Shown here piece after piece: positions 1-64,000 of a stretch of 64,000 nt of DNA. Location: positions 1,568,001-1,632,000 of the forward strand of contig OY763927.2 in the NCBI GenBank assembly GCA_963667665.2, in the 5' to 3' direction. Source of the DNA: Nitrosopumilus sp. GTDB taxonomy: Archaea > Thermoproteota > Nitrososphaeria > Nitrososphaerales > Nitrosopumilaceae. Within the stretch, counting starts at the first letter, position 1. The number at the start of each line of letters is the position of its first letter. The translations under genes were made by a program, and so were the position numbers. The notes beneath the pieces are model-generated. The model was not told where the DNA came from. It searched no databases and saw nothing but the letters and a program-made list of their open reading frames with translations.

Positions 1-174
1 CAATTTGAATCCAACATCATTGTTGTTGTATGCTTTTGTCCAGTTTTCCTCATTAAACGCATCTCTAATGCCTCCTTCAACTAAAAACTGGACGTTTATC
101 TCAATATTATCGTCAGATGAGTATTCATCATTAGATTTTACTACCTGAATCTCTGCAATCTTGCTTTCTACCAT
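1..174 (-). CDS. Hypothetical protein, N-terminal part (runs off window)
   Basis: Manual translation from ATG at 174: MVESKIAEIQVVKSNDEYSSDDNIEINVQFLVEGGIRDAFNEENWTKAYNNNDVGFKL, open to position 1. Confidence 0.6.
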   Translation of the reverse strand, partial: MVESKIAEIQVVKSNDEYSSDDNIEINVQFLVEGGIRDAFNEENWTKAYNNNDVGFKL

Positions 175-337
175 GCTAATTGCTCATAATGATTTATCTA
201 CCCTTAATATTTTATGTATAGCAAAATTTTGAAAATGAAATTATTTCAGAAAATTAAATTATATTCAAAATAGAAAGTGGTTTCTATAACAATTATTTAC
301 CGTATAAACAAGAAATTTGTGCTCATTTCTCTAGTAA

Positions 338-817
338 TCATTTATCTAGCCATTTCAAAAAATTTCTACGTCCATCTGAATTACTCGTCTGAAAATCAGA
401 TTGAAATTTTTCATATGTATCTGTATAAACTACCTTGTTTCCTTTTCTCCTTTTCGTAATGTGATCTAAGCCATCATGATTTTCAGGAGTTTTTGTAACT
501 CTGTCAAAATATATTCTAATTATTTTCTTTTTGTTGGTATTACATTGCATTCTAAGTTTTCTAAGATTGTAGCCATCTGACCATTTGGAAAAGAAGAAAT
601 TCTTTTTCTGATTGTCCAGTTTTTTCTTTGTACTTACTTCAACTATAAATAAATAGTCTTTATATTCAAAAAGCAAATCAATTTCTCCAATTTCTTTTTT
701 TCCATTCAAAATCCTCTTCCCAGAACAATTCTTTGTAAATCCCAGATTTGTTAGAAATATTTCTACTTCTTCTTCGTAACGTTTTGTTTTTGGATTTACA
801 TTAGTCAAATCTATCAT
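338..817 (-). CDS. PD-(D/E)xK restriction-endonuclease-fold protein
   Basis: YEEEV..FL..LGF helix followed by GEIDLLFEYKDYLFIVEVS motif. Confidence 0.6.
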   Translation of the reverse strand: MIDLTNVNPKTKRYEEEVEIFLTNLGFTKNCSGKRILNGKKEIGEIDLLFEYKDYLFIVEVSTKKKLDNQKKNFFFSKWSDGYNLRKLRMQCNTNKKKIIRIYFDRVTKTPENHDGLDHITKRRKGNKVVYTDTYEKFQSDFQTSNSDGRRNFLKWLDK

Positions 818-823
818 CTTTTT

Positions 824-1537
824 TTATTTAGTTACGTGACCTTTCAAATCTTTTACAATATTTTTAATTTCTTTTTCAGTTAGAGCATCTTGTCTGCTCA
901 TCAGAAAATGATTGATTCTATCCAAGCTTGACACAAAAACAGAACGATACCTCTTATTGTATTCAAAATTTCCCTTTACAGATAACAGAACATTTGTTAC
1001 ACGTACCTTTCTGAATATGTCTTGAAGTGAAATCCATAAAACTCTACCAGCTCTTTCAGTTTGTTCGTAGGGGCTAAAGCTTTTGTTATTATTTGCAAAT
1101 TGATTACTCCAGTTTTTTACTTCAATCATGTAGACTCCTTTAGGACAAACAACTACAATATCCATTTGAGCTGATTTTAGATTCTTTTTTCCGTTATAGG
1201 TAACCCAATGAGATAATTCAAGTCTCACTCCACACAAAATATGATAACTGTCATCAAGCTTTAACAATTCCTCGATGACTTCATTTTCTCCATGGGTTCC
1301 TGTAACATATTTTCCAACTTTTTTATACTGAAATTTATCAACTTGTCTTTTGTAATGATATCTTTTAACTTCTGAAAAAACAGTTCCAAGTAAAGATTTT
1401 TTTCCCTGACGTTGTTTTTGCATTTTTCCATAAAATTCCTTTCTGACCCTATCCATATCATCAACGTTTTTGACTTCGTTTGGTAACTTGTTTAGGAGAC
1501 TCCTTTCACTGTCTGCCATTCCATAAATGATAGCCAT
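824..1537 (-). CDS. NERD-domain nuclease-related protein
   Basis: G.HGE..V, QMDIVVVCPKGVYMIEVKNW and SPYEQ motifs. Confidence 0.85.
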   Translation of the reverse strand: MAIIYGMADSERSLLNKLPNEVKNVDDMDRVRKEFYGKMQKQRQGKKSLLGTVFSEVKRYHYKRQVDKFQYKKVGKYVTGTHGENEVIEELLKLDDSYHILCGVRLELSHWVTYNGKKNLKSAQMDIVVVCPKGVYMIEVKNWSNQFANNNKSFSPYEQTERAGRVLWISLQDIFRKVRVTNVLLSVKGNFEYNKRYRSVFVSSLDRINHFLMSRQDALTEKEIKNIVKDLKGHVTK

Positions 1538-1618
1538 GTTTTGAGTACGCGATTGTAATATTTTAGAAATTATTCTCCAATCTAGTCATAATTGTTTTAA
1601 CTTGATCACAATATTTTT

Positions 1619-1762
1619 TTAATCATTTAATAAAATCCTCTCAAGAATTTCTATTTGACCCCATTTTTCAGCCTCTGTGGATAAATCATCTTTGAAATAT
1701 CCAACCATGTATACTGATTTGATATCTTCAAGTAAAATTTTGATTTTCTCTTCACTAATCAT
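1619..1762 (-). CDS. Small hypothetical protein (47 aa)
   Basis: Manual translation MISEEKIKILLEDIKSVYMVGYFKDDLSTEAEKWGQIEILERILLND; ATG 2 nt after the stop of the upstream gene. Confidence 0.55.
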   Translation of the reverse strand: MISEEKIKILLEDIKSVYMVGYFKDDLSTEAEKWGQIEILERILLND

Positions 1763-1764
1763 GC

Positions 1765-2145
1765 CTATTTACCAAACCTATCAATACTGTAAGGCCAAAA
1801 AAATAACGTAGAGCGATCAAACCATTGTGGATACCATCCTCTATCTTCAAGCCAGTTGTGAATTTCTCTATACACCCCATCAACATAGACTGTTTTTATT
1901 TTCATTTTACTTAGCATTGAATTTTTTACTCCTACTTCAGACAATGGAACATCACCATAATCTTCGGCTTCAGAATCAAATACTGGAAGTCCTTTGTAGA
2001 ACCAAGCACAGTTATTTTGTTGAGTCCATATTCCTCCCTTTCTATTAAGAAGTTTTTCAGATTTTTTCATAAAGTTAATTTCTGGAATCTTTTTTGTTAG
2101 TCCTTTCATGATTTGTTTTCCAGCTTGTTCCAGATGGAGGTTCAA
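1765..2145 (-). CDS. Hypothetical protein, aromatic-rich (start may be ATG 2109)
   Basis: ORF track; co-oriented with element cargo. Confidence 0.6.
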   Translation of the reverse strand: MNLHLEQAGKQIMKGLTKKIPEINFMKKSEKLLNRKGGIWTQQNNCAWFYKGLPVFDSEAEDYGDVPLSEVGVKNSMLSKMKIKTVYVDGVYREIHNWLEDRGWYPQWFDRSTLFFWPYSIDRFGK

Positions 2146-2238
2146 ATTTCAATCCATTGAATTCTATTGAATATATCTCACTTGTATATTATGCACTCTT
2201 TACATAATTATTCCTTGATTTTATCTTATACTACTAAA

Positions 2239-2337
2239 TTAACTCCATCGATTAATCTGATAGATTGCAGTTTCTCGTGAAATGTTTTCAGATTTCATTA
2301 GTTTTTTAATAATTTTTTCATCTATTTTTTCTGTCAT
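2239..2337 (-). CDS. Possible 32-aa peptide
   Basis: Manual translation MTEKIDEKIIKKLMKSENISRETAIYQINRWS. Confidence 0.3.
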   Translation of the reverse strand: MTEKIDEKIIKKLMKSENISRETAIYQINRWS

Positions 2338-2356
2338 ATCTTATTATTTGTCTTTA

Positions 2357-3334
2357 TCATATATAATTATTTTTATCTTTAGCATACCAAATAATGAAAT
2401 CTGAAACTGCAGACATGTATTCTTTTGCAAGTCCAGCTGTTTTCTTGAATGTGATTAAATGTATAAATTTTTTTTTCCCAAATATTTCATCACAAAGAAC
2501 TCTAACTAAATGAACATTTGCATCTCCTATTTGTATAAAACAACTACCACTTTCATGAAGTAATCTTTTTGCTAAAAGTAATCTAGTTCGTAAATATGAA
2601 AGATACGAATGAATACCCAGTTCCCATGTATCTTTAAATGCTTTAATCATTTCTGGCTCTTGTGTCAGATCATCATCTTTTCTATCAGTGACAGTTTTAG
2701 TTTGTGTAAATGGTTGAAAGTTTGAACCATATGTGATTCCATAAGGAGGATCTATGAAGACCATCTGGATTTTTTCTCCCATTTCTTCTTTTTCCAAAAG
2801 CGAGTTCATTACAAGAAGTGAATCACCTGCAATCAAACGATTGGACCAGCTTTGATCATGCTTGTAAAATTCAATTGCGTCCCTTAATGGAGGATTATTT
2901 TCTGGCATTTCAAAAAAAGGAAATAATGTTTCTTGTTCTTGGTCTTGTTTTTTTAATATTTTACCAATTATTGTCATAGGATCAATTTTTTCGTGTCTGT
3001 GAAGTGATACTGTATCAACTTCAAAATTAGAACTTTCTACTTTTCCAGACCATTCAAGTTGTGGATCTAGACGAGGATCAAATGAATATTTTTTTGCAGG
3101 CAAATCTACATCAGATTCTGGAGTCACTAGACCAACTGGTGGATTGTTAGCCCTTTTTTCTTTTTCGTGAATGTATTGTTTAATTGCAATTTTTTTCTTT
3201 TTCGGGTCTCTAATTGTGGCAAGCTTTGTTCTCTTTCTAGATTTTCTTGTAGATTTTCTTGTAGATTTTCTTGTAGTTTTAGTTGTATCAAGTTCTTTTA
3301 GTCCAAATTTTGATAGTATTTTTTTCCTTGCCAC
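2357..3334 (-). pseudogene. Truncated N6-adenine DNA methyltransferase (type III Mod-like, beta class)
   Basis: NRLIAGDSL, IDPPYG, YLSYLRTRL, GSCFIQI motifs present; ends before the FxGxG SAM-binding motif. Confidence 0.75.
3238..3276. repeat. 12-bp tandem repeat TAGATTTTCTTG x3 (encodes TRKS repeats)
   Basis: Units at 3238, 3250 and 3262 read directly. Confidence 0.9.
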
Positions 3335-3383
3335 AAAACAGATGTGATTTTGAGTCTTTTAACTAAATCGATCATTCTTATTT

Positions 3384-4490
3384 TCATAATCCTATATTTG
3401 GTACAGTGATATGATTTGACTCAAAATAATCTATGAGATTTTTTAATTTATTTTCAAGACTTTGATATTTTTCATTCATCTGTTTTAGATTATTTTCAAC
3501 TGCTTTGAAATCTGACATTGTAAGATATGGTTCTGCCTCTAGATACATCTCTTTTTTCTTATCTTCTGATAACTGATAGTATGTATCTAAATAGAAACTA
3601 TGACCCATTATAGCCTCGGCAAAGTCTCTCCCTACAGCATTTCCAACTGTTGTCCTGAAGAACTTTCTAAGGGAGTGAAGATGTATTGCTTGTCTCCCAT
3701 TCTCATCTTTAACATTAAGATCTGGAATTGCTCTAACTATTTCCCTTAACTCAGTCTGCAATGTCTTGATGATTGACTCAGCAATAAATGGGCCTCTATG
3801 TCTATACACTGTTGCAAATATTTGCTTCTCAATAATCTGTGGATCTTTTATTCCTTCAAACCAATTATGGTATCTTTTCAAATAATCTTTTAGTGCATTT
3901 GTTGCTTCTGCTGTCAAAAAGCATTCCCTTGATTGTCTTGTCTTTGTTGTGTTTGCTCTAAGATACACTTTGATTGGATTTTCATTAAAATCAATATCTG
4001 AAATCTTTAGATTAACAACCTCGCCAATTCGCATTCCAGTGGACACTGCAACAATTATTGCCAAGTATAATTTTGGTTTTGCATTTCGTAACAACCTTGC
4101 AATAATCTCTTTGTCAAGTGGCATCTCTCGTATTCTGATTACCTTGGGTACCTTGACTATCAGTTTAAGATCTTCTGAATCAATCTTTATTCCCATATGT
4201 CTAAGATATCCCTTATTCACAGATAATGCATTACGAATTGTTCTTGCACCTCTGCCTGTCTTATCCATATACACAACAAATTCTTTGAAAATCTTGAGAA
4301 TGTCTATCTTCTCTTCTTTATAGTAGTCAAGTAGGTCATACTCATCCATATCATAATTTTCTTTCAAAAATTCTCTAAATAGATGAATTCTGGTTTTGTA
4401 GGATTTTATGGTATTATGGCTATGTGAAATAACATACATAGAATCTAGATATTCTGTTTCATAATTTTCTCTGCATAATTGAAGTGTCAT
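3384..4490 (-). CDS. Tyrosine recombinase/integrase
   Basis: TGMRIGEV (R), TKT (K), HSLRKFF (HxxR), MGH and downstream YY; N-terminal SAM-like domain. Confidence 0.92.
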   Translation of the reverse strand: MTLQLCRENYETEYLDSMYVISHSHNTIKSYKTRIHLFREFLKENYDMDEYDLLDYYKEEKIDILKIFKEFVVYMDKTGRGARTIRNALSVNKGYLRHMGIKIDSEDLKLIVKVPKVIRIREMPLDKEIIARLLRNAKPKLYLAIIVAVSTGMRIGEVVNLKISDIDFNENPIKVYLRANTTKTRQSRECFLTAEATNALKDYLKRYHNWFEGIKDPQIIEKQIFATVYRHRGPFIAESIIKTLQTELREIVRAIPDLNVKDENGRQAIHLHSLRKFFRTTVGNAVGRDFAEAIMGHSFYLDTYYQLSEDKKKEMYLEAEPYLTMSDFKAVENNLKQMNEKYQSLENKLKNLIDYFESNHITVPNIGL

Positions 4491-4492
4491 GA

Positions 4493-4516
4493 AAATAGAT
4501 ACCCCATCATCTATTT
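4493..4516. other. Candidate recombination core site AAATAGAT-N8-ATCTATTT
   Basis: Perfect 8-bp inverted repeat with 8-bp asymmetric spacer ACCCCATC, 2 nt upstream of the integrase ATG. Confidence 0.5.
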
Positions 4517-4589
4517 CACAGGTGGGGGATACGGCGATGGGCAGCTGCGGGTTGATTTATATCCACAATAAGTTCTTTTTCCGATTAAC

Positions 4590-4868
4590 ATGGATGCTCA
4601 AGTAATCACTTTAAAACCTAAAGAAGCCAGTCTTTCAATCTCAGATGGTGATATAGGAATTTTATACATTATTCAACATGAGCTACTAAAAGAATCAAAG
4701 ATCGATTTTGCAGGAGTTATTGTAAAACATCCCCTTACCAATGAAATCCATATGAAAATCAATTGTAGTACAAAACCACTAGGAGAGATGAAAAAAGCTA
4801 CAGATTCATCAATAAAAATGGCAGAAGAGTTCAAAAAATTATTTAATTCTAAAATTAAGGTAAATTAG
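4590..4868 (+). CDS. rpoL: DNA-directed RNA polymerase subunit L (Rpo11)
   Basis: FAGVIVKHPL motif, size, adjacency to TFS. Confidence 0.88.
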   Translation: MDAQVITLKPKEASLSISDGDIGILYIIQHELLKESKIDFAGVIVKHPLTNEIHMKINCSTKPLGEMKKATDSSIKMAEEFKKLFNSKIKVN

Positions 4869-4869
4869 T

Positions 4870-5187
4870 TTGAAATTTTGCCCCAAATGTGAGGTCAAAT
4901 TAAAAAAAAGTGTTTCTGGCCTTCAATGTTCAAAATGTGGTTATACTGAAGAAGAAAAAGTAAAACAAACAAAAAAAGTTGTAAGTGAACAAGAACCAGA
5001 TTTCTCACTTCTTGCTTTTGAAGGAAGTGAAGGAGAAGAACAATATTCATCAATCAAAATCGATTGTGCAAAATGTGGACATGATGAAGCAGTTTGGTGG
5101 ATGTTTCAAACAAGAAGTGCAGATGAACCTACAACCAGATTTTATCGTTGTCAGAAATGTAAATACACTTGGCGTGATTACACATAA
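4870..5187 (+). CDS. tfs: Transcription factor S (RpoM/TFIIS family)
   Basis: MKFCPKC and QTRSADEPTTRFYRCQKC zinc ribbons. Confidence 0.95.
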   Translation: MKFCPKCEVKLKKSVSGLQCSKCGYTEEEKVKQTKKVVSEQEPDFSLLAFEGSEGEEQYSSIKIDCAKCGHDEAVWWMFQTRSADEPTTRFYRCQKCKYTWRDYT

Positions 5188-5221
5188 CGTTTAACTGGAA
5201 CTTAAAGTCAACAAAGTTGAT

Positions 5222-5968
5222 TTGACTTTTGGAGCAAAAACAAGTGGTTCAGACGATCTAAAGGCTATAATCTCTGCAATATCAACACTTGTTGAAGAAG
5301 CTACTTTTGTTGCAACAGCAGAAGGAATTACATTTAGAGGAATGGATCCATCACATGTTGCACTTATTGATATATCCTGGCCTAATTCAGCATTTGAAAA
5401 ATATGAATGTGATAGTGATATAAAATTTGGAGTAAGAATAGATGAATTTTCAAAACTTATCAAAAGAGCAGACAAAAAAGATAGTATAGAGATTAGTATC
5501 TCTGAGCAAAATATGTTACTTGTAACAGTTGGAAAAAATAAAAAATACAAAATGCGTTTAATTGAAAGTTCTGCAACTGACACTCCGTTGCCAAAAATTC
5601 CTTATGATTCAAAAATTACTTTGTCTTCATCAAAATTTGATAAGATTCTTGGCGATGTACAAGTTGTATCTGACTATCTAACAATTCAAACATCTGATTC
5701 AAAAGTAGATTTTTCAGGTAAAGGTGACTCTGGTGAAGTTGTAATTGATCTTGACAAAAATGATGAAGACATTGAAGAAATTTTTTCAAAAGCAGACAGT
5801 GTAGGTACTTACAGTCTTGAATATCTTAATCCAGTGATAAAAGCAGTAGGAAATACTGCAGGCTTGATTACATGTGAGTTTTCGAGCGCAAAACCACTGA
5901 GAATTGAATTCAAAGTAGCAAATATTGGCAGAATTCACTTTTACTTGGCTCCACGCGTGGAAAGTTAA
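5222..5968 (+). CDS. pcn: DNA polymerase sliding clamp PCNA
   Basis: MDPSHVALID, YSLEYL, FYLAPR motifs. Confidence 0.97.
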   Translation: MTFGAKTSGSDDLKAIISAISTLVEEATFVATAEGITFRGMDPSHVALIDISWPNSAFEKYECDSDIKFGVRIDEFSKLIKRADKKDSIEISISEQNMLLVTVGKNKKYKMRLIESSATDTPLPKIPYDSKITLSSSKFDKILGDVQVVSDYLTIQTSDSKVDFSGKGDSGEVVIDLDKNDEDIEEIFSKADSVGTYSLEYLNPVIKAVGNTAGLITCEFSSAKPLRIEFKVANIGRIHFYLAPRVES

Positions 5969-6003
5969 AGCATTTAAAGATTAACTAATTCAGGTATTTT
6001 GAA

Positions 6004-7407
6004 ATGCGACTTGTTATAAAATATGGTGGAACATCAATTTCTACTACAAAAGACATTCAAGCTGTAGCTAAACACATTAACTCATTATCAAATAAACATC
6101 AAATTTTAGTTGTTTGTTCTGCGATAAGTGGAACTACTGATGATCTTATAGAAATATCCGAGTCTATAAAAAGAGAAAATAAAACAAAAGCTGAACAACT
6201 TGCAGCAAAAATAATCAATAGACATAAACAATTAGCAAAACAAACAATAAAAAAATCTGATGTACGAAAAAAATTACTGACAAAACTAGATCTAGACTTT
6301 ACAGAACTTCTTGCATTAATTGATGGAATGGTATTACTGGGTGAAGTAACACCTAGATCAATGGATTATCTAATTTCATTTGGTGAAAGATTATCAATAC
6401 AATTAGTTTCATCAGCAATTAATGATTCAGGTAAAAAATCAATTTCTCTTACTGGTAAAGAAGTAGGAATTGTAACTGATTCTAACTTTGGTGAATCTAG
6501 ACCACTTTTTGATACAACCAGACTAAGAGTATCAAAGACAGTAGATGCTTTGTTCTCAAAGAAAACAATTCCTGTTGTAGGAGGATTTGCAGGTGCAGAT
6601 CAACATGGACATGTAACTACCTTTGGTAGAGGCGGTTCTGACTATTCTGCAACAACTATTGGTTCTTGTATTAAAGCTGATGAAATTTGGTTGATGAGTA
6701 ATGTAGATGGACTTATGACAGCAGATCCAAAAATTGTTAAAAATGCAAAATTACTCAAAGAAGTATCATACATAGAAGCAATTGAGATGGCTCTGTTTGG
6801 TGCCAAGCAGATACATCCACGAACATTTGAGCCTCTTCTATCAAAGAAAATTCCAATGAAGATCAGAAATTCTTTCAATGTAAAAAATGAAGGAACACTT
6901 GTTACTGCATCTACTTCTTCAGCTGCTAAAAATACCGTAAAATGTGTAAGTAATGTTCGAAATAATGGATTAATCGACATTCAGGGAGGCAGTATGGTTG
7001 GAACACCTGGAACTGCAGCCAAAATATTTTCAACATTGGCAAAATCTGGAATAAATGTAATGATGATCTCTCAGAATCCTTCCGAATCAAGCATTACAAT
7101 TGTGGTAAAGAATACAGATCTTGACAAAGCAGTTAGTGCATTAGAAATGGAATTACTAGGAAAAATTATCAAAAAGTTAGAAGTCACTACGAATGTAGCT
7201 ATTATTGCATTGATTGGTTCAGGTATGCGAGGAACTGTTGGAGTTGCTTCAAAAGTTTTTGGAGCAATTGAGAAAAACAAAGTTAACGTATCGATGATTA
7301 CTCAAGGTTCATCTGAACTTAATCTTGCATTTGTTGTAAAAAATTCTGATGCCAATGCAGCAGTGAAAGCTCTACATAATGAATTTAAACTTGATAAAAT
7401 TAATTGA
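6004..7407 (+). CDS. lysC: Aspartate kinase
   Basis: KYGGTS, GRGGSDYSA, ADPKIV and two ACT domains. Confidence 0.96.
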   Translation: MRLVIKYGGTSISTTKDIQAVAKHINSLSNKHQILVVCSAISGTTDDLIEISESIKRENKTKAEQLAAKIINRHKQLAKQTIKKSDVRKKLLTKLDLDFTELLALIDGMVLLGEVTPRSMDYLISFGERLSIQLVSSAINDSGKKSISLTGKEVGIVTDSNFGESRPLFDTTRLRVSKTVDALFSKKTIPVVGGFAGADQHGHVTTFGRGGSDYSATTIGSCIKADEIWLMSNVDGLMTADPKIVKNAKLLKEVSYIEAIEMALFGAKQIHPRTFEPLLSKKIPMKIRNSFNVKNEGTLVTASTSSAAKNTVKCVSNVRNNGLIDIQGGSMVGTPGTAAKIFSTLAKSGINVMMISQNPSESSITIVVKNTDLDKAVSALEMELLGKIIKKLEVTTNVAIIALIGSGMRGTVGVASKVFGAIEKNKVNVSMITQGSSELNLAFVVKNSDANAAVKALHNEFKLDKIN

Positions 7408-7445
7408 GACAAAATCATTTAAAGGAATAAATTCCATCACATCCA

Positions 7446-8909
7446 TTGAATAAACAAATTCCTATTTTGGTTATTGTAATTTTTGTAGCTAGTATTATTT
7501 CTGTTTCTTCAATATCTGATCAATTTGTTGATGCAGGTTCTAGAAAAAAAATTCACTTTACTCAAACTATTACATCTTCTCAAGATCCAGGACAAGGACA
7601 TCAAAATCACCAATTAGCACTTATTCTATCACCAAACGAAGGAACTCTTTATGATGGATCTATGACATTTACCTCAAGTAAGCCTGTTCAGATTGTCGTT
7701 TTACACGAAATTAACTCTAAACAAGTAAAAGGTCAACCTATCTGGACTGTTGATGGAAATTCTGTTTATGGTATGTCTTTGATTGATTTAGAGGAAAAAT
7801 CAGGATCTTTTGAGTTTACAGGAGCTGCACTTGCATTACATTCGTCTGATTCAAAAGAATTTACTGTAACTGTAAGTGTTGATGGTTGGATACGTGGACA
7901 ACCTACTGAAGTTATAATGCAAAAAATTGAATTAGAAAAAGAAGACCCTTCATTTTTACTTTCAAAAACAAATGTTCCAGCTATAATCCCAATGCATAAA
8001 GGAATCTATGCAGGAAATCAAATTCTTTACATTATCACTGATGGTAGTGATGAGGATTATTCAAAAACTCTCTCAGAAAAACAAGGATGGAATGTTGAAC
8101 TTGCTTCAGCTATTTCAAATGTTCCAGAAGATGCTCTTCAAAAATTGTTCATTTTTAAAAATGGAATTAAAGGTGATGGAATTTATGGATTCCAAGATGA
8201 AATATTTTCTAGTACTCCATCACAAGAATCACAGTACAGCGCATTGAGTTCTATAATTGAAGTTACATGGAAAATAGGTCAAAAAGAAATAATGTTTGAA
8301 TCTGCAGCAGATGTAATTGCTGCAGAAGAAGGTGGTAGAGTTGAGTTTAATGAAACAGGAATTGTTCTAAATACTCCTCAAATTGTTTGGCCTGATGGAC
8401 AGATGCTAGTACGTTCTGATAAAGAAATTACAGATGAAACTCCATATGGTGGAGGTCAGATAATTGAAATTAATGAAGAAGAATTGACTGTAACCTTTGT
8501 TGCTCATAGAGGCTGGGGACCTGATGGAAAAACCATCTACTATATTGTTACTGATGCTACCCCTTCAGGACCTGCAGAAACAATGGGAGTTGTTTCATCT
8601 CCAACATCTGCAAATTTAATAGCTCATTCCGGAGCAGTTGATCTTTTCCAATTCAAAAATGGAATTAAAGGCACTGGCCCACTAGGATTTCAACCTGGAA
8701 TTGCTGGTGCCGCTCTTGGTGATACAAATTACAGTCCTATGTGGCGAATTTATCTCGTTGAATGGAATGATGCAAAATCAGCAAAAATTTTAGAGACAAA
8801 ATCAGATATTGATTCATTTCGTGCAGATGATCTGATATCTGTAAGTATTGCACGACCAACTAATAGTGATCATATAGTTAACTGCCCATTCATAGATCCA
8901 TTCCAATAG
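7446..8909 (+). CDS. Secreted protein with two repeated domains (DUF7482-like)
   Basis: Signal peptide; duplicated FKNGIKG.G..GFQ and YS....W motifs. Confidence 0.7.
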   Translation: MNKQIPILVIVIFVASIISVSSISDQFVDAGSRKKIHFTQTITSSQDPGQGHQNHQLALILSPNEGTLYDGSMTFTSSKPVQIVVLHEINSKQVKGQPIWTVDGNSVYGMSLIDLEEKSGSFEFTGAALALHSSDSKEFTVTVSVDGWIRGQPTEVIMQKIELEKEDPSFLLSKTNVPAIIPMHKGIYAGNQILYIITDGSDEDYSKTLSEKQGWNVELASAISNVPEDALQKLFIFKNGIKGDGIYGFQDEIFSSTPSQESQYSALSSIIEVTWKIGQKEIMFESAADVIAAEEGGRVEFNETGIVLNTPQIVWPDGQMLVRSDKEITDETPYGGGQIIEINEEELTVTFVAHRGWGPDGKTIYYIVTDATPSGPAETMGVVSSPTSANLIAHSGAVDLFQFKNGIKGTGPLGFQPGIAGAALGDTNYSPMWRIYLVEWNDAKSAKILETKSDIDSFRADDLISVSIARPTNSDHIVNCPFIDPFQ

Positions 8910-8951
8910 AAATTCCACTAAACGGATAAATTACTTAACAAAAGATTTGTT

Positions 8952-9752
8952 TTGAAATTGACTGGTAAACTCTACATTGTTGGTGTTGGTCCTGGACACC
9001 ATGATCATATGACATTTAGAGCAAAAGAAGCAATTATTGAAAGTGACACAATTGTTGGATATGAAACTTATGTAAATTTAGTTCAAGATCTAATTGAAGA
9101 TAAAACAGTTTATCGTTATGCAATGACACAAGAAGTTGAAAGAGCTCATCAATGCATTGATCTTGCAAAATCAGGAAAAATTGTTTCACTTGTATCAAGT
9201 GGAGATCCTGGAATTTATGGAATGGCTGGATTAATTTATGAAACACTTGCGGAAAGTGGTTGGAATCCTAAAGATGGTTTACAAGTTGAGATCATTCCAG
9301 GTGTGTCAGCATTAAATTCTTGTGCATCAATAGTTGGATCACCTTTGATGACTGATTTTGCAGTTGTTAGTATGAGTGACTTGTTAGTTCCATGGGAAAT
9401 TATTCAAAAAAGAGTTGAAGCTGCAGCACAAGGTGATTTTGTAATTGTAATTTATAATCCATCTAGTAAAAAAAGAATTCATCAATTACAAGACACTAGA
9501 AAAATTCTTCTAAAATATCGCAAACTTACAACTCCTGTTGCAATTATTAAAGGAGCATTTAGAGAATCTGAAACAGTTGTTATGACTGATTTAGAAAATT
9601 TGCCAAATCATTCAGACAAATTAGGCATGATTACTACTGTAATTATTGGAAATTCCTCTACATACACTTACAAAGATTTGATGATAAATCCAAGAGGATA
9701 CAAATCAAAATATAATTTAGAAGAACAGACCAATCCAGATCTCAAAGTCTAA
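8952..9752 (+). CDS. cobJ: Precorrin-3B C17-methyltransferase
   Basis: VGVGPG, SSGDPGIYGMAG, SDLLVPW, YNP, NPRGY. Confidence 0.95.
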   Translation: MKLTGKLYIVGVGPGHHDHMTFRAKEAIIESDTIVGYETYVNLVQDLIEDKTVYRYAMTQEVERAHQCIDLAKSGKIVSLVSSGDPGIYGMAGLIYETLAESGWNPKDGLQVEIIPGVSALNSCASIVGSPLMTDFAVVSMSDLLVPWEIIQKRVEAAAQGDFVIVIYNPSSKKRIHQLQDTRKILLKYRKLTTPVAIIKGAFRESETVVMTDLENLPNHSDKLGMITTVIIGNSSTYTYKDLMINPRGYKSKYNLEEQTNPDLKV

Positions 9753-10795
9753 CATCTTTTCTTTATTGTCTCGTATAGTTCTTCACTAAGATTTAGCTTT
9801 TCTCTAATTGGAGAAATTATTTTTACCAAATAATTTCCAACTGTTTGTTTCAAATCGCCTGGATGTAATTTCTTTTCAACAAAGTCTGTTTCTAATTGAT
9901 TGTAATTTGTATATGATATATTTCCACCAAATTTTTCAGGTCTTTCAACATTTATCTCATCAAACTCATGAAACACTACTGTTCTTGCAATCTCTAATAG
10001 TGGATTATTCTGAATATTTGCTTCTTCACACCATGCTTTGCTGATTTTTTTCTTTATTTCATCATCTGTATTATGAACAAAGACGCCTGAATTTGGATCT
10101 GATTTACTCATCTTTCCTAATATCTGAGAATCACTAGTATCTGCAGGTTTTGAAAGTCCTGGTAATAGTTTATGGTGAACAGCCACAGGAACTTTCCATT
10201 TCTTTTTAGGGAAAATTTCTCTTACCAACATGTGGATCTTTCTCTGATCCATTCCTGCATGAGCAATATCTACATCCAAATAGTGAATATCAACTGCTTG
10301 CATTGCTGGATAAAGTAAATTTGATAGTTCAATTTTTTTATCGTCTTCAGAACGACCCATTATTGTTAGAGTTCTCATTGTTCTAGCAAGTGACATATGT
10401 TTTGTAAATTTAATGAGTTCAGTCCAGTAATCTGTATTTTCTTCATACAATTTTGAGCCCAAAACAATTTCTACATTAGGACAAACAAGATTGAATGCAT
10501 CTTGATAATATTTTGAAACTTTTGAAATTGTTTCCCAATCTCCACCTAACTTATCATTAATCAGAGTATGCCAATCTGCAAGAAATACAGTACAATTTAC
10601 TCCTGCTCTTACAAAATCATTAATCTTGAAACCAGTACTGATTAAACTACCAAGATGTAAAAAACCAGAAATTTCTAAGCCAATGTAATGTTTTGGTGAA
10701 GAATTTGTCTTGAATAATTCAACTAATTCATCACGTGTCACTACTTCTTCAGTTGGTGGTCTTTCAATCAAATCTACTTTTTCTAAAATATCCAA
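9749..10795 (-). CDS. tyrS: Tyrosine--tRNA ligase
   Basis: HLGS, YPAMQAVD, GMDQRK, KMSKS. Confidence 0.96.
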   Translation of the reverse strand: MDILEKVDLIERPPTEEVVTRDELVELFKTNSSPKHYIGLEISGFLHLGSLISTGFKINDFVRAGVNCTVFLADWHTLINDKLGGDWETISKVSKYYQDAFNLVCPNVEIVLGSKLYEENTDYWTELIKFTKHMSLARTMRTLTIMGRSEDDKKIELSNLLYPAMQAVDIHYLDVDIAHAGMDQRKIHMLVREIFPKKKWKVPVAVHHKLLPGLSKPADTSDSQILGKMSKSDPNSGVFVHNTDDEIKKKISKAWCEEANIQNNPLLEIARTVVFHEFDEINVERPEKFGGNISYTNYNQLETDFVEKKLHPGDLKQTVGNYLVKIISPIREKLNLSEELYETIKKRC

Positions 10796-10852
10796 ATCAA
10801 AACAACTTTTGAGATCTAAGCCTATAAAGTTATTCTAAACAATTCTAAATTT

Positions 10853-11041
10853 TTACTTACATTTTTTCTTGTGTTTTCTTAAATTTTCTTCACTCATAAA
10901 TTCAGTCCCACAATTTCGACATTTCACTTTTTTCTTGCTATGTGCTTTTTCCTGATGTCTCTCTAATCTTTCAGAATCTGATAGAACTGTACCACATTTT
11001 TTGCATTTTAATTCATTTTTACTGGATCCAAATAATCCCAT
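10853..11041 (-). CDS. Small C2H2-type zinc-finger protein
   Basis: CKKC..H...H and CRNC..H...C. Confidence 0.8.
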   Translation of the reverse strand: MGLFGSSKNELKCKKCGTVLSDSERLERHQEKAHSKKKVKCRNCGTEFMSEENLRKHKKKCK

Positions 11042-11110
11042 ATCAAAAGTATTTCTGTATACTAGGCAAAATAGTTTTTACGTAATTTTAATACAAAATA
11101 TCTGATCGAT

Positions 11111-11683
11111 CTATATTTCTGGCTCATCTAAGCTTTTTCTAGGTTTTATGCTTAGATAAAACGCATGAGTACTAATGATAAAACCTGCAAGGAATATTTT
11201 GGTTGCAAAAATTAAATTCCACGGTCTATCTGGATCTGGATAAGCAACTGATAATCTATCAATGTCTGGAACTTGCCCATCAATAATTCCTGCAGTAATT
11301 TGTGCATTTAACACTGTAAAATTGTATAATACTTCATAAAGTGCAATAATAGAAAATCCTAGTAACATTAACTGAAGTAATGCCATCTTTGTACCAACTA
11401 TTTTATTTCCAGCAGTTCTTCTCCAACCAATTCTAGTAACACAATACCATCCAATTATTGTAGAAAAAAATATCCAAGTTGTCACTCTTGCAAAATTTTC
11501 AAAAGGAATAGTTGTGTTGTGAATTGCCTCTCCCATTACATAAGTTCCATTTTCAATCCATTCTATCGTTGTTACATATACACCAAAAACTAAAGATGAT
11601 ACCATGATAAATCCACAAACATAGAATATGTACAGATAAACCTTGTAACCTGCATCAGTTTTTTCAAGATGGCGTGGTTTCAT
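11111..11683 (-). CDS. Multi-pass membrane protein
   Basis: About four hydrophobic segments; ATG 11683 preferred over 11719. Confidence 0.75.
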   Translation of the reverse strand: MKPRHLEKTDAGYKVYLYIFYVCGFIMVSSLVFGVYVTTIEWIENGTYVMGEAIHNTTIPFENFARVTTWIFFSTIIGWYCVTRIGWRRTAGNKIVGTKMALLQLMLLGFSIIALYEVLYNFTVLNAQITAGIIDGQVPDIDRLSVAYPDPDRPWNLIFATKIFLAGFIISTHAFYLSIKPRKSLDEPEI

Positions 11684-11764
11684 AATGCGTTTGCCAAATT
11701 TAGAAATATAAAAATTCATGCATACTCAACGAGATTTATAGACTAGTTATCTACAGAATTACTA

Positions 11765-12847
11765 TTGAAAATTGCAATTAACATTCCTATGGTAGGCAAA
11801 GAAGAGATCTCTGTAGTAACTTCTATACTTAGAAATGGTGCATTAACCTCAGCTGCTAATCAAGGAGGCAAATATGTTCAAGCTTTTGAAAAATCTGTAA
11901 CCTCTTTTGTAAAATCAAAATATGCTGTTGCAGTCAATTCTGGTACTGCTGCCTTACAGGCCGCTCTTTATGCATTGGATATAAAAAAAGATGATGAAGT
12001 TCTAGTTCCATCATTTACTTTTGTTGCTATTGCAAATGCCATTGTATCAACAGGAGCAAAACCTGTTTTTGTTGATATTCTAAAAGAAAACTATACCATA
12101 GATCCAGATGATCTACAAAAAAAGATAACAAAAAAAACTCGTGCCATAATACCTGTTCATCTTTATGGAAATGTAGCAAATATAGAAAGACTCTCTGAAA
12201 TTACTAAAAAATATAATATTCCAATTATTGAAGATGCTGCACAATCTTTAGGTTCTACCTATAAAAGAAAACACACTGGTACTTTCTTTGAAATGGGATG
12301 TTATAGTATGTATCCTGCAAAGGTAATGACTTCTGGAGAAGGTGGTTTTATTGTTACTAACAATAAAAAACTCAGAGACAAATTACTGATGATTAGAAAT
12401 CATGGAATGGTTCATGGATATGATACTAGAGTATTTGGATTAAACTTGAGATTGCCTGAAATTAATGCTGCAATTGCCACTATTCAAATGAAAAAACTTC
12501 CAAACTTTCTAAAGTCTAGGAAAAAAAATGCAACACTTTTATCAAAATTAATTTCTGATCTTAAAATTAATCTTCCTCACCAACGAAAAAATGAAAATGT
12601 TAATTGGTATCTTTATACTATTGCAACTGAAAAACGTGATAGACTTTTGAAAAAACTTAACGAAAAAGGAATTGGTGCTGCATCTTACTATCCTACACCA
12701 GTTCATAAGACTCCATATTACAAATTAAAAACAAAACTTCCTGTAACTGATTGGGCTGCATCACATGTAATCTCTTTACCAATTCATCCAAAAGTAACTC
12801 AAAAAAATATTGAATTTATTGCTAAAACCATGCGTGATATATTGTGA
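11765..12847 (+). CDS. DegT/DnrJ/EryC1/StrS PLP-dependent aminotransferase
   Basis: NSGTAAL, PVHLYG, EDAAQS, SMYPAKVMTSGEGG. Confidence 0.95.
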   Translation: MKIAINIPMVGKEEISVVTSILRNGALTSAANQGGKYVQAFEKSVTSFVKSKYAVAVNSGTAALQAALYALDIKKDDEVLVPSFTFVAIANAIVSTGAKPVFVDILKENYTIDPDDLQKKITKKTRAIIPVHLYGNVANIERLSEITKKYNIPIIEDAAQSLGSTYKRKHTGTFFEMGCYSMYPAKVMTSGEGGFIVTNNKKLRDKLLMIRNHGMVHGYDTRVFGLNLRLPEINAAIATIQMKKLPNFLKSRKKNATLLSKLISDLKINLPHQRKNENVNWYLYTIATEKRDRLLKKLNEKGIGAASYYPTPVHKTPYYKLKTKLPVTDWAASHVISLPIHPKVTQKNIEFIAKTMRDIL

Positions 12848-13320
12848 ATGCTATAGGTGAGAGAATTGGAGAATTATGTAAGATTATTCTGCCTATTCCT
12901 GAAGAATCTTATCAAGGAGATATTAATTCATCAATTGCAGTTTGTACACTTTCAAGTATAGATTTACTCAAAAAATTTGCAAATTCTGAAATTCTAAATC
13001 ACATATCGATAGTTGGAAGACTACTTTCTGAAAATAAAGGAATTGATTCTATAATAAAATACGTATACAAAAATCAAAAAATTACTACTATCATAGTTTG
13101 TGGAAAAGAAGTTTGGGGTCATAAAGCAGGTCACTCATTATTTCAATTACATAAATATGGAATTGATAAAAATAATAGAATAATTAATTCAACTAGTCCG
13201 GATCCATATCTTACAGTTTCTAAATCTCAGATACAATATTTTCAAAATAATATAACTCTAGTAAGTTTAATCAATGAAACTGATCTTAAAACAATTTTTT
13301 ATAAAATTAGAATTTCCTAG
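12844..13320 (+). CDS. MtrA-like protein (tetrahydromethanopterin S-methyltransferase subunit A family)
   Basis: AVCTLSS, ENKGID, CGKEVWGHKAG. Confidence 0.85.
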   Translation: MNAIGERIGELCKIILPIPEESYQGDINSSIAVCTLSSIDLLKKFANSEILNHISIVGRLLSENKGIDSIIKYVYKNQKITTIIVCGKEVWGHKAGHSLFQLHKYGIDKNNRIINSTSPDPYLTVSKSQIQYFQNNITLVSLINETDLKTIFYKIRIS

Positions 13321-13667
13321 TATCCACTTCGCTGTCTTTCTCGATTAATTTCATTTTTCTTTTTGTACTCTTCTACAATATCATCTGGTGTAAGATTTAG
13401 CTCAAGTGATGCCTGAACAACAAAATGCCATATGTCAATTAATTCTTCTCTGGCTTCAGCTTTATCAAATTTAGTTGGTGTTTTCCACCATTTCCAATTT
13501 GTTGTCCTTTGTAGCTCTACTGCCTCATGTATTATTGCAGTAGATAAAGCAGAAACTCTTCCTTCAGAATCTTTTGGGTACCTATCCAAATTCATCATCT
13601 CTGATAGACCTTTTTGAAGTTTGAATATCGTATCTAGTCTATCTTTTTCAGAAATTTCTTGTGTCAA
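13317..13667 (-). CDS. All-alpha dimeric dUTPase / MazG-like NTP pyrophosphatase
   Basis: WKWWK, EELIDIWHF, KNEINRERQ.SGY. Confidence 0.88.
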   Translation of the reverse strand: MTQEISEKDRLDTIFKLQKGLSEMMNLDRYPKDSEGRVSALSTAIIHEAVELQRTTNWKWWKTPTKFDKAEAREELIDIWHFVVQASLELNLTPDDIVEEYKKKNEINRERQRSGY

Positions 13668-13706
13668 TGATAAATAAATTTGAGAAATTATTTAACTTAA
13701 GTCTTT

Positions 13707-14600
13707 TTAGAATTGGATCATTTTTTCATATATTTTGAATCGTTTTGAAATATCCCCATTTTTGATCTTTAGTAATCCATCTAATCCATATTTTTCAACT
13801 GCAAAGGATCCTAAAATATTCCCATAAACTACGGCTTTCTTAATTTCAGATATACTAGTTGATTTTTTACTTGCAAGATATCCTATCATTGCTCCTGCAA
13901 AAGAGTCACCTGCACCTGTAGGATCTACCACATCTTCTAATGAAAAGCCTGCTGTTGGGAAAATAACATCATCATAAAACATCAAGGATCCATGTTCTCC
14001 TTTCTTGATAATTACATATTTTGCGCCCCATTGCATCATTTTTTTTGCACATTTTATCAAATTGAATTCTTTTGTAAGGAGTTTGGCTTCTTCATCATTT
14101 ATTACAACTGCATCTACTGCTTTTATCATCTTAATCACTGCTTCTCGTTTAGTAGAAATCCAAAAATCTATAGTATCACACATAGAAAATTTTACCTTGT
14201 CAAATTCTTTAATTAGTAAAGTATTCTGTTCAGGATCATTGTTTGCAAGATACACAAATTGAGATTTTCTGTAAGCTTCAGGCACAATTGGCTTAAAATC
14301 AGCTAGTACGTTTAATTCAGTTTTCAAAGTGGATCTGGTACTTAGTGTATTGTTATATCTTCCATCATAACGAAATGTTTTACCATTTTTTATAGTCAAT
14401 CCCTGTAAATCCAAATGTTTGGATAAAATATTATGATATTTTTTTGGAAAATCCTTCCCAACCACTGCAATTAATCCAGTATTCACAAAATTACTTGCAG
14501 AAATTGCTGCAAAAGTTGCTGCTCCGCCTAGAATATTCTTCAATGTTTTTTTTGGAGTTCTAATTGTATCTAATGCAGTAGAACCAAAAACAGTAAGCAT
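13707..14600 (-). CDS. PfkB-family carbohydrate/nucleoside kinase
   Basis: GGAA, NDEEA, KKGEHG, DPTGAGDSFAG. Confidence 0.93.
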   Translation of the reverse strand: MLTVFGSTALDTIRTPKKTLKNILGGAATFAAISASNFVNTGLIAVVGKDFPKKYHNILSKHLDLQGLTIKNGKTFRYDGRYNNTLSTRSTLKTELNVLADFKPIVPEAYRKSQFVYLANNDPEQNTLLIKEFDKVKFSMCDTIDFWISTKREAVIKMIKAVDAVVINDEEAKLLTKEFNLIKCAKKMMQWGAKYVIIKKGEHGSLMFYDDVIFPTAGFSLEDVVDPTGAGDSFAGAMIGYLASKKSTSISEIKKAVVYGNILGSFAVEKYGLDGLLKIKNGDISKRFKIYEKMIQF

Positions 14601-14611
14601 TTGAGAAGGAA

Positions 14612-15064
14612 TTAATTTTGATGTATAAATTCTCTTGCTTGTTCTTCTGTTGGATAGTAAACAAATGGTACATCAATAGATGTAAAGAACATATCATATT
14701 TTGTTACTCCAGAAATTTTTATAGATTGAGATTCATCATCAACGTTAGAATCTGTATGAAAAGTACCTTTGACATAACTACTATCTAATGGATTTAATGT
14801 GAATGACTCTAACTGACCTTCTCCAACCATTTCATTATTAGCAATTATAAAAAATTCAGTCTCGCCTGCAGTTAATATTAACAATGAAGGATTTTCAAAT
14901 AGTAATTCAATATTATAGTTTGAACCTTTTTCATTTACATTCAATAATTCACTCTGAGTAATGCTTACTCCTATCTGAGATGCAGATGCATACTGTGAAT
15001 ATCCAAAAATACTTATGCCTAGTACGAATAAAACAATTAGACCTCCTTTTTTGGAAGATTTCAT
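14612..15064 (-). CDS. Membrane-anchored LEA_2-like protein
   Basis: N-terminal TM segment, FENPS motif, beta-rich body. Confidence 0.6.
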   Translation of the reverse strand: MKSSKKGGLIVLFVLGISIFGYSQYASASQIGVSITQSELLNVNEKGSNYNIELLFENPSLLILTAGETEFFIIANNEMVGEGQLESFTLNPLDSSYVKGTFHTDSNVDDESQSIKISGVTKYDMFFTSIDVPFVYYPTEEQAREFIHQN

Positions 15065-15195
15065 GAACAATTCTTGCAAAATTACCTTTTAACTCAAAAG
15101 GAAAAAAATCCCAATAAGTTGTGTAAAAGTTTTGATGTAATCTTAAAGCTCCTTAGAGCTAACAAAATAAATCAAATTTTGATGACTGTTCATCA

Positions 15196-15681
15196 TTGGC
15201 TAGAATTAAACTCAAACTTGGAGAAAATGAGATTGAAGTTGACTCTAGAGATTTCTATGTTGATAATCAAACACTAGGCGAAGTCATTGATAATATTTCA
15301 CATCATTTACCAGAAAATCATGCAAAAATTGTGTATGAAACTGATTTTACCACAAAATCAACTCAAGCTGAACATTCATCTCAATATGGTTTGGAATATC
15401 TGGATGATGCTGAAGTATTTGAACCAGAATTTAGTGAACCAAAATACATTACTTCTCATGAAATTAAATCAAAATTACGTATTTTAGAAACAAGTAGATT
15501 CTTTGATTCTCCAAGAACAGTCACTGAAACTGTTGAACAACTCAGAGAATATGGTTGGGCTTCAAGTCCATTAGATGTATCAAAAGCTTTAGCAAAAATG
15601 GCATCAAGCAAAGAAATTATGAAAAACTCTTATGAGAATCGAACTCATTATTTTGTTCAAGAATCATTATTATCTAACTAA
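15196..15681 (+). CDS. Hypothetical protein with C-terminal winged helix
   Basis: FFDSPRTVTE..EQL...GW pattern. Confidence 0.7.
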   Translation: MARIKLKLGENEIEVDSRDFYVDNQTLGEVIDNISHHLPENHAKIVYETDFTTKSTQAEHSSQYGLEYLDDAEVFEPEFSEPKYITSHEIKSKLRILETSRFFDSPRTVTETVEQLREYGWASSPLDVSKALAKMASSKEIMKNSYENRTHYFVQESLLSN

Positions 15682-15865
15682 CAGAATAATTACACTTTTC
15701 ACAATTAGAAAAAGTTTCTCCAGCTAAATGATCAAAGTGTGTCTTACACTTGTTGCACGTATGATGCATCTCAAAATATCCATCCTTCTCGACTTCTCCA
15801 ATTCTATTTGATTCAAGATCTATACTTTTGCACTTTATACAATGACAACCACATTCAATTTTCAT
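15674..15865 (-). CDS. Small Cys-rich zinc-binding protein (63 aa)
   Basis: MKIECGCHCIKC...HHTCNKC...CEKC; ATG 15865. Confidence 0.75.
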   Translation of the reverse strand: MKIECGCHCIKCKSIDLESNRIGEVEKDGYFEMHHTCNKCKTHFDHLAGETFSNCEKCNYSVS

Positions 15866-15912
15866 GATTTTCTCTGATAATGTATGTATAGTTTGAATAC
15901 TTATACAAATCA

Positions 15913-16068
15913 TTGGAAAAGAAAAGGATAGTACCATTAGAAATTGATGATCATTTCAAACTTTTTGGAAAAGAACCATGGGAAGTGGAATATGGTGAAA
16001 AATGCCCAGTTTGTAATGTTCGAATTGATGAATATAGTTTCTGTTCGTGTGGTTCTAGTGGAGACTAA
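15913..16068 (+). CDS. Small zinc-binding protein (51 aa), not in ORF track
   Basis: TTG start; MEKKRIVPLEIDDHFKLFGKEPWEVEYGEKCPVCNVRIDEYSFCSCGSSGD. Confidence 0.7.
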   Translation: MEKKRIVPLEIDDHFKLFGKEPWEVEYGEKCPVCNVRIDEYSFCSCGSSGD

Positions 16069-16951
16069 ATTTTCTCATTAATGGTACAGTAAGAATCATC
16101 AAAAATCCTATTGCTAATGGAGCAATTATTGGAAATTCAGGAATTACTGTAGTTCCTACAATTGTTATTTCTCCAGTTGTTTCAGGTTTTATATTAAGCC
16201 AAACATGAGTTCCATTATTATTGAATTTATTTTGATGAATTTTTTCATCATCAAGAAATACCACATATGGTTCCCATAACAATTCTAATGGAATTATTGT
16301 AGTAACAAATCTATTTTCTTTAGAAATATCAAAAGTAATACTCTTTGTTGGTTGATCAAAAATAAAGTTATCAATATTAGAATAACTTCTAATTTCAATT
16401 ACAAATTCTTTATCTTCCCATTTTACATTTTTAAAAATTTTTGGCTCATTAATAGAATATTCCAAAACCATTTGACATCCATGACATGCAATTCCTTTTT
16501 CTCCACCTAGAATAACCGGATTTTCATTTACAAAAATTAAATCAACTTCTTCAGGAAAAATAAAAGAAGTTAATTCAAGATATCTGAAATCCCACGTCCA
16601 AACGTCATCTTTTTGATTAAGTACCTGTTTAAGATCGTATTCTATAATGAAATTTCCTTGAGATGGTAAAATCAATACTCCACTATTGTCTCCAATCACT
16701 GTGAGTTGTTTTTCTTCTCCCTGTTCATTTGTTAGTAAAAGATTTGAAACTGTTCCAGAAATCAATTCAACTTGTGTTGGAACATTTGATGAACGAATAA
16801 CATGTGTAACATGAACATCACCTTCAGAATTTATTATAACTTCTACAGATTTTTGTACAGCTTTTTCACCAATTGAAATTTGGGCATCAACTATAGGAAT
16901 AATAGATATCATCAATAAAATTACTAAAAATCCAAAAATCTTTGTATTCAT
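16055..16951 (-). CDS. PEFG-CTERM-type surface protein
   Basis: Signal peptide; C-terminal VIPEFP, TM helix and basic tail. Confidence 0.8.
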   Translation of the reverse strand: MNTKIFGFLVILLMISIIPIVDAQISIGEKAVQKSVEVIINSEGDVHVTHVIRSSNVPTQVELISGTVSNLLLTNEQGEEKQLTVIGDNSGVLILPSQGNFIIEYDLKQVLNQKDDVWTWDFRYLELTSFIFPEEVDLIFVNENPVILGGEKGIACHGCQMVLEYSINEPKIFKNVKWEDKEFVIEIRSYSNIDNFIFDQPTKSITFDISKENRFVTTIIPLELLWEPYVVFLDDEKIHQNKFNNNGTHVWLNIKPETTGEITIVGTTVIPEFPIIAPLAIGFLMILTVPLMRKFSLH

Positions 16952-17428
16952 TTATTCCACAGTTACGTGAGTCATCTGTGCTTTTTCTAAAGGACAATCA
17001 TTACCATCTTTTTCAAGATTTACGATTTTGTCTGCAACATCCATGCCTTCTGTTACTTCCCCAAATACAGTATATTGTCTATCAAGGAATGTACTATCAG
17101 CTGTTACTATAAAAAATTGTGAGCCTGCACTATCAGGATCTTGTGATCTAGCCATTGAAACTATGCCTCGCAAATGAGATCTTGAACTAAATTCAGCCTT
17201 GATGTTATGTCCCGGCCCTCCTGTACCCCATGAACCTTTGTTATCGGTTTTTGTATTGGGATCACCACCCTGAATCATAAATCCAGGAATAACTCTATGG
17301 AAAAGAGTTCCATCATAGAATCCATCTCTGGCTAATTTTTCAAAATTTCTAACTGTTTCTGGTGCTAATTCAGATATAAGTTTAAATGAAATTTTCCCAA
17401 AATTGGTTTCAATATTTACTGTAGTCAC
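16952..17428 (-). CDS. Cyclophilin-type peptidyl-prolyl isomerase
   Basis: FHRVIPGFMIQGGD, SMAR, GSQFFI, YTVFG. Confidence 0.96.
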   Translation of the reverse strand: MTTVNIETNFGKISFKLISELAPETVRNFEKLARDGFYDGTLFHRVIPGFMIQGGDPNTKTDNKGSWGTGGPGHNIKAEFSSRSHLRGIVSMARSQDPDSAGSQFFIVTADSTFLDRQYTVFGEVTEGMDVADKIVNLEKDGNDCPLEKAQMTHVTVE

Positions 17429-17671
17429 TAAAATTTATCTATCAACATATCATAAGAGTCTTTTGCGAAAATCTTTCGTCAAATTCTTATACATATTTCA
17501 AGTATGTTAAAAAATTTATAATTATTAATGTACATTTCATTGATAAATTTATCGTTGAAGACTTTGTAAATTTTTATTTTTTTAACTAGTAAAAAATCTG
17601 ACATTATTAGATATGACATTTTAGAAATTTACAAAGTTATAGTCTTATATAGAACAAACAAAATTTAAAAT

Positions 17672-17905
17672 TTGTTGAATCGTACAAACCAAAGCACGAT
17701 AATTAAAGAAGCGATTAATTCTTATCTTGAAAAGGGGGTAACTGACAAACAGGATATCTATACCAAAGTTGTTGATGAACTTGGTGTTCCAAGACCAACA
17801 GTAAGGAGAGTTGCAAGGGATCTGAGAACTGAATTATTACAAAAGATCCAAATCTTACAATCTGATATGCCTAAAGTAACTATTACCACTAAGAAAGACG
17901 AATAA
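17672..17905 (+). CDS. Small helix-turn-helix protein
   Basis: VVDELGVPRPTVRRVARDL; TATA-like CTTATATA at about 17644 and downstream T-tract. Confidence 0.75.
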   Translation: MLNRTNQSTIIKEAINSYLEKGVTDKQDIYTKVVDELGVPRPTVRRVARDLRTELLQKIQILQSDMPKVTITTKKDE

Positions 17906-17985
17906 ATTCGGCTCTTTTTTCTTTTTAATTAAATTATTTTATAGTTTTTAGCATTACTGTTATAAACAATGATTTTTTCAAATAA

Positions 17986-18463
17986 TTGTTGGGATATTTA
18001 GGAAATCACTTAGCAACAGTAACAACTGGAGTTTTTGCTGCAGTATTAACAGGGCTTTGGCCATATTTTATTGACTTTGCACCAGACATGAACACTATTT
18101 TTCTCATATCAGTTCCTATTACATGGTTTCTTACATTGATGTGTTGGTTATCCCAAAAAAGTACTGATTACATGCATAAACAAGCACATACTGACATACA
18201 AAAAAAGCTAGAGTAAGACACAAACAATTGTTACTACAACTTATCACATCAATCTTTTTGAAATAAAACAAATACAAGATGAATCATTTTCTGAACTAAA
18301 TGACATTAAAGAATCTATAAAACTAAAAGATAGTGAAATTGATAGATTAAATCAAGAAATTTCTAATCTACAAACTCTTGTTCAGATTGAATCACTAAAA
18401 ATAAAAAATAAGTCTAATCTTCACAATGACAACATACTACACCATGATTATTCTTACAACTAG
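17986..18463 (+). pseudogene. Two-TM plus coiled-coil protein, apparently frameshifted near 18211
   Basis: ORF 17986-18216 stops; another frame is open 18212-18463 (SKTQTIVTT...EIDRLNQEISNLQTLVQIESLK) with no start of its own. Confidence 0.55.
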
Positions 18464-18533
18464 GGCAACTTACAGCACCACCATAATGGCATTTACATGA
18501 ACACAATTCAGTCGGATCTTTTTTCAAACTCAA
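18414..18533 (-). CDS. Metallothionein-like Cys/His-rich peptide (39 aa), not in ORF track
   Basis: TTG start; MSLKKDPTELCSCKCHYGGAVSCPSCKNNHGVVCCHCED; TATA-like TATTAA about 25 nt upstream. Confidence 0.6.
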   Translation of the reverse strand: MSLKKDPTELCSCKCHYGGAVSCPSCKNNHGVVCCHCED

Positions 18534-18848
18534 TAGTATGATATTTCTGTCATGTTAATATTTTACGTTTGAACATAAATGAATTGGAATAAATTTTTTA
18601 TTCTCAATATGAAATTCTTCCATAATATCTAAAAATATAATCTTTGTACGTATTATTACAACTAGCTAGTTAACTATTGGATTTTTTAATACAAATTTTT
18701 GATAATACTAAATCTCTTACAGGAAATAATTATTGAACAATACACTTTGCTAAAATTTCTTTTAATGAAAATAATTCTCATGAAATTCAAATTAAAAATA
18801 TTTTTGATAGTAGTTATATTATCAAAATCTTTATATAATATCTACACT

Positions 18849-19379
18849 TTAACCTTGATGCAACTTAGAAGCAAGTTCCAAAGTTTCATCTACCATTTCT
18901 TTTAGTCTATTTTGTGCATCCACATCTGAAACAGAATTATCAGTAAAAGCTTCTGTTGTTAGAAAAACAGCCTTTGGATTTGCTACTACTCTAAAGTATG
19001 ATAGTAGTTGTGTGACTAATGTCTGGACATCCGTGAAACCAATATTTCCAGAAGCTAAAATTGCCATTCCTGCTACCTTTCCAGCAGTTTTTTTATAATT
19101 GATATATTCAAACAAATTTTTTAATGCTGCACTAAAAAATGAATTGTAGATAGGAGTTCCTATTATCCAAACATCCGCATCTGTAATGTCATTTGCAGCT
19201 GTGTTTGTGGCTTCATTGTATTCTTCACCGTATCCTCTATAGCATTCAATTTGACCATCTGAAAGATTAATCAATTTTGTGTCTTGGTTTTTTGATTTAG
19301 CATAATTATAAACATACTTCATCATAACTTGTGTAACAGCATTTTTTCTTGGACTTCCAGAAATAACTACAACTTTCAC
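18849..19379 (-). CDS. NADPH-dependent FMN reductase (flavodoxin-like)
   Basis: VISGSPR, GTPIYN, LKNLFE. Confidence 0.9.
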   Translation of the reverse strand: MKVVVISGSPRKNAVTQVMMKYVYNYAKSKNQDTKLINLSDGQIECYRGYGEEYNEATNTAANDITDADVWIIGTPIYNSFFSAALKNLFEYINYKKTAGKVAGMAILASGNIGFTDVQTLVTQLLSYFRVVANPKAVFLTTEAFTDNSVSDVDAQNRLKEMVDETLELASKLHQG

Positions 19380-19431
19380 ATCTTCAGCAATTTATCTTTG
19401 TATATAAATTCCCACGACTCTTAAAATTTAA

Positions 19432-19523
19432 CGGGCTTGGAGGGCTTCGATCCCTCGACCTGTACCTTAGGAGAGTACCACGCTATCCATGTTTCGCGTC
19501 AAATGACTCTGCGCCACAAGCCC
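19432..19523 (-). tRNA. tRNA-Arg(CCT) with 17-nt D-loop intron (19492-19508)
   Basis: Acceptor GGGCTTG/CAAGCCC, anticodon arm GTACT-CTCCTAA-GGTAC, T arm GAGGG/CCCTC; removing AGTCATTTGACGCGAAA restores D-loop AGCATGGATA. Confidence 0.92.
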
Positions 19524-19548
19524 AGCAAAAAAAACCACTCTTAATTAT

Positions 19549-20259
19549 TTAAGCGTAATCAAAATTATCTTTGATCATTTCTTTAATTCCATTCCAATTT
19601 TTATTTTCTTTGTCGTTCCATTTTTCAAAATACACAACATCTTTTAGATCAAGTCTTGGTAACCAATTTGCAGTCTCAAGATCTGGTTTTTCTGCAAATT
19701 CATTCACATATCCTAAACACAAGTATGCAACAGGAATGACATGTTCTGGTAATGACAGAGTTTCTTTTAGTGTTTCATTTGAAAGAATACTTACCCATCC
19801 AAGACCTACTCCTTCTGTTCTTGCTGATAACCATAAATTTTGGATTGCACAACATACACTGTATAGTCCTGCTTCAGGTATGCTTGATCTTCCAATAACA
19901 AAAGGACCAAATTTTGTAGGATCATATGTAACACAAATATTTACTGGAGATTCTAAAATTCCCTCTAGCTTGAATGAAAGATATTTTGATTTCTTTGGTT
20001 CTTCAACTAATTTTGATGAACGATCTTTTTCTTCTTCAAAAGATTCTTTGATTTTCTTTTTTGTTTCAATATCTTTTATCAAGATGAAATTCCACGGTTG
20101 AGAAAATCCTACTGATGGGGCATGATGTGCAGCATGTAATATTTTTGATAAAATATCATCTTCTATAGATTTTGAGATAAAATGAGATCTTACATCTCTT
20201 CTTGAATAAATTGCCTTATAGAAGCCTCTTTTTTCTTCTTCAGTAAAATCCTCTGTCAA
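19549..20259 (-). CDS. bluB: 5,6-dimethylbenzimidazole synthase
   Basis: RRDVRS, APSVGFSQPWNF, LEGILE, CAIQNLWL, GVGLGWVS. Confidence 0.93.
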   Translation of the reverse strand: MTEDFTEEEKRGFYKAIYSRRDVRSHFISKSIEDDILSKILHAAHHAPSVGFSQPWNFILIKDIETKKKIKESFEEEKDRSSKLVEEPKKSKYLSFKLEGILESPVNICVTYDPTKFGPFVIGRSSIPEAGLYSVCCAIQNLWLSARTEGVGLGWVSILSNETLKETLSLPEHVIPVAYLCLGYVNEFAEKPDLETANWLPRLDLKDVVYFEKWNDKENKNWNGIKEMIKDNFDYA

Positions 20260-20341
20260 CTATTTCACACTTTTTTCCTTTTTATTCATCCTTTCTTTTG
20301 TTAAACGTTAATAATACTAGTATCTAGTCTTGTTTTTCAAT

Positions 20342-20415
20342 GGGCCGGTAGTCTAGCTGGTTAGGATACCGCCTCGACACGGCGGTGATCGTGAGTTCGA
20401 ATCTCACTCGGCCCA
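20342..20415 (+). tRNA. tRNA-Val(GAC)
   Basis: Acceptor GGGCCGG/TCGGCCC, anticodon arm CCGCC-TCGACAC-GGCGG, TTCGAAT loop, followed by T-tract. Confidence 0.95.
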
Positions 20416-20426
20416 CTTTTTTTTAA

Positions 20427-20921
20427 TTAAAATCCGGTTTTGAATTCTTTGTCAATTGTCATCCATGCAGATTGTGTAGTAACACTTCCTTCTGCTGAAA
20501 AACTAGTAATTCTATTTTCTATAGCATCTTGATAAATTTCTGAGTTAACTTCAGATTTTTCAAGAACAAATATATTTTTCAAAGAAAGTTCCACACCTGG
20601 CAAAAATGTAGCTCTTCCAGGCATTGAAATATCTACTGTAGAATATTGTCCTGAACCAAGTAGTATTCCATCACCGTAAAGTTGGTATCCAATTAGTGGA
20701 ACTGTGAATGTTTTATCACTTGGATTCTTTACAAGAAATGTAACATCAAATTTTGCTTGATTATCTATTGTACTAACATCTCTTAGTTCTACATTTATTA
20801 ATTCAATTTCAACTTGTTCAATCTCCACAGAATCGAGATTACCATAATAAAAAATTCCTCCCATCAAAGCTAAACATCCAACTAATGCAGCATAAATTGT
20901 CATCTTGCTTTGAAGTGCCAT
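20427..20921 (-). CDS. Membrane-anchored LEA_2-like protein
   Basis: N-terminal TM segment, FLVKNPS, IGYQLY. Confidence 0.7.
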   Translation of the reverse strand: MALQSKMTIYAALVGCLALMGGIFYYGNLDSVEIEQVEIELINVELRDVSTIDNQAKFDVTFLVKNPSDKTFTVPLIGYQLYGDGILLGSGQYSTVDISMPGRATFLPGVELSLKNIFVLEKSEVNSEIYQDAIENRITSFSAEGSVTTQSAWMTIDKEFKTGF

Positions 20922-21003
20922 TTCAATGCTTTCAGATTATGTACAACTAAAAAAGGTTGTTAAGATCCAAATACATAATATTTGATTCTAAATATGATAT
21001 TTT

Positions 21004-21501
21004 ATGACTGTACTAGAGCAAGCAATTCTCACTTGGATTCATCTTATTGCAGCTGCAATATGGGTTGGTGGTTCACTTTTCATTGGAATTGTATTTTCTC
21101 CACTTCTAAAAACAATGACTGATTCTCTTGAAGAAAGAATGAAAATAATGATTCGTGTTGGAAAACGATTTAACAAAATTGCTGTTCCTGCATTAATTAT
21201 TTTAATGGCTACTGGATTGTATAATTCTCATGTATTGCTTAGTAAACCTGAACTTCTTGTTTCAACAAGCTATGGAACATTTTTAATTGTTAAAATAATT
21301 CTAGTCATTGCACTAGTAATCACATATGCAGTACATGTTCGAGTAATTCGTAAAGACGTTGAAGAAAAAATTATGTCTAATCAAATGTCAGAGCCACAAA
21401 TTCAAAAATTAAGAAAAAAAATCATTATTCTTGGGGAAGTAACAGTATTTCTGTCAATAGCAATTCTGTTTTTTGCATCATTACTTGATGCTGGAGTTTG
21501 A
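21004..21501 (+). CDS. CopD-family membrane protein
   Basis: HLIAAAIWVGG, TGLYN, YG.FLIVK. Confidence 0.8.
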   Translation: MTVLEQAILTWIHLIAAAIWVGGSLFIGIVFSPLLKTMTDSLEERMKIMIRVGKRFNKIAVPALIILMATGLYNSHVLLSKPELLVSTSYGTFLIVKIILVIALVITYAVHVRVIRKDVEEKIMSNQMSEPQIQKLRKKIIILGEVTVFLSIAILFFASLLDAGV

Positions 21502-22518
21502 GATCCCCTCAATAATTACTTCAAATCCCTTAGTTAATTTCCCAATTCCGTATTTACAACCTGTAATTTTTGATGTAACAAACAAATTTGTCTCCAAGTG
21601 TTTTGTAATCTCTCTTACCTGAAATATTGTTTTTTTCTGACTTAAACTTGCAGGAACTACAAGCATATCTGCTAAATTTTCATCTACACCTAGTTGATTT
21701 TTAACAAATTTATCAAAATCTAAATCAAATCTCTGTGTTTTTTTATTAAACAATGCATCAACTCCTATAATTGAATGTTCATCAATACTGTAAATTAACA
21801 AAGATGCCCCTGAATCTATTGCTTCCTGATTTTTAATTTCTGTTTCAACAATGAATTTTTTTTCAGTTAATCTTTCTTTGATTTCTACAATTTGATTTTT
21901 AATTTTTTCAATTGAAAGTTTTGAAAATGTACAAATTAATTTAACAGAATTTGTTTTTCTTTCTGTAAGTGATATTGGTTTTACACGAGATGGATATATT
22001 TGTAAATTAATTTCTCCACTACCTTTTGGATAGTAACCACGTTTACTCAATTTAACTGAAAATTCTATTCCCATTCTTGAATATGCCTCTCTTAGTACAT
22101 GTTGAGTATAATCAATTGAAGGACTCCAAAGTACATCTGTACCTCCCTTAATTGTCAAATTGAGTTTTTTTTGAGAAATAGCAACTACAGGAATTAAAAC
22201 TTGTAAAATTAAAGAAATGCTTCCAGCTGTTCCTACATCTTCTACTAATTCTAAACTCTCAATTTTGTTTGGAATGAATTTTAATTCAGTAGAGCCTATC
22301 TCTACTCCAATTACTTTAGCATTTGCAATTTTTTGAAGAATTTTTATCGCTGTAAGATGTTGTGGTCTTAATCCTGGAATCTTTCTGTTTTTTCTTATAT
22401 TTTCTAAATGAATTGGTTGTTTTGTAATACACGAAAGTGCAATTGCTGAACGTATTATCTGTCCACCTCCTTCACCAAATCCACCATTAATTTTTAGAAA
22501 ATCCACAGTTTTTTCCAA
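21481..22518 (-). CDS. rtcA: RNA 3'-terminal phosphate cyclase
   Basis: GEGGGQIIR, PGLRPQH, GGTDV, RGYYPKG, HLETN. Confidence 0.95.
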   Translation of the reverse strand: MEKTVDFLKINGGFGEGGGQIIRSAIALSCITKQPIHLENIRKNRKIPGLRPQHLTAIKILQKIANAKVIGVEIGSTELKFIPNKIESLELVEDVGTAGSISLILQVLIPVVAISQKKLNLTIKGGTDVLWSPSIDYTQHVLREAYSRMGIEFSVKLSKRGYYPKGSGEINLQIYPSRVKPISLTERKTNSVKLICTFSKLSIEKIKNQIVEIKERLTEKKFIVETEIKNQEAIDSGASLLIYSIDEHSIIGVDALFNKKTQRFDLDFDKFVKNQLGVDENLADMLVVPASLSQKKTIFQVREITKHLETNLFVTSKITGCKYGIGKLTKGFEVIIEGISNSSIK

Positions 22519-22569
22519 TTACAACTCTTTATGATAGTTTTTTTAAAAAGAAATTATCTATATTTCTGT

Positions 22570-23064
22570 ATGAACGGTTTGTTGATTGGGAGATTCCAAC
22601 CTTTTCACTTGGGACATCTTGAAGCATTACAATTTGCACTATCAAAAGTTGATAAATTATGGGTAGGTTTGGGCAGCTCTAACAAACCTGCACAAAAAAA
22701 CAATCCTTTCTCAGCTGAGGAACGAAAAGAGATGATTCTGTCTTCAATTGATGATTCAATAAAAAAGAGAATTTCAATTTATTTTATTCCAGATTTGGAT
22801 AATCATGTAAAATGGATTGAAAAAATAGATACTATTGTTCCAAAATTTGATATAGTTTTTTCAAACGATGAATTAACAAAACATCTGTATTCAAAAAGGA
22901 CAATTCAAATAATTACTATCCCATTTTTGAAAAGAGATGTATTGTCTGGAGCTAAGATTCGAGATTTAATTACTAGCGATCAAAAATGGGATGATCTAGT
23001 CCCTGAGGGCACCAAAAATTTTTTGATTAACAATGGTGCAAAAGAATATTTGAAAAATCTCTAA
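22570..23064 (+). CDS. nadM: Nicotinamide-nucleotide adenylyltransferase
   Basis: GRFQPFHLGH, NPFSAEER; ATG 22570. Confidence 0.92.
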   Translation: MNGLLIGRFQPFHLGHLEALQFALSKVDKLWVGLGSSNKPAQKNNPFSAEERKEMILSSIDDSIKKRISIYFIPDLDNHVKWIEKIDTIVPKFDIVFSNDELTKHLYSKRTIQIITIPFLKRDVLSGAKIRDLITSDQKWDDLVPEGTKNFLINNGAKEYLKNL

Positions 23065-23106
23065 TTATAAATAAACCCAATATCTCATTGACATCGTAGA
23101 TTACAA

Positions 23107-24255
23107 ATGGAATATCTTTCAATGCTCCCAGGTCCAACAAATGTACCTAATAGAGTAATGAGAGCAATGCTTGCACCTATCATTAATCACCGAAGTGATG
23201 ATTTTGTAGAATTATACACTGATGTTGTTGAAAAAACTCAAAAAGTATTTGAAACACAAAATGATATTGTGGCTTTATCTGCATCTGGAACAGGTGCAGT
23301 GGAAGCAGGAGTAATTAATCTAGTTAAAAAAGGTGATAAAATCATAATTCCAGTAAATGGAGAATTTAGTAATAGATTATCACAACTCATTGAAGGTCAA
23401 GGAGCTAATGTTGTTAAACTTGAAACTCCACCAGGACAAAATGCAACTTTTGATCAAGTAAAAGAAGCATTTGATAACAATAAAGATGTTAAAGCATTCT
23501 ACGTTGTTCACAATGAAACTTCTACTGGAACAATGGTAAATTATCTTGATAAAGTATCTGACTTAACATCTAGAAATGATGCATTTTACGTTGTAGATTC
23601 TGTTTCTTTACTTGGTGGTGTTGAACTTCCAGTAGATAAATGGAATATTGATGTATGTCTAACTGGAGCACAAAAAGCACTTGCTGCCCCTCCAGGTATT
23701 TCACCAATATCTGTAAGTGCCAAAGCCAAAAAATACATGATAGCAAACCCACCATCCACAATGTACTTCAATTTAGCGAGATACTTCCAATATTATGAAG
23801 AATCAAAACATACTCCTTTCACTCCTGCATTACCTTTACTTTATGCATACAGAGAAGCACTAACAATAATGTTAGAAGAAGGACTACAAAATGTCTATAA
23901 ACGTCACAAGATTTGTTCTGATGCACTATATTTTGGATTAAGTGCAATTGGTTTAACACCATATGTTACAAACGAAGAAGATCGTTCGATCTCAATTGTT
24001 GCATTAAATTATTTGGATGGACTAGAAGACAAAACTTTCAGAAGCACACTAGCAGATAAATTCAAAGTCTTAGTAGCAGGTGGATTTGGAAATCTTAAAG
24101 GAAAAGTATTCAGAGTTGGATGTATGGGAGAAGTTAGTCCATATCATGTAATGAGAACCATTTCTGCAATTTCATCTACCTTAGCAATGATGGGATATGA
24201 TACAGATGCTAAAGCAGGACTCAGTGCTGCAGAAGAAAAACTAAAAGCTCTCTAA
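23107..24255 (+). CDS. Class V aminotransferase (serine-pyruvate/alanine-glyoxylate type)
   Basis: PGPTNV, HNETSTG, VDSVS, GAQKALAAPPG, PFTP. Confidence 0.93.
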   Translation: MEYLSMLPGPTNVPNRVMRAMLAPIINHRSDDFVELYTDVVEKTQKVFETQNDIVALSASGTGAVEAGVINLVKKGDKIIIPVNGEFSNRLSQLIEGQGANVVKLETPPGQNATFDQVKEAFDNNKDVKAFYVVHNETSTGTMVNYLDKVSDLTSRNDAFYVVDSVSLLGGVELPVDKWNIDVCLTGAQKALAAPPGISPISVSAKAKKYMIANPPSTMYFNLARYFQYYEESKHTPFTPALPLLYAYREALTIMLEEGLQNVYKRHKICSDALYFGLSAIGLTPYVTNEEDRSISIVALNYLDGLEDKTFRSTLADKFKVLVAGGFGNLKGKVFRVGCMGEVSPYHVMRTISAISSTLAMMGYDTDAKAGLSAAEEKLKAL

Positions 24256-24296
24256 ACTCTGTTAACTTAATATTAGGAAATTCGAGACCGATCACA

Positions 24297-25043
24297 TTGA
24301 CTTTCAATAAAGGCTCATTAATTCTAGTAGACTATACTGCAAAGGTAAAAGATAATGACGAAGTATTTGATACCACCATTGAAGAGGATGCAAAAAAACA
24401 TTCTATTCATGAACAAAATGTCAAATATCAACCAAAACTAGTTTCAATTGGTGAAGTATCTTATCCAGTTCTCAAAGGATTAGATGAAGCACTTGCAAAA
24501 ACATCTGTTGGAGATAAACTAACAGTTGAAGTTACGCCTGACAAAGGTTTTGGTGAAAGAGATTCTAAAAAAGTTAGAATGATTCCTATTAGAAAACTTG
24601 GTGAAGATGCAGAGAAAGTTTCAGTAGGTGATACAATTGAAGTTGACAATAAAAGAGGAATTATTCGTTTAATGGGATCTGGTAGAGTCCAAATAGATTA
24701 CAATCACAGATACGCAGGAAAAACAATTCTATATGATGTAAATGTAATCAAATCACTTGATTCTCCAAGTGATAAGGTAGATGGAATTCTTAAAAACAGA
24801 TTACCTGTAGAAGATACAAAAATTGCATTTGACTTGAAGGATAAAGAAGTAAACATTACAATTCCTGAAGAAATTTTACGTGCAGATGGTTTACAAATAA
24901 TGAAACATTTTATTCAATTAGATATCTTCAAGTTTGTTCCAACTTTAGAAAAAACAAGTTTTGTGGAAACACATGTCAATAAACAAACTCAAGAAAAGAA
25001 ATCTGAAACAAAAGAAAAAGCACCTGAACAAAAGGCTGCTTAA
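24297..25043 (+). CDS. FKBP-type peptidyl-prolyl isomerase (archaeal long type)
   Basis: VFDTT, GLDEAL, GFGER, DYNHRYAGK. Confidence 0.93.
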   Translation: MTFNKGSLILVDYTAKVKDNDEVFDTTIEEDAKKHSIHEQNVKYQPKLVSIGEVSYPVLKGLDEALAKTSVGDKLTVEVTPDKGFGERDSKKVRMIPIRKLGEDAEKVSVGDTIEVDNKRGIIRLMGSGRVQIDYNHRYAGKTILYDVNVIKSLDSPSDKVDGILKNRLPVEDTKIAFDLKDKEVNITIPEEILRADGLQIMKHFIQLDIFKFVPTLEKTSFVETHVNKQTQEKKSETKEKAPEQKAA

Positions 25044-25044
25044 A

Positions 25045-26109
25045 TTAAATTACTTTAGTACTCTTTGCAAGGCTTAATGCTCTTTTTTCAGTCATTTTAA
25101 TTTCTTTTAAAATTGTATATCTTTTTGGTCGTAGTCCTTGTGCCATAATTAGAGCTTTTATTATTACATCTGGTTTAAGACCAATTTGTTTTGCAGTTGT
25201 TGGGGCTCCAACATCTTTTAGTGTCTTTACAATTTTTTTCCAATCTTGTCCTTGTAATTTTGCCATCATTATAGAACCAATCCCACATTTCTCTCCATGA
25301 AATCCAATGTCTGGAGCAATTTTGTCAAGTGCATGTGAAAAAAGATGTTCTGCACCAGAACATGGTCTACTACTCCCTGCAATACATGATGCTACTCCTG
25401 CACTGATCAATCCTTCTACAATCACTCTTGCATCCAATCCTTCCTTTGCAAATTTAGAAGAATTCTCCATAACTATCTTAGCACTCATCATGGCTAGATC
25501 TGCCGCATATCTTCCATAGTATTCCTTCTTTTTTTTATGACCTAATTGCCAATCCTTTACTGCTATAATATTTGCAATAAGATCTCCACAACCACTAGCT
25601 AACAATCTAGCAGGAGCTTTTCTAATTATATCAATATCTACAAAAACACCCATAGGTGCAGATGCCACAATTGAATGTGGTAAGTCACTTTTTATAGAAA
25701 CAAATGGACTTGCCATTCCATCATGAGAAGCTGCAGTTGGTAAGCTTACGAATGGTTTACCTAAATTATATGAAATTAATTTTGCTGTATCTACAGAACG
25801 ACCTCCACCAATTCCAACTATTAAGTCCGAATTGTCTTTTTTAACATCTTTTTGAATTTTATTCAATGATTTTATTTGATTATCTTTTGATGTATGCCAA
25901 ATATATCGAATTTTTTTTGTTTTCAGAGATTTTTCAATTTTTTTCCTTAAAACCTTTTGAACATTTGTTCCAGATATCAAAGAAACTTTTTTTGGTTTGT
26001 TTAATGAATTTAGAAATTTTCCAAAATCACCAATATTTTTCTCACCAATTACAATGAGCCTAGGAAGTTCCATCGTATGCGATTGCATGCGATCCTGATT
26101 TTTTGTCAT
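25045..26109 (-). CDS. egsA: sn-glycerol-1-phosphate dehydrogenase
   Basis: GIGGGRSVD, PTAASHDG, SSRPCSGAEH, HGEKCG. Confidence 0.95.
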   Translation of the reverse strand: MTKNQDRMQSHTMELPRLIVIGEKNIGDFGKFLNSLNKPKKVSLISGTNVQKVLRKKIEKSLKTKKIRYIWHTSKDNQIKSLNKIQKDVKKDNSDLIVGIGGGRSVDTAKLISYNLGKPFVSLPTAASHDGMASPFVSIKSDLPHSIVASAPMGVFVDIDIIRKAPARLLASGCGDLIANIIAVKDWQLGHKKKKEYYGRYAADLAMMSAKIVMENSSKFAKEGLDARVIVEGLISAGVASCIAGSSRPCSGAEHLFSHALDKIAPDIGFHGEKCGIGSIMMAKLQGQDWKKIVKTLKDVGAPTTAKQIGLKPDVIIKALIMAQGLRPKRYTILKEIKMTEKRALSLAKSTKVI

Positions 26110-26185
26110 TATTTATGATTTTCAGGGATCAAAAAGTTATTTAAAAGGGAACCTGCAACTCACTTTATCTTAATAGGTGTAATTT

Positions 26186-26818
26186 TTGTCAAACAACGTT
26201 GAAGAAAAAATTCTGCATGGGACTACCACTGTAGGTATCAAAGCTACCGATGGTGTTGTGTTATGTGCTGATATGAGAGCAAGTGCAGGTTATTTTATTG
26301 CGAATAATAACACAATGAAAATTCAAAAAATTGATTTGCACGCAGGATTAACCTTGGCTGGTGGCGTGGCTGACGCACAAAATATTGTTGATATTTTACG
26401 TTATCATTCTAATCTACACAGAGTTGAAAAATCAAGTCCAATTTCAATTCATTCACTTGCTAGACTTTGCTCATTGATATTCCATCAAAATCGAGGTTAT
26501 CCATTCATGGCTGATATCTTACTTGGTGGTTATGATGCAAACGGTCCTGCATTGTTTAACATCGATATGTTTGGATCAGTTGAAGAGAAATCATATGTTA
26601 CAACTGGTAGTGGTTCACCAGTAGCTTATGGTTTACTTGAAGAGGAATATCAAAAAGATATTACAGTTGAAGAAGCAAAAAAAATAGCTTTACGAGCTGT
26701 TAAAGCTGCAATAGTTAGAAATATTGGTACTGGTGATGGAATTAACATCTCAGTAATGGATAAAGATGGATTCCGTCTTTTGACCGATGAACAAAAGAAA
26801 ACAGTCATCGAACTTTAG
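26186..26818 (+). CDS. psmB: Proteasome subunit beta
   Basis: Propeptide then GTTTVG, GGVADAQ, TGSGS. Confidence 0.96.
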   Translation: MSNNVEEKILHGTTTVGIKATDGVVLCADMRASAGYFIANNNTMKIQKIDLHAGLTLAGGVADAQNIVDILRYHSNLHRVEKSSPISIHSLARLCSLIFHQNRGYPFMADILLGGYDANGPALFNIDMFGSVEEKSYVTTGSGSPVAYGLLEEEYQKDITVEEAKKIALRAVKAAIVRNIGTGDGINISVMDKDGFRLLTDEQKKTVIEL

Positions 26819-26825
26819 TGATTTT

Positions 26826-28763
26826 ATGCAAAGAAAACAACAACAAAAAGAATTACCTTCTAGCCAAAACATAATGGCCACCATACTGCAAAGTATTCCC
26901 AAAGAGGCAGGTGTTACAAAAATTGAATATGAAGGACCACGAATTGCTCTTTACACAAAAACTCCTCGTTATCTAATGGAAAATAATGAATTAATATCAA
27001 ATCTTGTCAATGTAATTAAAAAAAGAATTGTTGTAAGGACTGATGAATCAATTAGAAAACCTGAAGATGAAGCTAGACGAATTCTTGCAGAATGTGTTCC
27101 AAAAGAAGCAAATCTACAAGGAATTATTTTTGATATAACCACCGGTGAAGTTTCAGTTGAAGCAAAAAGACCTTGGTTGTTACAAAGAGATGCAAAGGAA
27201 TTCAATCATGCTGAAGTTACCGAAAAAACAGGATGGAAATTACGTGTCAGAAAATCTACAACTATACCTTCACGTACTATTCAAACAATCAATGCAACTC
27301 TAAAACAATACTCTTCTGAGAGAAGTAAACAACTCAAACAAGTAGGTGATGAAATTTTCAGACCTAGACTATCTCAAAGAACTGAAGTTTCAATTTATAC
27401 TCTTGGTGGATTTGGACAAGTTGGTAGGTCTTCCTTATTACTTTCCACTCCTGAAAGTAAAATCTTAATTGATTGTGGACTAAATCCTGGTGCACGTTCA
27501 CCAATGGATGCATTTCCAAGACTAGATTCTCTAAATATGACCCTAGACGAAATTGATGCAATAGTAATTGGACATGCACATTTGGATCATACTGGATTTT
27601 TACCGACATTGTGTAAATATGGTTACAAAGGTCCAATCTATTGTACAGAACCAACTCTTCCTATGATGAATCTAATTCAATTAGATGCAATCAAAGTAGC
27701 TACTGCACAAGGTAGAACTCCAATTTACGCAGAACGAGATGTTAAACAAGTCATGAGACAAGCAATTACTTTACCATATGGAACTGTTACTGATATTTCG
27801 CCTGACATAAAATTGGTTCTTGCAAATGCAGGTCACATTTTAGGTTCTGCATTATGTCATTTTCATATTGGAAATGGTAATCATAATTTTGTTTATTCAG
27901 GTGATATAAAATTTGGAAAAAGTATTTTGTTTGAAGCTGCTAGTTGGAATTTTCCAAGAGTAGAAACATTGTTGATTGAAAGTACTTACGGTCTTAAAGA
28001 AGATATTCAACCAAGTAGACAAGAAGTAGAATCTGCTTTCATTAATGCAATAAACAACACTTTGGCAGATGGAGGAAAAGTTTTGATACCTATTCCGGCA
28101 GTAGGTCGTGCTCAAGAAATCATGATGGTAATTGATCACTATATGAAATCAGGAGAAATGATTGAAGCGCCAGTCTTTACAGAAGGAATGATTTCTGAGG
28201 CATCAGCCATTCATGAATCTTATCCAGAATACCTGGAAAGAGAACTTAAGAAAAAGATCTTAGAGACTGATGATAATCCATTTGATTCTGAATATTTCAC
28301 AAATATTGAGCACGCAGATGCCAGAGAAGAACCAATGAGAGAAAATTCACCGTGCATTATCTTAACAACATCAGGAATGTTAGAAGGTGGCCCTGTTTTA
28401 GAATACTTCAAAAATATTGCACCTGACAAAAAGAACAAAGTATTGTTTGTTTCTTACCAAGTTAATGGAACTATGGGAAGAAGAGTTCTTGATGGTTCTA
28501 AACAAGTATCCATGTTAGGAAGAGAGGGTAAAATTGAAGTTGTAACTATCAATAGTAGTGTTGAAAGACTAGATGGATTCAGTGGTCACAGTGATTACAA
28601 TCAATTGATGTCATTTGTACAAAGACTAAGACCAAAACTTCGAAGAGTTCTAGTTAATCACGGAGAACGTAAAAAATCAGAAAATCTTGCCATGAATATT
28701 AGACGAATGTATAGAGTGCCTGCTCATTATCCTCAAATTCAAGAAGCAATAAAATTATTTTAG
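26826..28763 (+). CDS. fttA: Beta-CASP ribonuclease aCPSF1 (transcription termination factor FttA)
   Basis: KH domains, HAHLDH, AGHILGS, ESTYG, GFSGH, HGE; follows psmB; ATG 26826. Confidence 0.95.
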   Translation: MQRKQQQKELPSSQNIMATILQSIPKEAGVTKIEYEGPRIALYTKTPRYLMENNELISNLVNVIKKRIVVRTDESIRKPEDEARRILAECVPKEANLQGIIFDITTGEVSVEAKRPWLLQRDAKEFNHAEVTEKTGWKLRVRKSTTIPSRTIQTINATLKQYSSERSKQLKQVGDEIFRPRLSQRTEVSIYTLGGFGQVGRSSLLLSTPESKILIDCGLNPGARSPMDAFPRLDSLNMTLDEIDAIVIGHAHLDHTGFLPTLCKYGYKGPIYCTEPTLPMMNLIQLDAIKVATAQGRTPIYAERDVKQVMRQAITLPYGTVTDISPDIKLVLANAGHILGSALCHFHIGNGNHNFVYSGDIKFGKSILFEAASWNFPRVETLLIESTYGLKEDIQPSRQEVESAFINAINNTLADGGKVLIPIPAVGRAQEIMMVIDHYMKSGEMIEAPVFTEGMISEASAIHESYPEYLERELKKKILETDDNPFDSEYFTNIEHADAREEPMRENSPCIILTTSGMLEGGPVLEYFKNIAPDKKNKVLFVSYQVNGTMGRRVLDGSKQVSMLGREGKIEVVTINSSVERLDGFSGHSDYNQLMSFVQRLRPKLRRVLVNHGERKKSENLAMNIRRMYRVPAHYPQIQEAIKLF

Positions 28764-29033
28764 ATCGTATTCGGGTTTCCAGATCTTTATACTAGATGGA
28801 GCAACAATAATCCTTTCTTCTCCTAATCTTGCAATATCTGCACCGGCAGTTTTTGCAATAGAATACAATTCTTCAACTACATTACGAAGTTGTTCCACAT
28901 CCTTTTGTGCTAAGGGTGTAACTCTCAAAATCAAAATCATTCCCTTTTTGATATCTTCTTTGATAGAATGAATATCACTGATGTCTCTAATTGTTATAGC
29001 CTTTAGAAATGTGGGTGTTTCTTGTTTTTGCAT
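28755..29033 (-). CDS. sepF: SepF-family protein
   Basis: ADIARLGEERIIVAP motif and size. Confidence 0.8.
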   Translation of the reverse strand: MQKQETPTFLKAITIRDISDIHSIKEDIKKGMILILRVTPLAQKDVEQLRNVVEELYSIAKTAGADIARLGEERIIVAPSSIKIWKPEYDLK

Positions 29034-29106
29034 CCTTATTGGAAATCCGATCTACTCATTCAAAAACTCTTCCTTAATACTAACTAATTTTTAAATTTTT
29101 TTACGC

Positions 29107-30114
29107 CTACATTCTGAATTTGATGTAAGACTGTTCCTCTGCACTTTTAGATTTGATTTCTTCAGTAGAGTTCTCGTTTGTGACTAAAACAACTCCGAGT
29201 TGATTTTTTGGTGCATCTGAATATCTTAGCGTTACAGATGATGCAAATTCTATGTGATCTTTGGCATTGTTACCACGTAGAATTGAAACTGGTCCTACGT
29301 AATCTTTAGCTTCAAGTAAAATATCACCAGGTAATGCTAATGCTTTAATCATTTCATTTTCATCTTTATTTCTTCCAACAACAAATTTTGTTTGCTCATC
29401 TAATCTAAAATGTCTTCCAATTTTTAACAAATCAATTTCATTAATTGTTGGAGTTTCCATATGATCAAACAAATCTTTAGCTTTAATTCCAAATTGTGGC
29501 TCTGTTAATAGACAACCACCACCTGCATTTGGTGGATTTTCAATTCCATATTCTTTAGCCATTTGTATTTGAATTTTTCTTTGTCTTCCTTTAATCATTC
29601 CAAGATTTTCTCTTTTGATCAAACCATCTTTTTCAGCATCTGTTGGTGGTAATAATCCAGCAGATAACGGTCTAACAATTTTTCCAGTTAAATTTGATTC
29701 TTTTTCAATAATATGTAATGATGGTGCATGTTGACTCATTGGACGTTGACCTAATACTTCCCCTGAAATAATAAATTCTGCACCAATTTCTTCCATGTGT
29801 TTTTTTGCAGCATCAAACATCATTGTTCTACAATCAACACACGGATTAAAGCCAGCGCCAATTCCATGTTTTGGATGTTTTAACATCTCTATGTATTCAT
29901 CACCAAGATAAACTGTTTTCAAATTTACATTAAGATCATCTGCTCTTTCTCTAATTTCAAATCCACATCCTCTTCCACAATCAAAATCACAAAAAGGAGT
30001 TTTTATTGCAACAGCTGAAACTTCAAAACCTTGCTCTTGCATCATTCTTACTGCAAGTTGACTATCTAATCCTCCTGATAGTAATGCAACTACTTTCTTC
30101 TTTTCTTCTGTCAT
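29107..30114 (-). CDS. PP-loop tRNA thiolation protein (ThiI/DUF814-like)
   Basis: SGGLDS, PCVDCR, GEVLGQRPMSQ, GGCLLT, GRHFR; ATG 30114. Confidence 0.85.
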   Translation of the reverse strand: MTEEKKKVVALLSGGLDSQLAVRMMQEQGFEVSAVAIKTPFCDFDCGRGCGFEIRERADDLNVNLKTVYLGDEYIEMLKHPKHGIGAGFNPCVDCRTMMFDAAKKHMEEIGAEFIISGEVLGQRPMSQHAPSLHIIEKESNLTGKIVRPLSAGLLPPTDAEKDGLIKRENLGMIKGRQRKIQIQMAKEYGIENPPNAGGGCLLTEPQFGIKAKDLFDHMETPTINEIDLLKIGRHFRLDEQTKFVVGRNKDENEMIKALALPGDILLEAKDYVGPVSILRGNNAKDHIEFASSVTLRYSDAPKNQLGVVLVTNENSTEEIKSKSAEEQSYIKFRM

Positions 30115-30185
30115 AAAGATCCAATCAAAATTTCCATATACAAACTTTACATCATACATAAATTGAGAAACAGAGGTTTTTTTGT

Positions 30186-31250
30186 ATGAAACAGCGCAGA
30201 AAAAATCTTTTAAAATATGCACAAAAGATCGGCTGTGATACATTAGTCACATTTGAGCCTGAAAATTTGTTTTACATGACTGGATTTTGGGGTGAGGCAA
30301 TAGGATTGCTTGAAAAAAATGGAAAAACAACTATCATTGCTCCAGAACTTGAAGTGGGAAGAGCAAAAGGAGAATCTGAAGATTGTGATGTGATTACAGC
30401 TGAGCGTGGTACTGGTTTGATTTCTTCTCTTATAGAAAAAATTAAGAAAAATCAAGTTTGTACTGATTGCCAAAACTATTCTATTATGATGTCTCTGAAA
30501 AAATCTGTTCCAAAAATCAAATCATCTACAGAACCATTTTACAATTCTCGTATAATTAAAGATGAAAAAGAAATCCAAATACTCAAAAAAGCTTCTAAAA
30601 TTATCGATGAAATGTTTGATATTTGCTCAAAAAAAATGAAAGTAGGTCAAAAAGAATCAGAATTACAAACAATTTTGATGGTATATGCAATGGAGCAGCA
30701 AATGTTTGATACTGGATACAAATCTACGCTAAATCCTCTTATTATTGCTGGAGGACCTAATGGTGCTTTACCTCATGCTCAAGTGACTCAGAGAAAATTC
30801 AAAAAAGGTGATCTTGTAGTAACTGATCTTACACTAAGATACAAAGGATATGTTTCTGATGCAACAAGAACATTTGCACTAGGAAAAATTTCAACTCAAG
30901 CAAATGAAGCATATGAAATAGTTAAAGAATCTCAAAAACTTGGTCTAAAAGCTGTTAAACCAAATGCAGATTGTAAAAATGTAGATTCTGCTTGTAGAAA
31001 ATACATTGAAGAAAAAAACTATGGTCAATACTTTATTCATTCTACTGGTCATGGAATTGGATTAGAAGTACATGAGCTTCCAACTGTTTCGTATCGAAGT
31101 GAAACAAAATTAAAAGAAAATATGGCAATCACAGTAGAACCTGGAATCTATATTGAAAATAAATTTGGAATTAGAATAGAGGATTCATTAATTGTAAAAG
31201 ATCGACCTGTTGTGATGCACAAATTCACTAAAGATTTAGTTACACTTTGA
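30186..31250 (+). CDS. Xaa-Pro aminopeptidase (M24)
   Basis: SDATRT, HSTGHGIGLEVHE, EPGIY, GIRIED. Confidence 0.95.
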   Translation: MKQRRKNLLKYAQKIGCDTLVTFEPENLFYMTGFWGEAIGLLEKNGKTTIIAPELEVGRAKGESEDCDVITAERGTGLISSLIEKIKKNQVCTDCQNYSIMMSLKKSVPKIKSSTEPFYNSRIIKDEKEIQILKKASKIIDEMFDICSKKMKVGQKESELQTILMVYAMEQQMFDTGYKSTLNPLIIAGGPNGALPHAQVTQRKFKKGDLVVTDLTLRYKGYVSDATRTFALGKISTQANEAYEIVKESQKLGLKAVKPNADCKNVDSACRKYIEEKNYGQYFIHSTGHGIGLEVHELPTVSYRSETKLKENMAITVEPGIYIENKFGIRIEDSLIVKDRPVVMHKFTKDLVTL

Positions 31251-31252
31251 GC

Positions 31253-31735
31253 CTAATCATAGAAATCTACCAAATCAATAATGTATTTTGACTCTTGATT
31301 ATTTGATATAATTTTCTCAGAACTCATATTCACATTCCAATCATAATTCATTTCTCCTTTGTGTGACTTGAAATTCAAAATAACTTGATACTCTTCTGAA
31401 TCAACATTTGACACAGTTAATCCAACTTTGGTTTTTTTGTTATCATAAATTTTTTCATCTGGGTGTTCTTCACTAATTTTCATTGAAATTGCATCCATTA
31501 CAGTTAATCCAGAATCATTTGGTCCATCATATTTCATTAAGATATCTATAACTTGTTGTTCTTCAGATGTAAGTTCAGGGAAACTACTTTCTAAATCCCC
31601 TTTCATTAAATCAGGAACGACAAATAGCATGAACAATCCTATTATACCAAGATAAATTGGTGCTCTTTTTCTAAGAAATGCTTTAAAATCATTCTTTTTT
31701 GGTTTTTCTTCCTTTTCTTTTCTATCTTTACCCAT
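31253..31735 (-). CDS. Membrane-anchored hypothetical protein
   Basis: Basic N-terminus, one TM segment, acidic domain. Confidence 0.75.
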   Translation of the reverse strand: MGKDRKEKEEKPKKNDFKAFLRKRAPIYLGIIGLFMLFVVPDLMKGDLESSFPELTSEEQQVIDILMKYDGPNDSGLTVMDAISMKISEEHPDEKIYDNKKTKVGLTVSNVDSEEYQVILNFKSHKGEMNYDWNVNMSSEKIISNNQESKYIIDLVDFYD

Positions 31736-31751
31736 TTCTTTTTTCCCAAAT

Positions 31752-32606
31752 CTAATATTTTGCAGTTAAAATTAAAACTTGCCATGGAAAAATAATTTTA
31801 CCATTTTTCTTTGTGTATAGAGTTGTTTTTTCTTTTACTAACTGTTTGAGTTCTTTTCTTTTTGAATATTCTAATGCATTTAGCTTTTCTTTTAGAGGTT
31901 TTGCAATGTATTTGATATAATTTCTCCAATAGTCTTCAAATTTTCCAGGACTATAATAAAAAACAAATTCTTTTACAGATATTTTTGAGAATCCTGCTTT
32001 ACTGATCTCTTCTTTTAATGCAAATTTTGTTCCAAATCTATCAAGGTTTGGTGAACCAGGAGGAACATAATCTGGAATAAACTTCGTTACTGAATCTAAA
32101 ATACTGCTAAAAAAAGGAACACTCTCTTTACTTCCATGAACTGAAATTCCTATTTTGCCTGATTTTTTGAGGCTGTTTCTCATGTTTTTTAGTGCTTTTT
32201 GGGCATTTGGAAAAAAGAACAGAGCATATTGACAAGTAACAATATCAAATTTTTTTGAAAAATAAAATTTTTCTGCATCTACATTAACAAAATCTAAATT
32301 TGTTTTTCTTTCATTCCACTTTTTTGCTATTTTAATTGCAGTAATTGAAGTATCAGTACCTATTACATATCCTACATTACCAATTTTTTTTCGAATTTTT
32401 TTTGTTACTACACCTGTACCACATGCAATATCTAATACTGTATCACCTTTGGTAATGTTTACTAATTCTATTAATTTTGCAGTACTTTGAAATGGTCCTA
32501 TACTTACACTAGCCCATCTTTTATGATAACGTGGAGCAACCTCATTCCAAATTTTCATGTTTCTTTGTTTGTATTCAGAATGGATGAGTTTCATTTGTAG
32601 AATCAC
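31752..32606 (-). CDS. Class I SAM-dependent methyltransferase
   Basis: VLDIACGTG, DAE, FDIVTC. Confidence 0.9.
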   Translation of the reverse strand: MILQMKLIHSEYKQRNMKIWNEVAPRYHKRWASVSIGPFQSTAKLIELVNITKGDTVLDIACGTGVVTKKIRKKIGNVGYVIGTDTSITAIKIAKKWNERKTNLDFVNVDAEKFYFSKKFDIVTCQYALFFFPNAQKALKNMRNSLKKSGKIGISVHGSKESVPFFSSILDSVTKFIPDYVPPGSPNLDRFGTKFALKEEISKAGFSKISVKEFVFYYSPGKFEDYWRNYIKYIAKPLKEKLNALEYSKRKELKQLVKEKTTLYTKKNGKIIFPWQVLILTAKY

Positions 32607-32623
32607 TTGAATTATGATGTATT

Positions 32624-32792
32624 TTATGTAATCTCTTTAAGATCAGATTTTAGCATTCTACCAGTTTCATGATAGTATCTATGTTCAATTTGACCCAATT
32701 TTTCTTGTAATTTTTTATCCTTTATTTTTTTTTAATTTTAATTCAATTTTTTTATATTCTGCAACTAATCTTCGAAGTTCTGATTTTTTCAT
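32624..32792 (-). pseudogene. Small basic protein (about 55 aa) frameshifted in an A9 run
   Basis: ATGA overlap with coaBC stop; MKKSELRRLVAEYKKIELKLKK joins IKDKKLQEKLGQIEHRYYHETGRMLKSDLKEIT if one A is removed at 32725-32733. Confidence 0.65.
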
Positions 32793-34045
32793 TTTATTTT
32801 TAATTCAATTTGTTTTTTGATAAATTTTGCAATTTTTTGTTTTTTCATCCATCCAGAAACAACAACTTTCTTTGAATCTACAATTATTACCTGATTATTT
32901 TGAGGATTTTTCTTGTATCTTAATGAACCAATATCGTTTGCTACTATCATGTCTGATGATGATTCTTTTAATTTTTTTTGAGCAGATTTTATTAATTGAT
33001 TTTTTGTGAGATTTGTTTCTGCCTTAAAACCTACAAGTAGTACATTTTTTTGATATTTTTTGATTTGATCTATAATTTTTGGTGCTTTTTTAAGGCTAAT
33101 TTTTATCTCATTTTTTGAACTTTTGATTTTATTCTTGCTGGGATTTATTGGGATATAATCTGCAATGGCTGCAGTCATTATTACAATATCAAATTTTTTC
33201 TTTAATTCTGTTTTAACAGCACTATGCATTTCTTTACTAGATAAGACATTGATTATCTTTGCACCCTTTGGTGGTTTTTCTTCTCCAGGACCATAAACAA
33301 AAGTAACTTTAGCTCCTGCAGAAATTAATTCAGATGCTAAACTAACTCCTGTTTTTCCTGAACTTTGATTTGTAATTACTCGTACAGGATCAATGTGTTC
33401 GATTGTTGGACCTGCAGTCAATAACACTTTTTTATTCTTTAATACTGATGAGAATCCAAATTTCTTTAAGACAAATTCTAACACATCTTCTGGTTCAGAA
33501 GCTTTTGCTTTTCCTTCAATCATTTGTGGTGCAAGAAATTCAATTTTATTTTTTAGAAATTCTATGTTCTTTTTTACAGCTGAATTATCATACATTGATT
33601 CATGCATAGCCAAACACATCAAGATTGGAATTTTTGATCCAAATCCTACAGTAAGTACAGTAGAAATTGGTGTATCATCAATTCCATTTGCTAATTTTCC
33701 TAATGTATTTGCAGTTGCAGGATATACTATTACTAGATCTGATTGATTATAATCTGCTAATCTAATATGTTCAAGTTCACCTGTAAGTTTTGTAATGACT
33801 TTATTTCCTGTAGCCCATTTGAAATAGTCAGGTTGTATTAATTTTGTAGCTGCATTACTTGCAACACAAGTAACATCTGCTCCATGTCTCATAAGTAATC
33901 TTGCAAGTTCTATTGCTTTGTATGCTGCAACACTTCCTGCAACACACAATACAACTCTTTTTCCAGATAATTCTACACCATGAGAACTAACAATATCTAA
34001 AGATGGGTGATCTTTTTTCTTTTTTTTAACTACCAATTTGTTCAC
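32789..34045 (-). CDS. coaBC: Phosphopantothenoylcysteine decarboxylase/ligase
   Basis: GSVAAYK, PATANT, TAGPT.E.IDPVR.ITNQSSGKTG, GFKAE, VAND. Confidence 0.96.
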   Translation of the reverse strand: MNKLVVKKKKKDHPSLDIVSSHGVELSGKRVVLCVAGSVAAYKAIELARLLMRHGADVTCVASNAATKLIQPDYFKWATGNKVITKLTGELEHIRLADYNQSDLVIVYPATANTLGKLANGIDDTPISTVLTVGFGSKIPILMCLAMHESMYDNSAVKKNIEFLKNKIEFLAPQMIEGKAKASEPEDVLEFVLKKFGFSSVLKNKKVLLTAGPTIEHIDPVRVITNQSSGKTGVSLASELISAGAKVTFVYGPGEEKPPKGAKIINVLSSKEMHSAVKTELKKKFDIVIMTAAIADYIPINPSKNKIKSSKNEIKISLKKAPKIIDQIKKYQKNVLLVGFKAETNLTKNQLIKSAQKKLKESSSDMIVANDIGSLRYKKNPQNNQVIIVDSKKVVVSGWMKKQKIAKFIKKQIELKIK

Positions 34046-34865
34046 GTAATTTTTTTAGTTCATCATCATTCATTGAGAACCAGTTTTCTTTTGCAGGAAA
34101 CACGCCTGATTCTACATCTTTTTTGTAATTCTCAAGAGATTTCACAATATCTTCTGATAAATTCATGTATCTTTTTGCAAACTTTGGTTTTATCTTATCA
34201 TACATTCCTAGTAAATCTTGAACAACTAGTACTTGTCCATCACAATTTACTCCTGAACCAATTCCTATTGTGGGAATACTAACAGTTTCAGAAATAATCT
34301 CTGCAACTTCATGACTAACCATTTCTAATGCAATACTAAACACACCTGCTTCTTCAAGCTCTTTTGCATCCTCGATTAATCTCATTGCTGTATCTTTTGT
34401 TTTTCCTTGTACTTTGTATCCTTGTGAAAGCATTGTTGTTTGAGGTTGTAATCCAATATGACCCATTACTGGAATTCCAACATCAACAATAGCATTAATT
34501 GTCTCAGCCATAATTGAACCACCTTCAAGTTTTACTGCATCAGCTCCTGCTTTGATTAGTCTACCAGAATTATTTATTGCATCTTCTATACTTGCTTGGT
34601 ATGACATGAATGGTAAATCAGATACTAGTAACGAATTTTCTCTTGCTCTACTTACTGCTTCTGTAAACATACACATTTGATCCATTGTTACAGGAATTGT
34701 GTTTTCATAACCAAGCATTACCATTCCTGCACTATCACCAACTAATAGTACATCAATTCCTGATTTATCACAAAGAGAAGCCAGAGTGTAATCATAACTT
34801 GTAATTACTGAAATTTTCTTTTTTTCTTTTTTCATATTTAGAATATCTAATACTGTCTTATGCAA
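34026..34865 (-). CDS. panB: 3-methyl-2-oxobutanoate hydroxymethyltransferase
   Basis: LVGDS, DLPFMSY, VKLEGG, GHIGLQPQ, DGQVLV. Confidence 0.97.
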   Translation of the reverse strand: MHKTVLDILNMKKEKKKISVITSYDYTLASLCDKSGIDVLLVGDSAGMVMLGYENTIPVTMDQMCMFTEAVSRARENSLLVSDLPFMSYQASIEDAINNSGRLIKAGADAVKLEGGSIMAETINAIVDVGIPVMGHIGLQPQTTMLSQGYKVQGKTKDTAMRLIEDAKELEEAGVFSIALEMVSHEVAEIISETVSIPTIGIGSGVNCDGQVLVVQDLLGMYDKIKPKFAKRYMNLSEDIVKSLENYKKDVESGVFPAKENWFSMNDDELKKLREQIGS

Positions 34866-35622
34866 TTCTAGCTCTCCTTGTAAGATTATTTTTTATTTGA
34901 ATGACATTTTCTGTAAGATTTTTTTTGTTATCAAAATCATTAACAATTTTTTGAAGTATTTTTTGATTCTTTTTAGATAGTTTTTTGGATTCGTTAATTA
35001 ACAAATCAATTGCTCGTGTAACATTATCAACTATTGTAATATTTGCTGTCTGTGAAGTTCTAGAAAGAGGATTTAGATCAAATGTTATAACAGTTTTTCC
35101 CGCATTTCTGAGAGCCATTGTTCTATCTCCATCTTCTAGAGGTACAACAATAACATCAGCTGCAAAAATTCCATTTTTGTCTACAATTCTTCTAGCTGAA
35201 TCAATTCCTGATAGTTTTACAGATGAAGATTTACTTGTACCTAAAATCTCTCTTGCACCATTCTTTTTGAGCGTCTTAATTATTGCCTGTTTTCTTTTTT
35301 GATTAGCATAAAACAAATTTACTTCAAGTTTTGCTTTGATCTGTTTTGATAGTCTTACGATTTGTTTGGGACATAATGCTGCTATATTCCCATTAACTGA
35401 GATTACAGGTAAATCTGCCAAAAGAAGTTGTGCAGCTGCAGCCTTGATGGCTTGCTTTGCAGCCTTGCCTGTTTTTTCTCCAAGTAGATAATCAAAAGCT
35501 TCTCCTCTTCCTTGAGCCAAAAGTCCTTCTTTTGCAACTAATCCCTTGTCAAATCCTTTTACTAGTTTTTCACGAATTAAAAGTGATTTAGCTCTTGGAT
35601 GTGACTTGGGAATTAAAGACAT
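34858..35622 (-). CDS. 4-phosphopantoate--beta-alanine ligase (archaeal PPS)
   Basis: SHPR.KSL, GRGEAFDYLLGE, VPLEDGDR, DLNPLSRT. Confidence 0.93.
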   Translation of the reverse strand: MSLIPKSHPRAKSLLIREKLVKGFDKGLVAKEGLLAQGRGEAFDYLLGEKTGKAAKQAIKAAAAQLLLADLPVISVNGNIAALCPKQIVRLSKQIKAKLEVNLFYANQKRKQAIIKTLKKNGAREILGTSKSSSVKLSGIDSARRIVDKNGIFAADVIVVPLEDGDRTMALRNAGKTVITFDLNPLSRTSQTANITIVDNVTRAIDLLINESKKLSKKNQKILQKIVNDFDNKKNLTENVIQIKNNLTRRARIA

Positions 35623-35632
35623 GTAATTTCAA

Positions 35633-36544
35633 TTAATTATTAAGAATTCTAGTTCCAACATTATCTAATTCTGATTTTATTATTATCCCATCAGAATATT
35701 TTTGTAAAATCTCTAAAACCTTATTTTCATCTTCTTTTGGAATCATTGAAAAAACTGTCTCTCCAAAAAATGCAACTCCACATTTAATATTATTTTTAGA
35801 TAACTCATTAACTAATTTTTGCATTCTTGGAGTTATAACATCTACAAATTTTGCAAATTCTAAAGACATGTCTTGAAAATGTTCATAATTTTTTGATTCT
35901 AATAATCTGTTTACCATTTTACCACCAAGACCATTAATTTGAGATAAGCGTTCTTTGATGAATTTATTTGTAGAAATTGGAGAAAAACATATCATAATTA
36001 CAGATATTTTATCTGTAAAGATTTTCTCAACACTACCAATACCTGGGGCCCCCGGTTTTACACGAATTTCAAAACCTCCATGAAATGATGCTAAAACATC
36101 ACCTAATCCAGTTTTACAATTAACTTCTGCATTATGTGCAATTTGTCCAATTATTGTTTTATCTAATTTTGTTTCAAGAGCTTGATCTAATGCAAATGAT
36201 AGTGATAATGCAACTGCACCACTAGAACCTAAACCATATCCAACTGGAATTGATATCTCATGTTCAATATCAAAAAACTTGTTTGAAAATTTTCCAAGCT
36301 TTAAGAATTCATTTAATACAAATTCAGAAACATCTGTTTTATCTGATTGATATCCCTTTGTTGTAATTCTAAAGTTTAATTCTTGATTATCTTTTGTATC
36401 TATTTTTACTCTTGTAGTAACTCCTTGTTTAATTGAAAATCCAGCTCCAGTTGATCCAAAATTTTCTAAAGAATTTTGATTTTCATCTAAATGTGCTTTG
36501 AAAAAGCCCGTGATATGAGCAGGACAAAATGCCTTAGCCTTCAT
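35633..36544 (-). CDS. Pantoate kinase (GHMP family)
   Basis: PAHITGFF, PVGYGLGSSG, TGLGDV, PGAPG; within CoA cluster. Confidence 0.92.
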   Translation of the reverse strand: MKAKAFCPAHITGFFKAHLDENQNSLENFGSTGAGFSIKQGVTTRVKIDTKDNQELNFRITTKGYQSDKTDVSEFVLNEFLKLGKFSNKFFDIEHEISIPVGYGLGSSGAVALSLSFALDQALETKLDKTIIGQIAHNAEVNCKTGLGDVLASFHGGFEIRVKPGAPGIGSVEKIFTDKISVIMICFSPISTNKFIKERLSQINGLGGKMVNRLLESKNYEHFQDMSLEFAKFVDVITPRMQKLVNELSKNNIKCGVAFFGETVFSMIPKEDENKVLEILQKYSDGIIIKSELDNVGTRILNN

Positions 36545-36609
36545 TGATCTTAGTTTAAATTTTACACAAAATATAAGAATATGGCTTAAATTAATTAAAT
36601 TAGTATAAA

Positions 36610-37590
36610 TTGACTAAATTTGTTCGACGCCTACAAAAAATTGGAAGTAGCATCTTGGTATCACTACCAAAAGAGTGGGTTGATGCAAATAATCTTGAAA
36701 AAGGTAATCAAGTAGAGATTGAAACCGGACAAGACAGTATTTCAATATCTGTAAACAAGGAGATGCGCCCAACAAAAGAACTTGTAATTTCCTACCCATT
36801 ACCTAAAGAAGAAAATATTGTAGCAAACATTACTGGAGCTTATCTTTTAGGATATGATATCATTCAAATAAATTCAAAATCAATCATTCCAGCGGAAGAC
36901 AGAGAAAAAATTCGTAACTCTATGAGAAAATTAGTAGGAATGGAAATAATTGAGGAAGATGCATCTCATATCAATACACAATTTCTTTTAGATACAATAA
37001 CACTTAATCCAGAAAAAATTCTCAAAAGAATGAGTTCACTTGCTCTTGGTATGTATGATGATACATCAAATGGATTAATTTCAGATGACAAGTCAAATTT
37101 ACAAACATTATCAAAACGTGATGTTGAAGTAAATAGACAGTATTTCTTACTTGTCCGTCTAATTCGCAGCACTCTTGTTGATAAGAGATTAGCTAATGCA
37201 TTTAATTTAGAAAATATTGATATTATTGATTATAGAGTTGCAGCAAATCTTCTTGAAAATGCAGGTGATTCAATTGTTGAACTTTCAAATTCTATTTATA
37301 ATTCATCTTTATCAAAAGAACATTCAAAAAAAATCTTTGATGTGGTTAAAGATTTTAGTAGACTTGCAGAAAAATCCATTAATGCATTCACTAAACCTGA
37401 TAGACTTTTAGCTATTGAAGCAATATCATTACATAAAAAATACGAAGAAAAACTTAGTAAACTAAGAATTACGTTAGGTAATAAAAAACAAATTCCAATA
37501 GAGTTTCTTGATTTGGTGTATATGTTTGAAAAAATAGCACAATCTTGGGCTGATGTAGCAGATCTTGTACAACCTATCTACAATGAATAA
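36610..37590 (+). CDS. AbrB-PhoU phosphate uptake regulator family protein
   Basis: RRLQKIGSSILVSLPKEW, AYLLGYD, LENAGD. Confidence 0.9.
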   Translation: MTKFVRRLQKIGSSILVSLPKEWVDANNLEKGNQVEIETGQDSISISVNKEMRPTKELVISYPLPKEENIVANITGAYLLGYDIIQINSKSIIPAEDREKIRNSMRKLVGMEIIEEDASHINTQFLLDTITLNPEKILKRMSSLALGMYDDTSNGLISDDKSNLQTLSKRDVEVNRQYFLLVRLIRSTLVDKRLANAFNLENIDIIDYRVAANLLENAGDSIVELSNSIYNSSLSKEHSKKIFDVVKDFSRLAEKSINAFTKPDRLLAIEAISLHKKYEEKLSKLRITLGNKKQIPIEFLDLVYMFEKIAQSWADVADLVQPIYNE

Positions 37591-38106
37591 TTAGTATAGT
37601 TTCTTTTTTGCAGCATAAGTCAATACTGCACAAATTGTTTTTGAATCTTCAATTTTTCCAGATTTTATCATTCTAAGCAATTTTTGCATATCAATTTTCA
37701 CTACTGATAGTATCTCATCATCATCTAGTTTCAAATCAGCAATTTTCTTTAATCCTGAGGCTACAAAACAGTGAATTTTCTCAGCATTATAGCCAATTGA
37801 TGGATAATAGGTAATTAGTGGAGTCATCTTTTTTGCTCTATATCCAGTCTCTTCTTCCAATTCTCTGAATGCACATTTTATTGGTGCTTCTCTTTTTTCT
37901 AACGTTCCAGCAGGAATCTCTAAAACATATCCATGAGGAAATCTGTGTTGTTTAACAAGAATTACTTTATTTTTTTCATCAAAAGCAAGCATTGCAGCAG
38001 CTCCTCTATGTTCTATCATTTCACGTTTTACTTTTCTTCCCTCTATTTTTCCTTCATAAACACTAAGACCTAAAATTTTTCCCTCATAGATTTTCTTTTT
38101 CTTCAT
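37591..38106 (-). CDS. Nudix hydrolase (ADP-ribose pyrophosphatase-like)
   Basis: PAG......CAFRELEEETG Nudix box. Confidence 0.93.
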   Translation of the reverse strand: MKKKKIYEGKILGLSVYEGKIEGRKVKREMIEHRGAAAMLAFDEKNKVILVKQHRFPHGYVLEIPAGTLEKREAPIKCAFRELEEETGYRAKKMTPLITYYPSIGYNAEKIHCFVASGLKKIADLKLDDDEILSVVKIDMQKLLRMIKSGKIEDSKTICAVLTYAAKKKLY

Positions 38107-38131
38107 TAGAATTCATAGAAATTGTTATTAT

Positions 38132-39034
38132 TTAATTTGTTTGATATGTTAAATGTAATTTAGATGATTTTTTAAAATCATTTATGGCCTTTTCTAACCA
38201 TTTGGAATAAAATGAGATTTTTTTTGGAATGAATAAATCAGCTGATTTTACATTTTTAATAGTTCTTACTTTTTGAGTTAGTTCATCCATCTTGAATATA
38301 TTATCACTGTACATAAACAAGACAATTTGATTTTTTGCAATAAAAGGAATTTGTAAATATGATTCAGAAAAAGTGTTATTCATATTTTCTAATGTTTCTT
38401 TAAGATTACCTTCTATCCAAGTAAGAATTACATGAGGAATAAAATTTTCAATTTTTCTTGAATCATAAACTAGTGTAAATTGAATCCCGTCGTTTTCTTG
38501 TAATTTTTCAATACATCTTGTTATTGTTTTTGTTGACAAATTTGTATTCTTTGCAATATTTTCAATTTTCTGTCTAGGATCTTTAATCAATTTTTCAAGT
38601 ATTTCTAAATCTGTTTTTGTAAGATTTGAACTAAATCCAGGATTCTCTGCTTCAAAAATTGATAGTACTCTAAGATCCTTCATCAATTTACTTGCAAGTT
38701 CAACTTTTTGTTTCACATTTTCTTTTATTACAATACCGCAAACTGTAATTCCACCTATACACGGTACTACAAAATATGGTTCACCTACAAGACTTACCTG
38801 TTCTAAAATCTCATTGATATTTTCACCTGATACAACAAAGTACAAAACACCATAACCCAATACTGGTGGTTCGACTTTGATGAAAAATTCTCCAATTATT
38901 CCTCTTTTTTCCATTTTTTGAATTCTTGCTCGTACTGCTCCACCAGATATTCCTAATTCCATGCCTAGTTGCCTATCCGACTCTCTACAGTTATTCAAAA
39001 GTCTGCCTAGAATTTTCATATCTAAATTGTCCAT
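38132..39034 (-). CDS. Lrp/AsnC-family regulator with two HTH modules
   Basis: MDNLDMKIL...LGISGGAVRARI and LTKTDLEIL...LSTKTITRCI. Confidence 0.88.
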   Translation of the reverse strand: MDNLDMKILGRLLNNCRESDRQLGMELGISGGAVRARIQKMEKRGIIGEFFIKVEPPVLGYGVLYFVVSGENINEILEQVSLVGEPYFVVPCIGGITVCGIVIKENVKQKVELASKLMKDLRVLSIFEAENPGFSSNLTKTDLEILEKLIKDPRQKIENIAKNTNLSTKTITRCIEKLQENDGIQFTLVYDSRKIENFIPHVILTWIEGNLKETLENMNNTFSESYLQIPFIAKNQIVLFMYSDNIFKMDELTQKVRTIKNVKSADLFIPKKISFYSKWLEKAINDFKKSSKLHLTYQTN

Positions 39035-39142
39035 TTTATCACCTAAAACAACACCATTGAATATAGAAATAACTTATTTAATATAAAATTGTCTATAATA
39101 TCATTACTATACTTCTAATACATTAAATATTAGACTATTTTA

Positions 39143-40339
39143 TTGTCTTTGTTGGATTATAGATTGAGATTAGCAAAAAGAATGCTTTTCAACAAAAGAG
39201 GTAGTTTGATTGGTGCAGTTTTAGCTGTAACCATTGGAATTTTGGTAATTCATGTAAATTTTGTAATATTTCAAGGACTGTTTGATGCTATAGTTAGAGA
39301 TATCAGCGATTACAGAAATGGTGATGTTCTTGTAACTGATGAAGCTGATTATATCGATAAATCAGATTTATCACTTGTTAATTGGTTTGAAAGAATTCCA
39401 TATGTTGAAGCGGCAACGCCGCGGCTTTCATCGACTGCCGAAATGAATATGACAAAAAATGGAAAACGAATTGAAGAAACTCGAGTGCCAATAGTTGGAG
39501 TTGATCCGTTTCGTGATATTAGAGCATCAACTGTACATGAAACTATTTCAGATGGAATCTATGTCTTCTCAAGAAATTCTATTGTACTCGGTGCAAATGT
39601 AGCAAGAGATCTTGGAGGAGCTCAAGTGGGGGATAGTGTTAAAGTTCTTGTAGTTGATAGATACGGAGAAGATCAAATTCGCAGGTTTACTGTTTCTGGA
39701 ATTGCAAATTCACCTGGTGGTCAAGGATTTGATTATACAGCTGTTGTACATATTGATACTTTACGTGATATGATGAGTAGATCTGGGGAAACTGGTTCAT
39801 TGATGGTGAAACTAAATGATCCATCCAAAGCATTAGAAGTAAAAGAATTCTTTTTGCGTTCTTTTCCTAATGATGATTTTCTTGCCGAAACCATAGAAGA
39901 ATCAGCAGAACAACAACTTGCTGGTTTTAGATCTGGTATTGCAATGATCAATATAATAGGTTATTTTGGAATGATGTCATCAGCTTTTGCTATTGTTACA
40001 ATTCAGATGATGTTAGTAAATGGAAAAACTAGAGAAATTGGTGTCATGAGATCAATTGGAGCAAAAAGAAAAGATATTCTAATTATTTTCATTTTTCAAG
40101 GAATGATAATTGGAGCAATTGGTGCAGGAGTAGGAACTGCTGCAGGATTAGGCTATACGTTTTATGCAAAGGAATCAAAAATGACATTTAACAACAGTCT
40201 CCCTCTTGAAGTCACCTATAACTGGGAAAAGATCGTACAAACTGCTTTGACCTCATTTGCCTTGGCAATTATTGCATCACTATACCCGTCGTATAGGGCA
40301 ACTAAGCTGTTACCAGTGGAGGCTATGAGAACTGTCTAA
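39143..40339 (+). CDS. ABC transporter permease (LolE/MacB/FtsX family)
   Basis: KTREIGVMRSIGA, SLYPSYRA.KL.PVEAMR. Confidence 0.92.
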   Translation: MSLLDYRLRLAKRMLFNKRGSLIGAVLAVTIGILVIHVNFVIFQGLFDAIVRDISDYRNGDVLVTDEADYIDKSDLSLVNWFERIPYVEAATPRLSSTAEMNMTKNGKRIEETRVPIVGVDPFRDIRASTVHETISDGIYVFSRNSIVLGANVARDLGGAQVGDSVKVLVVDRYGEDQIRRFTVSGIANSPGGQGFDYTAVVHIDTLRDMMSRSGETGSLMVKLNDPSKALEVKEFFLRSFPNDDFLAETIEESAEQQLAGFRSGIAMINIIGYFGMMSSAFAIVTIQMMLVNGKTREIGVMRSIGAKRKDILIIFIFQGMIIGAIGAGVGTAAGLGYTFYAKESKMTFNNSLPLEVTYNWEKIVQTALTSFALAIIASLYPSYRATKLLPVEAMRTV

Positions 40340-41036
40340 AGTACTTGAAATCAAAAACGTAAGTAAGATTTACGGAGAAGGAGAAAATAAAGTAAAAGCT
40401 CTTGATAATGTTTCACTTTCAATTGAACAGGGAGAAGTTGTTTTAATTGTTGGAAGTTCAGGTTCTGGTAAATCAACATTACTTAACATGATTGGATTAT
40501 TAGATCATCCAACAAATGGCCAGATCTTCATTGACGGAATTAACACTACAACATTAAATGACAATAAAATTTCCTCATTTAGAAATAAAAAATTAGGATT
40601 TATTTTCCAATTTTCTAATTTACTTAGTGATCTCTCAGTACTAGAAAATGTATTGTTACCCAAACAAATTTCTGGAATTTATGATATTGCTGAAAAAGAT
40701 GCTAGAAATTTACTAAAAGCAGTTGGACTTGAAGATCAAATGTATAAACGTGCAAACAAGATATCAGGTGGACAAGCTCAAAGAGCAGCAATTGCAAGAG
40801 GCTTAATCAATAAACCATCCATTGTTTTAGCAGATGAACCTACTGGTAATCTTGATTCAGTAACTTCAGAAACAATTGTTCAATTAATGAAATCAATGGC
40901 AAAAAAACTTAATCAAACATTCATTATAGTTACACACGAAAGAGAGATCTTTGGTAATGTTGATAGAGTAATTACAATAAAAGATGGCAAAGCTTTCGAA
41001 GGTGAGCAACCTACAGCAATGGAGGTATTAGTATAA
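40332..41036 (+). CDS. ABC transporter ATP-binding protein (LolD-like), probable CTG start
   Basis: Frame is open from CTG 40332 and carries Walker A GSSGSGKS upstream of ATG 40488; ISGGQ, LADEPTGNLD. Confidence 0.9.
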   Translation: MSKVLEIKNVSKIYGEGENKVKALDNVSLSIEQGEVVLIVGSSGSGKSTLLNMIGLLDHPTNGQIFIDGINTTTLNDNKISSFRNKKLGFIFQFSNLLSDLSVLENVLLPKQISGIYDIAEKDARNLLKAVGLEDQMYKRANKISGGQAQRAAIARGLINKPSIVLADEPTGNLDSVTSETIVQLMKSMAKKLNQTFIIVTHEREIFGNVDRVITIKDGKAFEGEQPTAMEVLV

Positions 41037-42340
41037 TGAATCTCAAACTCTTGTTATCATTATCAGTTATTATACTAGCACCATTTATTTTTGATAACTC
41101 ATATGCTCAAATAACATCTGGAGGATTTGGGCAATCTCCGTTTGAAAGAGACTTTGGGGATGTCAAATTTTTAGATGCATACTTTGGTACGTTAAATCAA
41201 AAAATCGAAATAGAAGCAGGAGACGGTAATGTTCCATTTACAGTTGTATTTGCAAATGTAGGAACACAAGATATCACAGGAATTAGAGGTCAACTATCAT
41301 TACCATTTGGTTTCTCTGCATCTGATGGTCCAGGTACAATAATTCATGCTGACAGCGATTCAAATTCGTTAGCAGGGGAAAATTTTCATCTGACTTTTTT
41401 TGTAAGTCTTGATAAAAATGTACAAATTCAACAGTATCCTGGAACTGTAAAGGTTGATTATTCTAGATTAAGAGAATCTGGAGTTAGAACAGCTTTTTCT
41501 GACTTTGATTTCAAAGTGACAGGTGATAGTGTGATAAATGTACGAGCATTAGAGCCATTTCTTACATCTTTAAAATCAAATAATGTAGTAATTGAAATTG
41601 CAAATGATGGAACTGCTCCCATTTCTGGTGTAGATATTGTTGCAAGTAACACACAGACAGAACGTGTATCAACTGCATCATCAACTACTAATATTGAAAA
41701 TGTTGTTATTTTAGAATCAAGTTGGGATATTGGAAACATTGATCCAAAGTCAGCGAGATATCTTACTGCAACAGTATATGTTCCTCAAGGACTAAAAGGT
41801 GATACTTTACGAATTCCTTTAACCATTTCATACTATAATGCACATGGTGATCTACATGAAATTGCAAAGATTGTTGATTTTTACATTAAAGGATTGATTG
41901 ATCTTCGTGTTTTCAATGTAGATGTAATTGAATTATCTGGAACACAAATGGTAATTGGAGAAATCATTAATGAAGGAAACGATGATGGATTATTTGGTTT
42001 TGTAACTATTGATCCTCGTGGAGATTCTAATATTAAATCAAACACTCAATTTATTGATGAAATTGAAACTGATGCACCTGTGCCATTTAATTTACCAATA
42101 GAATTTGATGGTGAAACAAAATATGGAGAACATGACATTACCATTACTGTAAGATACAAAGATAGTGTTAGAGATGAAATATTTCTAACTCACGATGCAA
42201 CAATCTTTGTTAAAGAACCATCAAACGGTAATGAAGACGGTCCTGATACAACAATGATTATTATTCCAATTATTTTGGCTATAGGAGCAGGAATTTACAT
42301 AATGCGTAGGCGTAAAAAAGCAACAATTGAGACAAGTTAG
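41036..42340 (+). CDS. S-layer-domain (COG1361-like) membrane-anchored protein
   Basis: Signal peptide, Ig-like repeats (ANVGT, ANDGT, INEGN), C-terminal TM plus RRRKK. Confidence 0.8.
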   Translation: MNLKLLLSLSVIILAPFIFDNSYAQITSGGFGQSPFERDFGDVKFLDAYFGTLNQKIEIEAGDGNVPFTVVFANVGTQDITGIRGQLSLPFGFSASDGPGTIIHADSDSNSLAGENFHLTFFVSLDKNVQIQQYPGTVKVDYSRLRESGVRTAFSDFDFKVTGDSVINVRALEPFLTSLKSNNVVIEIANDGTAPISGVDIVASNTQTERVSTASSTTNIENVVILESSWDIGNIDPKSARYLTATVYVPQGLKGDTLRIPLTISYYNAHGDLHEIAKIVDFYIKGLIDLRVFNVDVIELSGTQMVIGEIINEGNDDGLFGFVTIDPRGDSNIKSNTQFIDEIETDAPVPFNLPIEFDGETKYGEHDITITVRYKDSVRDEIFLTHDATIFVKEPSNGNEDGPDTTMIIIPIILAIGAGIYIMRRRKKATIETS

Positions 42341-42384
42341 AATTAAATTTTAACTCTATTATGAGAAAATAAGGTCAATTAAAA

Positions 42385-42717
42385 ATGAGATTAAGTATTA
42401 TTGTTTTAATTTTGGTTTTAGCTGTTGGAAGTGTTGTCATTCTTTTAGGCTTTCTTACAAACCAAGAATATGTAGAGGTACCTGAAATCTCTAATCAATA
42501 TGAAAATTTAGAGAAATACAAGAATGAATTAGAAAAAATAAATCAATTCAATCAACAAATCTTAAAAGATTTGGAAGAACAGATCAAAAACTCTACTAAT
42601 ATTTATCTAGATCCAATAAATGAAGAAATCATAATAATAAAACAAGTTGTTAATGAAAACAAAGAAGAACTTGAACGGGTAATTGAAAAATTGTCCCAAA
42701 TGGAATCTAAACCCTAA
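42385..42717 (+). CDS. Membrane-anchored coiled-coil protein
   Basis: N-terminal TM segment, heptad-rich body. Confidence 0.7.
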   Translation: MRLSIIVLILVLAVGSVVILLGFLTNQEYVEVPEISNQYENLEKYKNELEKINQFNQQILKDLEEQIKNSTNIYLDPINEEIIIIKQVVNENKEELERVIEKLSQMESKP

Positions 42718-42936
42718 CCTAATGCTGATTTCCAGTTCTGGGAAATTTACATCATAATTATATCATATCTAATGGAGGTAATATTGGGTATGGCTAAGGG
42801 TGTATTTCTCTTTCTAGTAGGAAGTATTGTAGGATTTATTACAACACCACTTCTTTGAACATTTTTCTAAATTAGTACTAGTCATGTTATATTTTCTAGA
42901 CCGTAAGATTATAAGCAATTACTAGATCTTGCGATC

Positions 42937-43311
42937 ATGTCAGGGAATGAGATTGAAGTCCCAAAGGAATTACGAGAATTCATGCTAGAGAAAGCAGAAG
43001 AAACTTTCCTTGGACAAAAAAATGGAGCAAACAAACAATATCGTTATGGTAATTTACACATTAGAGAATATGATGATAAATTTCTAGTTCATACAGACAA
43101 AATTGATCCTAGAGAAAATCCAATTGGACATCTAATTCATGATGCACCTGAAGTTCTCGTTGGTCTTGCATGTGCTGCACTTGGTGGTGCAAAGGTTAGC
43201 TCAATTCTAAAGAAAAAAAAATCTTCAGTTGCAGGAATAATGAGTTCTTTAGTTTTAGGTTATGCAGGATATCTAATTACAAAAAAACTCAAAGACTCAA
43301 AGGTGAAATAA
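42937..43311 (+). CDS. Hypothetical membrane-associated protein
   Basis: QYRYGNLHIREY, HTDKIDP..NPIGHL.HDAPE, hydrophobic C-terminus. Confidence 0.75.
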   Translation: MSGNEIEVPKELREFMLEKAEETFLGQKNGANKQYRYGNLHIREYDDKFLVHTDKIDPRENPIGHLIHDAPEVLVGLACAALGGAKVSSILKKKKSSVAGIMSSLVLGYAGYLITKKLKDSKVK

Positions 43312-43312
43312 T

Positions 43313-44854
43313 ATCTTAACTATTCATACAATCCATGTTATCATCAAGCTTTTACCATCTCTGGTTGCTCTAAGAAAACACAGAAAAGAGTGGGTACAAA
43401 AAGAAGGAAAAAATATTAACCAAGAAAAATTCCGCAAAAATGCAAGACGTGTTTTAAAAATCTGCATTGAGCTAGGACCAGTTTACATAAAGCTAGGACA
43501 ATGGCTTTCATCTCGAGCAGATATTTTACCACAACCATACATGGAAGAGCTTGCAAAGCTACAAGATGATGTTCCAGCAGTACCATTTGATAAAGTCAAA
43601 CCAACTATAGAAAAAGACATTGGAGATATCAATGAAAAATTTGATGAATTTGAAACAAAAGAGCTATCAGGAGCTTCACTAGGTATAGTATATCGAGGAA
43701 AAATAAATGGACAACAAGTAGTAGTCAAGGTCAAGCGTCCAGGAATTGCAAAGATGGTCAATGATGAAATACAAGTTCTAAAAAATATTCTACCAATTGG
43801 AATGCGTTTTGTTGATCCCAATCTACGATTCTCAGTTGATGCAATGCTTGCACAATTTATTGAAACCATTCATGAAGAAATGGATTACATTAAAGAGTCT
43901 CAAAATCTAAAAACAATTTCAAAAAATGTTAAAGAATACAAAAATGTCATTGTACCCAAAGTGTATGATGAGTATACCACAAAAGATGTCATTACTATGG
44001 AGTATATTCCAGGTATCAAAATTACAGATATTGAAGCACTTGACAAACTAGGACTAGATAGACAAAAACTAGTCATAGATGTACATAAGGTTTTTTTTAC
44101 AATGCTACTCAGGCACGCAATATTTCATGCAGACCCACATCCAGGTAACATATCAGTTGGTAATGAAGGTCAGATAATCCTGTATGACTATGGAATGGTT
44201 GGTAGAATAGATAATGAAACAAGATTGCGATTAATCCGATTGTACTTGGCACTAGTTGAAAAAGATCCATCAAGAACAGTGACTGCAATGAGTGATCTAG
44301 GAATGCTAATGCCAGACTATAACAAAACAGTAATTGAGAAAGCCGTACAGATGACAGTGCAAGCAATGCATGGTAGAAAACCAGAAGAGATGGAAGTAAA
44401 AATGTTAATGGAGCTTGCAAACAAAACAATGAGCAAATTTCCATTTATGTTGCCCAAAAATCTTGCACTATACATGAGAATGTCTTCAATCATAGAGGGA
44501 ATCTATCATACACACAAAGTCAACTTCAAGTTTGTTAAAGTTCTAAAACAAATTCTAGAAGAAGAACACCTAATCAAAGATGCATACATTGAAGAGATAA
44601 AACATTCTTTTACAAAGTTTGCAAAATCAATTGAAGATACCATTACAATAGCTCCCGAAATAAAGCGATTCATGGATGAGAATAGAATGTATATGCAAAG
44701 TACAAAATCTAATGTTCTCTTATCAGGTAGTATTTTATCATCTGCAATCTTCATTGGTGGTGCACTAATTTATTCATCAAACGAAACAGCTGGTATAGCT
44801 GGAATGATTGGAGCTCTAGCTGTAATAGCAATATTTGCAAAATTTAGAAAATAA
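43313..44854 (+). CDS. AarF/ABC1/UbiB-family kinase (start uncertain, upstream of ATG 43541)
   Basis: ELGPVYIKLGQWLSSRADILP lies in frame upstream of 43541; ASLG, VKVKRP, HADPHPGN, DYGM. Confidence 0.9.
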   Translation: MLTIHTIHVIIKLLPSLVALRKHRKEWVQKEGKNINQEKFRKNARRVLKICIELGPVYIKLGQWLSSRADILPQPYMEELAKLQDDVPAVPFDKVKPTIEKDIGDINEKFDEFETKELSGASLGIVYRGKINGQQVVVKVKRPGIAKMVNDEIQVLKNILPIGMRFVDPNLRFSVDAMLAQFIETIHEEMDYIKESQNLKTISKNVKEYKNVIVPKVYDEYTTKDVITMEYIPGIKITDIEALDKLGLDRQKLVIDVHKVFFTMLLRHAIFHADPHPGNISVGNEGQIILYDYGMVGRIDNETRLRLIRLYLALVEKDPSRTVTAMSDLGMLMPDYNKTVIEKAVQMTVQAMHGRKPEEMEVKMLMELANKTMSKFPFMLPKNLALYMRMSSIIEGIYHTHKVNFKFVKVLKQILEEEHLIKDAYIEEIKHSFTKFAKSIEDTITIAPEIKRFMDENRMYMQSTKSNVLLSGSILSSAIFIGGALIYSSNETAGIAGMIGALAVIAIFAKFRK

Positions 44855-44856
44855 AA

Positions 44857-45231
44857 TTATTGAATAGGAATACTTTTTTCAGTATTCTCAATTGGAATTG
44901 TAATTGTTAGAACACCTTCAGCATATTTCGCAGAATTAACTTGCTCTTCACCTTCTTTGATTCTCATTGGAAGTTTAATTTTTTTATCAATAATGTCTGG
45001 TCGTTGTTTCCAAATTATAGTGCCAGTAATCGCTTCATCTTTTTTTGCATTAATTGAAAGAACATTTCCATGAATCGATAGTTTAATTTCTTTTTTTGAA
45101 AATCCTGGAATATCAATTTTAATAATTAGATTATCATTTACTTCAATCATGTCAACTGGTGGCAATACAAACTCGTAGAATTCTCTTGATTTACTTCCAA
45201 TCTCTTTGATTACTTCTCTAACAAGTCCCAT
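44857..45231 (-). CDS. Small heat-shock protein (Hsp20 family)
   Basis: PPVDM, DIPG, AKYAEGVLTITIP. Confidence 0.92.
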   Translation of the reverse strand: MGLVREVIKEIGSKSREFYEFVLPPVDMIEVNDNLIIKIDIPGFSKKEIKLSIHGNVLSINAKKDEAITGTIIWKQRPDIIDKKIKLPMRIKEGEEQVNSAKYAEGVLTITIPIENTEKSIPIQ

Positions 45232-45405
45232 TTTGTGTTACATTCTCAATTTTTGGTTATAAACCTTGGTGGGATTTGGGTACTTATAGTATATCATCCA
45301 TTTTAAATAATTTAGTCCAGAAATGAAGCGACTCAAAATAATTACACTAAACGAATTTCGTAGTAACCCTTTGCCTTTTAACCATGTTTTCAAACTGTTA
45401 CATAA

Positions 45406-45729
45406 ATGCAAGGGGAAAGCATCCAATTCCAAAAGCCTAGAAGTACCATTTCAAGAAAACAGTTTCTGGAAAGAGTAATTGATTGGCATGAGGAGGGTAA
45501 TCATGTGATACAAATTCTAACATCATATGATCAAGATTATAGAAAAAAAATTTGTAGTGCATGCACAGAAGAGCAGCAACAAAAACGAAACTGTCTAGAA
45601 TTGGACATGTTTACAGACGAGGGAATTCAGCTAAAACATTGTAATCATATGGATAAAGCACGTGTCAGAAAACATAAACAGCTAATTAGAAATCATATGC
45701 AGTTACATCCTGCGCTTCAAATTATCTAG
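45406..45729 (+). CDS. Hypothetical Cys/His metal-binding protein
   Basis: CSAC-x9-C-x15-CNH; TATA-like TTTTAA about 25 nt upstream. Confidence 0.6.
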   Translation: MQGESIQFQKPRSTISRKQFLERVIDWHEEGNHVIQILTSYDQDYRKKICSACTEEQQQKRNCLELDMFTDEGIQLKHCNHMDKARVRKHKQLIRNHMQLHPALQII

Positions 45730-46719
45730 CTCATCTGAAAGAGCTTTTCTTTTTGGTACATATTCTGAAAAGAATGTCTCTTTCTTTACATGTTCTTTGA
45801 TTTTTTCTATTTCTCTACTAAGATTATTCATGGATTCAACAACTGCTTCTTCAGGAGAAATTCTCATTTTATTGTAGCATAAAGAATTCCTGTCAAGCAC
45901 ACGTCCAGTAATTTCTTTTGGTTTTTCGTATGGTTTATCATCATTGAATTTTCCAAATCTTCTGTAATTGTGAGATGCAGTATGAACACCATATAGAAAA
46001 GTGTAGGCTAACAATGATTTTTGGGGTGGAGTAGTATGGAAGTGCCCTTTTGTAACCGATGTCATGTTGCACCAAACATCTTTTCCAAAAATTCTCTGAG
46101 ATAGTCTTAGCCAATTAATGTAGTTGGTATCAAATGATGCAAATTTTACATTAAATCTTGGGTATTTTTTCTCAAGAATATAGTCTAGCTTTGCTGTAAA
46201 CAAGCCAGGAGTAACAATTTCTAAATCAATAGTTGGACAAATAATTTGATTGTGTGGATTTTCTAAATTTTCAAGATGAGATGCAAAATCTTCAACTGAC
46301 TGTTCTCTGTTGACCTCAATATCTGACAAAAATAATGTTTTTAGTGTCTTTTGAATTTCTAGAATAGACTGTCTTTCAGCCTCTCTTTTTTTGTAATTTT
46401 TTATAAAATCATAGCCAATATCTAAAATACTGTTTGGATATTTGTCCTTCAAATCAGTATATTTTGAAATGATATTATTTTTTGTCTGCTTTAGTGTAAG
46501 CGGACTTCTTATCTGCACCTGATGGTACAGCTATACAAGATTAGTATCAAAACTAGTCTTCAAATCTTCTGCTTTTTCCAATTCACTTTTTATTACAGCA
46601 ATATTTGGAAATTCAATTTTTTTACCATCAATGGTAACCTCAATTACATTTACGCCCAACATCTGATCTTTAACATCTGTTTTTTCTTTTGCAATATTTT
46701 CTACAAGTAATTCAGTCAA
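45703..46719 (-). pseudogene. Divergent TGT-fold-like protein interrupted by an in-frame TAG at 46531-46533
   Basis: ORFs 46531-46794 and 45703-46518 share a frame (NLV-TAG-LYHQVQIRS); N- and C-terminal segments resemble tRNA-guanine transglycosylases by eye; likely TTG start 46719. Confidence 0.55.
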
Positions 46720-46729
46720 TTTTATGTTT

Positions 46730-46751
46730 TGGGTATATTCCAATATACCCA
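46730..46751. promoter_or_regulatory. Operator-like palindrome TGGGTATATT-CC-AATATACCCA
   Basis: Perfect 10-bp inverted repeat between divergent genes, overlapping a TATA-like element. Confidence 0.65.
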
Positions 46752-46817
46752 CATACACTACATGCAAACATAAATGCTGGTTTTGTTGGCTCATTAGTAT
46801 AATACCATGATCTATTT

Positions 46818-46973
46818 TTGAATGATATTATTTTTGCTTGTCCTGCATGTAAAATGGAAATGGAAAAAGAATTTATAAATACAAAATCAAAGAGAAAAAT
46901 TACATATTTTGTAAATTGGTATTGCAGTACGTGTGAACATAGGGATTTTTCTCAGCACGATGTAAAATTTTAG
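46818..46973 (+). CDS. Zinc-ribbon microprotein (51 aa), not in ORF track
   Basis: TTG start; MNDIIFACPACKMEMEKEFINTKSKRKITYFVNWYCSTCEHRDFSQHDVKF. Confidence 0.65.
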   Translation: MNDIIFACPACKMEMEKEFINTKSKRKITYFVNWYCSTCEHRDFSQHDVKF

Positions 46974-47042
46974 AAATTAACACAAGTCTGCATATTGCAT
47001 TAAACGATCGATACTGTCAATAATGGATAGCATTATGGTATA

Positions 47043-48378
47043 GTGTCGGTGAAAAATTATCAAAGAAAAAAAATTCCGCGATCCAATACATGATTTTATT
47101 ACAGTAGATCAATACGAATTAGAAATTATCAACTCTCCAATGTTTCAGAGAATGCACAACATAAAGCAACTAAGCCTTGGATACTATGTTTACCATGGAA
47201 CAGATCATTCAAGATTTGGACACATGATAGGTGCCATGCATTTGGCAGGAAAAGCATTTGATTCTATGAAAATAAATTCTGAAAAATTTGGATCATTTGA
47301 TCCTGATGATACAGACAGAGCAACTATTCGTATGGCAGCACTACTACATGATGTGGGACATGCACCATTTTCTCACTCCCTTGAGAGTCTACTAGATGAT
47401 GACCATGAAGATTATTCTCAATATCTAATTGATTATTATTTTAAGGACCATATTGAGAGTGCAGGAGTAAAGACAGAAGACGTAAAGAATTTGATTATTG
47501 GCGCATACAAAAAGCCATACTTGAGTAAAATTGTCAGCGGACAACTAGATGTTGACAGACTTGACTATCTTCTTCGTGACTCTTACTATGCAGGAGTAAC
47601 ATACGGTCTGTATGATTTGGGACGGATAATTGATCAATTAGCAATAGTTGATGGAAAATTTGTTGTATTAGAGGGAGGATATGAGGCAGTAGAACAGTTA
47701 ATCTTTGCAAGATATCAAATGTATCAGCAAGTATACTTCCACAAAACAAAAAGAGCGTTTGAGCTGATGCTACAAAAGTGTGGGCAGATTTTAAAAGATA
47801 ACGGACTGTTGGAAATTCCTTCACTCAAAGATCTAAAAACAGCAGAAGGTCAAGAGGAATATTTTAAATGCGATGATAGATGGTTCCAAAATAAAATTTA
47901 TGATGAAAAAAATCCTCCAGAAGTAAAGGTAATTGCAGACATGATAAAAAAGAGAAGACCATTCAATGAGACCTATTCTCCTAGTACATACAGAAAGCCT
48001 GAGGACTCTCCAAGTGCAGGGCCTGATAATTCTGTTAAAGTATTAGAGCCAATACAAAAAGCACTAAAAAAGAAATTGCCAGAGCTTGGAATAGAAGAGC
48101 ATGAATTTCTAACAGATGTAACAGAGAGATCTCCGTATAATTTAGTCCCTGACTATGTGGCAGAGCATGACAATACAAAAGAGAGCAATGCAATTAGAAT
48201 TTTTTACAAGCATAACAAATATTCTGAGCCAATTGAAAAAAGATCTCATGTTGTGTATACTCTGGCGGCAAATCCTCCGCATATGATGCGTGGCTTTGTA
48301 ATTCCTGAGAAATATAATAAAGTCAAAGAATATCTCAAGGATACCTTTGATTATATTATTCCAGAAAGGGAAATCTAG
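47043..48378 (+). CDS. HD-domain phosphohydrolase, SAMHD1/YwfO-like dNTPase family (5' end frameshifted in A8, or non-canonical start)
   Basis: FRDPIHDFI (upstream of ATG 47140), FQRMHNIKQL, HSRFGH, LLHDVGHAPFSH, DVDRLDYLLRD, VYFHKT. Confidence 0.88.
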
Positions 48379-48452
48379 TCATGAATAATATTATAACTAT
48401 GTTCCTATTACTTGAAAATACGTATACAAATGTTCGAGAGATGTGATTAGAT

Positions 48453-49025
48453 ATGGCAATTGATAATTTAACAAAAGAAGACATTGTACTGTCTTTAATC
48501 AAAAAAGCCACAGACTATCAAGGAACAGACAGTAGTGGAATTAATGGCAAAAAGGCATTGCAAAAAAGCCTGTATCTTTTCAATCAGAAATTTAGCATGT
48601 TTAGTTATAGGTGGGGAGACTATGGCCCTCTTTGTGGTGAAATTCAGCATATTGCTGAAGATCTAATCATAAAAGGACACGTGGTAATTACTAATGTTCC
48701 AACAAAAAAGCAAGAGGCTGTAATTCAAAATTTACAATTCTCAGCACCTGCTTTTGACGTTGAAATCCCTGAAAGTGTAAATCATGAATTAGACGAGATT
48801 GTATCCTTTGTTGCAGGCAGATCTCCACGAGATCTGGAATTACTGGCATCTGTTCATTTCTGGGCAGTACGTCAGCAGGAATTGATGGATGAATACTCTG
48901 CAGAATATGTTCTAGAAAAACTAACAGAGCTAAAGCCTGATGCACATTTTACCAAAAAGGACGTTGAATATGCAATTGAAGTTTTAGAAACACACGAATA
49001 TCTTATTTCTGAAGAAAGCGACTAA
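48453..49025 (+). CDS. YwgA/SocA(DUF4065)-like winged-helix protein
   Basis: GKKALQKSLYL, Y.W..YGP, LELLASVHF. Confidence 0.7.
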   Translation: MAIDNLTKEDIVLSLIKKATDYQGTDSSGINGKKALQKSLYLFNQKFSMFSYRWGDYGPLCGEIQHIAEDLIIKGHVVITNVPTKKQEAVIQNLQFSAPAFDVEIPESVNHELDEIVSFVAGRSPRDLELLASVHFWAVRQQELMDEYSAEYVLEKLTELKPDAHFTKKDVEYAIEVLETHEYLISEESD

Positions 49026-49084
49026 TTATTTTTTATATTATTAAATGCGCAAATTCTATTATCTATCTCTTTCATTTACACATA

Positions 49085-49258
49085 TTGGGTGGATTAGGAA
49101 AATGTCCTTGTTGCAAGGAATGGATAAATCTTACAGAGTATCATGACAAGGAATTAAACGTCAAGGTAATGGTTTGCAGAGCATGTCATGACATTATAGA
49201 GGAATACATCAAAGTTCAAGCAATATGTGGCAAAAAAACAAAAAGAAAACGATCATGA
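49085..49258 (+). CDS. Zinc-binding microprotein (57 aa), not in ORF track
   Basis: TTG start; MGGLGKCPCCKEWINLTEYHDKELNVKVMVCRACHDIIEEYIKVQAICGKKTKRKRS. Confidence 0.65.
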   Translation: MGGLGKCPCCKEWINLTEYHDKELNVKVMVCRACHDIIEEYIKVQAICGKKTKRKRS

Positions 49259-49326
49259 AAAGATCTACAGCATGAGTAAAAAAATAAAATTAGTATTGCA
49301 TCTGTAGATCTGCAAAAAATTTTGTA

Positions 49327-49737
49327 TTGACGAGTTTTACTGATGTAATCGATGACATATTTGACAATACCAATTCAGATGAGGATTTTATTTACGAGGT
49401 ATGGTACATAACGTCTCAGCTTACAACTTATTCTACTGACATTGGAGAATTCCCTAGATATGCATTAGAAACTCTGAGTCGTGGTGGTGGAGATTGTGAG
49501 GATACTGCCATACTGATTGCAGACATGCTACGATCATCTACACATACAAAAAATTGGACTATACAATTAGTCTATTTTGATTCAGATAGTCCTAGTTTGG
49601 CCTTGGATGTTAACCATGTTGCAGTTTTAGTAGATACTGGAAAGTATAGCTATATTGTAGAGTCTACAGCAAAAGATGATGTTACCATGAATATGTGGAA
49701 CAATGCAAATATTTCCGGCTGGTTCTACGATGTCTAA
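49327..49737 (+). CDS. Transglutaminase-like cysteine protease domain, probably a 5'-truncated fragment
   Basis: ETL..GGGDCED, NHVAV, VEST triad; no signal or N-terminal domain. Confidence 0.65.
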   Translation: MTSFTDVIDDIFDNTNSDEDFIYEVWYITSQLTTYSTDIGEFPRYALETLSRGGGDCEDTAILIADMLRSSTHTKNWTIQLVYFDSDSPSLALDVNHVAVLVDTGKYSYIVESTAKDDVTMNMWNNANISGWFYDV

Positions 49738-49887
49738 TTTCTCTGCAAAAAATTTCAAGAAATATACTAATTTGTTGAAAAATTAGGGCATTTTTTTGTG
49801 TTATATTTACACCAGTGTTCTATACCTTGATAGATTTCTGGGTAAAATTTGATGATAGACAATTTTTTTATTAAAATAAAAAAGAAT

Positions 49888-50013
49888 TTAGAATTTTCGT
49901 GAATCGCCCTCTAAAAGACCTGAACCATGATGAATTCTATCAATGTGTTTTGAAAGATCTTCTTTATTCTCAAAAACTGATTCACAGTAAGGACATTTAA
50001 TTTCATCAGTCAT
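49888..50013 (-). CDS. C2H2 zinc-finger microprotein (41 aa), not in ORF track
   Basis: MTDEIKCPYCESVFENKEDLSKHIDRIHHGSGLLEGDSRKF. Confidence 0.8.
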   Translation of the reverse strand: MTDEIKCPYCESVFENKEDLSKHIDRIHHGSGLLEGDSRKF

Positions 50014-50106
50014 AATTGTACATTGGTAAAGGTGTTATTAAATAATTTTCCAATTATTTAACATGATAGATTTTTTAATCAATTAATTTCTCTGTTTTGG
50101 TAACTT

Positions 50107-50688
50107 ATGATAATTGTAATTGAAGGCGGAGATCAAGCAGGCAAGTTAACTCAATCAACTTTGTTGGAAAAAGCACTTAAAAAAAGAAAGATCAAAACTA
50201 AAATATTTCATTTTCCTGACTATAAAACTCCAATAGGAAAAGAAATCAGAAAATATTTGGATGGAAAAAGAAAATTTCCTCCTCAAGTAATTCATTGTCT
50301 TTTAGCTGCAAATAGATGGGAAAAACTAAATGAAATTTTATTAGCTCAAGAAAAAAATTCGGTTCTAATTATGAATCGATATTATCATTCTAATTTGATT
50401 TATGGTATAGCAAATGGTATGAAGGAAAAATGGCTTGAGAATCTTGATGTTGGTCTTCCAAAAGCTGATCTTGTAATTTTACTTGATGTCACACAAAAAG
50501 AATCATTTCATAGACAGAAAACTCACAGAGACAAATTCGAAAAAAATGAAGAATTTTTAAGAAAAATATCTAAAATCTATCGAACAACTGCTAAGAAAAA
50601 ACATTGGAAAATAATTGATGCTTCAAAATCTAAACAAGAAATACATGAAGAAATTTTGAAAATATTCTCAAAGAAAATAAGATTATGA
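50107..50688 (+). CDS. tmk: Thymidylate kinase
   Basis: IEGGDQAGKLTQ, FPDY, ANRWE, NRY..S. Confidence 0.95.
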   Translation: MIIVIEGGDQAGKLTQSTLLEKALKKRKIKTKIFHFPDYKTPIGKEIRKYLDGKRKFPPQVIHCLLAANRWEKLNEILLAQEKNSVLIMNRYYHSNLIYGIANGMKEKWLENLDVGLPKADLVILLDVTQKESFHRQKTHRDKFEKNEEFLRKISKIYRTTAKKKHWKIIDASKSKQEIHEEILKIFSKKIRL

Positions 50689-51920
50689 AAAAAAATCATC
50701 TAGACATAATTGATCCTATTCATGATTTCATTCGAGTTTATGAACATGAACTATCCATAATTGATGATCCACTTTTTCAAAGATTAAGACGGATTAGACA
50801 ACTTTCAGGTGCTCATTTAACATATCCGGCAGCTCAACATACAAGATTTGAGCATTCATTGGGAGTTATGCATATTGCTAGTCAAGCAGGTCATGCATTA
50901 AATGAAAAAGGAATTTTAAAATTAGATGACATTGAAATTCTTAGATTAGCTGGTCTCTTACATGACATAGGACATGGACCATTTTCTCATCTTTTTGAGG
51001 AAATAATACAGGAAAAAAAAATTTCACATGAAGACTTTGGTAAAGAAATTATTCTAAAATCTGAGATTGGTGACAATTTATCAAAAAATGGTTTTAATAA
51101 AAAGCTCATTACAAAAATTGCCTTTGGAGATTCCAAACTTCAATACATGAATGAAATTGTTTCAGGTACACTTAGTGCAGATATGATGGACTATTTACTT
51201 AGAGATGGTTATTTTACAGGAGCAGAACATGCAAAAATTGATCACAAAAGAATCACTCAGTCACTTGATGTACATCAGAAAAAACTAGCCTTGGAACGTT
51301 CAGCATTGTATTCTTTTGAATCAATGATGCATTCTAGATATCAAATGTTCAAGGCAGTCTATTTTCATAAAACAGTAAGAGCAGCAGAAGTAATGTTGAT
51401 TGAAGCACTAAGATTATCTGATGATGAATTTGGTTTTACTAGTTTTAATCTAAATGAATATGTTAAACTCACAGATGAATACGTTTTATCAACTCTTATA
51501 TCATCAAAATCTTCAAAACTAAAACGTGCTAGACAATTTGCACAAGATTATCAAGACAGGAAATTACTAAAATGTGTATTTGAACGAATTCTGACTAGCA
51601 AAACTAACTTGAAAAAAATACGAACTAATGAATTAAGAACTATCATTTCTAAAAAATCCAAAGTTGATGAGAATGAAATTTTTGTAGATAGTTCTGTTAC
51701 TCCATCTATTCCTCTTGCACCATCTAAAAACGAATCAAAATCTATAATTTTGATAACAAATGAGAATGGAAAATCCTCTGCAAAGGAGATGCCAATTTCA
51801 GATATTCCTGTGGTTTCAGCAATTTCTGGATTCATGAATATTCTTAGAGTTTATACCCATCAAAATAACAGAAAAAAAGTTGAAATTGCTGCAAAATCAA
51901 TCCTTGGTGATCTAAAGTGA
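50685..51920 (+). CDS. HD-domain phosphohydrolase (dNTPase family), core copy
   Basis: [36 protein letters not shown]; in operon with tmk and pyrH. Confidence 0.93.
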
Positions 51921-52600
51921 AAAAGAGAATTGTTATCAAACTATCTGGAAAAGTTTTTGGTACCGATAACGTCAAAGCACTAAAAGACTATGCTCAATTT
52001 CTAGTAAAAATCAGCAAAATTTGTCAACCAATTATTGTTGCTGGTGGAGGAAGCATTGCACGACATTACATTTCTCATGCAAGATCTTCTGGTGCAGATG
52101 AATCAACTCTTGATGAACTTGGAATTGAAATTTCAAAACTTAATGCAAAACTATTGATTTATGCTCTAAAAAATAAGGCATATTCACATCCACCAACGAC
52201 TTTACAGGAAGTAAAACATGCAGTAGATGATGGATTAATAGTTGTAACAGGTGGTTTGCATCCTGGTCAAAGTACTAATGGTACTGCTGCATTGATTGCT
52301 GAAAAAGTTCATGCTGAACAATTCCTTAACGCTACTGATGTTGATGGAGTTTATGATAGAGATCCAAACAAATTCAAAAAAGCAAAAAAATTCAAACGCA
52401 TTGAAATAAAAAATTTGAAAAATATGTTAGTTCATGAAGATTCTATTGCAGGAGGCTATGACTTGATGGATATTGTTGCTCTAAAAATCATTGAACGCTC
52501 CAAAATCAAAACAAGAATCATAAAGGCTGATCCAAAAATTATTGAAAAGGCCATAAAAGGTGGTAATGTAGGCACTGAAATTATTCTTACTTCAAAATAA
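51917..52600 (+). CDS. pyrH: UMP kinase
   Basis: [27 protein letters not shown]. Confidence 0.95.
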
Positions 52601-52975
52601 TTAATCAGAAATCTTGTTTTGAATTGTTGGTCTTGTTTCAGACCAGATCTGAATATCTTTTTTTGAATATTCAGGAATTCCTGATTCCCTAAGTTTTTTG
52701 AAAATTGTTTGTGCTTCCTCTTTTGAAACTGCCTTTGATTGAGCCTTTGTAAAACCATCTTTATCTACAATAATTGCTATATCTCCATCTGGGGAATTAA
52801 TTATAGCAGTAAATTCTTCCTCTCCAACTGGATAAAAATTACCATTGACTTTTTTGGTCGTCAACGTTAGCATTCCAAATCCAGCTGCATCAAACATCTT
52901 CATTTGTGATTTACTTGCTCTTTGTTTTCCTTGTTGTACTGCTTGAAAATACTGCACGATATTTTTTGTCTCCAA
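52601..52975 (-). CDS. Hypothetical protein
   Basis: ORF fills the gap between pyrH and the next gene. Confidence 0.7.
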   Translation of the reverse strand: METKNIVQYFQAVQQGKQRASKSQMKMFDAAGFGMLTLTTKKVNGNFYPVGEEEFTAIINSPDGDIAIIVDKDGFTKAQSKAVSKEEAQTIFKKLRESGIPEYSKKDIQIWSETRPTIQNKISD

Positions 52976-53026
52976 TGGTATAATAACTGTCTTAACATTT
53001 AAGATACCTAAAGTGATACAAAAATT

Positions 53027-53587
53027 ATGAATCGTAAAATCTTTCTTGGCATTGCAGTTGCAGTACTAATTGTTATATTGGGAGCAATTGGATCTGGAGT
53101 AGGAAGTATAAAGATCACAGAGTCACAAGATGAAGATATTTCCGAAACTCAAAACACCCCACAAATTAAACCTCTTCAAATTGAACTAGAAGATATTTCT
53201 GTTACTAAAATTTCAGAACGAGCAGCTACAATTAAGATTGCATTCAACATAATCAATCCTAACTCCAAGTCTTTTATCGTTCAAACTTTAGATTATCAAT
53301 TATATGAAACCGGTTATTCTGAAACTGAACAAATTTCTGGTGGTGAAATAGGAAGTAGACCTACAGGAATGGTTGAATTTGGTTCAAACTATTATGTTCT
53401 TCTTGGTGATAATTCTATTGTACTAAAAGATACTATCAATATCAAAAATTCTGGAAACACTCCTGAACTGTGGACTAGTCTTAAAGATAATACATCAACT
53501 TGGCATGTCATTGGAGATGTCTTTTACAATCTAAGTTCTATGACAAGTGGCCAAGAAAATGAACTTCACTTTGATTTTACAAGATAG
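53027..53587 (+). CDS. Membrane-anchored LEA_2-like protein
   Basis: N-terminal TM segment, FNIINPN, LDYQLY. Confidence 0.7.
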   Translation: MNRKIFLGIAVAVLIVILGAIGSGVGSIKITESQDEDISETQNTPQIKPLQIELEDISVTKISERAATIKIAFNIINPNSKSFIVQTLDYQLYETGYSETEQISGGEIGSRPTGMVEFGSNYYVLLGDNSIVLKDTINIKNSGNTPELWTSLKDNTSTWHVIGDVFYNLSSMTSGQENELHFDFTR

Positions 53588-53685
53588 AGTCAATAGTATC
53601 ATAAAATTTTAAAATTGTGATACTTTGTTTTTAGCAAAAAAATATTGGCAAAGTTATAAAAGCCCGTTAAGTGAGATTTTATCAA

Positions 53686-53796
53686 ATGGCAGAAGCAGGT
53701 ATAGCCGCATTTGGCGCAGCAGCAGGAGTCGCAATTGCACTAGCAGTAGTGTGTTTCGCTCTTCGTGGTAAAGGACATCCAGAACCACTAGACTAA
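53686..53796 (+). CDS. Single-pass membrane microprotein (36 aa), not in ORF track
   Basis: MAEAGIAAFGAAAGVAIALAVVCFALRGKGHPEPLD; TTATAAA box at about 53654 and downstream terminator. Confidence 0.8.
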   Translation: MAEAGIAAFGAAAGVAIALAVVCFALRGKGHPEPLD

Positions 53797-53798
53797 TC

Positions 53799-53826
53799 AA
53801 AGGAAAATTCCTTTTTTCATATTTTT
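53799..53826 (+). terminator. Short inverted repeat plus T-tract
   Basis: AAAGGAA-AA-TTCCTTT followed by T-runs right after the microprotein stop. Confidence 0.55.
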
Positions 53827-53833
53827 CATTTAT

Positions 53834-54484
53834 CTAATCTGAATTTTTACCTGCACCCAATATTCCTAATAGGGACACTTGTCTGTTCATCTTCTTTTTC
53901 ATAAAACATCTTTCATAATATTGACAATTAGAACATTCAGATGATGGTTCTAAGATAGGTGTTTTTTGTTCTTTAAGAAGATCATGTAGAACTCTAACTC
54001 TTCTGATTATTTCTTCAAACATCTTTTTGTTACGTGTTAATGTAAAAGTTATTTCTTTTCTATCCCCTGTTATGTACACAATTACTCCATCTGATTTGTC
54101 ATATATCCACATGCATGCATTAAGATATAGAATATCATTTGCTAGAGGATTTTCTAATTCTTCTATTGTTGATCTAAATAAAAGAATAGAGTCATCTACT
54201 AACATATCGACTTGTCCCTTTAGCTTGATATCGTTAATTTCAAATTCTTTTGGCTCACTTCCATACTCTAATTTTCTTAATAATCCTGAGAGAAGTTCAT
54301 TGAATCCTCTTCTTTCAATTTCATTGGGTTCAATTCTGTCATAATATGAGCGTCTAAGACATTGAACTACTTCTTGAAGGTGAATGGTTTGAATATCTTT
54401 AGGATCTATCTCGATTTCTAATTCTTTTCCTATCGAACGTAATGCATTTTGAATAATATTTCTATAATCTCTATCGCCCATCAT
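53834..54484 (-). CDS. Stand-alone Cas4-like PD-(D/E)xK protein
   Basis: QCLRRSYY, GQVD, C-terminal CSNCQYYERC; no CRISPR array or other cas genes nearby. Confidence 0.8.
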   Translation of the reverse strand: MMGDRDYRNIIQNALRSIGKELEIEIDPKDIQTIHLQEVVQCLRRSYYDRIEPNEIERRGFNELLSGLLRKLEYGSEPKEFEINDIKLKGQVDMLVDDSILLFRSTIEELENPLANDILYLNACMWIYDKSDGVIVYITGDRKEITFTLTRNKKMFEEIIRRVRVLHDLLKEQKTPILEPSSECSNCQYYERCFMKKKMNRQVSLLGILGAGKNSD

Positions 54485-54516
54485 AATATATCATCTTGAA
54501 ATTAGATCAATATAGG

Positions 54517-54747
54517 TTAATTCATAATCTTATCTAGATACTTTGAAATTCTACCTGAAAACGCAAGTGTAATTATATGAACACCAAATCCTAATACTGC
54601 TCCTATAATCAAATTTCCTGTTCCATAGTAAATTCCCAAAAATATCCCTAGTGATGGTAGGGCAAAAATCAATGCCATAGAGATACTTACCCAATTTGTA
54701 AGAATATCAATTGATGTTTCATTTTTTTTTGTTGGAAATTTACTCAT
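54517..54747 (-). CDS. Small two-TM membrane protein
   Basis: Two hydrophobic helices; directly downstream of atpC. Confidence 0.7.
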   Translation of the reverse strand: MSKFPTKKNETSIDILTNWVSISMALIFALPSLGIFLGIYYGTGNLIIGAVLGFGVHIITLAFSGRISKYLDKIMN

Positions 54748-54760
54748 ATTTTATACCAGT

Positions 54761-55810
54761 CTATTCTGTCTCTAAAATCAATTTTGACATAGTAGTTTCA
54801 GTTGGTATTTTTTGTTCAACTGCATAAGCAATTGCTGAAAGATTTCTCACTTCGAATGCAGTTAGTTTTGTAATTCCTACTGTTGTTGCTAAACTGAACA
54901 TTTTTGTGAAAGAGTTTAACGATGCTTTGTAAATCGCTATTTCAAAAGCTCTTTCAAATTCAGATATTGCATCTAATTCATTTTCAACTTGAGGAACTAG
55001 ATTACTATACTTTGTATTAGAAAGTTCGTTGAATGCATCTCTTATTGAACCAGCTGCTATCATTCTTCCTAGCAAATCTTTTGCAGCAGGAGATTGAATT
55101 ATAATTAAATCTTGAATTTGTTGTTCATCAAGTCCCCAAAACTTTCCTCTAATCACACTTAAAATATTATAAAAATCAACATCCATCCCAATCAATCTAC
55201 TTGCATCTATGTCTCCAGATTTTAGTGCCTTTACAAGACGTGTATACAAAATTTTGTCAAAATATGTATCAAAAATTTGGAGATTCTTTTTATCTGCATA
55301 CAAAGCTGCCGCTTTTGCAATTTCTTCACCAAATTCTACTTGGCTTAAACTTGCAACTGTTTCTTCCAGATCTTTTGCTACAAGTGCTTTGACTACAATA
55401 TCTCTTTGCTTAATTAATTCTTCAGCATGAAGATTAATGTGAATTTCAATCTCTTCTTGAGATTTTCCCAAAACTTTTCCTTTTAGAATTTGTTTTAAAT
55501 TAGAAATGATAAATTTCAAATAATAAGCATCTAAGATGCGTGACTCACCTGCAGTTTTTGCTATGCTATAATGAACATCAGCTAGGTGACTTTTTAGAGC
55601 AGATTCAATACCCTGAGATGTGTAAGGTTTCTCTACTTCAGACACTGCTTCTCCATAAACTGTATTTTTAATTCTCGTCATTAATTCATCAAGATCTCTT
55701 GATTCTGCCAATGTTTGAAAATCAGCTTTTTTTAATAATTTTCCTCTTTTACTATAGGATTTTACAGATGCAAAGACGTTTTTAGATCCACCCATTTTGA
55801 TTGATCTCAA
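54761..55810 (-). CDS. atpC: A/V-type ATP synthase subunit C
   Basis: GKLL, T.Y, NLK.ILKGK, D..NI..VIRGK, EVRNL.AIA. Confidence 0.92.
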   Translation of the reverse strand: MRSIKMGGSKNVFASVKSYSKRGKLLKKADFQTLAESRDLDELMTRIKNTVYGEAVSEVEKPYTSQGIESALKSHLADVHYSIAKTAGESRILDAYYLKFIISNLKQILKGKVLGKSQEEIEIHINLHAEELIKQRDIVVKALVAKDLEETVASLSQVEFGEEIAKAAALYADKKNLQIFDTYFDKILYTRLVKALKSGDIDASRLIGMDVDFYNILSVIRGKFWGLDEQQIQDLIIIQSPAAKDLLGRMIAAGSIRDAFNELSNTKYSNLVPQVENELDAISEFERAFEIAIYKASLNSFTKMFSLATTVGITKLTAFEVRNLSAIAYAVEQKIPTETTMSKLILETE

Positions 55811-55847
55811 TAAATAACAGATTTTAATGTTTGGCGTTATTTTGTGG

Positions 55848-56531
55848 TTAGGTTATTTCATTGAGGAATCTTATGGCCTCATCTTTTTCTTGTTTTGATA
55901 GTTTTAAAAATGCCTCTAAAAACTCCTTTTGAATACCTAAAGACTCGTCTGAAATTTCCCGAAGTTTTGATAGATCAAAAGGAAGCAGATCTTTAATTTT
56001 ATTATTACAAAAAGCCTTAACATATTTTTGAAAAATTGAAAATGTGAAATTGGGACTAGTTCTTAAAAGATTAGAGATAATTTTTTCAAAGTCTTTTTCA
56101 CCAGATTCTGACTTTGAGAAAAAATCTTTTAGTAAATTTTCTCTATTATCAATTTCACTAATTGATAGTGCTATCAAAATACCCTTTCTGGTTAAGTGAT
56201 AATATGGAATTCCTATCTCCTGAAGAGCCTTTGGACCTCTTTTTAGAGGTAATCTTCCATCCTCATCTGCAATCTTCATAGGAAGTAAAATCTTATCCAT
56301 ATCACGAAATATTCCTGAATAGATATTCTTCCAGGCTATTCCTTGTTTTTTTGCTATTCTTTGAGAAATTCCTGTTCTAGTTCTTTCTGCGGGATTAACA
56401 TTACTAGCAAGTATTGTTATGATCGCCCTTTGTCTATTTGCCTCACCTGTTAATTCATCACCTTTAGTTTTGAATGTATCAAAAATTGCTAGTTTTATAC
56501 CTGATTCTTTATCTTTTGACTTAATTTTCAT
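55848..56531 (-). CDS. Winged-helix-like protein divergent from amt
   Basis: RT.ISQRIAK..GIAWKNIYSG, PYYHLT.KG. Confidence 0.7.
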   Translation of the reverse strand: MKIKSKDKESGIKLAIFDTFKTKGDELTGEANRQRAIITILASNVNPAERTRTGISQRIAKKQGIAWKNIYSGIFRDMDKILLPMKIADEDGRLPLKRGPKALQEIGIPYYHLTRKGILIALSISEIDNRENLLKDFFSKSESGEKDFEKIISNLLRTSPNFTFSIFQKYVKAFCNNKIKDLLPFDLSKLREISDESLGIQKEFLEAFLKLSKQEKDEAIRFLNEIT

Positions 56532-56632
56532 ATTTTATGTTACTATCAGAATATACTAAAATATAATAATTTACTTTTTTACAAATTTTATAGTCTTTAA
56601 TCCTTAAATGCCCTCCAATTTCGATAAATTTA

Positions 56633-58195
56633 ATGAATTCTAGGAACTACAAGTATGCTCTATTACTTGTAGCCGCAGTATCAATCACAGCAGCTGGTGC
56701 TATGTCACAAGCATATGCACAAAGTGTTGATGATGGTATGGACGGATATGTAGTGGGAACTAGTGGAATTTACACTGGTAACCCTAACGAGTGTTGGTAT
56801 GATGATGGCGACGGCGGCATGCTCCCTTGTATGGTAGATACAGGTGATATGGCATGGATGCTTACAGCAACATCATTAGTACTCTTCATGACTCCCGGCG
56901 TTGCATTCTTTTATGGTGGTTTATCCCGCTCAAAGAACGCAGTAAACGCCATCGGCATGACCTTTGTAGTCATTGGTTTAATGTCAGTACAATGGGTTCT
57001 ATGGGGATACTCACTAGCATTTGGCGGAATTGATAATGACGCAAATATGTTCATGGGAAATTTGGACTATGTTGGATTTAATATGGTCTCAGCATGGGCT
57101 CCATTAGGTGAAGCAGGACCTTGTGCAGATACATGGTCTAATGCATACCAAATGCAGCAGTTCAAAGAAGGAGATGTTTGTAGTCAAGGTTGGCCAGGTA
57201 CAGTACCTCACCAACTATTTGCAATGTTCCAAGCAACATTCGCAATTATCACCCCAGCACTAATTGTTGGTGGTTTGGTTGACAGAATCAAATTCAGCGC
57301 ATTAATCATATTCGTACTCTTATGGGGTACCTTCGTTTACGATCCAATTGCACATTGGGTTTGGGGAGGTGGTTACATAGGAGGAGGTTCAATAGACCTC
57401 GATCCAAACTTATCGCCATCATACGCATTAGACTTTGCTGGTGGTACTGTAGTACACATTACTTCAGGATTCGCTGCATTGGCAGGAGCCTTAGTCCTTG
57501 GCAGAAGACTTGGATATGGCAAAGTTCCAATGGAACCACACAACATTCCAATGGTTGTACTAGGTGCATCCATTCTATGGTTTGGTTGGTTTGGTTTCAA
57601 CGCAGGAAGTGAAGTAATGGTAGACGGCATTACCGTAAGCGCATGGACTGTAACTAATACCGCAACAGGTATGGCTTCAGTAACATGGGTTTTGATGTCA
57701 TGGGCACATACCGGAAAACCAAGTATAGTTGGTGCTGCAACAGGTGCAGTAGCAGGATTGGTAGCAATCACACCAGCATCAGGTTGGGTAGGTCCAATGG
57801 CTTCGATTATTATCGGTATTGCTGCTGGAACAATTTGTTATGCAGCTATAGCATTCAAGAATGCACGCAAATGGGACGACGCATTAGATGTATGGGGAGT
57901 ACACGGAATGGGTGGTCTTACAGGTGCAATTTTGACTGGAACATTAGCTAGTCCACACGTTTGGGATACTGGAGACGGTATCGGCGCATGGACTGGTACT
58001 CCAGAAGGAATGGAACAGCAAGCAATCAGCATCATTGGTGCTGCAATATCAGTAGGCTATGCCTTTGGTGTTACCCTTGTAATCTTCAAAATCATGGATG
58101 CCATCTGGCCAGGCGGAATCAGAGTCACTCCTAAAGAAGAGGAGATTGGCATTGATTTGGCTCAGCACGGCGAAAGAGCATACGTTAACGAATAG
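56633..58195 (+). CDS. amt: Ammonium transporter (Amt family)
   Basis: MTPG.AFFYGG, FQATFA, DFAGGTVVH, WFGWFGFNAGS, DDALDVWGVHG, EEEIG.D..QHGE. Confidence 0.98.
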   Translation: MNSRNYKYALLLVAAVSITAAGAMSQAYAQSVDDGMDGYVVGTSGIYTGNPNECWYDDGDGGMLPCMVDTGDMAWMLTATSLVLFMTPGVAFFYGGLSRSKNAVNAIGMTFVVIGLMSVQWVLWGYSLAFGGIDNDANMFMGNLDYVGFNMVSAWAPLGEAGPCADTWSNAYQMQQFKEGDVCSQGWPGTVPHQLFAMFQATFAIITPALIVGGLVDRIKFSALIIFVLLWGTFVYDPIAHWVWGGGYIGGGSIDLDPNLSPSYALDFAGGTVVHITSGFAALAGALVLGRRLGYGKVPMEPHNIPMVVLGASILWFGWFGFNAGSEVMVDGITVSAWTVTNTATGMASVTWVLMSWAHTGKPSIVGAATGAVAGLVAITPASGWVGPMASIIIGIAAGTICYAAIAFKNARKWDDALDVWGVHGMGGLTGAILTGTLASPHVWDTGDGIGAWTGTPEGMEQQAISIIGAAISVGYAFGVTLVIFKIMDAIWPGGIRVTPKEEEIGIDLAQHGERAYVNE

Positions 58196-58204
58196 AAAAA
58201 ACCC

Positions 58205-58227
58205 TTTTCTTTTCTTTTTATTTTTTT
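58205..58227 (+). terminator. Oligo-T terminator of amt
   Basis: TTTTCTTTTCTTTTATTTTTTT just after the stop codon. Confidence 0.6.
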
Positions 58228-58267
58228 GAATACAAATCAATTTAGATTTGATCAATATATCAAAATC

Positions 58268-59044
58268 ATGTTAACTTCTACAACTAAACTTGATTCGATT
58301 CTAAATGATTCAAATATTTTGATAATTGATACCCGTTCTTTTGGAAAATATTCTGAAGGACATGTTCCAGGAGCTGTCAATTTAGATCTGTTTGCATTTC
58401 ATTGGATAGATACAACAAAAGAAGGAATACAAAATTTTAACAAACAAGCAGAGATGATTTTTTCATTTGTTGGGGTAAGCTTACAAAAGAAAGTTGTTTT
58501 TTATGATGATATCTCTGGTATGCTTGCTGCAAGAGGTTTTTGGATGTTAGAATATTTCTCTCATCCTGATGTATCCATATTAGATGGTGGAATGAAAAAA
58601 TGGAAAAAAGAAAACTTGCCAATTGAAACAAAACCAAACCCATTTCAACCCTCAAAATTTTCTGGAAAAATAAATCCTAAAATTATTTCCAGCTATGAAT
58701 ACATTTTAGATAATATTGATACACTAAAGATAATCGATGCCAGATCTGATGGGGAATTTAATGGAACCGTTGTACGTGCAGCACAAGTAGGACATATTCC
58801 AAAATCTGTCAATATTGATTGGAATCTAAACATCAATGATGATGGTACTTTCAAATCAGATGATGAACTATCCAAACTTTACCAAATGCCCAAAAATTCT
58901 GAAATAGTGACTTATTGTCAAGGAGCCTATCGAGCTGCTAACACATTTGTAACATTAAAGAAACTTGGTTTTGAAAATGTTCGTGTATATCTAGGCTCTT
59001 GGGGAGAATGGGGAAATAAACTAGATTTACCTGTGGAACAATAA
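58268..59044 (+). CDS. Tandem-domain rhodanese/sulfurtransferase
   Basis: GHVPGA, LDGG..KW, GHIP, YCQGAYRA, YLGSWGEW; ATG 58268. Confidence 0.93.
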   Translation: MLTSTTKLDSILNDSNILIIDTRSFGKYSEGHVPGAVNLDLFAFHWIDTTKEGIQNFNKQAEMIFSFVGVSLQKKVVFYDDISGMLAARGFWMLEYFSHPDVSILDGGMKKWKKENLPIETKPNPFQPSKFSGKINPKIISSYEYILDNIDTLKIIDARSDGEFNGTVVRAAQVGHIPKSVNIDWNLNINDDGTFKSDDELSKLYQMPKNSEIVTYCQGAYRAANTFVTLKKLGFENVRVYLGSWGEWGNKLDLPVEQ

Positions 59045-59064
59045 ACACAAATTATTACGACAAA

Positions 59065-59151
59065 CTATGAACTAATTACTGTTAATCCAAAAATGGCAAA
59101 TCCAAGCATAACGAGTGCTGGAATCAAAGTTATTATGAATTCTTTTGACAT
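59065..59151 (-). CDS. Hydrophobic micropeptide (28 aa) downstream of atpI, not in ORF track
   Basis: MSKEFIITLIPALVMLGFAIFGLTVISS; 20 nt after atpI stop; AAAGGT upstream of the ATG. Confidence 0.55.
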   Translation of the reverse strand: MSKEFIITLIPALVMLGFAIFGLTVISS

Positions 59152-59171
59152 AACCTTTCTATCTCTTACTC

Positions 59172-61274
59172 CTATTTTTTATTATTCTTCCAAGAATATG
59201 TATTGTAAACTCTTTCTGGAACTAATTGTTGGAATGGTTGGGAACCTCCATCATACCATTTTGTAAAGAACTCGTAGAGGTGAAGCCTTAGTGACTGTAT
59301 GTACACAATCAAACCTTCAATCATCATGATTCCTATTTGTCCTCCTATGATAAGCACAAGAGCCATTGGACTACTAATTCCTCCCAAGCTTTCAAAGGCC
59401 TGGTTAACTGTAAGCAAAAGAGCTGCATGTACTAGAAGCATAATTCCTAATCGTGCATAACTGATCGAGTGCGCCAAACATTCAATAGTTTTTCCAAGTA
59501 AAACCTCCATCATGACACTTACCATATCTCCACCATCCTCTGGATGTTTTTTGTTATGTTTTATTCCACCAATAATCATCAGTATAACACATGCAAGTAT
59601 GATAATTATTGAAACTCTAACTACTATCCATACAACTGCCCACTCTCCAACAAGTACAGAAACCCACGGTACAGCTTCTGTATGAATTTTAGAATACATA
59701 TTCATTACATCATATCCAGAACCTATTGCTCCCATCATTACTCCGAAAACTCCTAACCACATGAACAAGTTGGGAATAGCTTCAAAGATCAGTCCATCTC
59801 TATTACCACTTTTCCAAAAGTTACGAATTCGTAAAAGGAAAGCCCATGATAAATGAATGACTCCCAAGAATAATGACACTTTTAAAATCATGATGACTTG
59901 ATCAAATGTTAATTCTGCTACACTAATTACACCAATCAACCATGAAACTGAATGAAGCGGACCACCTTCATGTAACAGAGCTTCCATACCTGCCAAGTGT
60001 TCTATATGAAAACCAAACGCTTCACCTTGAAAAATTCCCGCAAGCGCACCTGCTCCACCAGACATTGCAAGTAACATTCCCCATCTAGATAGATTACCTT
60101 GTCCTTTGAATTTGAACAAGAGTCCTAAACACATTAACAAAATTCCATGACCTATATCTGCAAACATTAATCCGTAAAAAATAGGCCACATTAGTGCAAT
60201 CATCCATGTGGGATCAAATTCTCCTCGCTTGGGAATTCCTTGACTGCTAGTAATTACTTCATATGTTCTGACCCATCTAGGATTATCCAAATAAACAGGA
60301 AGATCTGAAAGCGTCTTTTCATCTTTTATTTCTTCAGTAATTGATGTCCATTGACTTGTTACTTGTTTGAACTTTTTTTCCATCTTCTTTGGGATATACC
60401 CTTGAATTACTGCAAAATTCTTTGTACCGCCTGGTTTACGTAATGTTTCAAGAACTTCTTTTGCAACAAATGAATTTTCATGCATTATTAGAATTTCACG
60501 TCGAATTTTTTTTGTGATAGAAGCTAATTCTTTTGAAATTGATTTTTGTTTTGCTGTTAATTCTTTTATCTTTGATTCTGCTAAAGAATATGCTTCACTC
60601 GGAATTTGTGGAATATCTTTAGGGATACTAAATGGATTAGAATTAAGTGCTCGCATTACTTTGAGAATTTTATCAGAATCATCAATATCAGAAATTATTA
60701 TTATGGCTGATTTTTCTTTAGACCCTAATTCATATTTGAAAATTGGAATGCCTTCTAATGATCGTTCAATCTCTCCAAAATCTGAAGTATTAATGACAAA
60801 TAGATTTGTATAAAAATAATTCATTGCTCCAAAACCACTTAGATCAACATTTAGCTTGTTTGCAACTTGTAATGTTTCTTTTAATGATTTGTATTCTTCA
60901 AGCGAGTGATTAATCTTTGAATTTTCTTCTAATACTTTGGCTGCTTTAGTGATGCTCTCTGGAACTTTTTCCAGATCTGCAATCATATTTTCAATCTCAT
61001 CAATATCATAATTTTTCTTTTTAATTACAGTGCCCTTGAAAAGAATCTCCATGATGCCAACTCGCAGAGGAATATTCAATCCCTTTATCACATCTTCAAC
61101 AAATTGATGTGTTTTTTGTGCCCGTAAAAGAAGATCATCGATTTCTGGAGTAACTGTTTCATTTTCAATCTCCATTTTATGAAACCATTCAAATTCGGCT
61201 AAACGTGATATTACTTTTGGAGATTCATTTCTTGGAAGTATAACACTGCCAACCAAAAGATCTGCAACAGTCAC
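59172..61274 (-). CDS. atpI: A/V-type ATP synthase subunit I
   Basis: DPT, FYGLMFADIGHG, SYARL, LRLHLYEFFTK; GTG 61274 preferred over 61319. Confidence 0.96.
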   Translation of the reverse strand: MTVADLLVGSVILPRNESPKVISRLAEFEWFHKMEIENETVTPEIDDLLLRAQKTHQFVEDVIKGLNIPLRVGIMEILFKGTVIKKKNYDIDEIENMIADLEKVPESITKAAKVLEENSKINHSLEEYKSLKETLQVANKLNVDLSGFGAMNYFYTNLFVINTSDFGEIERSLEGIPIFKYELGSKEKSAIIIISDIDDSDKILKVMRALNSNPFSIPKDIPQIPSEAYSLAESKIKELTAKQKSISKELASITKKIRREILIMHENSFVAKEVLETLRKPGGTKNFAVIQGYIPKKMEKKFKQVTSQWTSITEEIKDEKTLSDLPVYLDNPRWVRTYEVITSSQGIPKRGEFDPTWMIALMWPIFYGLMFADIGHGILLMCLGLLFKFKGQGNLSRWGMLLAMSGGAGALAGIFQGEAFGFHIEHLAGMEALLHEGGPLHSVSWLIGVISVAELTFDQVIMILKVSLFLGVIHLSWAFLLRIRNFWKSGNRDGLIFEAIPNLFMWLGVFGVMMGAIGSGYDVMNMYSKIHTEAVPWVSVLVGEWAVVWIVVRVSIIIILACVILMIIGGIKHNKKHPEDGGDMVSVMMEVLLGKTIECLAHSISYARLGIMLLVHAALLLTVNQAFESLGGISSPMALVLIIGGQIGIMMIEGLIVYIQSLRLHLYEFFTKWYDGGSQPFQQLVPERVYNTYSWKNNKK

Positions 61275-61396
61275 ACTTCCAACGACGATTATTACATTAT
61301 AATATCTTTCTAAGTCCAAAATGAAAATATGAATTTTATTAAATTATTACAGCTCCTCCCAAACATTAAAATCTATTATCCAATGAGCACCTCGTA

Positions 61397-61996
61397 TTGG
61401 CACCTAATTTTTTATTAGAACATGCTATTAAAAAAATTGTAAAGAAAACAGAAAAAGAAATCCTATTAGATCTCAAAAATTCAGGTTCTGATTCTAAACA
61501 AACACTTGATGATTCACTTACCAAACTAGAACAAGAATTTGATAAAATTATCTCAGATGGAAATAAAGAAGCCAACAAAATCGAAAAACAGATTATTGGT
61601 GGTGCTGATATAGAAGTTAGAAACAAACAACTTTTGTTATTAGAAGAAGGAGTAGACAAAGTATTTTCAAAAGCATTAGATCAAATAGCAAATACTGATC
61701 GAAGTGGAGATTACTCAAATTTAATTAAAACTTTGTTAGATGAATCAACTAAAATTTTAGGTACAACTGAAGTTACAGTTTTTACAAATGCTAAAGATAA
61801 AGATGTAGTAAAATCTGCATTAACTAAATTCTCAGGAGCTAAATTATCATCTGATACAATTGATTGTCTTGGTGGAATTATAATAAAATCAAAAGATGGT
61901 ACAATGACATTTGATAATACTATTGATGCAAGGATTGAACGCTTGAAGCCTTTAATAAGGAAAGAAATTGCATCCACATTCGGAGTGGGAAATTAG
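61397..61996 (+). CDS. atpE: A/V-type ATP synthase subunit E
   Basis: Coiled-coil N-terminus, LGGIII.S.DG...DNT. Confidence 0.92.
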
Positions 61997-61997
61997 A

Positions 61998-63776
61998 ATG
62001 GTAGCTCAAGGTAAAATTGTTTGGGTAAGTGGTCCTGCTGTTAGAGCTGATGGAATGTCTGATGCAAAGATGTATGAAACTATATCTGTTGGTAATGCAA
62101 AATTAATTGGTGAAGTAATTAGATTAACTGGCGATGTTGCATTTATTCAAGTCTATGAATCAACTAGTGGATTAAAACCAGGTGAGCCTGTGGTTGGTAC
62201 CGGAAACCCACTTAGTGTATTGTTAGGTCCAGGAATTATTGGACAACTTTATGATGGAATTCAAAGACCTCTAAGAGAACTATCAAAACAATCTGGTTCA
62301 TTCATTGGAAGAGGTATTGTAACTACTCCAGTTGATATGACAAAAAAATGGCATTTTGTACCAACTGTTAGTGTTGGTGACGAAGTTGCTCCAGGAAATG
62401 TACTTGGAACTGTTAAAGAATCAGAACTGATTGATCACTCTATTATGGTTCCACCAGATCACAAAGGTGGAAAAATTACAAATATTGTTTCAGAAGGAGA
62501 TTATGATTTAGAAACTGAAATAGCAACATCTGAAAAAGACGGACAAATCATTTCACTTAAAATGTATCACAAATGGCCTGTACGAAAACCAAGACCATAC
62601 AAAAATCGTTATGATCCTACTGTTCCACTTATTACTGGACAACGTGTAATAGACACATTTTTCCCAATTGCAAAAGGTGGAACTGGTTCAATTCCTGGAG
62701 CATTTGGAACAGGAAAGACTGTTACATTACACCAAATTGCAAAATGGGCTGATGCTCAAGTTGTTGTTTACATCGGTTGTGGCGAACGAGGAAACGAGAT
62801 GACTGAAGTATTAGTTGAATTCCCACACCTCAAAGATCCGCGTACTGGAAAACCACTTATGGACAGAACTGTTCTTGTTGCAAATACTAGTAATATGCCA
62901 GTAGCTGCAAGAGAAGCAAGTATCTACACTGGTGTAACAATTGCAGAATATTACAGAGATATGGGTAAAGATGTTGTACTTGTAGCAGACTCTACAAGTA
63001 GATGGGCAGAAGCACTCAGAGAAATGAGTGGTAGATTAGAAGAGATGCCAGCAGAAGAAGGTTATCCATCATATCTTGCATCAAGATTAGCAGAATTTTA
63101 TGAAAGAGCAGGTCGTGTTAGAACAATTGGTAGTCCAGATCGTGATGGCTCAGTTACTTTAATTGGTGCTGTATCTCCATCAGGTGGTGACTTTACAGAA
63201 CCAGTTACAACTCACACAATGAGATTTATCAAGACTTTCTGGGCTTTGGATGCAAAACTTGCATACTCTAGGCACTATCCATCAATTAATTGGATGAACA
63301 GCTACTCTGGTTATCTTGCTGACATTGCTAAATGGTGGAGTGAAAATATCGATAAAGAATGGTTTAATGTACGAAGTGAAGTATATGGAATTTTACAAAG
63401 AGAAGACACACTAAAAGAAATTGTCAGACTCTTAGGTCCAGAAGCATTACCTGATGAAGAAAAACTAATTCTTGAAGTTGCAAGAATGGTAAAGATTAGT
63501 CTTTTACAGCAAAACTCATTTGATGATGTTGATACTTTTTGCAGTCCAGAAAAACAGTTTAAACTAATGAAACTATTAGTTGACTTTTACGATAAAGGTC
63601 AACAAGCAATCAAATCAGGTGCAACACTAGCTGATATTCGTGTAATGTCTATCATCCCTTCAATTCTCAAAGCAAGAATGGATATCAAAGATGATGAGAT
63701 GCAAAAACTTGATCAATTAGAAAAAGATATGGAAGAACAATTCAAATCAATTACAGGAGTTAAAGTATCAAATTGA
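61998..63776 (+). CDS. atpA: A/V-type ATP synthase subunit A
   Basis: [25 protein letters not shown]; ATG 61998. Confidence 0.98.
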
Positions 63777-64000
63777 CAACAGAAGGCGGAGTTCAATACA
63801 ACAAGATTGCTGAAATCAAAGGTCCACTGGTAGTTGTAGATGATGTTGATAATGCAGCATTTGATGAACTTGTTGAAATTGAAACTAAAGAGGGAGAAAG
63901 AAGATTAGGTAAAGTTCTCGAAGTAGGAAATGGAAAAGCAATCGTTCAAGTTTTTGAGGGAACAACTGGATTATCTATCTCTGGAACAAGTGCTAAATTT
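63773..64000 (+). CDS. atpB: A/V-type ATP synthase subunit B, 5' part
   Basis: TTG start; [25 protein letters not shown]...GKVLEVG...VQVFEGTTG, runs off window. Confidence 0.95.

Follow-up and report, generated by a model that had tools for sequence, protein, structure and literature searches.

An accessory island between Hsp20 and tmk in a sponge-associated Nitrosopumilus carries an HD-YwgA gene pair and a decayed pair with a TGT-like barrel

tRNA-guanine transglycosylases (TGTs) fold as a (beta/alpha)8 barrel with a C-terminal hairpin and helices, and use two aspartates, a nucleophile that accepts the ribosyl group and a general acid. Part of this account of residue roles is given in the available portion of 10.1101/2025.04.06.647259. 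The same portion describes Cap10 of type IV CBASS, a TGT-family barrel in a conflict system that lacks the zinc site and has been remodelled to hold a protein partner; Cap10 retains its nucleophile, D248, and acts with a CD-NTase and the QueC-like Cap9. A further TGT-superfamily barrel, the DNA preQ0 insertase DpdA, is used in DNA modification and restriction. TIM-B ('Beta_protein', PF14350; the beta protein of phage P4 gop-beta-cII) is a TGT-related TIM barrel of conflict systems with varied effectors, whose P4-like versions come with a convergent, overlapping gene, according to the accessible part of preprint 10.64898/2026.10.19.760177.

Among nucleotide hydrolases, SAMHD1, EF1143 and YwfO are HD enzymes of PF01966 plus PF19276 (HD_assoc_2) architecture. 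In Bacillus subtilis, ywfO and ywgA form a pair of an HD and a YwgA gene. Deep and colleagues (2023) reportedly saw DarT neutralised by binding of the DarG C-terminal domain. Direct binding by this domain is also the mode of DarT neutralisation in the part of PMC8832971 that was available.

The locus described here lies in a window of 64,000 nucleotides (the whole stretch of DNA analysed) from a sponge-associated, ammonia-oxidising Nitrosopumilus. Positions 45232-50106 form an accessory island, a 4.9-kb insertion at a hotspot between the divergently oriented Hsp20 heat-shock gene and the thymidylate-kinase (tmk) operon (Table 1). We call the site a hotspot because the slot is empty or differently filled among relatives: the gap is 78 bp in two same-genus genomes (G098 and G236), only a C2H2 ORF separates the two genes in G191, and the slot holds 1.9 kb of unrelated genes in G181, about 11.6 kb in G013 and a fragment of E in G426/L090. 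On the right flank, where the order from 50107 is tmk-HD2-pyrH, tmk is 87-91% identical in G098, G181, G191 and G236, and HD2 is 86-93% identical in relatives over the part compared. The G+C content of the interval is not distinct from that of its flanks. We found no integrase gene in the island and no convincing repeats flanking it, in line with the original prediction for this DNA.

That prediction described six ORFs (A to F), all of which are present, and read them as one co-regulated nucleotide-targeting defence or toxin-antitoxin module. We lean, with modest confidence, towards an island carrying two autonomous two-gene modules, toxin-antitoxin-like or defence-like, with the barrel gene B dead here. 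The one-system reading is partly supported: the genes do co-occur within each pair, D with E and B with A. A single co-regulated system of five genes is not supported, as the pairs stand together at a minority of B loci, and each is found alone in most loci.

Table 1. Positions, in window coordinates, of the features in and beside the island
Feature	Position	Strand	Basis
Hsp20, core left flank	44857..45231	-	PF00011, E 4e-12
A, 107-aa Cys4 zinc microprotein, Cys/His-rich	45406..45729	+	Motif conservation, adjacency to B
B, TGT-fold barrel, 338 codons, broken by TAG 46531-46533	45703..46719	-	Translation, structure model
Inverted repeat between B and C	46730..46751		10+10 nt arms, 2-nt spacer
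C, zinc ribbon, 51-aa CxxC...CxxC ORF	46818..46973	+	Sub-threshold zinc-ribbon matches only
D, HD phosphohydrolase, SAMHD1/EF1143/YwfO type	47056..48378	+	PF01966 43.9 bits, PF19276 47.6 bits, both above cut-off
E, YwgA-like, 190 aa	48453..49025	+	Homologous to DarG C-terminal (DarT-binding) domain
F, 57-aa CxxC...CxxC protein, 3' of E	49085..49258	+	No family match above cut-off
G, 136-aa ORF inside inserted interval	49327..49737	+	Weak transglutaminase-core similarity, PF01841 E 0.0038, below cut-off
H, 41-aa C2H2 zinc-finger ORF	49888..50013	-	PF00096 E 6.3e-5
tmk and housekeeping HD paralogue (HD2), core right flank	50107..51920	+	Pfam matches

The domain matches of D agree with its prediction as a SAMHD1-type HD hydrolase, and its H...HD...D metal-binding motifs are readable and intact. 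Like SAMHD1, EF1143 and YwfO it has these motifs, and like YwfO an adjacent YwgA-like gene; unlike them it is accessory and often pseudogenised here. Anti-phage dGTPases are also HD enzymes, and their mode of action, dNTP depletion, would also be that of D. However, D belongs to a different HD clade and has a partner gene; it scores 16.6 against NF041026, for which the cut-off is 400, and the PADLOC dGTPase model matches only residues 25-121 (E 1.2e-6). The first ATG of D is at 47140, while its conserved N-terminus, KFRDPIHDF, begins directly after a TGA at 47050, and no ATG, GTG or TTG follows that stop at the N-terminus. The start is probably a near-cognate codon, ATT 47056 or ATC 47059; an ATT, ATA or ATC start after an in-frame stop is conserved in five genomes, where D shares 68-89% identity with the copy in the window.

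For E, the name YwgA fits, as JGI labels its homologues 'YwgA'. The PADLOC DarG model matches E (E 1.5e-9, model positions 172-328 of 329), as does the DarG C-terminal domain in PDB entry 7yk3_B (profile E 1.8e-9, E residues 32-146); NCBIfam NF048014 gives E 3.2e-7, its score of 29.9 falling short of the cut-off of 250. The analogy with DarG would cover this one domain: the macrodomain is missing from E, DarT is not encoded here, and the partner of E is an HD hydrolase.

The predicted HD-YwgA pairing is conserved. HD adjoins E in 24 of 38 loci, with HD remnants in two others, and outside Nitrosopumilaceae the two are adjacent in 11/11 loci (Planctomycetota, Anaerolineales and Baldrarchaeota), in the order E then HD. 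Two genomes (G125 and G204) have a 425-aa ORF with an E-like C-terminal part and an HD gene directly downstream. Four loci (G067, G143, G327b and L084) keep an intact E gene with a split, truncated or deleted HD, the pattern expected if HD is the costly partner. By analogy with DarG, E may bind D and restrain its hydrolysis of nucleotides, most likely of dNTPs; D-E would then be a type-II toxin-antitoxin-like or abortive-infection-like unit, in which the weak non-canonical start codon could keep D scarce. D-E is not necessarily a toxin-antitoxin unit, because HDs of the YwfO kind are regarded as housekeeping in Firmicutes and are retained by a minimal genome (PMC4993169, in its available part).

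The same part of that source discusses YwfO-type HDs as nucleotide-sanitising enzymes, and the genes here could be housekeeping paralogues, D a second dNTP- or nucleotide-sanitising hydrolase with a regulatory subunit and B a nucleic-acid modification enzyme. The tmk-HD2-pyrH nucleotide operon adjoins, and the HD-YwgA pair is ancient, spanning bacteria and archaea. We nevertheless judge this very unlikely. The entire interval is absent from same-genus genomes, E is present in 17/301 and B in 15/301 genomes of the family, pseudogenes are frequent, and G073 has the same genes elsewhere on its chromosome, beside Mrr and DUF2130. Moreover, a canonical ArcTGT and the conserved HD2 are already in the genome. 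Among the relatives compared, the genes are thus accessory, as had been predicted, rather than core.

The 338-codon frame predicted for B does exist, running from TTG 46719 to a stop at 45703, but it is interrupted by an in-frame TAG at 46533-46531. This amber is codon 63, and the intact 340-aa homologue in G013 has Gln at that position. Contigs of three runs from three other studies span the TAG with zero differences (X1 record 2, X6 record 15 and X7 record 22); the same TAG in independent studies indicates a real nonsense mutation, not an assembly error. In other words, B in this genome is a dead pseudogene, and its module is here a decaying remnant.

The structure model of B (pLDDT 90.8) bears out the predicted TGT fold. 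Over 277-287 residues it matches ArcTGT (1iq8, Z 20.3), TGT (3unt, Z 19.6) and the non-catalytic QTRT2 (6fv5, Z 19.1); other TIM barrels reach Z 13.3 at most, and the top 50 Foldseek matches are all TGTs. Identity to these enzymes is only 9-12%, and B has no match in Pfam (PF01702 included), NCBIfam, PADLOC or PHROG. Aligned by hhalign with zinc-bearing archaeal relatives (probability 99.8%, E 2.6e-30), the B family has about 45 residues with CxCxxC deleted; GID aligns to GvH, and the Asp of IPD to an invariant Glu. The relatives retain CxCxxC...H and the GID motif, and align to the zinc motif of the canonical ArcTGT that this genome encodes elsewhere. As assigned by motif and profile alignment, not by inspected structural superposition, the nucleophilic Asp of TGTs is most likely replaced by His in B, and the general-acid Asp by Glu. 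Judged by its modelled fold, B is a new branch of the TGT superfamily, restricted to Nitrosopumilaceae, that has lost the zinc knuckle; it differs from TGTs also in its obligate Cys4 partner gene. It may no longer be a classical base-exchange enzyme, and could instead bind a nucleobase or nucleoside, or act hydrolytically, in partnership with A.

Of the TGT-like barrels used in conflict, Cap10 (9ntn_B) shares with B the absence of zinc and matches it at Z 14.3, but B is closer by score to tRNA TGTs, and Pfam and PADLOC scans found neither a CD-NTase nor Cap9 in the island. DpdA (7ui4) reaches Z 12.7, which is not above that of unrelated TIM barrels. B does not keep its catalytic Asp and has no DpdA match in PADLOC or NCBIfam, and the Pfam and PADLOC scans show no DpdB-like partner in the island. 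With His at the nucleophile position and the zinc site deleted, the guanine exchange in DNA proposed for B is unlikely. TIM-B resembles B in its island context and convergent overlapping partner, and among language-model matches of B a PF14350 cluster ranks first, though its score of 0.77 is weak. However, B has no PF14350 HMM match, hhalign gave probabilities under 1% when a 23-sequence P4-beta alignment was compared with the B family and with the zinc-bearing relatives, and the partner of B is a Cys4 protein, not a restriction-type nuclease.

That partner, A, is an obligate neighbour of B, standing beside every substantial B copy examined: 11/11 loci in one set, 12/12 in another, plus G426, G458 and L086. 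Eight residues are invariant in 13 A homologues (W27, Y45, I49, C50, C53, C63, C79 and K89). Scans of Pfam, PADLOC, NCBIfam and PHROG found no family match for A, and its model (pLDDT 84.3) has PDB matches no better than a generic helical Z 6.6. In the window the two genes are convergent and their 3' ends overlap by 27 nt, an arrangement that is usual for the pair.

B was found only in Nitrosopumilaceae. In a sample of the class it occurs in 18/401 genomes (17/223 in its own family and 0/177 in other families), and 7 of 21 matches are degraded (G000, G073, G458, G061, G339, G171 and G079). Both markers, B and E, occur together in four genomes of the 301-genome draw, at the same locus in G000 and G073 and in different places in G061 and G339. 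Taking the 16 B loci examined, the B-A and D-E pairs are less than 3 kb apart in six (G000, G013, G073, OZ241981/L086, G063 and G193), across three genera. This is above the expectation under independence and leaves room for functional coupling.

The genes could instead form a single multi-gene nucleotide-targeting defence system, as originally predicted. The TGT-like barrel and its zinc partner would then sense or regulate, for example with the barrel as a constitutive negative regulator, and the HD would act as effector under YwgA-like control. The available part of preprint 10.64898/2026.10.19.760177 proposes such repression of linked effectors by TIM-B barrels. B and HD are divergently oriented both in the window and in G063, and G063 and G193, whose HDs are just 32-34% identical to D and have a small neighbour in which hhalign finds the motif of E-type proteins (E about 2e-4, probability 43-49%), look like independent lineages. 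We still think a single system unlikely. At the other 10 of the 16 B-A loci, neither HD nor E lies within about 5 kb, and nearly all HD-E loci, including all 11 non-thaumarchaeal ones, lack B. G000 and G073 keep D and E intact though B is broken, and L086 retains E and A-B with HD gone. Since defence genes cluster in islands anyway, co-location by itself is weak evidence. D-E and B-A are therefore separable, patchily inherited pairs that often travel together, neither needing the other.

Related loci have the kind of neighbours usual in defence islands or mobile DNA: AbiEii with an IS5 fragment in G013, Mrr in G154 as well as in G073, AIPR and ThsB-TIR in G062, and IS66 and IS240 in G097 and G276. 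Neither PADLOC nor NCBIfam recognises a defence system at the island, as had been predicted. The genes might also have come with a mobile element or provirus, as cargo that served the element in replication, anti-defence or DNA modification and has since decayed, leaving remnants here. In G013 and G073, D is separated from B by a PolB-exonuclease-like gene (PF10108) together with two zinc-ribbon ORFs, all missing from the window and reduced to a remnant in L086; IS fragments lie nearby, the place and order of the block on the chromosome differ in G073 and L086, contigs of other runs diverge from the window sequence at 45956, 46404, 46846 and 49296, and D matches phrog_35128 (E 1.8e-41). Against this, genes for an integrase, capsid or terminase were not seen, nor were attachment repeats, and single-protein queries with B and E brought up no relatives among viral contigs. 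We regard mobile cargo as improbable in itself; it is compatible with two autonomous modules, as defence modules often ride such elements.

The remaining features are small. The 'perfect palindrome' described between B and C has perfect 10-nt inverted arms (TGGGTATATT-CC-AATATACCCA) and occurs once in the window, where 0.01 matches are expected by chance, but its 2-nt centre is not palindromic, and upstream of B in G013 and G073 it has no conserved counterpart. Two ORFs that had been counted as parts of the system do not follow it: C is an orphan and only uncertainly a gene, unmatched by tblastn (E <= 1e-2 to 1e-4) across the fetched loci that were compared, and F was seen in none but the closest relatives (82% identical in G073, 87% in L084). 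G, too, is unmatched across the fetched loci that were compared. H, whose counterpart in G191 is 69% identical, is local background and not island cargo.

The genes that the original prediction described between Hsp20 and tmk were confirmed at their places (see the table). Its interpretation, that they form one undescribed nucleotide-targeting defence or toxin-antitoxin system, was borne out in part: a TGT fold and an HD-YwgA pair are there, but a single system was not supported. We treat D and E (the HD protein and its YwgA-like neighbour) and B and A (the TGT-fold protein and its four-cysteine neighbour) as two pairs.

Features between Hsp20 and tmk, in window coordinates
Feature	Coordinates	Strand	Description
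Hsp20	44857-45231	-	left flank
A	45406-45729	+	107 aa, Cys/His-rich
B	46719 to 45703	-	338 codons counted from TTG 46719; in-frame TAG at 46533-46531
Inverted repeat TGGGTATATT-CC-AATATACCCA	46730-46751		unique in the window; 0.01 chance matches expected
C	46818-46973	+	51 aa, two CxxC pairs
D	end 48378	+	HD protein
E	48453-49025	+	190 aa
F	49085-49258	+	57 aa
G	49327-49737	+	136 aa, weakly transglutaminase-like
H	49888-50013	-	41-aa C2H2 zinc-finger ORF
tmk	from 50107	+	right flank

The interval between Hsp20 and tmk is an accessory island at a variable hotspot. A check of presence and absence across the Nitrosopumilaceae showed the interval to be variable: the start codons of the two flanking genes are 78 bp apart in two genomes of the same genus (G098 and G236), and cargo is found elsewhere. 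The slot contains 1.9 kb of unrelated genes in G181 and approximately 11.6 kb in G013, where A, B, D and E are accompanied by a PolB-exonuclease-like gene, two zinc-ribbon ORFs, an IS5 fragment and split AbiEii genes that are preceded by an unannotated 215-aa ORF. In G426 (locus L090), a fragment of E is the sole remnant in the slot, while G073 carries F, E, D, a broken B and A at another chromosomal place, beside Mrr and DUF2130 genes. Only ORF H separates Hsp20 from tmk in G191, and because it is kept at the same site (69% conserved) in this island-less genome, we regard it as local background and not as inserted cargo. The G+C content of the interval is not distinct from that of its flanks. 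C and G had no counterpart in any fetched locus, and F was present only in the closest relatives. The interval marks a variable hotspot in the ammonia-oxidising archaea, a group whose defence repertoire is, to our knowledge, poorly known.

Larger versions of the island were noted at 4979-7395 and 9730-10974 of L006 (the locus from G013) and 1101-3781 and 7139-8190 of L021 (the locus from G073); their features include the split AbiEii genes, the IS5-type fragment, the PolB-exonuclease-like gene (PF10108) between two zinc ribbons, and the Mrr and DUF2130 genes. The sequence described as a perfect palindrome next to B is a repeat that stands out from chance, as the table indicates, but it is not perfect, having a CC centre, and it is not conserved, as no copy was found upstream of B in G013 or G073. 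The public sequencing runs that contain the window stretch include sponge metagenomes. RNA contigs from one run (X17) cover A, B, D and E in part; we did not count these as expression because libraries of this kind can contain DNA. Contigs from other public runs diverge from the window sequence at 45956, 46404, 46846 and 49296, and read depth is raised around 45800-46050; variant forms of the island may exist within the population.

By its domains and motifs, D is an HD phosphohydrolase of the SAMHD1/EF1143/YwfO type, which agrees at the family level with the description 'HD dNTPase-like'; dNTP triphosphohydrolase activity is only predicted. It scored above the Pfam cut-offs for PF01966 (43.9 bits, cut-off 22) and for PF19276, HD_assoc_2 (47.6 bits, cut-off 23.1), and the metal-binding H...HD...D motifs read HSRFGH, LLHDVGH and DVDRLDYLLRD. 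D and the conserved HD2, the housekeeping HD protein of the tmk-HD2-pyrH operon in the right flank, are paralogues with 35-43% identity. Compared with the known anti-phage dGTPases, D falls below the cut-off of NF041026 (16.6 bits against 400), and its match to the PADLOC dGTPase model is partial, covering residues 25-121 only.

At its N-terminus (window 47050-47140, and likewise in L006, L021, L054 and L055), D has a conserved start without ATG, GTG or TTG. In five genomes whose D is 68-89% identical to that of the window, the frame opens after an in-frame stop with ATT, ATA or ATC; four of the five have a motif resembling GGTGA or GAGGT 3-6 nt before the frame start. More distant homologues of D start with ATG, GTG or TTG. 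Near-cognate initiation may keep D scarce.

E had no Pfam match at E <= 0.1, and this includes the Panacea antitoxin domain (PF13274/DUF4065), to which E may bear a motif resemblance. We found that the PADLOC DarG model matches E with an E-value of 1.5e-9 over model positions 172-328 of 329, and that a profile of 28 E sequences matches PDB chain 7yk3_B ('DNA ADP-ribosyl glycohydrolase', 189 aa) with an E-value of 1.8e-9. NCBIfam NF048014 gave an E-value of 3.2e-7, its 29.9 bits being far under the cut-off of 250. The name 'uncharacterized protein YwgA' is attached by JGI to 3 of 96 E-homologue clusters among the matches listed.

To sample the surroundings of E-type genes, we used 38 loci fetched from species-representative genomes. 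An HD match directly adjoins E in 24 of these, only a C-terminal HD remnant is left in 2, and 12 have none; in the loci from Planctomycetota, Anaerolineales and Baldrarchaeota, HD is present in all 11, in the order E then HD. The pairing of an HD protein with a YwgA-like protein, proposed on the example of ywfO-ywgA, is thus a recurrent gene pair of ancient standing, with a wide spread across bacteria and archaea.

Next to an intact E, the HD gene of G067 (L058) is split into three ORFs, that of G143 (L061) is truncated and adjoins a transposase, and those of G327b (L068) and L084 are reduced to C-terminal stubs. Together, this decay beside an intact partner and the DarG-domain homology of that partner suggest that prokaryotic SAMHD1-like enzymes can be held by a dedicated protein inhibitor; D-E would be one such effector with its protein inhibitor. 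The C-terminal domain of DarG reportedly binds and inhibits DarT (Deep et al. 2023, according to its title; PMC8832971). Of the DarTG system, E has this C-terminal domain and not the macrodomain, and a PADLOC scan found no match to DarT among the island ORFs. The DarG-type homology of the small partner offers a testable mechanism for the HD-YwgA pair. A rival explanation is that D is a housekeeping enzyme of the YwfO kind that sanitises nucleotides, and this is a live alternative because YwfO is discussed as such in PMC4993169. Searches of the full-text literature, supplements aside, found no functional study of YwgA, and none of ywfO/COG1078 beyond mentions such as that one.

Several E-type genes have other arrangements. 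A 425-aa ORF in G125 and G204 (L067/L070), directly upstream of an HD gene, is E-like in its C-terminal part, and the E-type domain of G140 (L071) lies inside a 363-aa ORF whose N-terminal part is unrelated. In L057 (from G350; 2091-2678), the YwgA-like gene is preceded not by HD but by a 195-aa Hjc/PD-(D/E)xK-like nuclease gene (PF01870, E-value 1.3e-5); the YwgA-like partner may pair with different effectors.

For B, described as a 338-codon gene, the frame was confirmed, but it is not uninterrupted. Contigs from 3 runs, belonging to 3 different studies, cover the in-frame TAG without a difference, so the nonsense codon is real in the population, and B is inactivated in the window's genome. 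The intact B of G013 is 340 aa long, with Gln at the site of the TAG. We modelled this protein from an alignment of 20 rows (pLDDT 90.8, pTM 0.90), and the best 50 Foldseek matches of the model were all TGT structures (E-values of about 1e-7, TM 0.5-0.6). Against structure representatives, Z was 20.3 for ArcTGT (rmsd 3.9, 287 aligned), 19.6 for bacterial TGT and 19.1 for QTRT2, compared with 14.3 for Cap10, 12.7 for DpdA and at most 13.3 for unrelated TIM barrels. At the level of its predicted fold, B is a member of the TGT superfamily, and the label 'TGT-fold-like' holds.

The sequence of B had no match to any Pfam, NCBIfam, PADLOC or PHROG model. The TGT model PF01702 did not match B or its close relatives, and only two distant relatives that bear the zinc motif had a C-terminal match to it, below the cut-off. 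When a profile was run against 1.84 billion representatives, it recovered 138 clusters at E <= 1e-3, 49 of them at E <= 1e-30. The distant clusters, one of which is labelled 'uncultured archaeon', are hypothetical proteins of 350-400 aa that retain CxCxxC...H and a GID motif. By hhalign, the B family matches these zinc-bearing relatives with a probability of 99.8% (E-value 2.6e-30), and a further alignment, with a probability of 62%, links these relatives to the zinc motif in the genome's own ArcTGT; the direct comparison of B with that ArcTGT was insignificant. A fold search of BFVD with B gave no convincing viral match, and single-protein scans of viral contigs with B and with E, of limited sensitivity, found no relatives.

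The same hhalign alignment to the zinc-bearing relatives shows that B is without the approximately 45 residues that hold the zinc knuckle. It also aligns GvH (GvHTAS) in B to GID, and an invariant Glu in B to the Asp of IPD. His246 of B is conserved in at least 90% of 20 sequences. Because the genome's own ArcTGT reads GCDTFD and TDSGGYQ, we assign His246 to the nucleophile position and Glu135 to the general-acid position, by motif and not by superposition; the nucleophilic Asp of the G-x-D strand is thereby placed as replaced by His. Despite its fold, B departs from the TGT family in sequence model and zinc site and, by this assignment, in nucleophile. The tRNA enzyme is not B, since a normal ArcTGT is also encoded in the genome.

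A metagenome scan of P0118 found nothing, and one of P0081 found a single locus, L122. On this 15-kb JGI contig, a zinc-bearing relative of B lies near Fic/DOC, Cas4-like PD-(D/E)xK and IS240 transposase genes, and near wHTH, DUF4364, transglutaminase-core and HEPN genes; ORF G of the window's island is also weakly transglutaminase-like. A 164-aa ORF upstream in L122 was considered as E-like and dropped (hhalign probability 13%, Pfam DUF4364).

A adjoins B in 11 of 11 loci (a count that includes one locus from the unpublished G137), in 12 of 12 larger loci, and in G426, G458 and L086. The two genes converge in nearer relatives, with a 4-27 nt overlap of their 3' ends; in those further away, A follows B on the same strand. 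A carries four invariant Cys in a CxxC-x9-C-x15-C pattern. The idea that A might provide the missing zinc module in trans was set aside because the cysteine pattern of A differs from CxCxxC...H. The model of A (pLDDT 84.3) found generic helical matches only, with Z of 6.6 or less, and ESM Atlas language-model scores of 0.83 for A and 0.77 for B are leads only. The predicted A-B complex scored 0.00, which is no call and speaks neither for nor against contact between the two proteins.

Of 401 genomes sampled from the class, 18 contained B: the window's own family contributed 17 (of 223 genomes), and 19 other families, with 177 genomes, contributed none. Seven of the 21 B matches in this sample are broken or fragments. 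The neighbours at B loci include Mrr, AIPR, ThsB-TIR, IS66 and IS240; one genus has only ordinary genes there, a subtilase and cytochrome b.

TGT barrels outside tRNA modification recur, as in DpdA (DNA modification), Cap10 (protein deazaguanylation) and TIM-B (effector repression). The comparison with DpdA that the original prediction had drawn did not hold for B, which has no DpdA match in PADLOC or NCBIfam and no dpdB-type partners among the island ORFs in Pfam and PADLOC scans. According to the preprint on Cap10 of type IV CBASS (10.1101/2025.04.06.647259), Cap10 resembles B in having a protein partner and no zinc site; it differs in keeping the catalytic Asp and in needing a CD-NTase and the QueC-like Cap9, neither of which was found among the island ORFs in Pfam and PADLOC scans. 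TIM-B (PF14350, phage P4 beta) is described, in an October 2026 preprint (10.64898/2026.10.19.760177), as a barrel related to TGT that acts as a repressor of linked effectors and, in its P4-like form, has a convergent overlapping gene. The parallel with the layout of B and its partner is striking. However, the PF14350 HMM did not match B, and hhalign of the B family and of the zinc-bearing relatives against a 23-sequence P4-beta alignment and against P4 beta alone gave probabilities below 1%; the link of B to PF14350 is a language-model score of 0.77, a lead only, and no TIM-B structure is among the PDB matches listed for B. We conclude that B-A represents a TGT-fold variant, new and of narrow distribution, whose recruitment lies outside tRNA modification. 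It would be a further such case, archaeal and distinct in sequence, that combines an unusual active site with a zinc protein as obligate partner.

The claim of one co-regulated system was assessed by the joint occurrence of the two pairs. In a draw of 301 genomes, E was present in 17, B in 15 and both in four. The two share a locus in the window's own genome and in G073, and lie at different places in G061, where B is only fragmentary, and in G339, where both are. Among 16 loci with B and A, which exclude G137 and were viewed with at least about 5 kb of flanking sequence wherever the contig was long enough, an HD and/or E-type gene lies within 3 kb in six (the window's own genome, G013, G073, L086, G063 and G193) and in none of the other ten. 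The HD proteins of G063 and G193 are only 32-34% identical to D, and their small neighbour has the E-type motif at modest significance; to judge from these sequences, they look like independent associations. We conclude that these are two autonomous modules, co-located more than chance would give, either because islands gather such genes or because the modules can cooperate.

A more ambitious reading, which we consider improbable, is that B-A is a new kind of nucleobase-sensing or base-removing switch that, at loci where an HD-YwgA pair is adjacent, forms one immune system with it. B-A would derive from the archaeosine/queuosine machinery, with His replacing the ribosyl-accepting Asp; it would either produce a (deaza)purine signal or sense one, and through this signal the HD effector would be freed from the DarG-like protein that inhibits it. 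If this were true, B-A would be an archaeal branch of the 7-deazapurine enzymes rewired for immunity (DpdA, Cap10, TIM-B), and a function would be assigned to the widespread HD-YwgA pair.

L086 (OZ241981.1) keeps E, A and B, with HD absent and the gene order changed, and by this order the block looks rearranged or permuted. Over 3737-8243, the order is a PolB-exonuclease remnant, E, a 478-aa protein with a C-terminal wHTH, A, B and a zinc ribbon of the 73-aa type.
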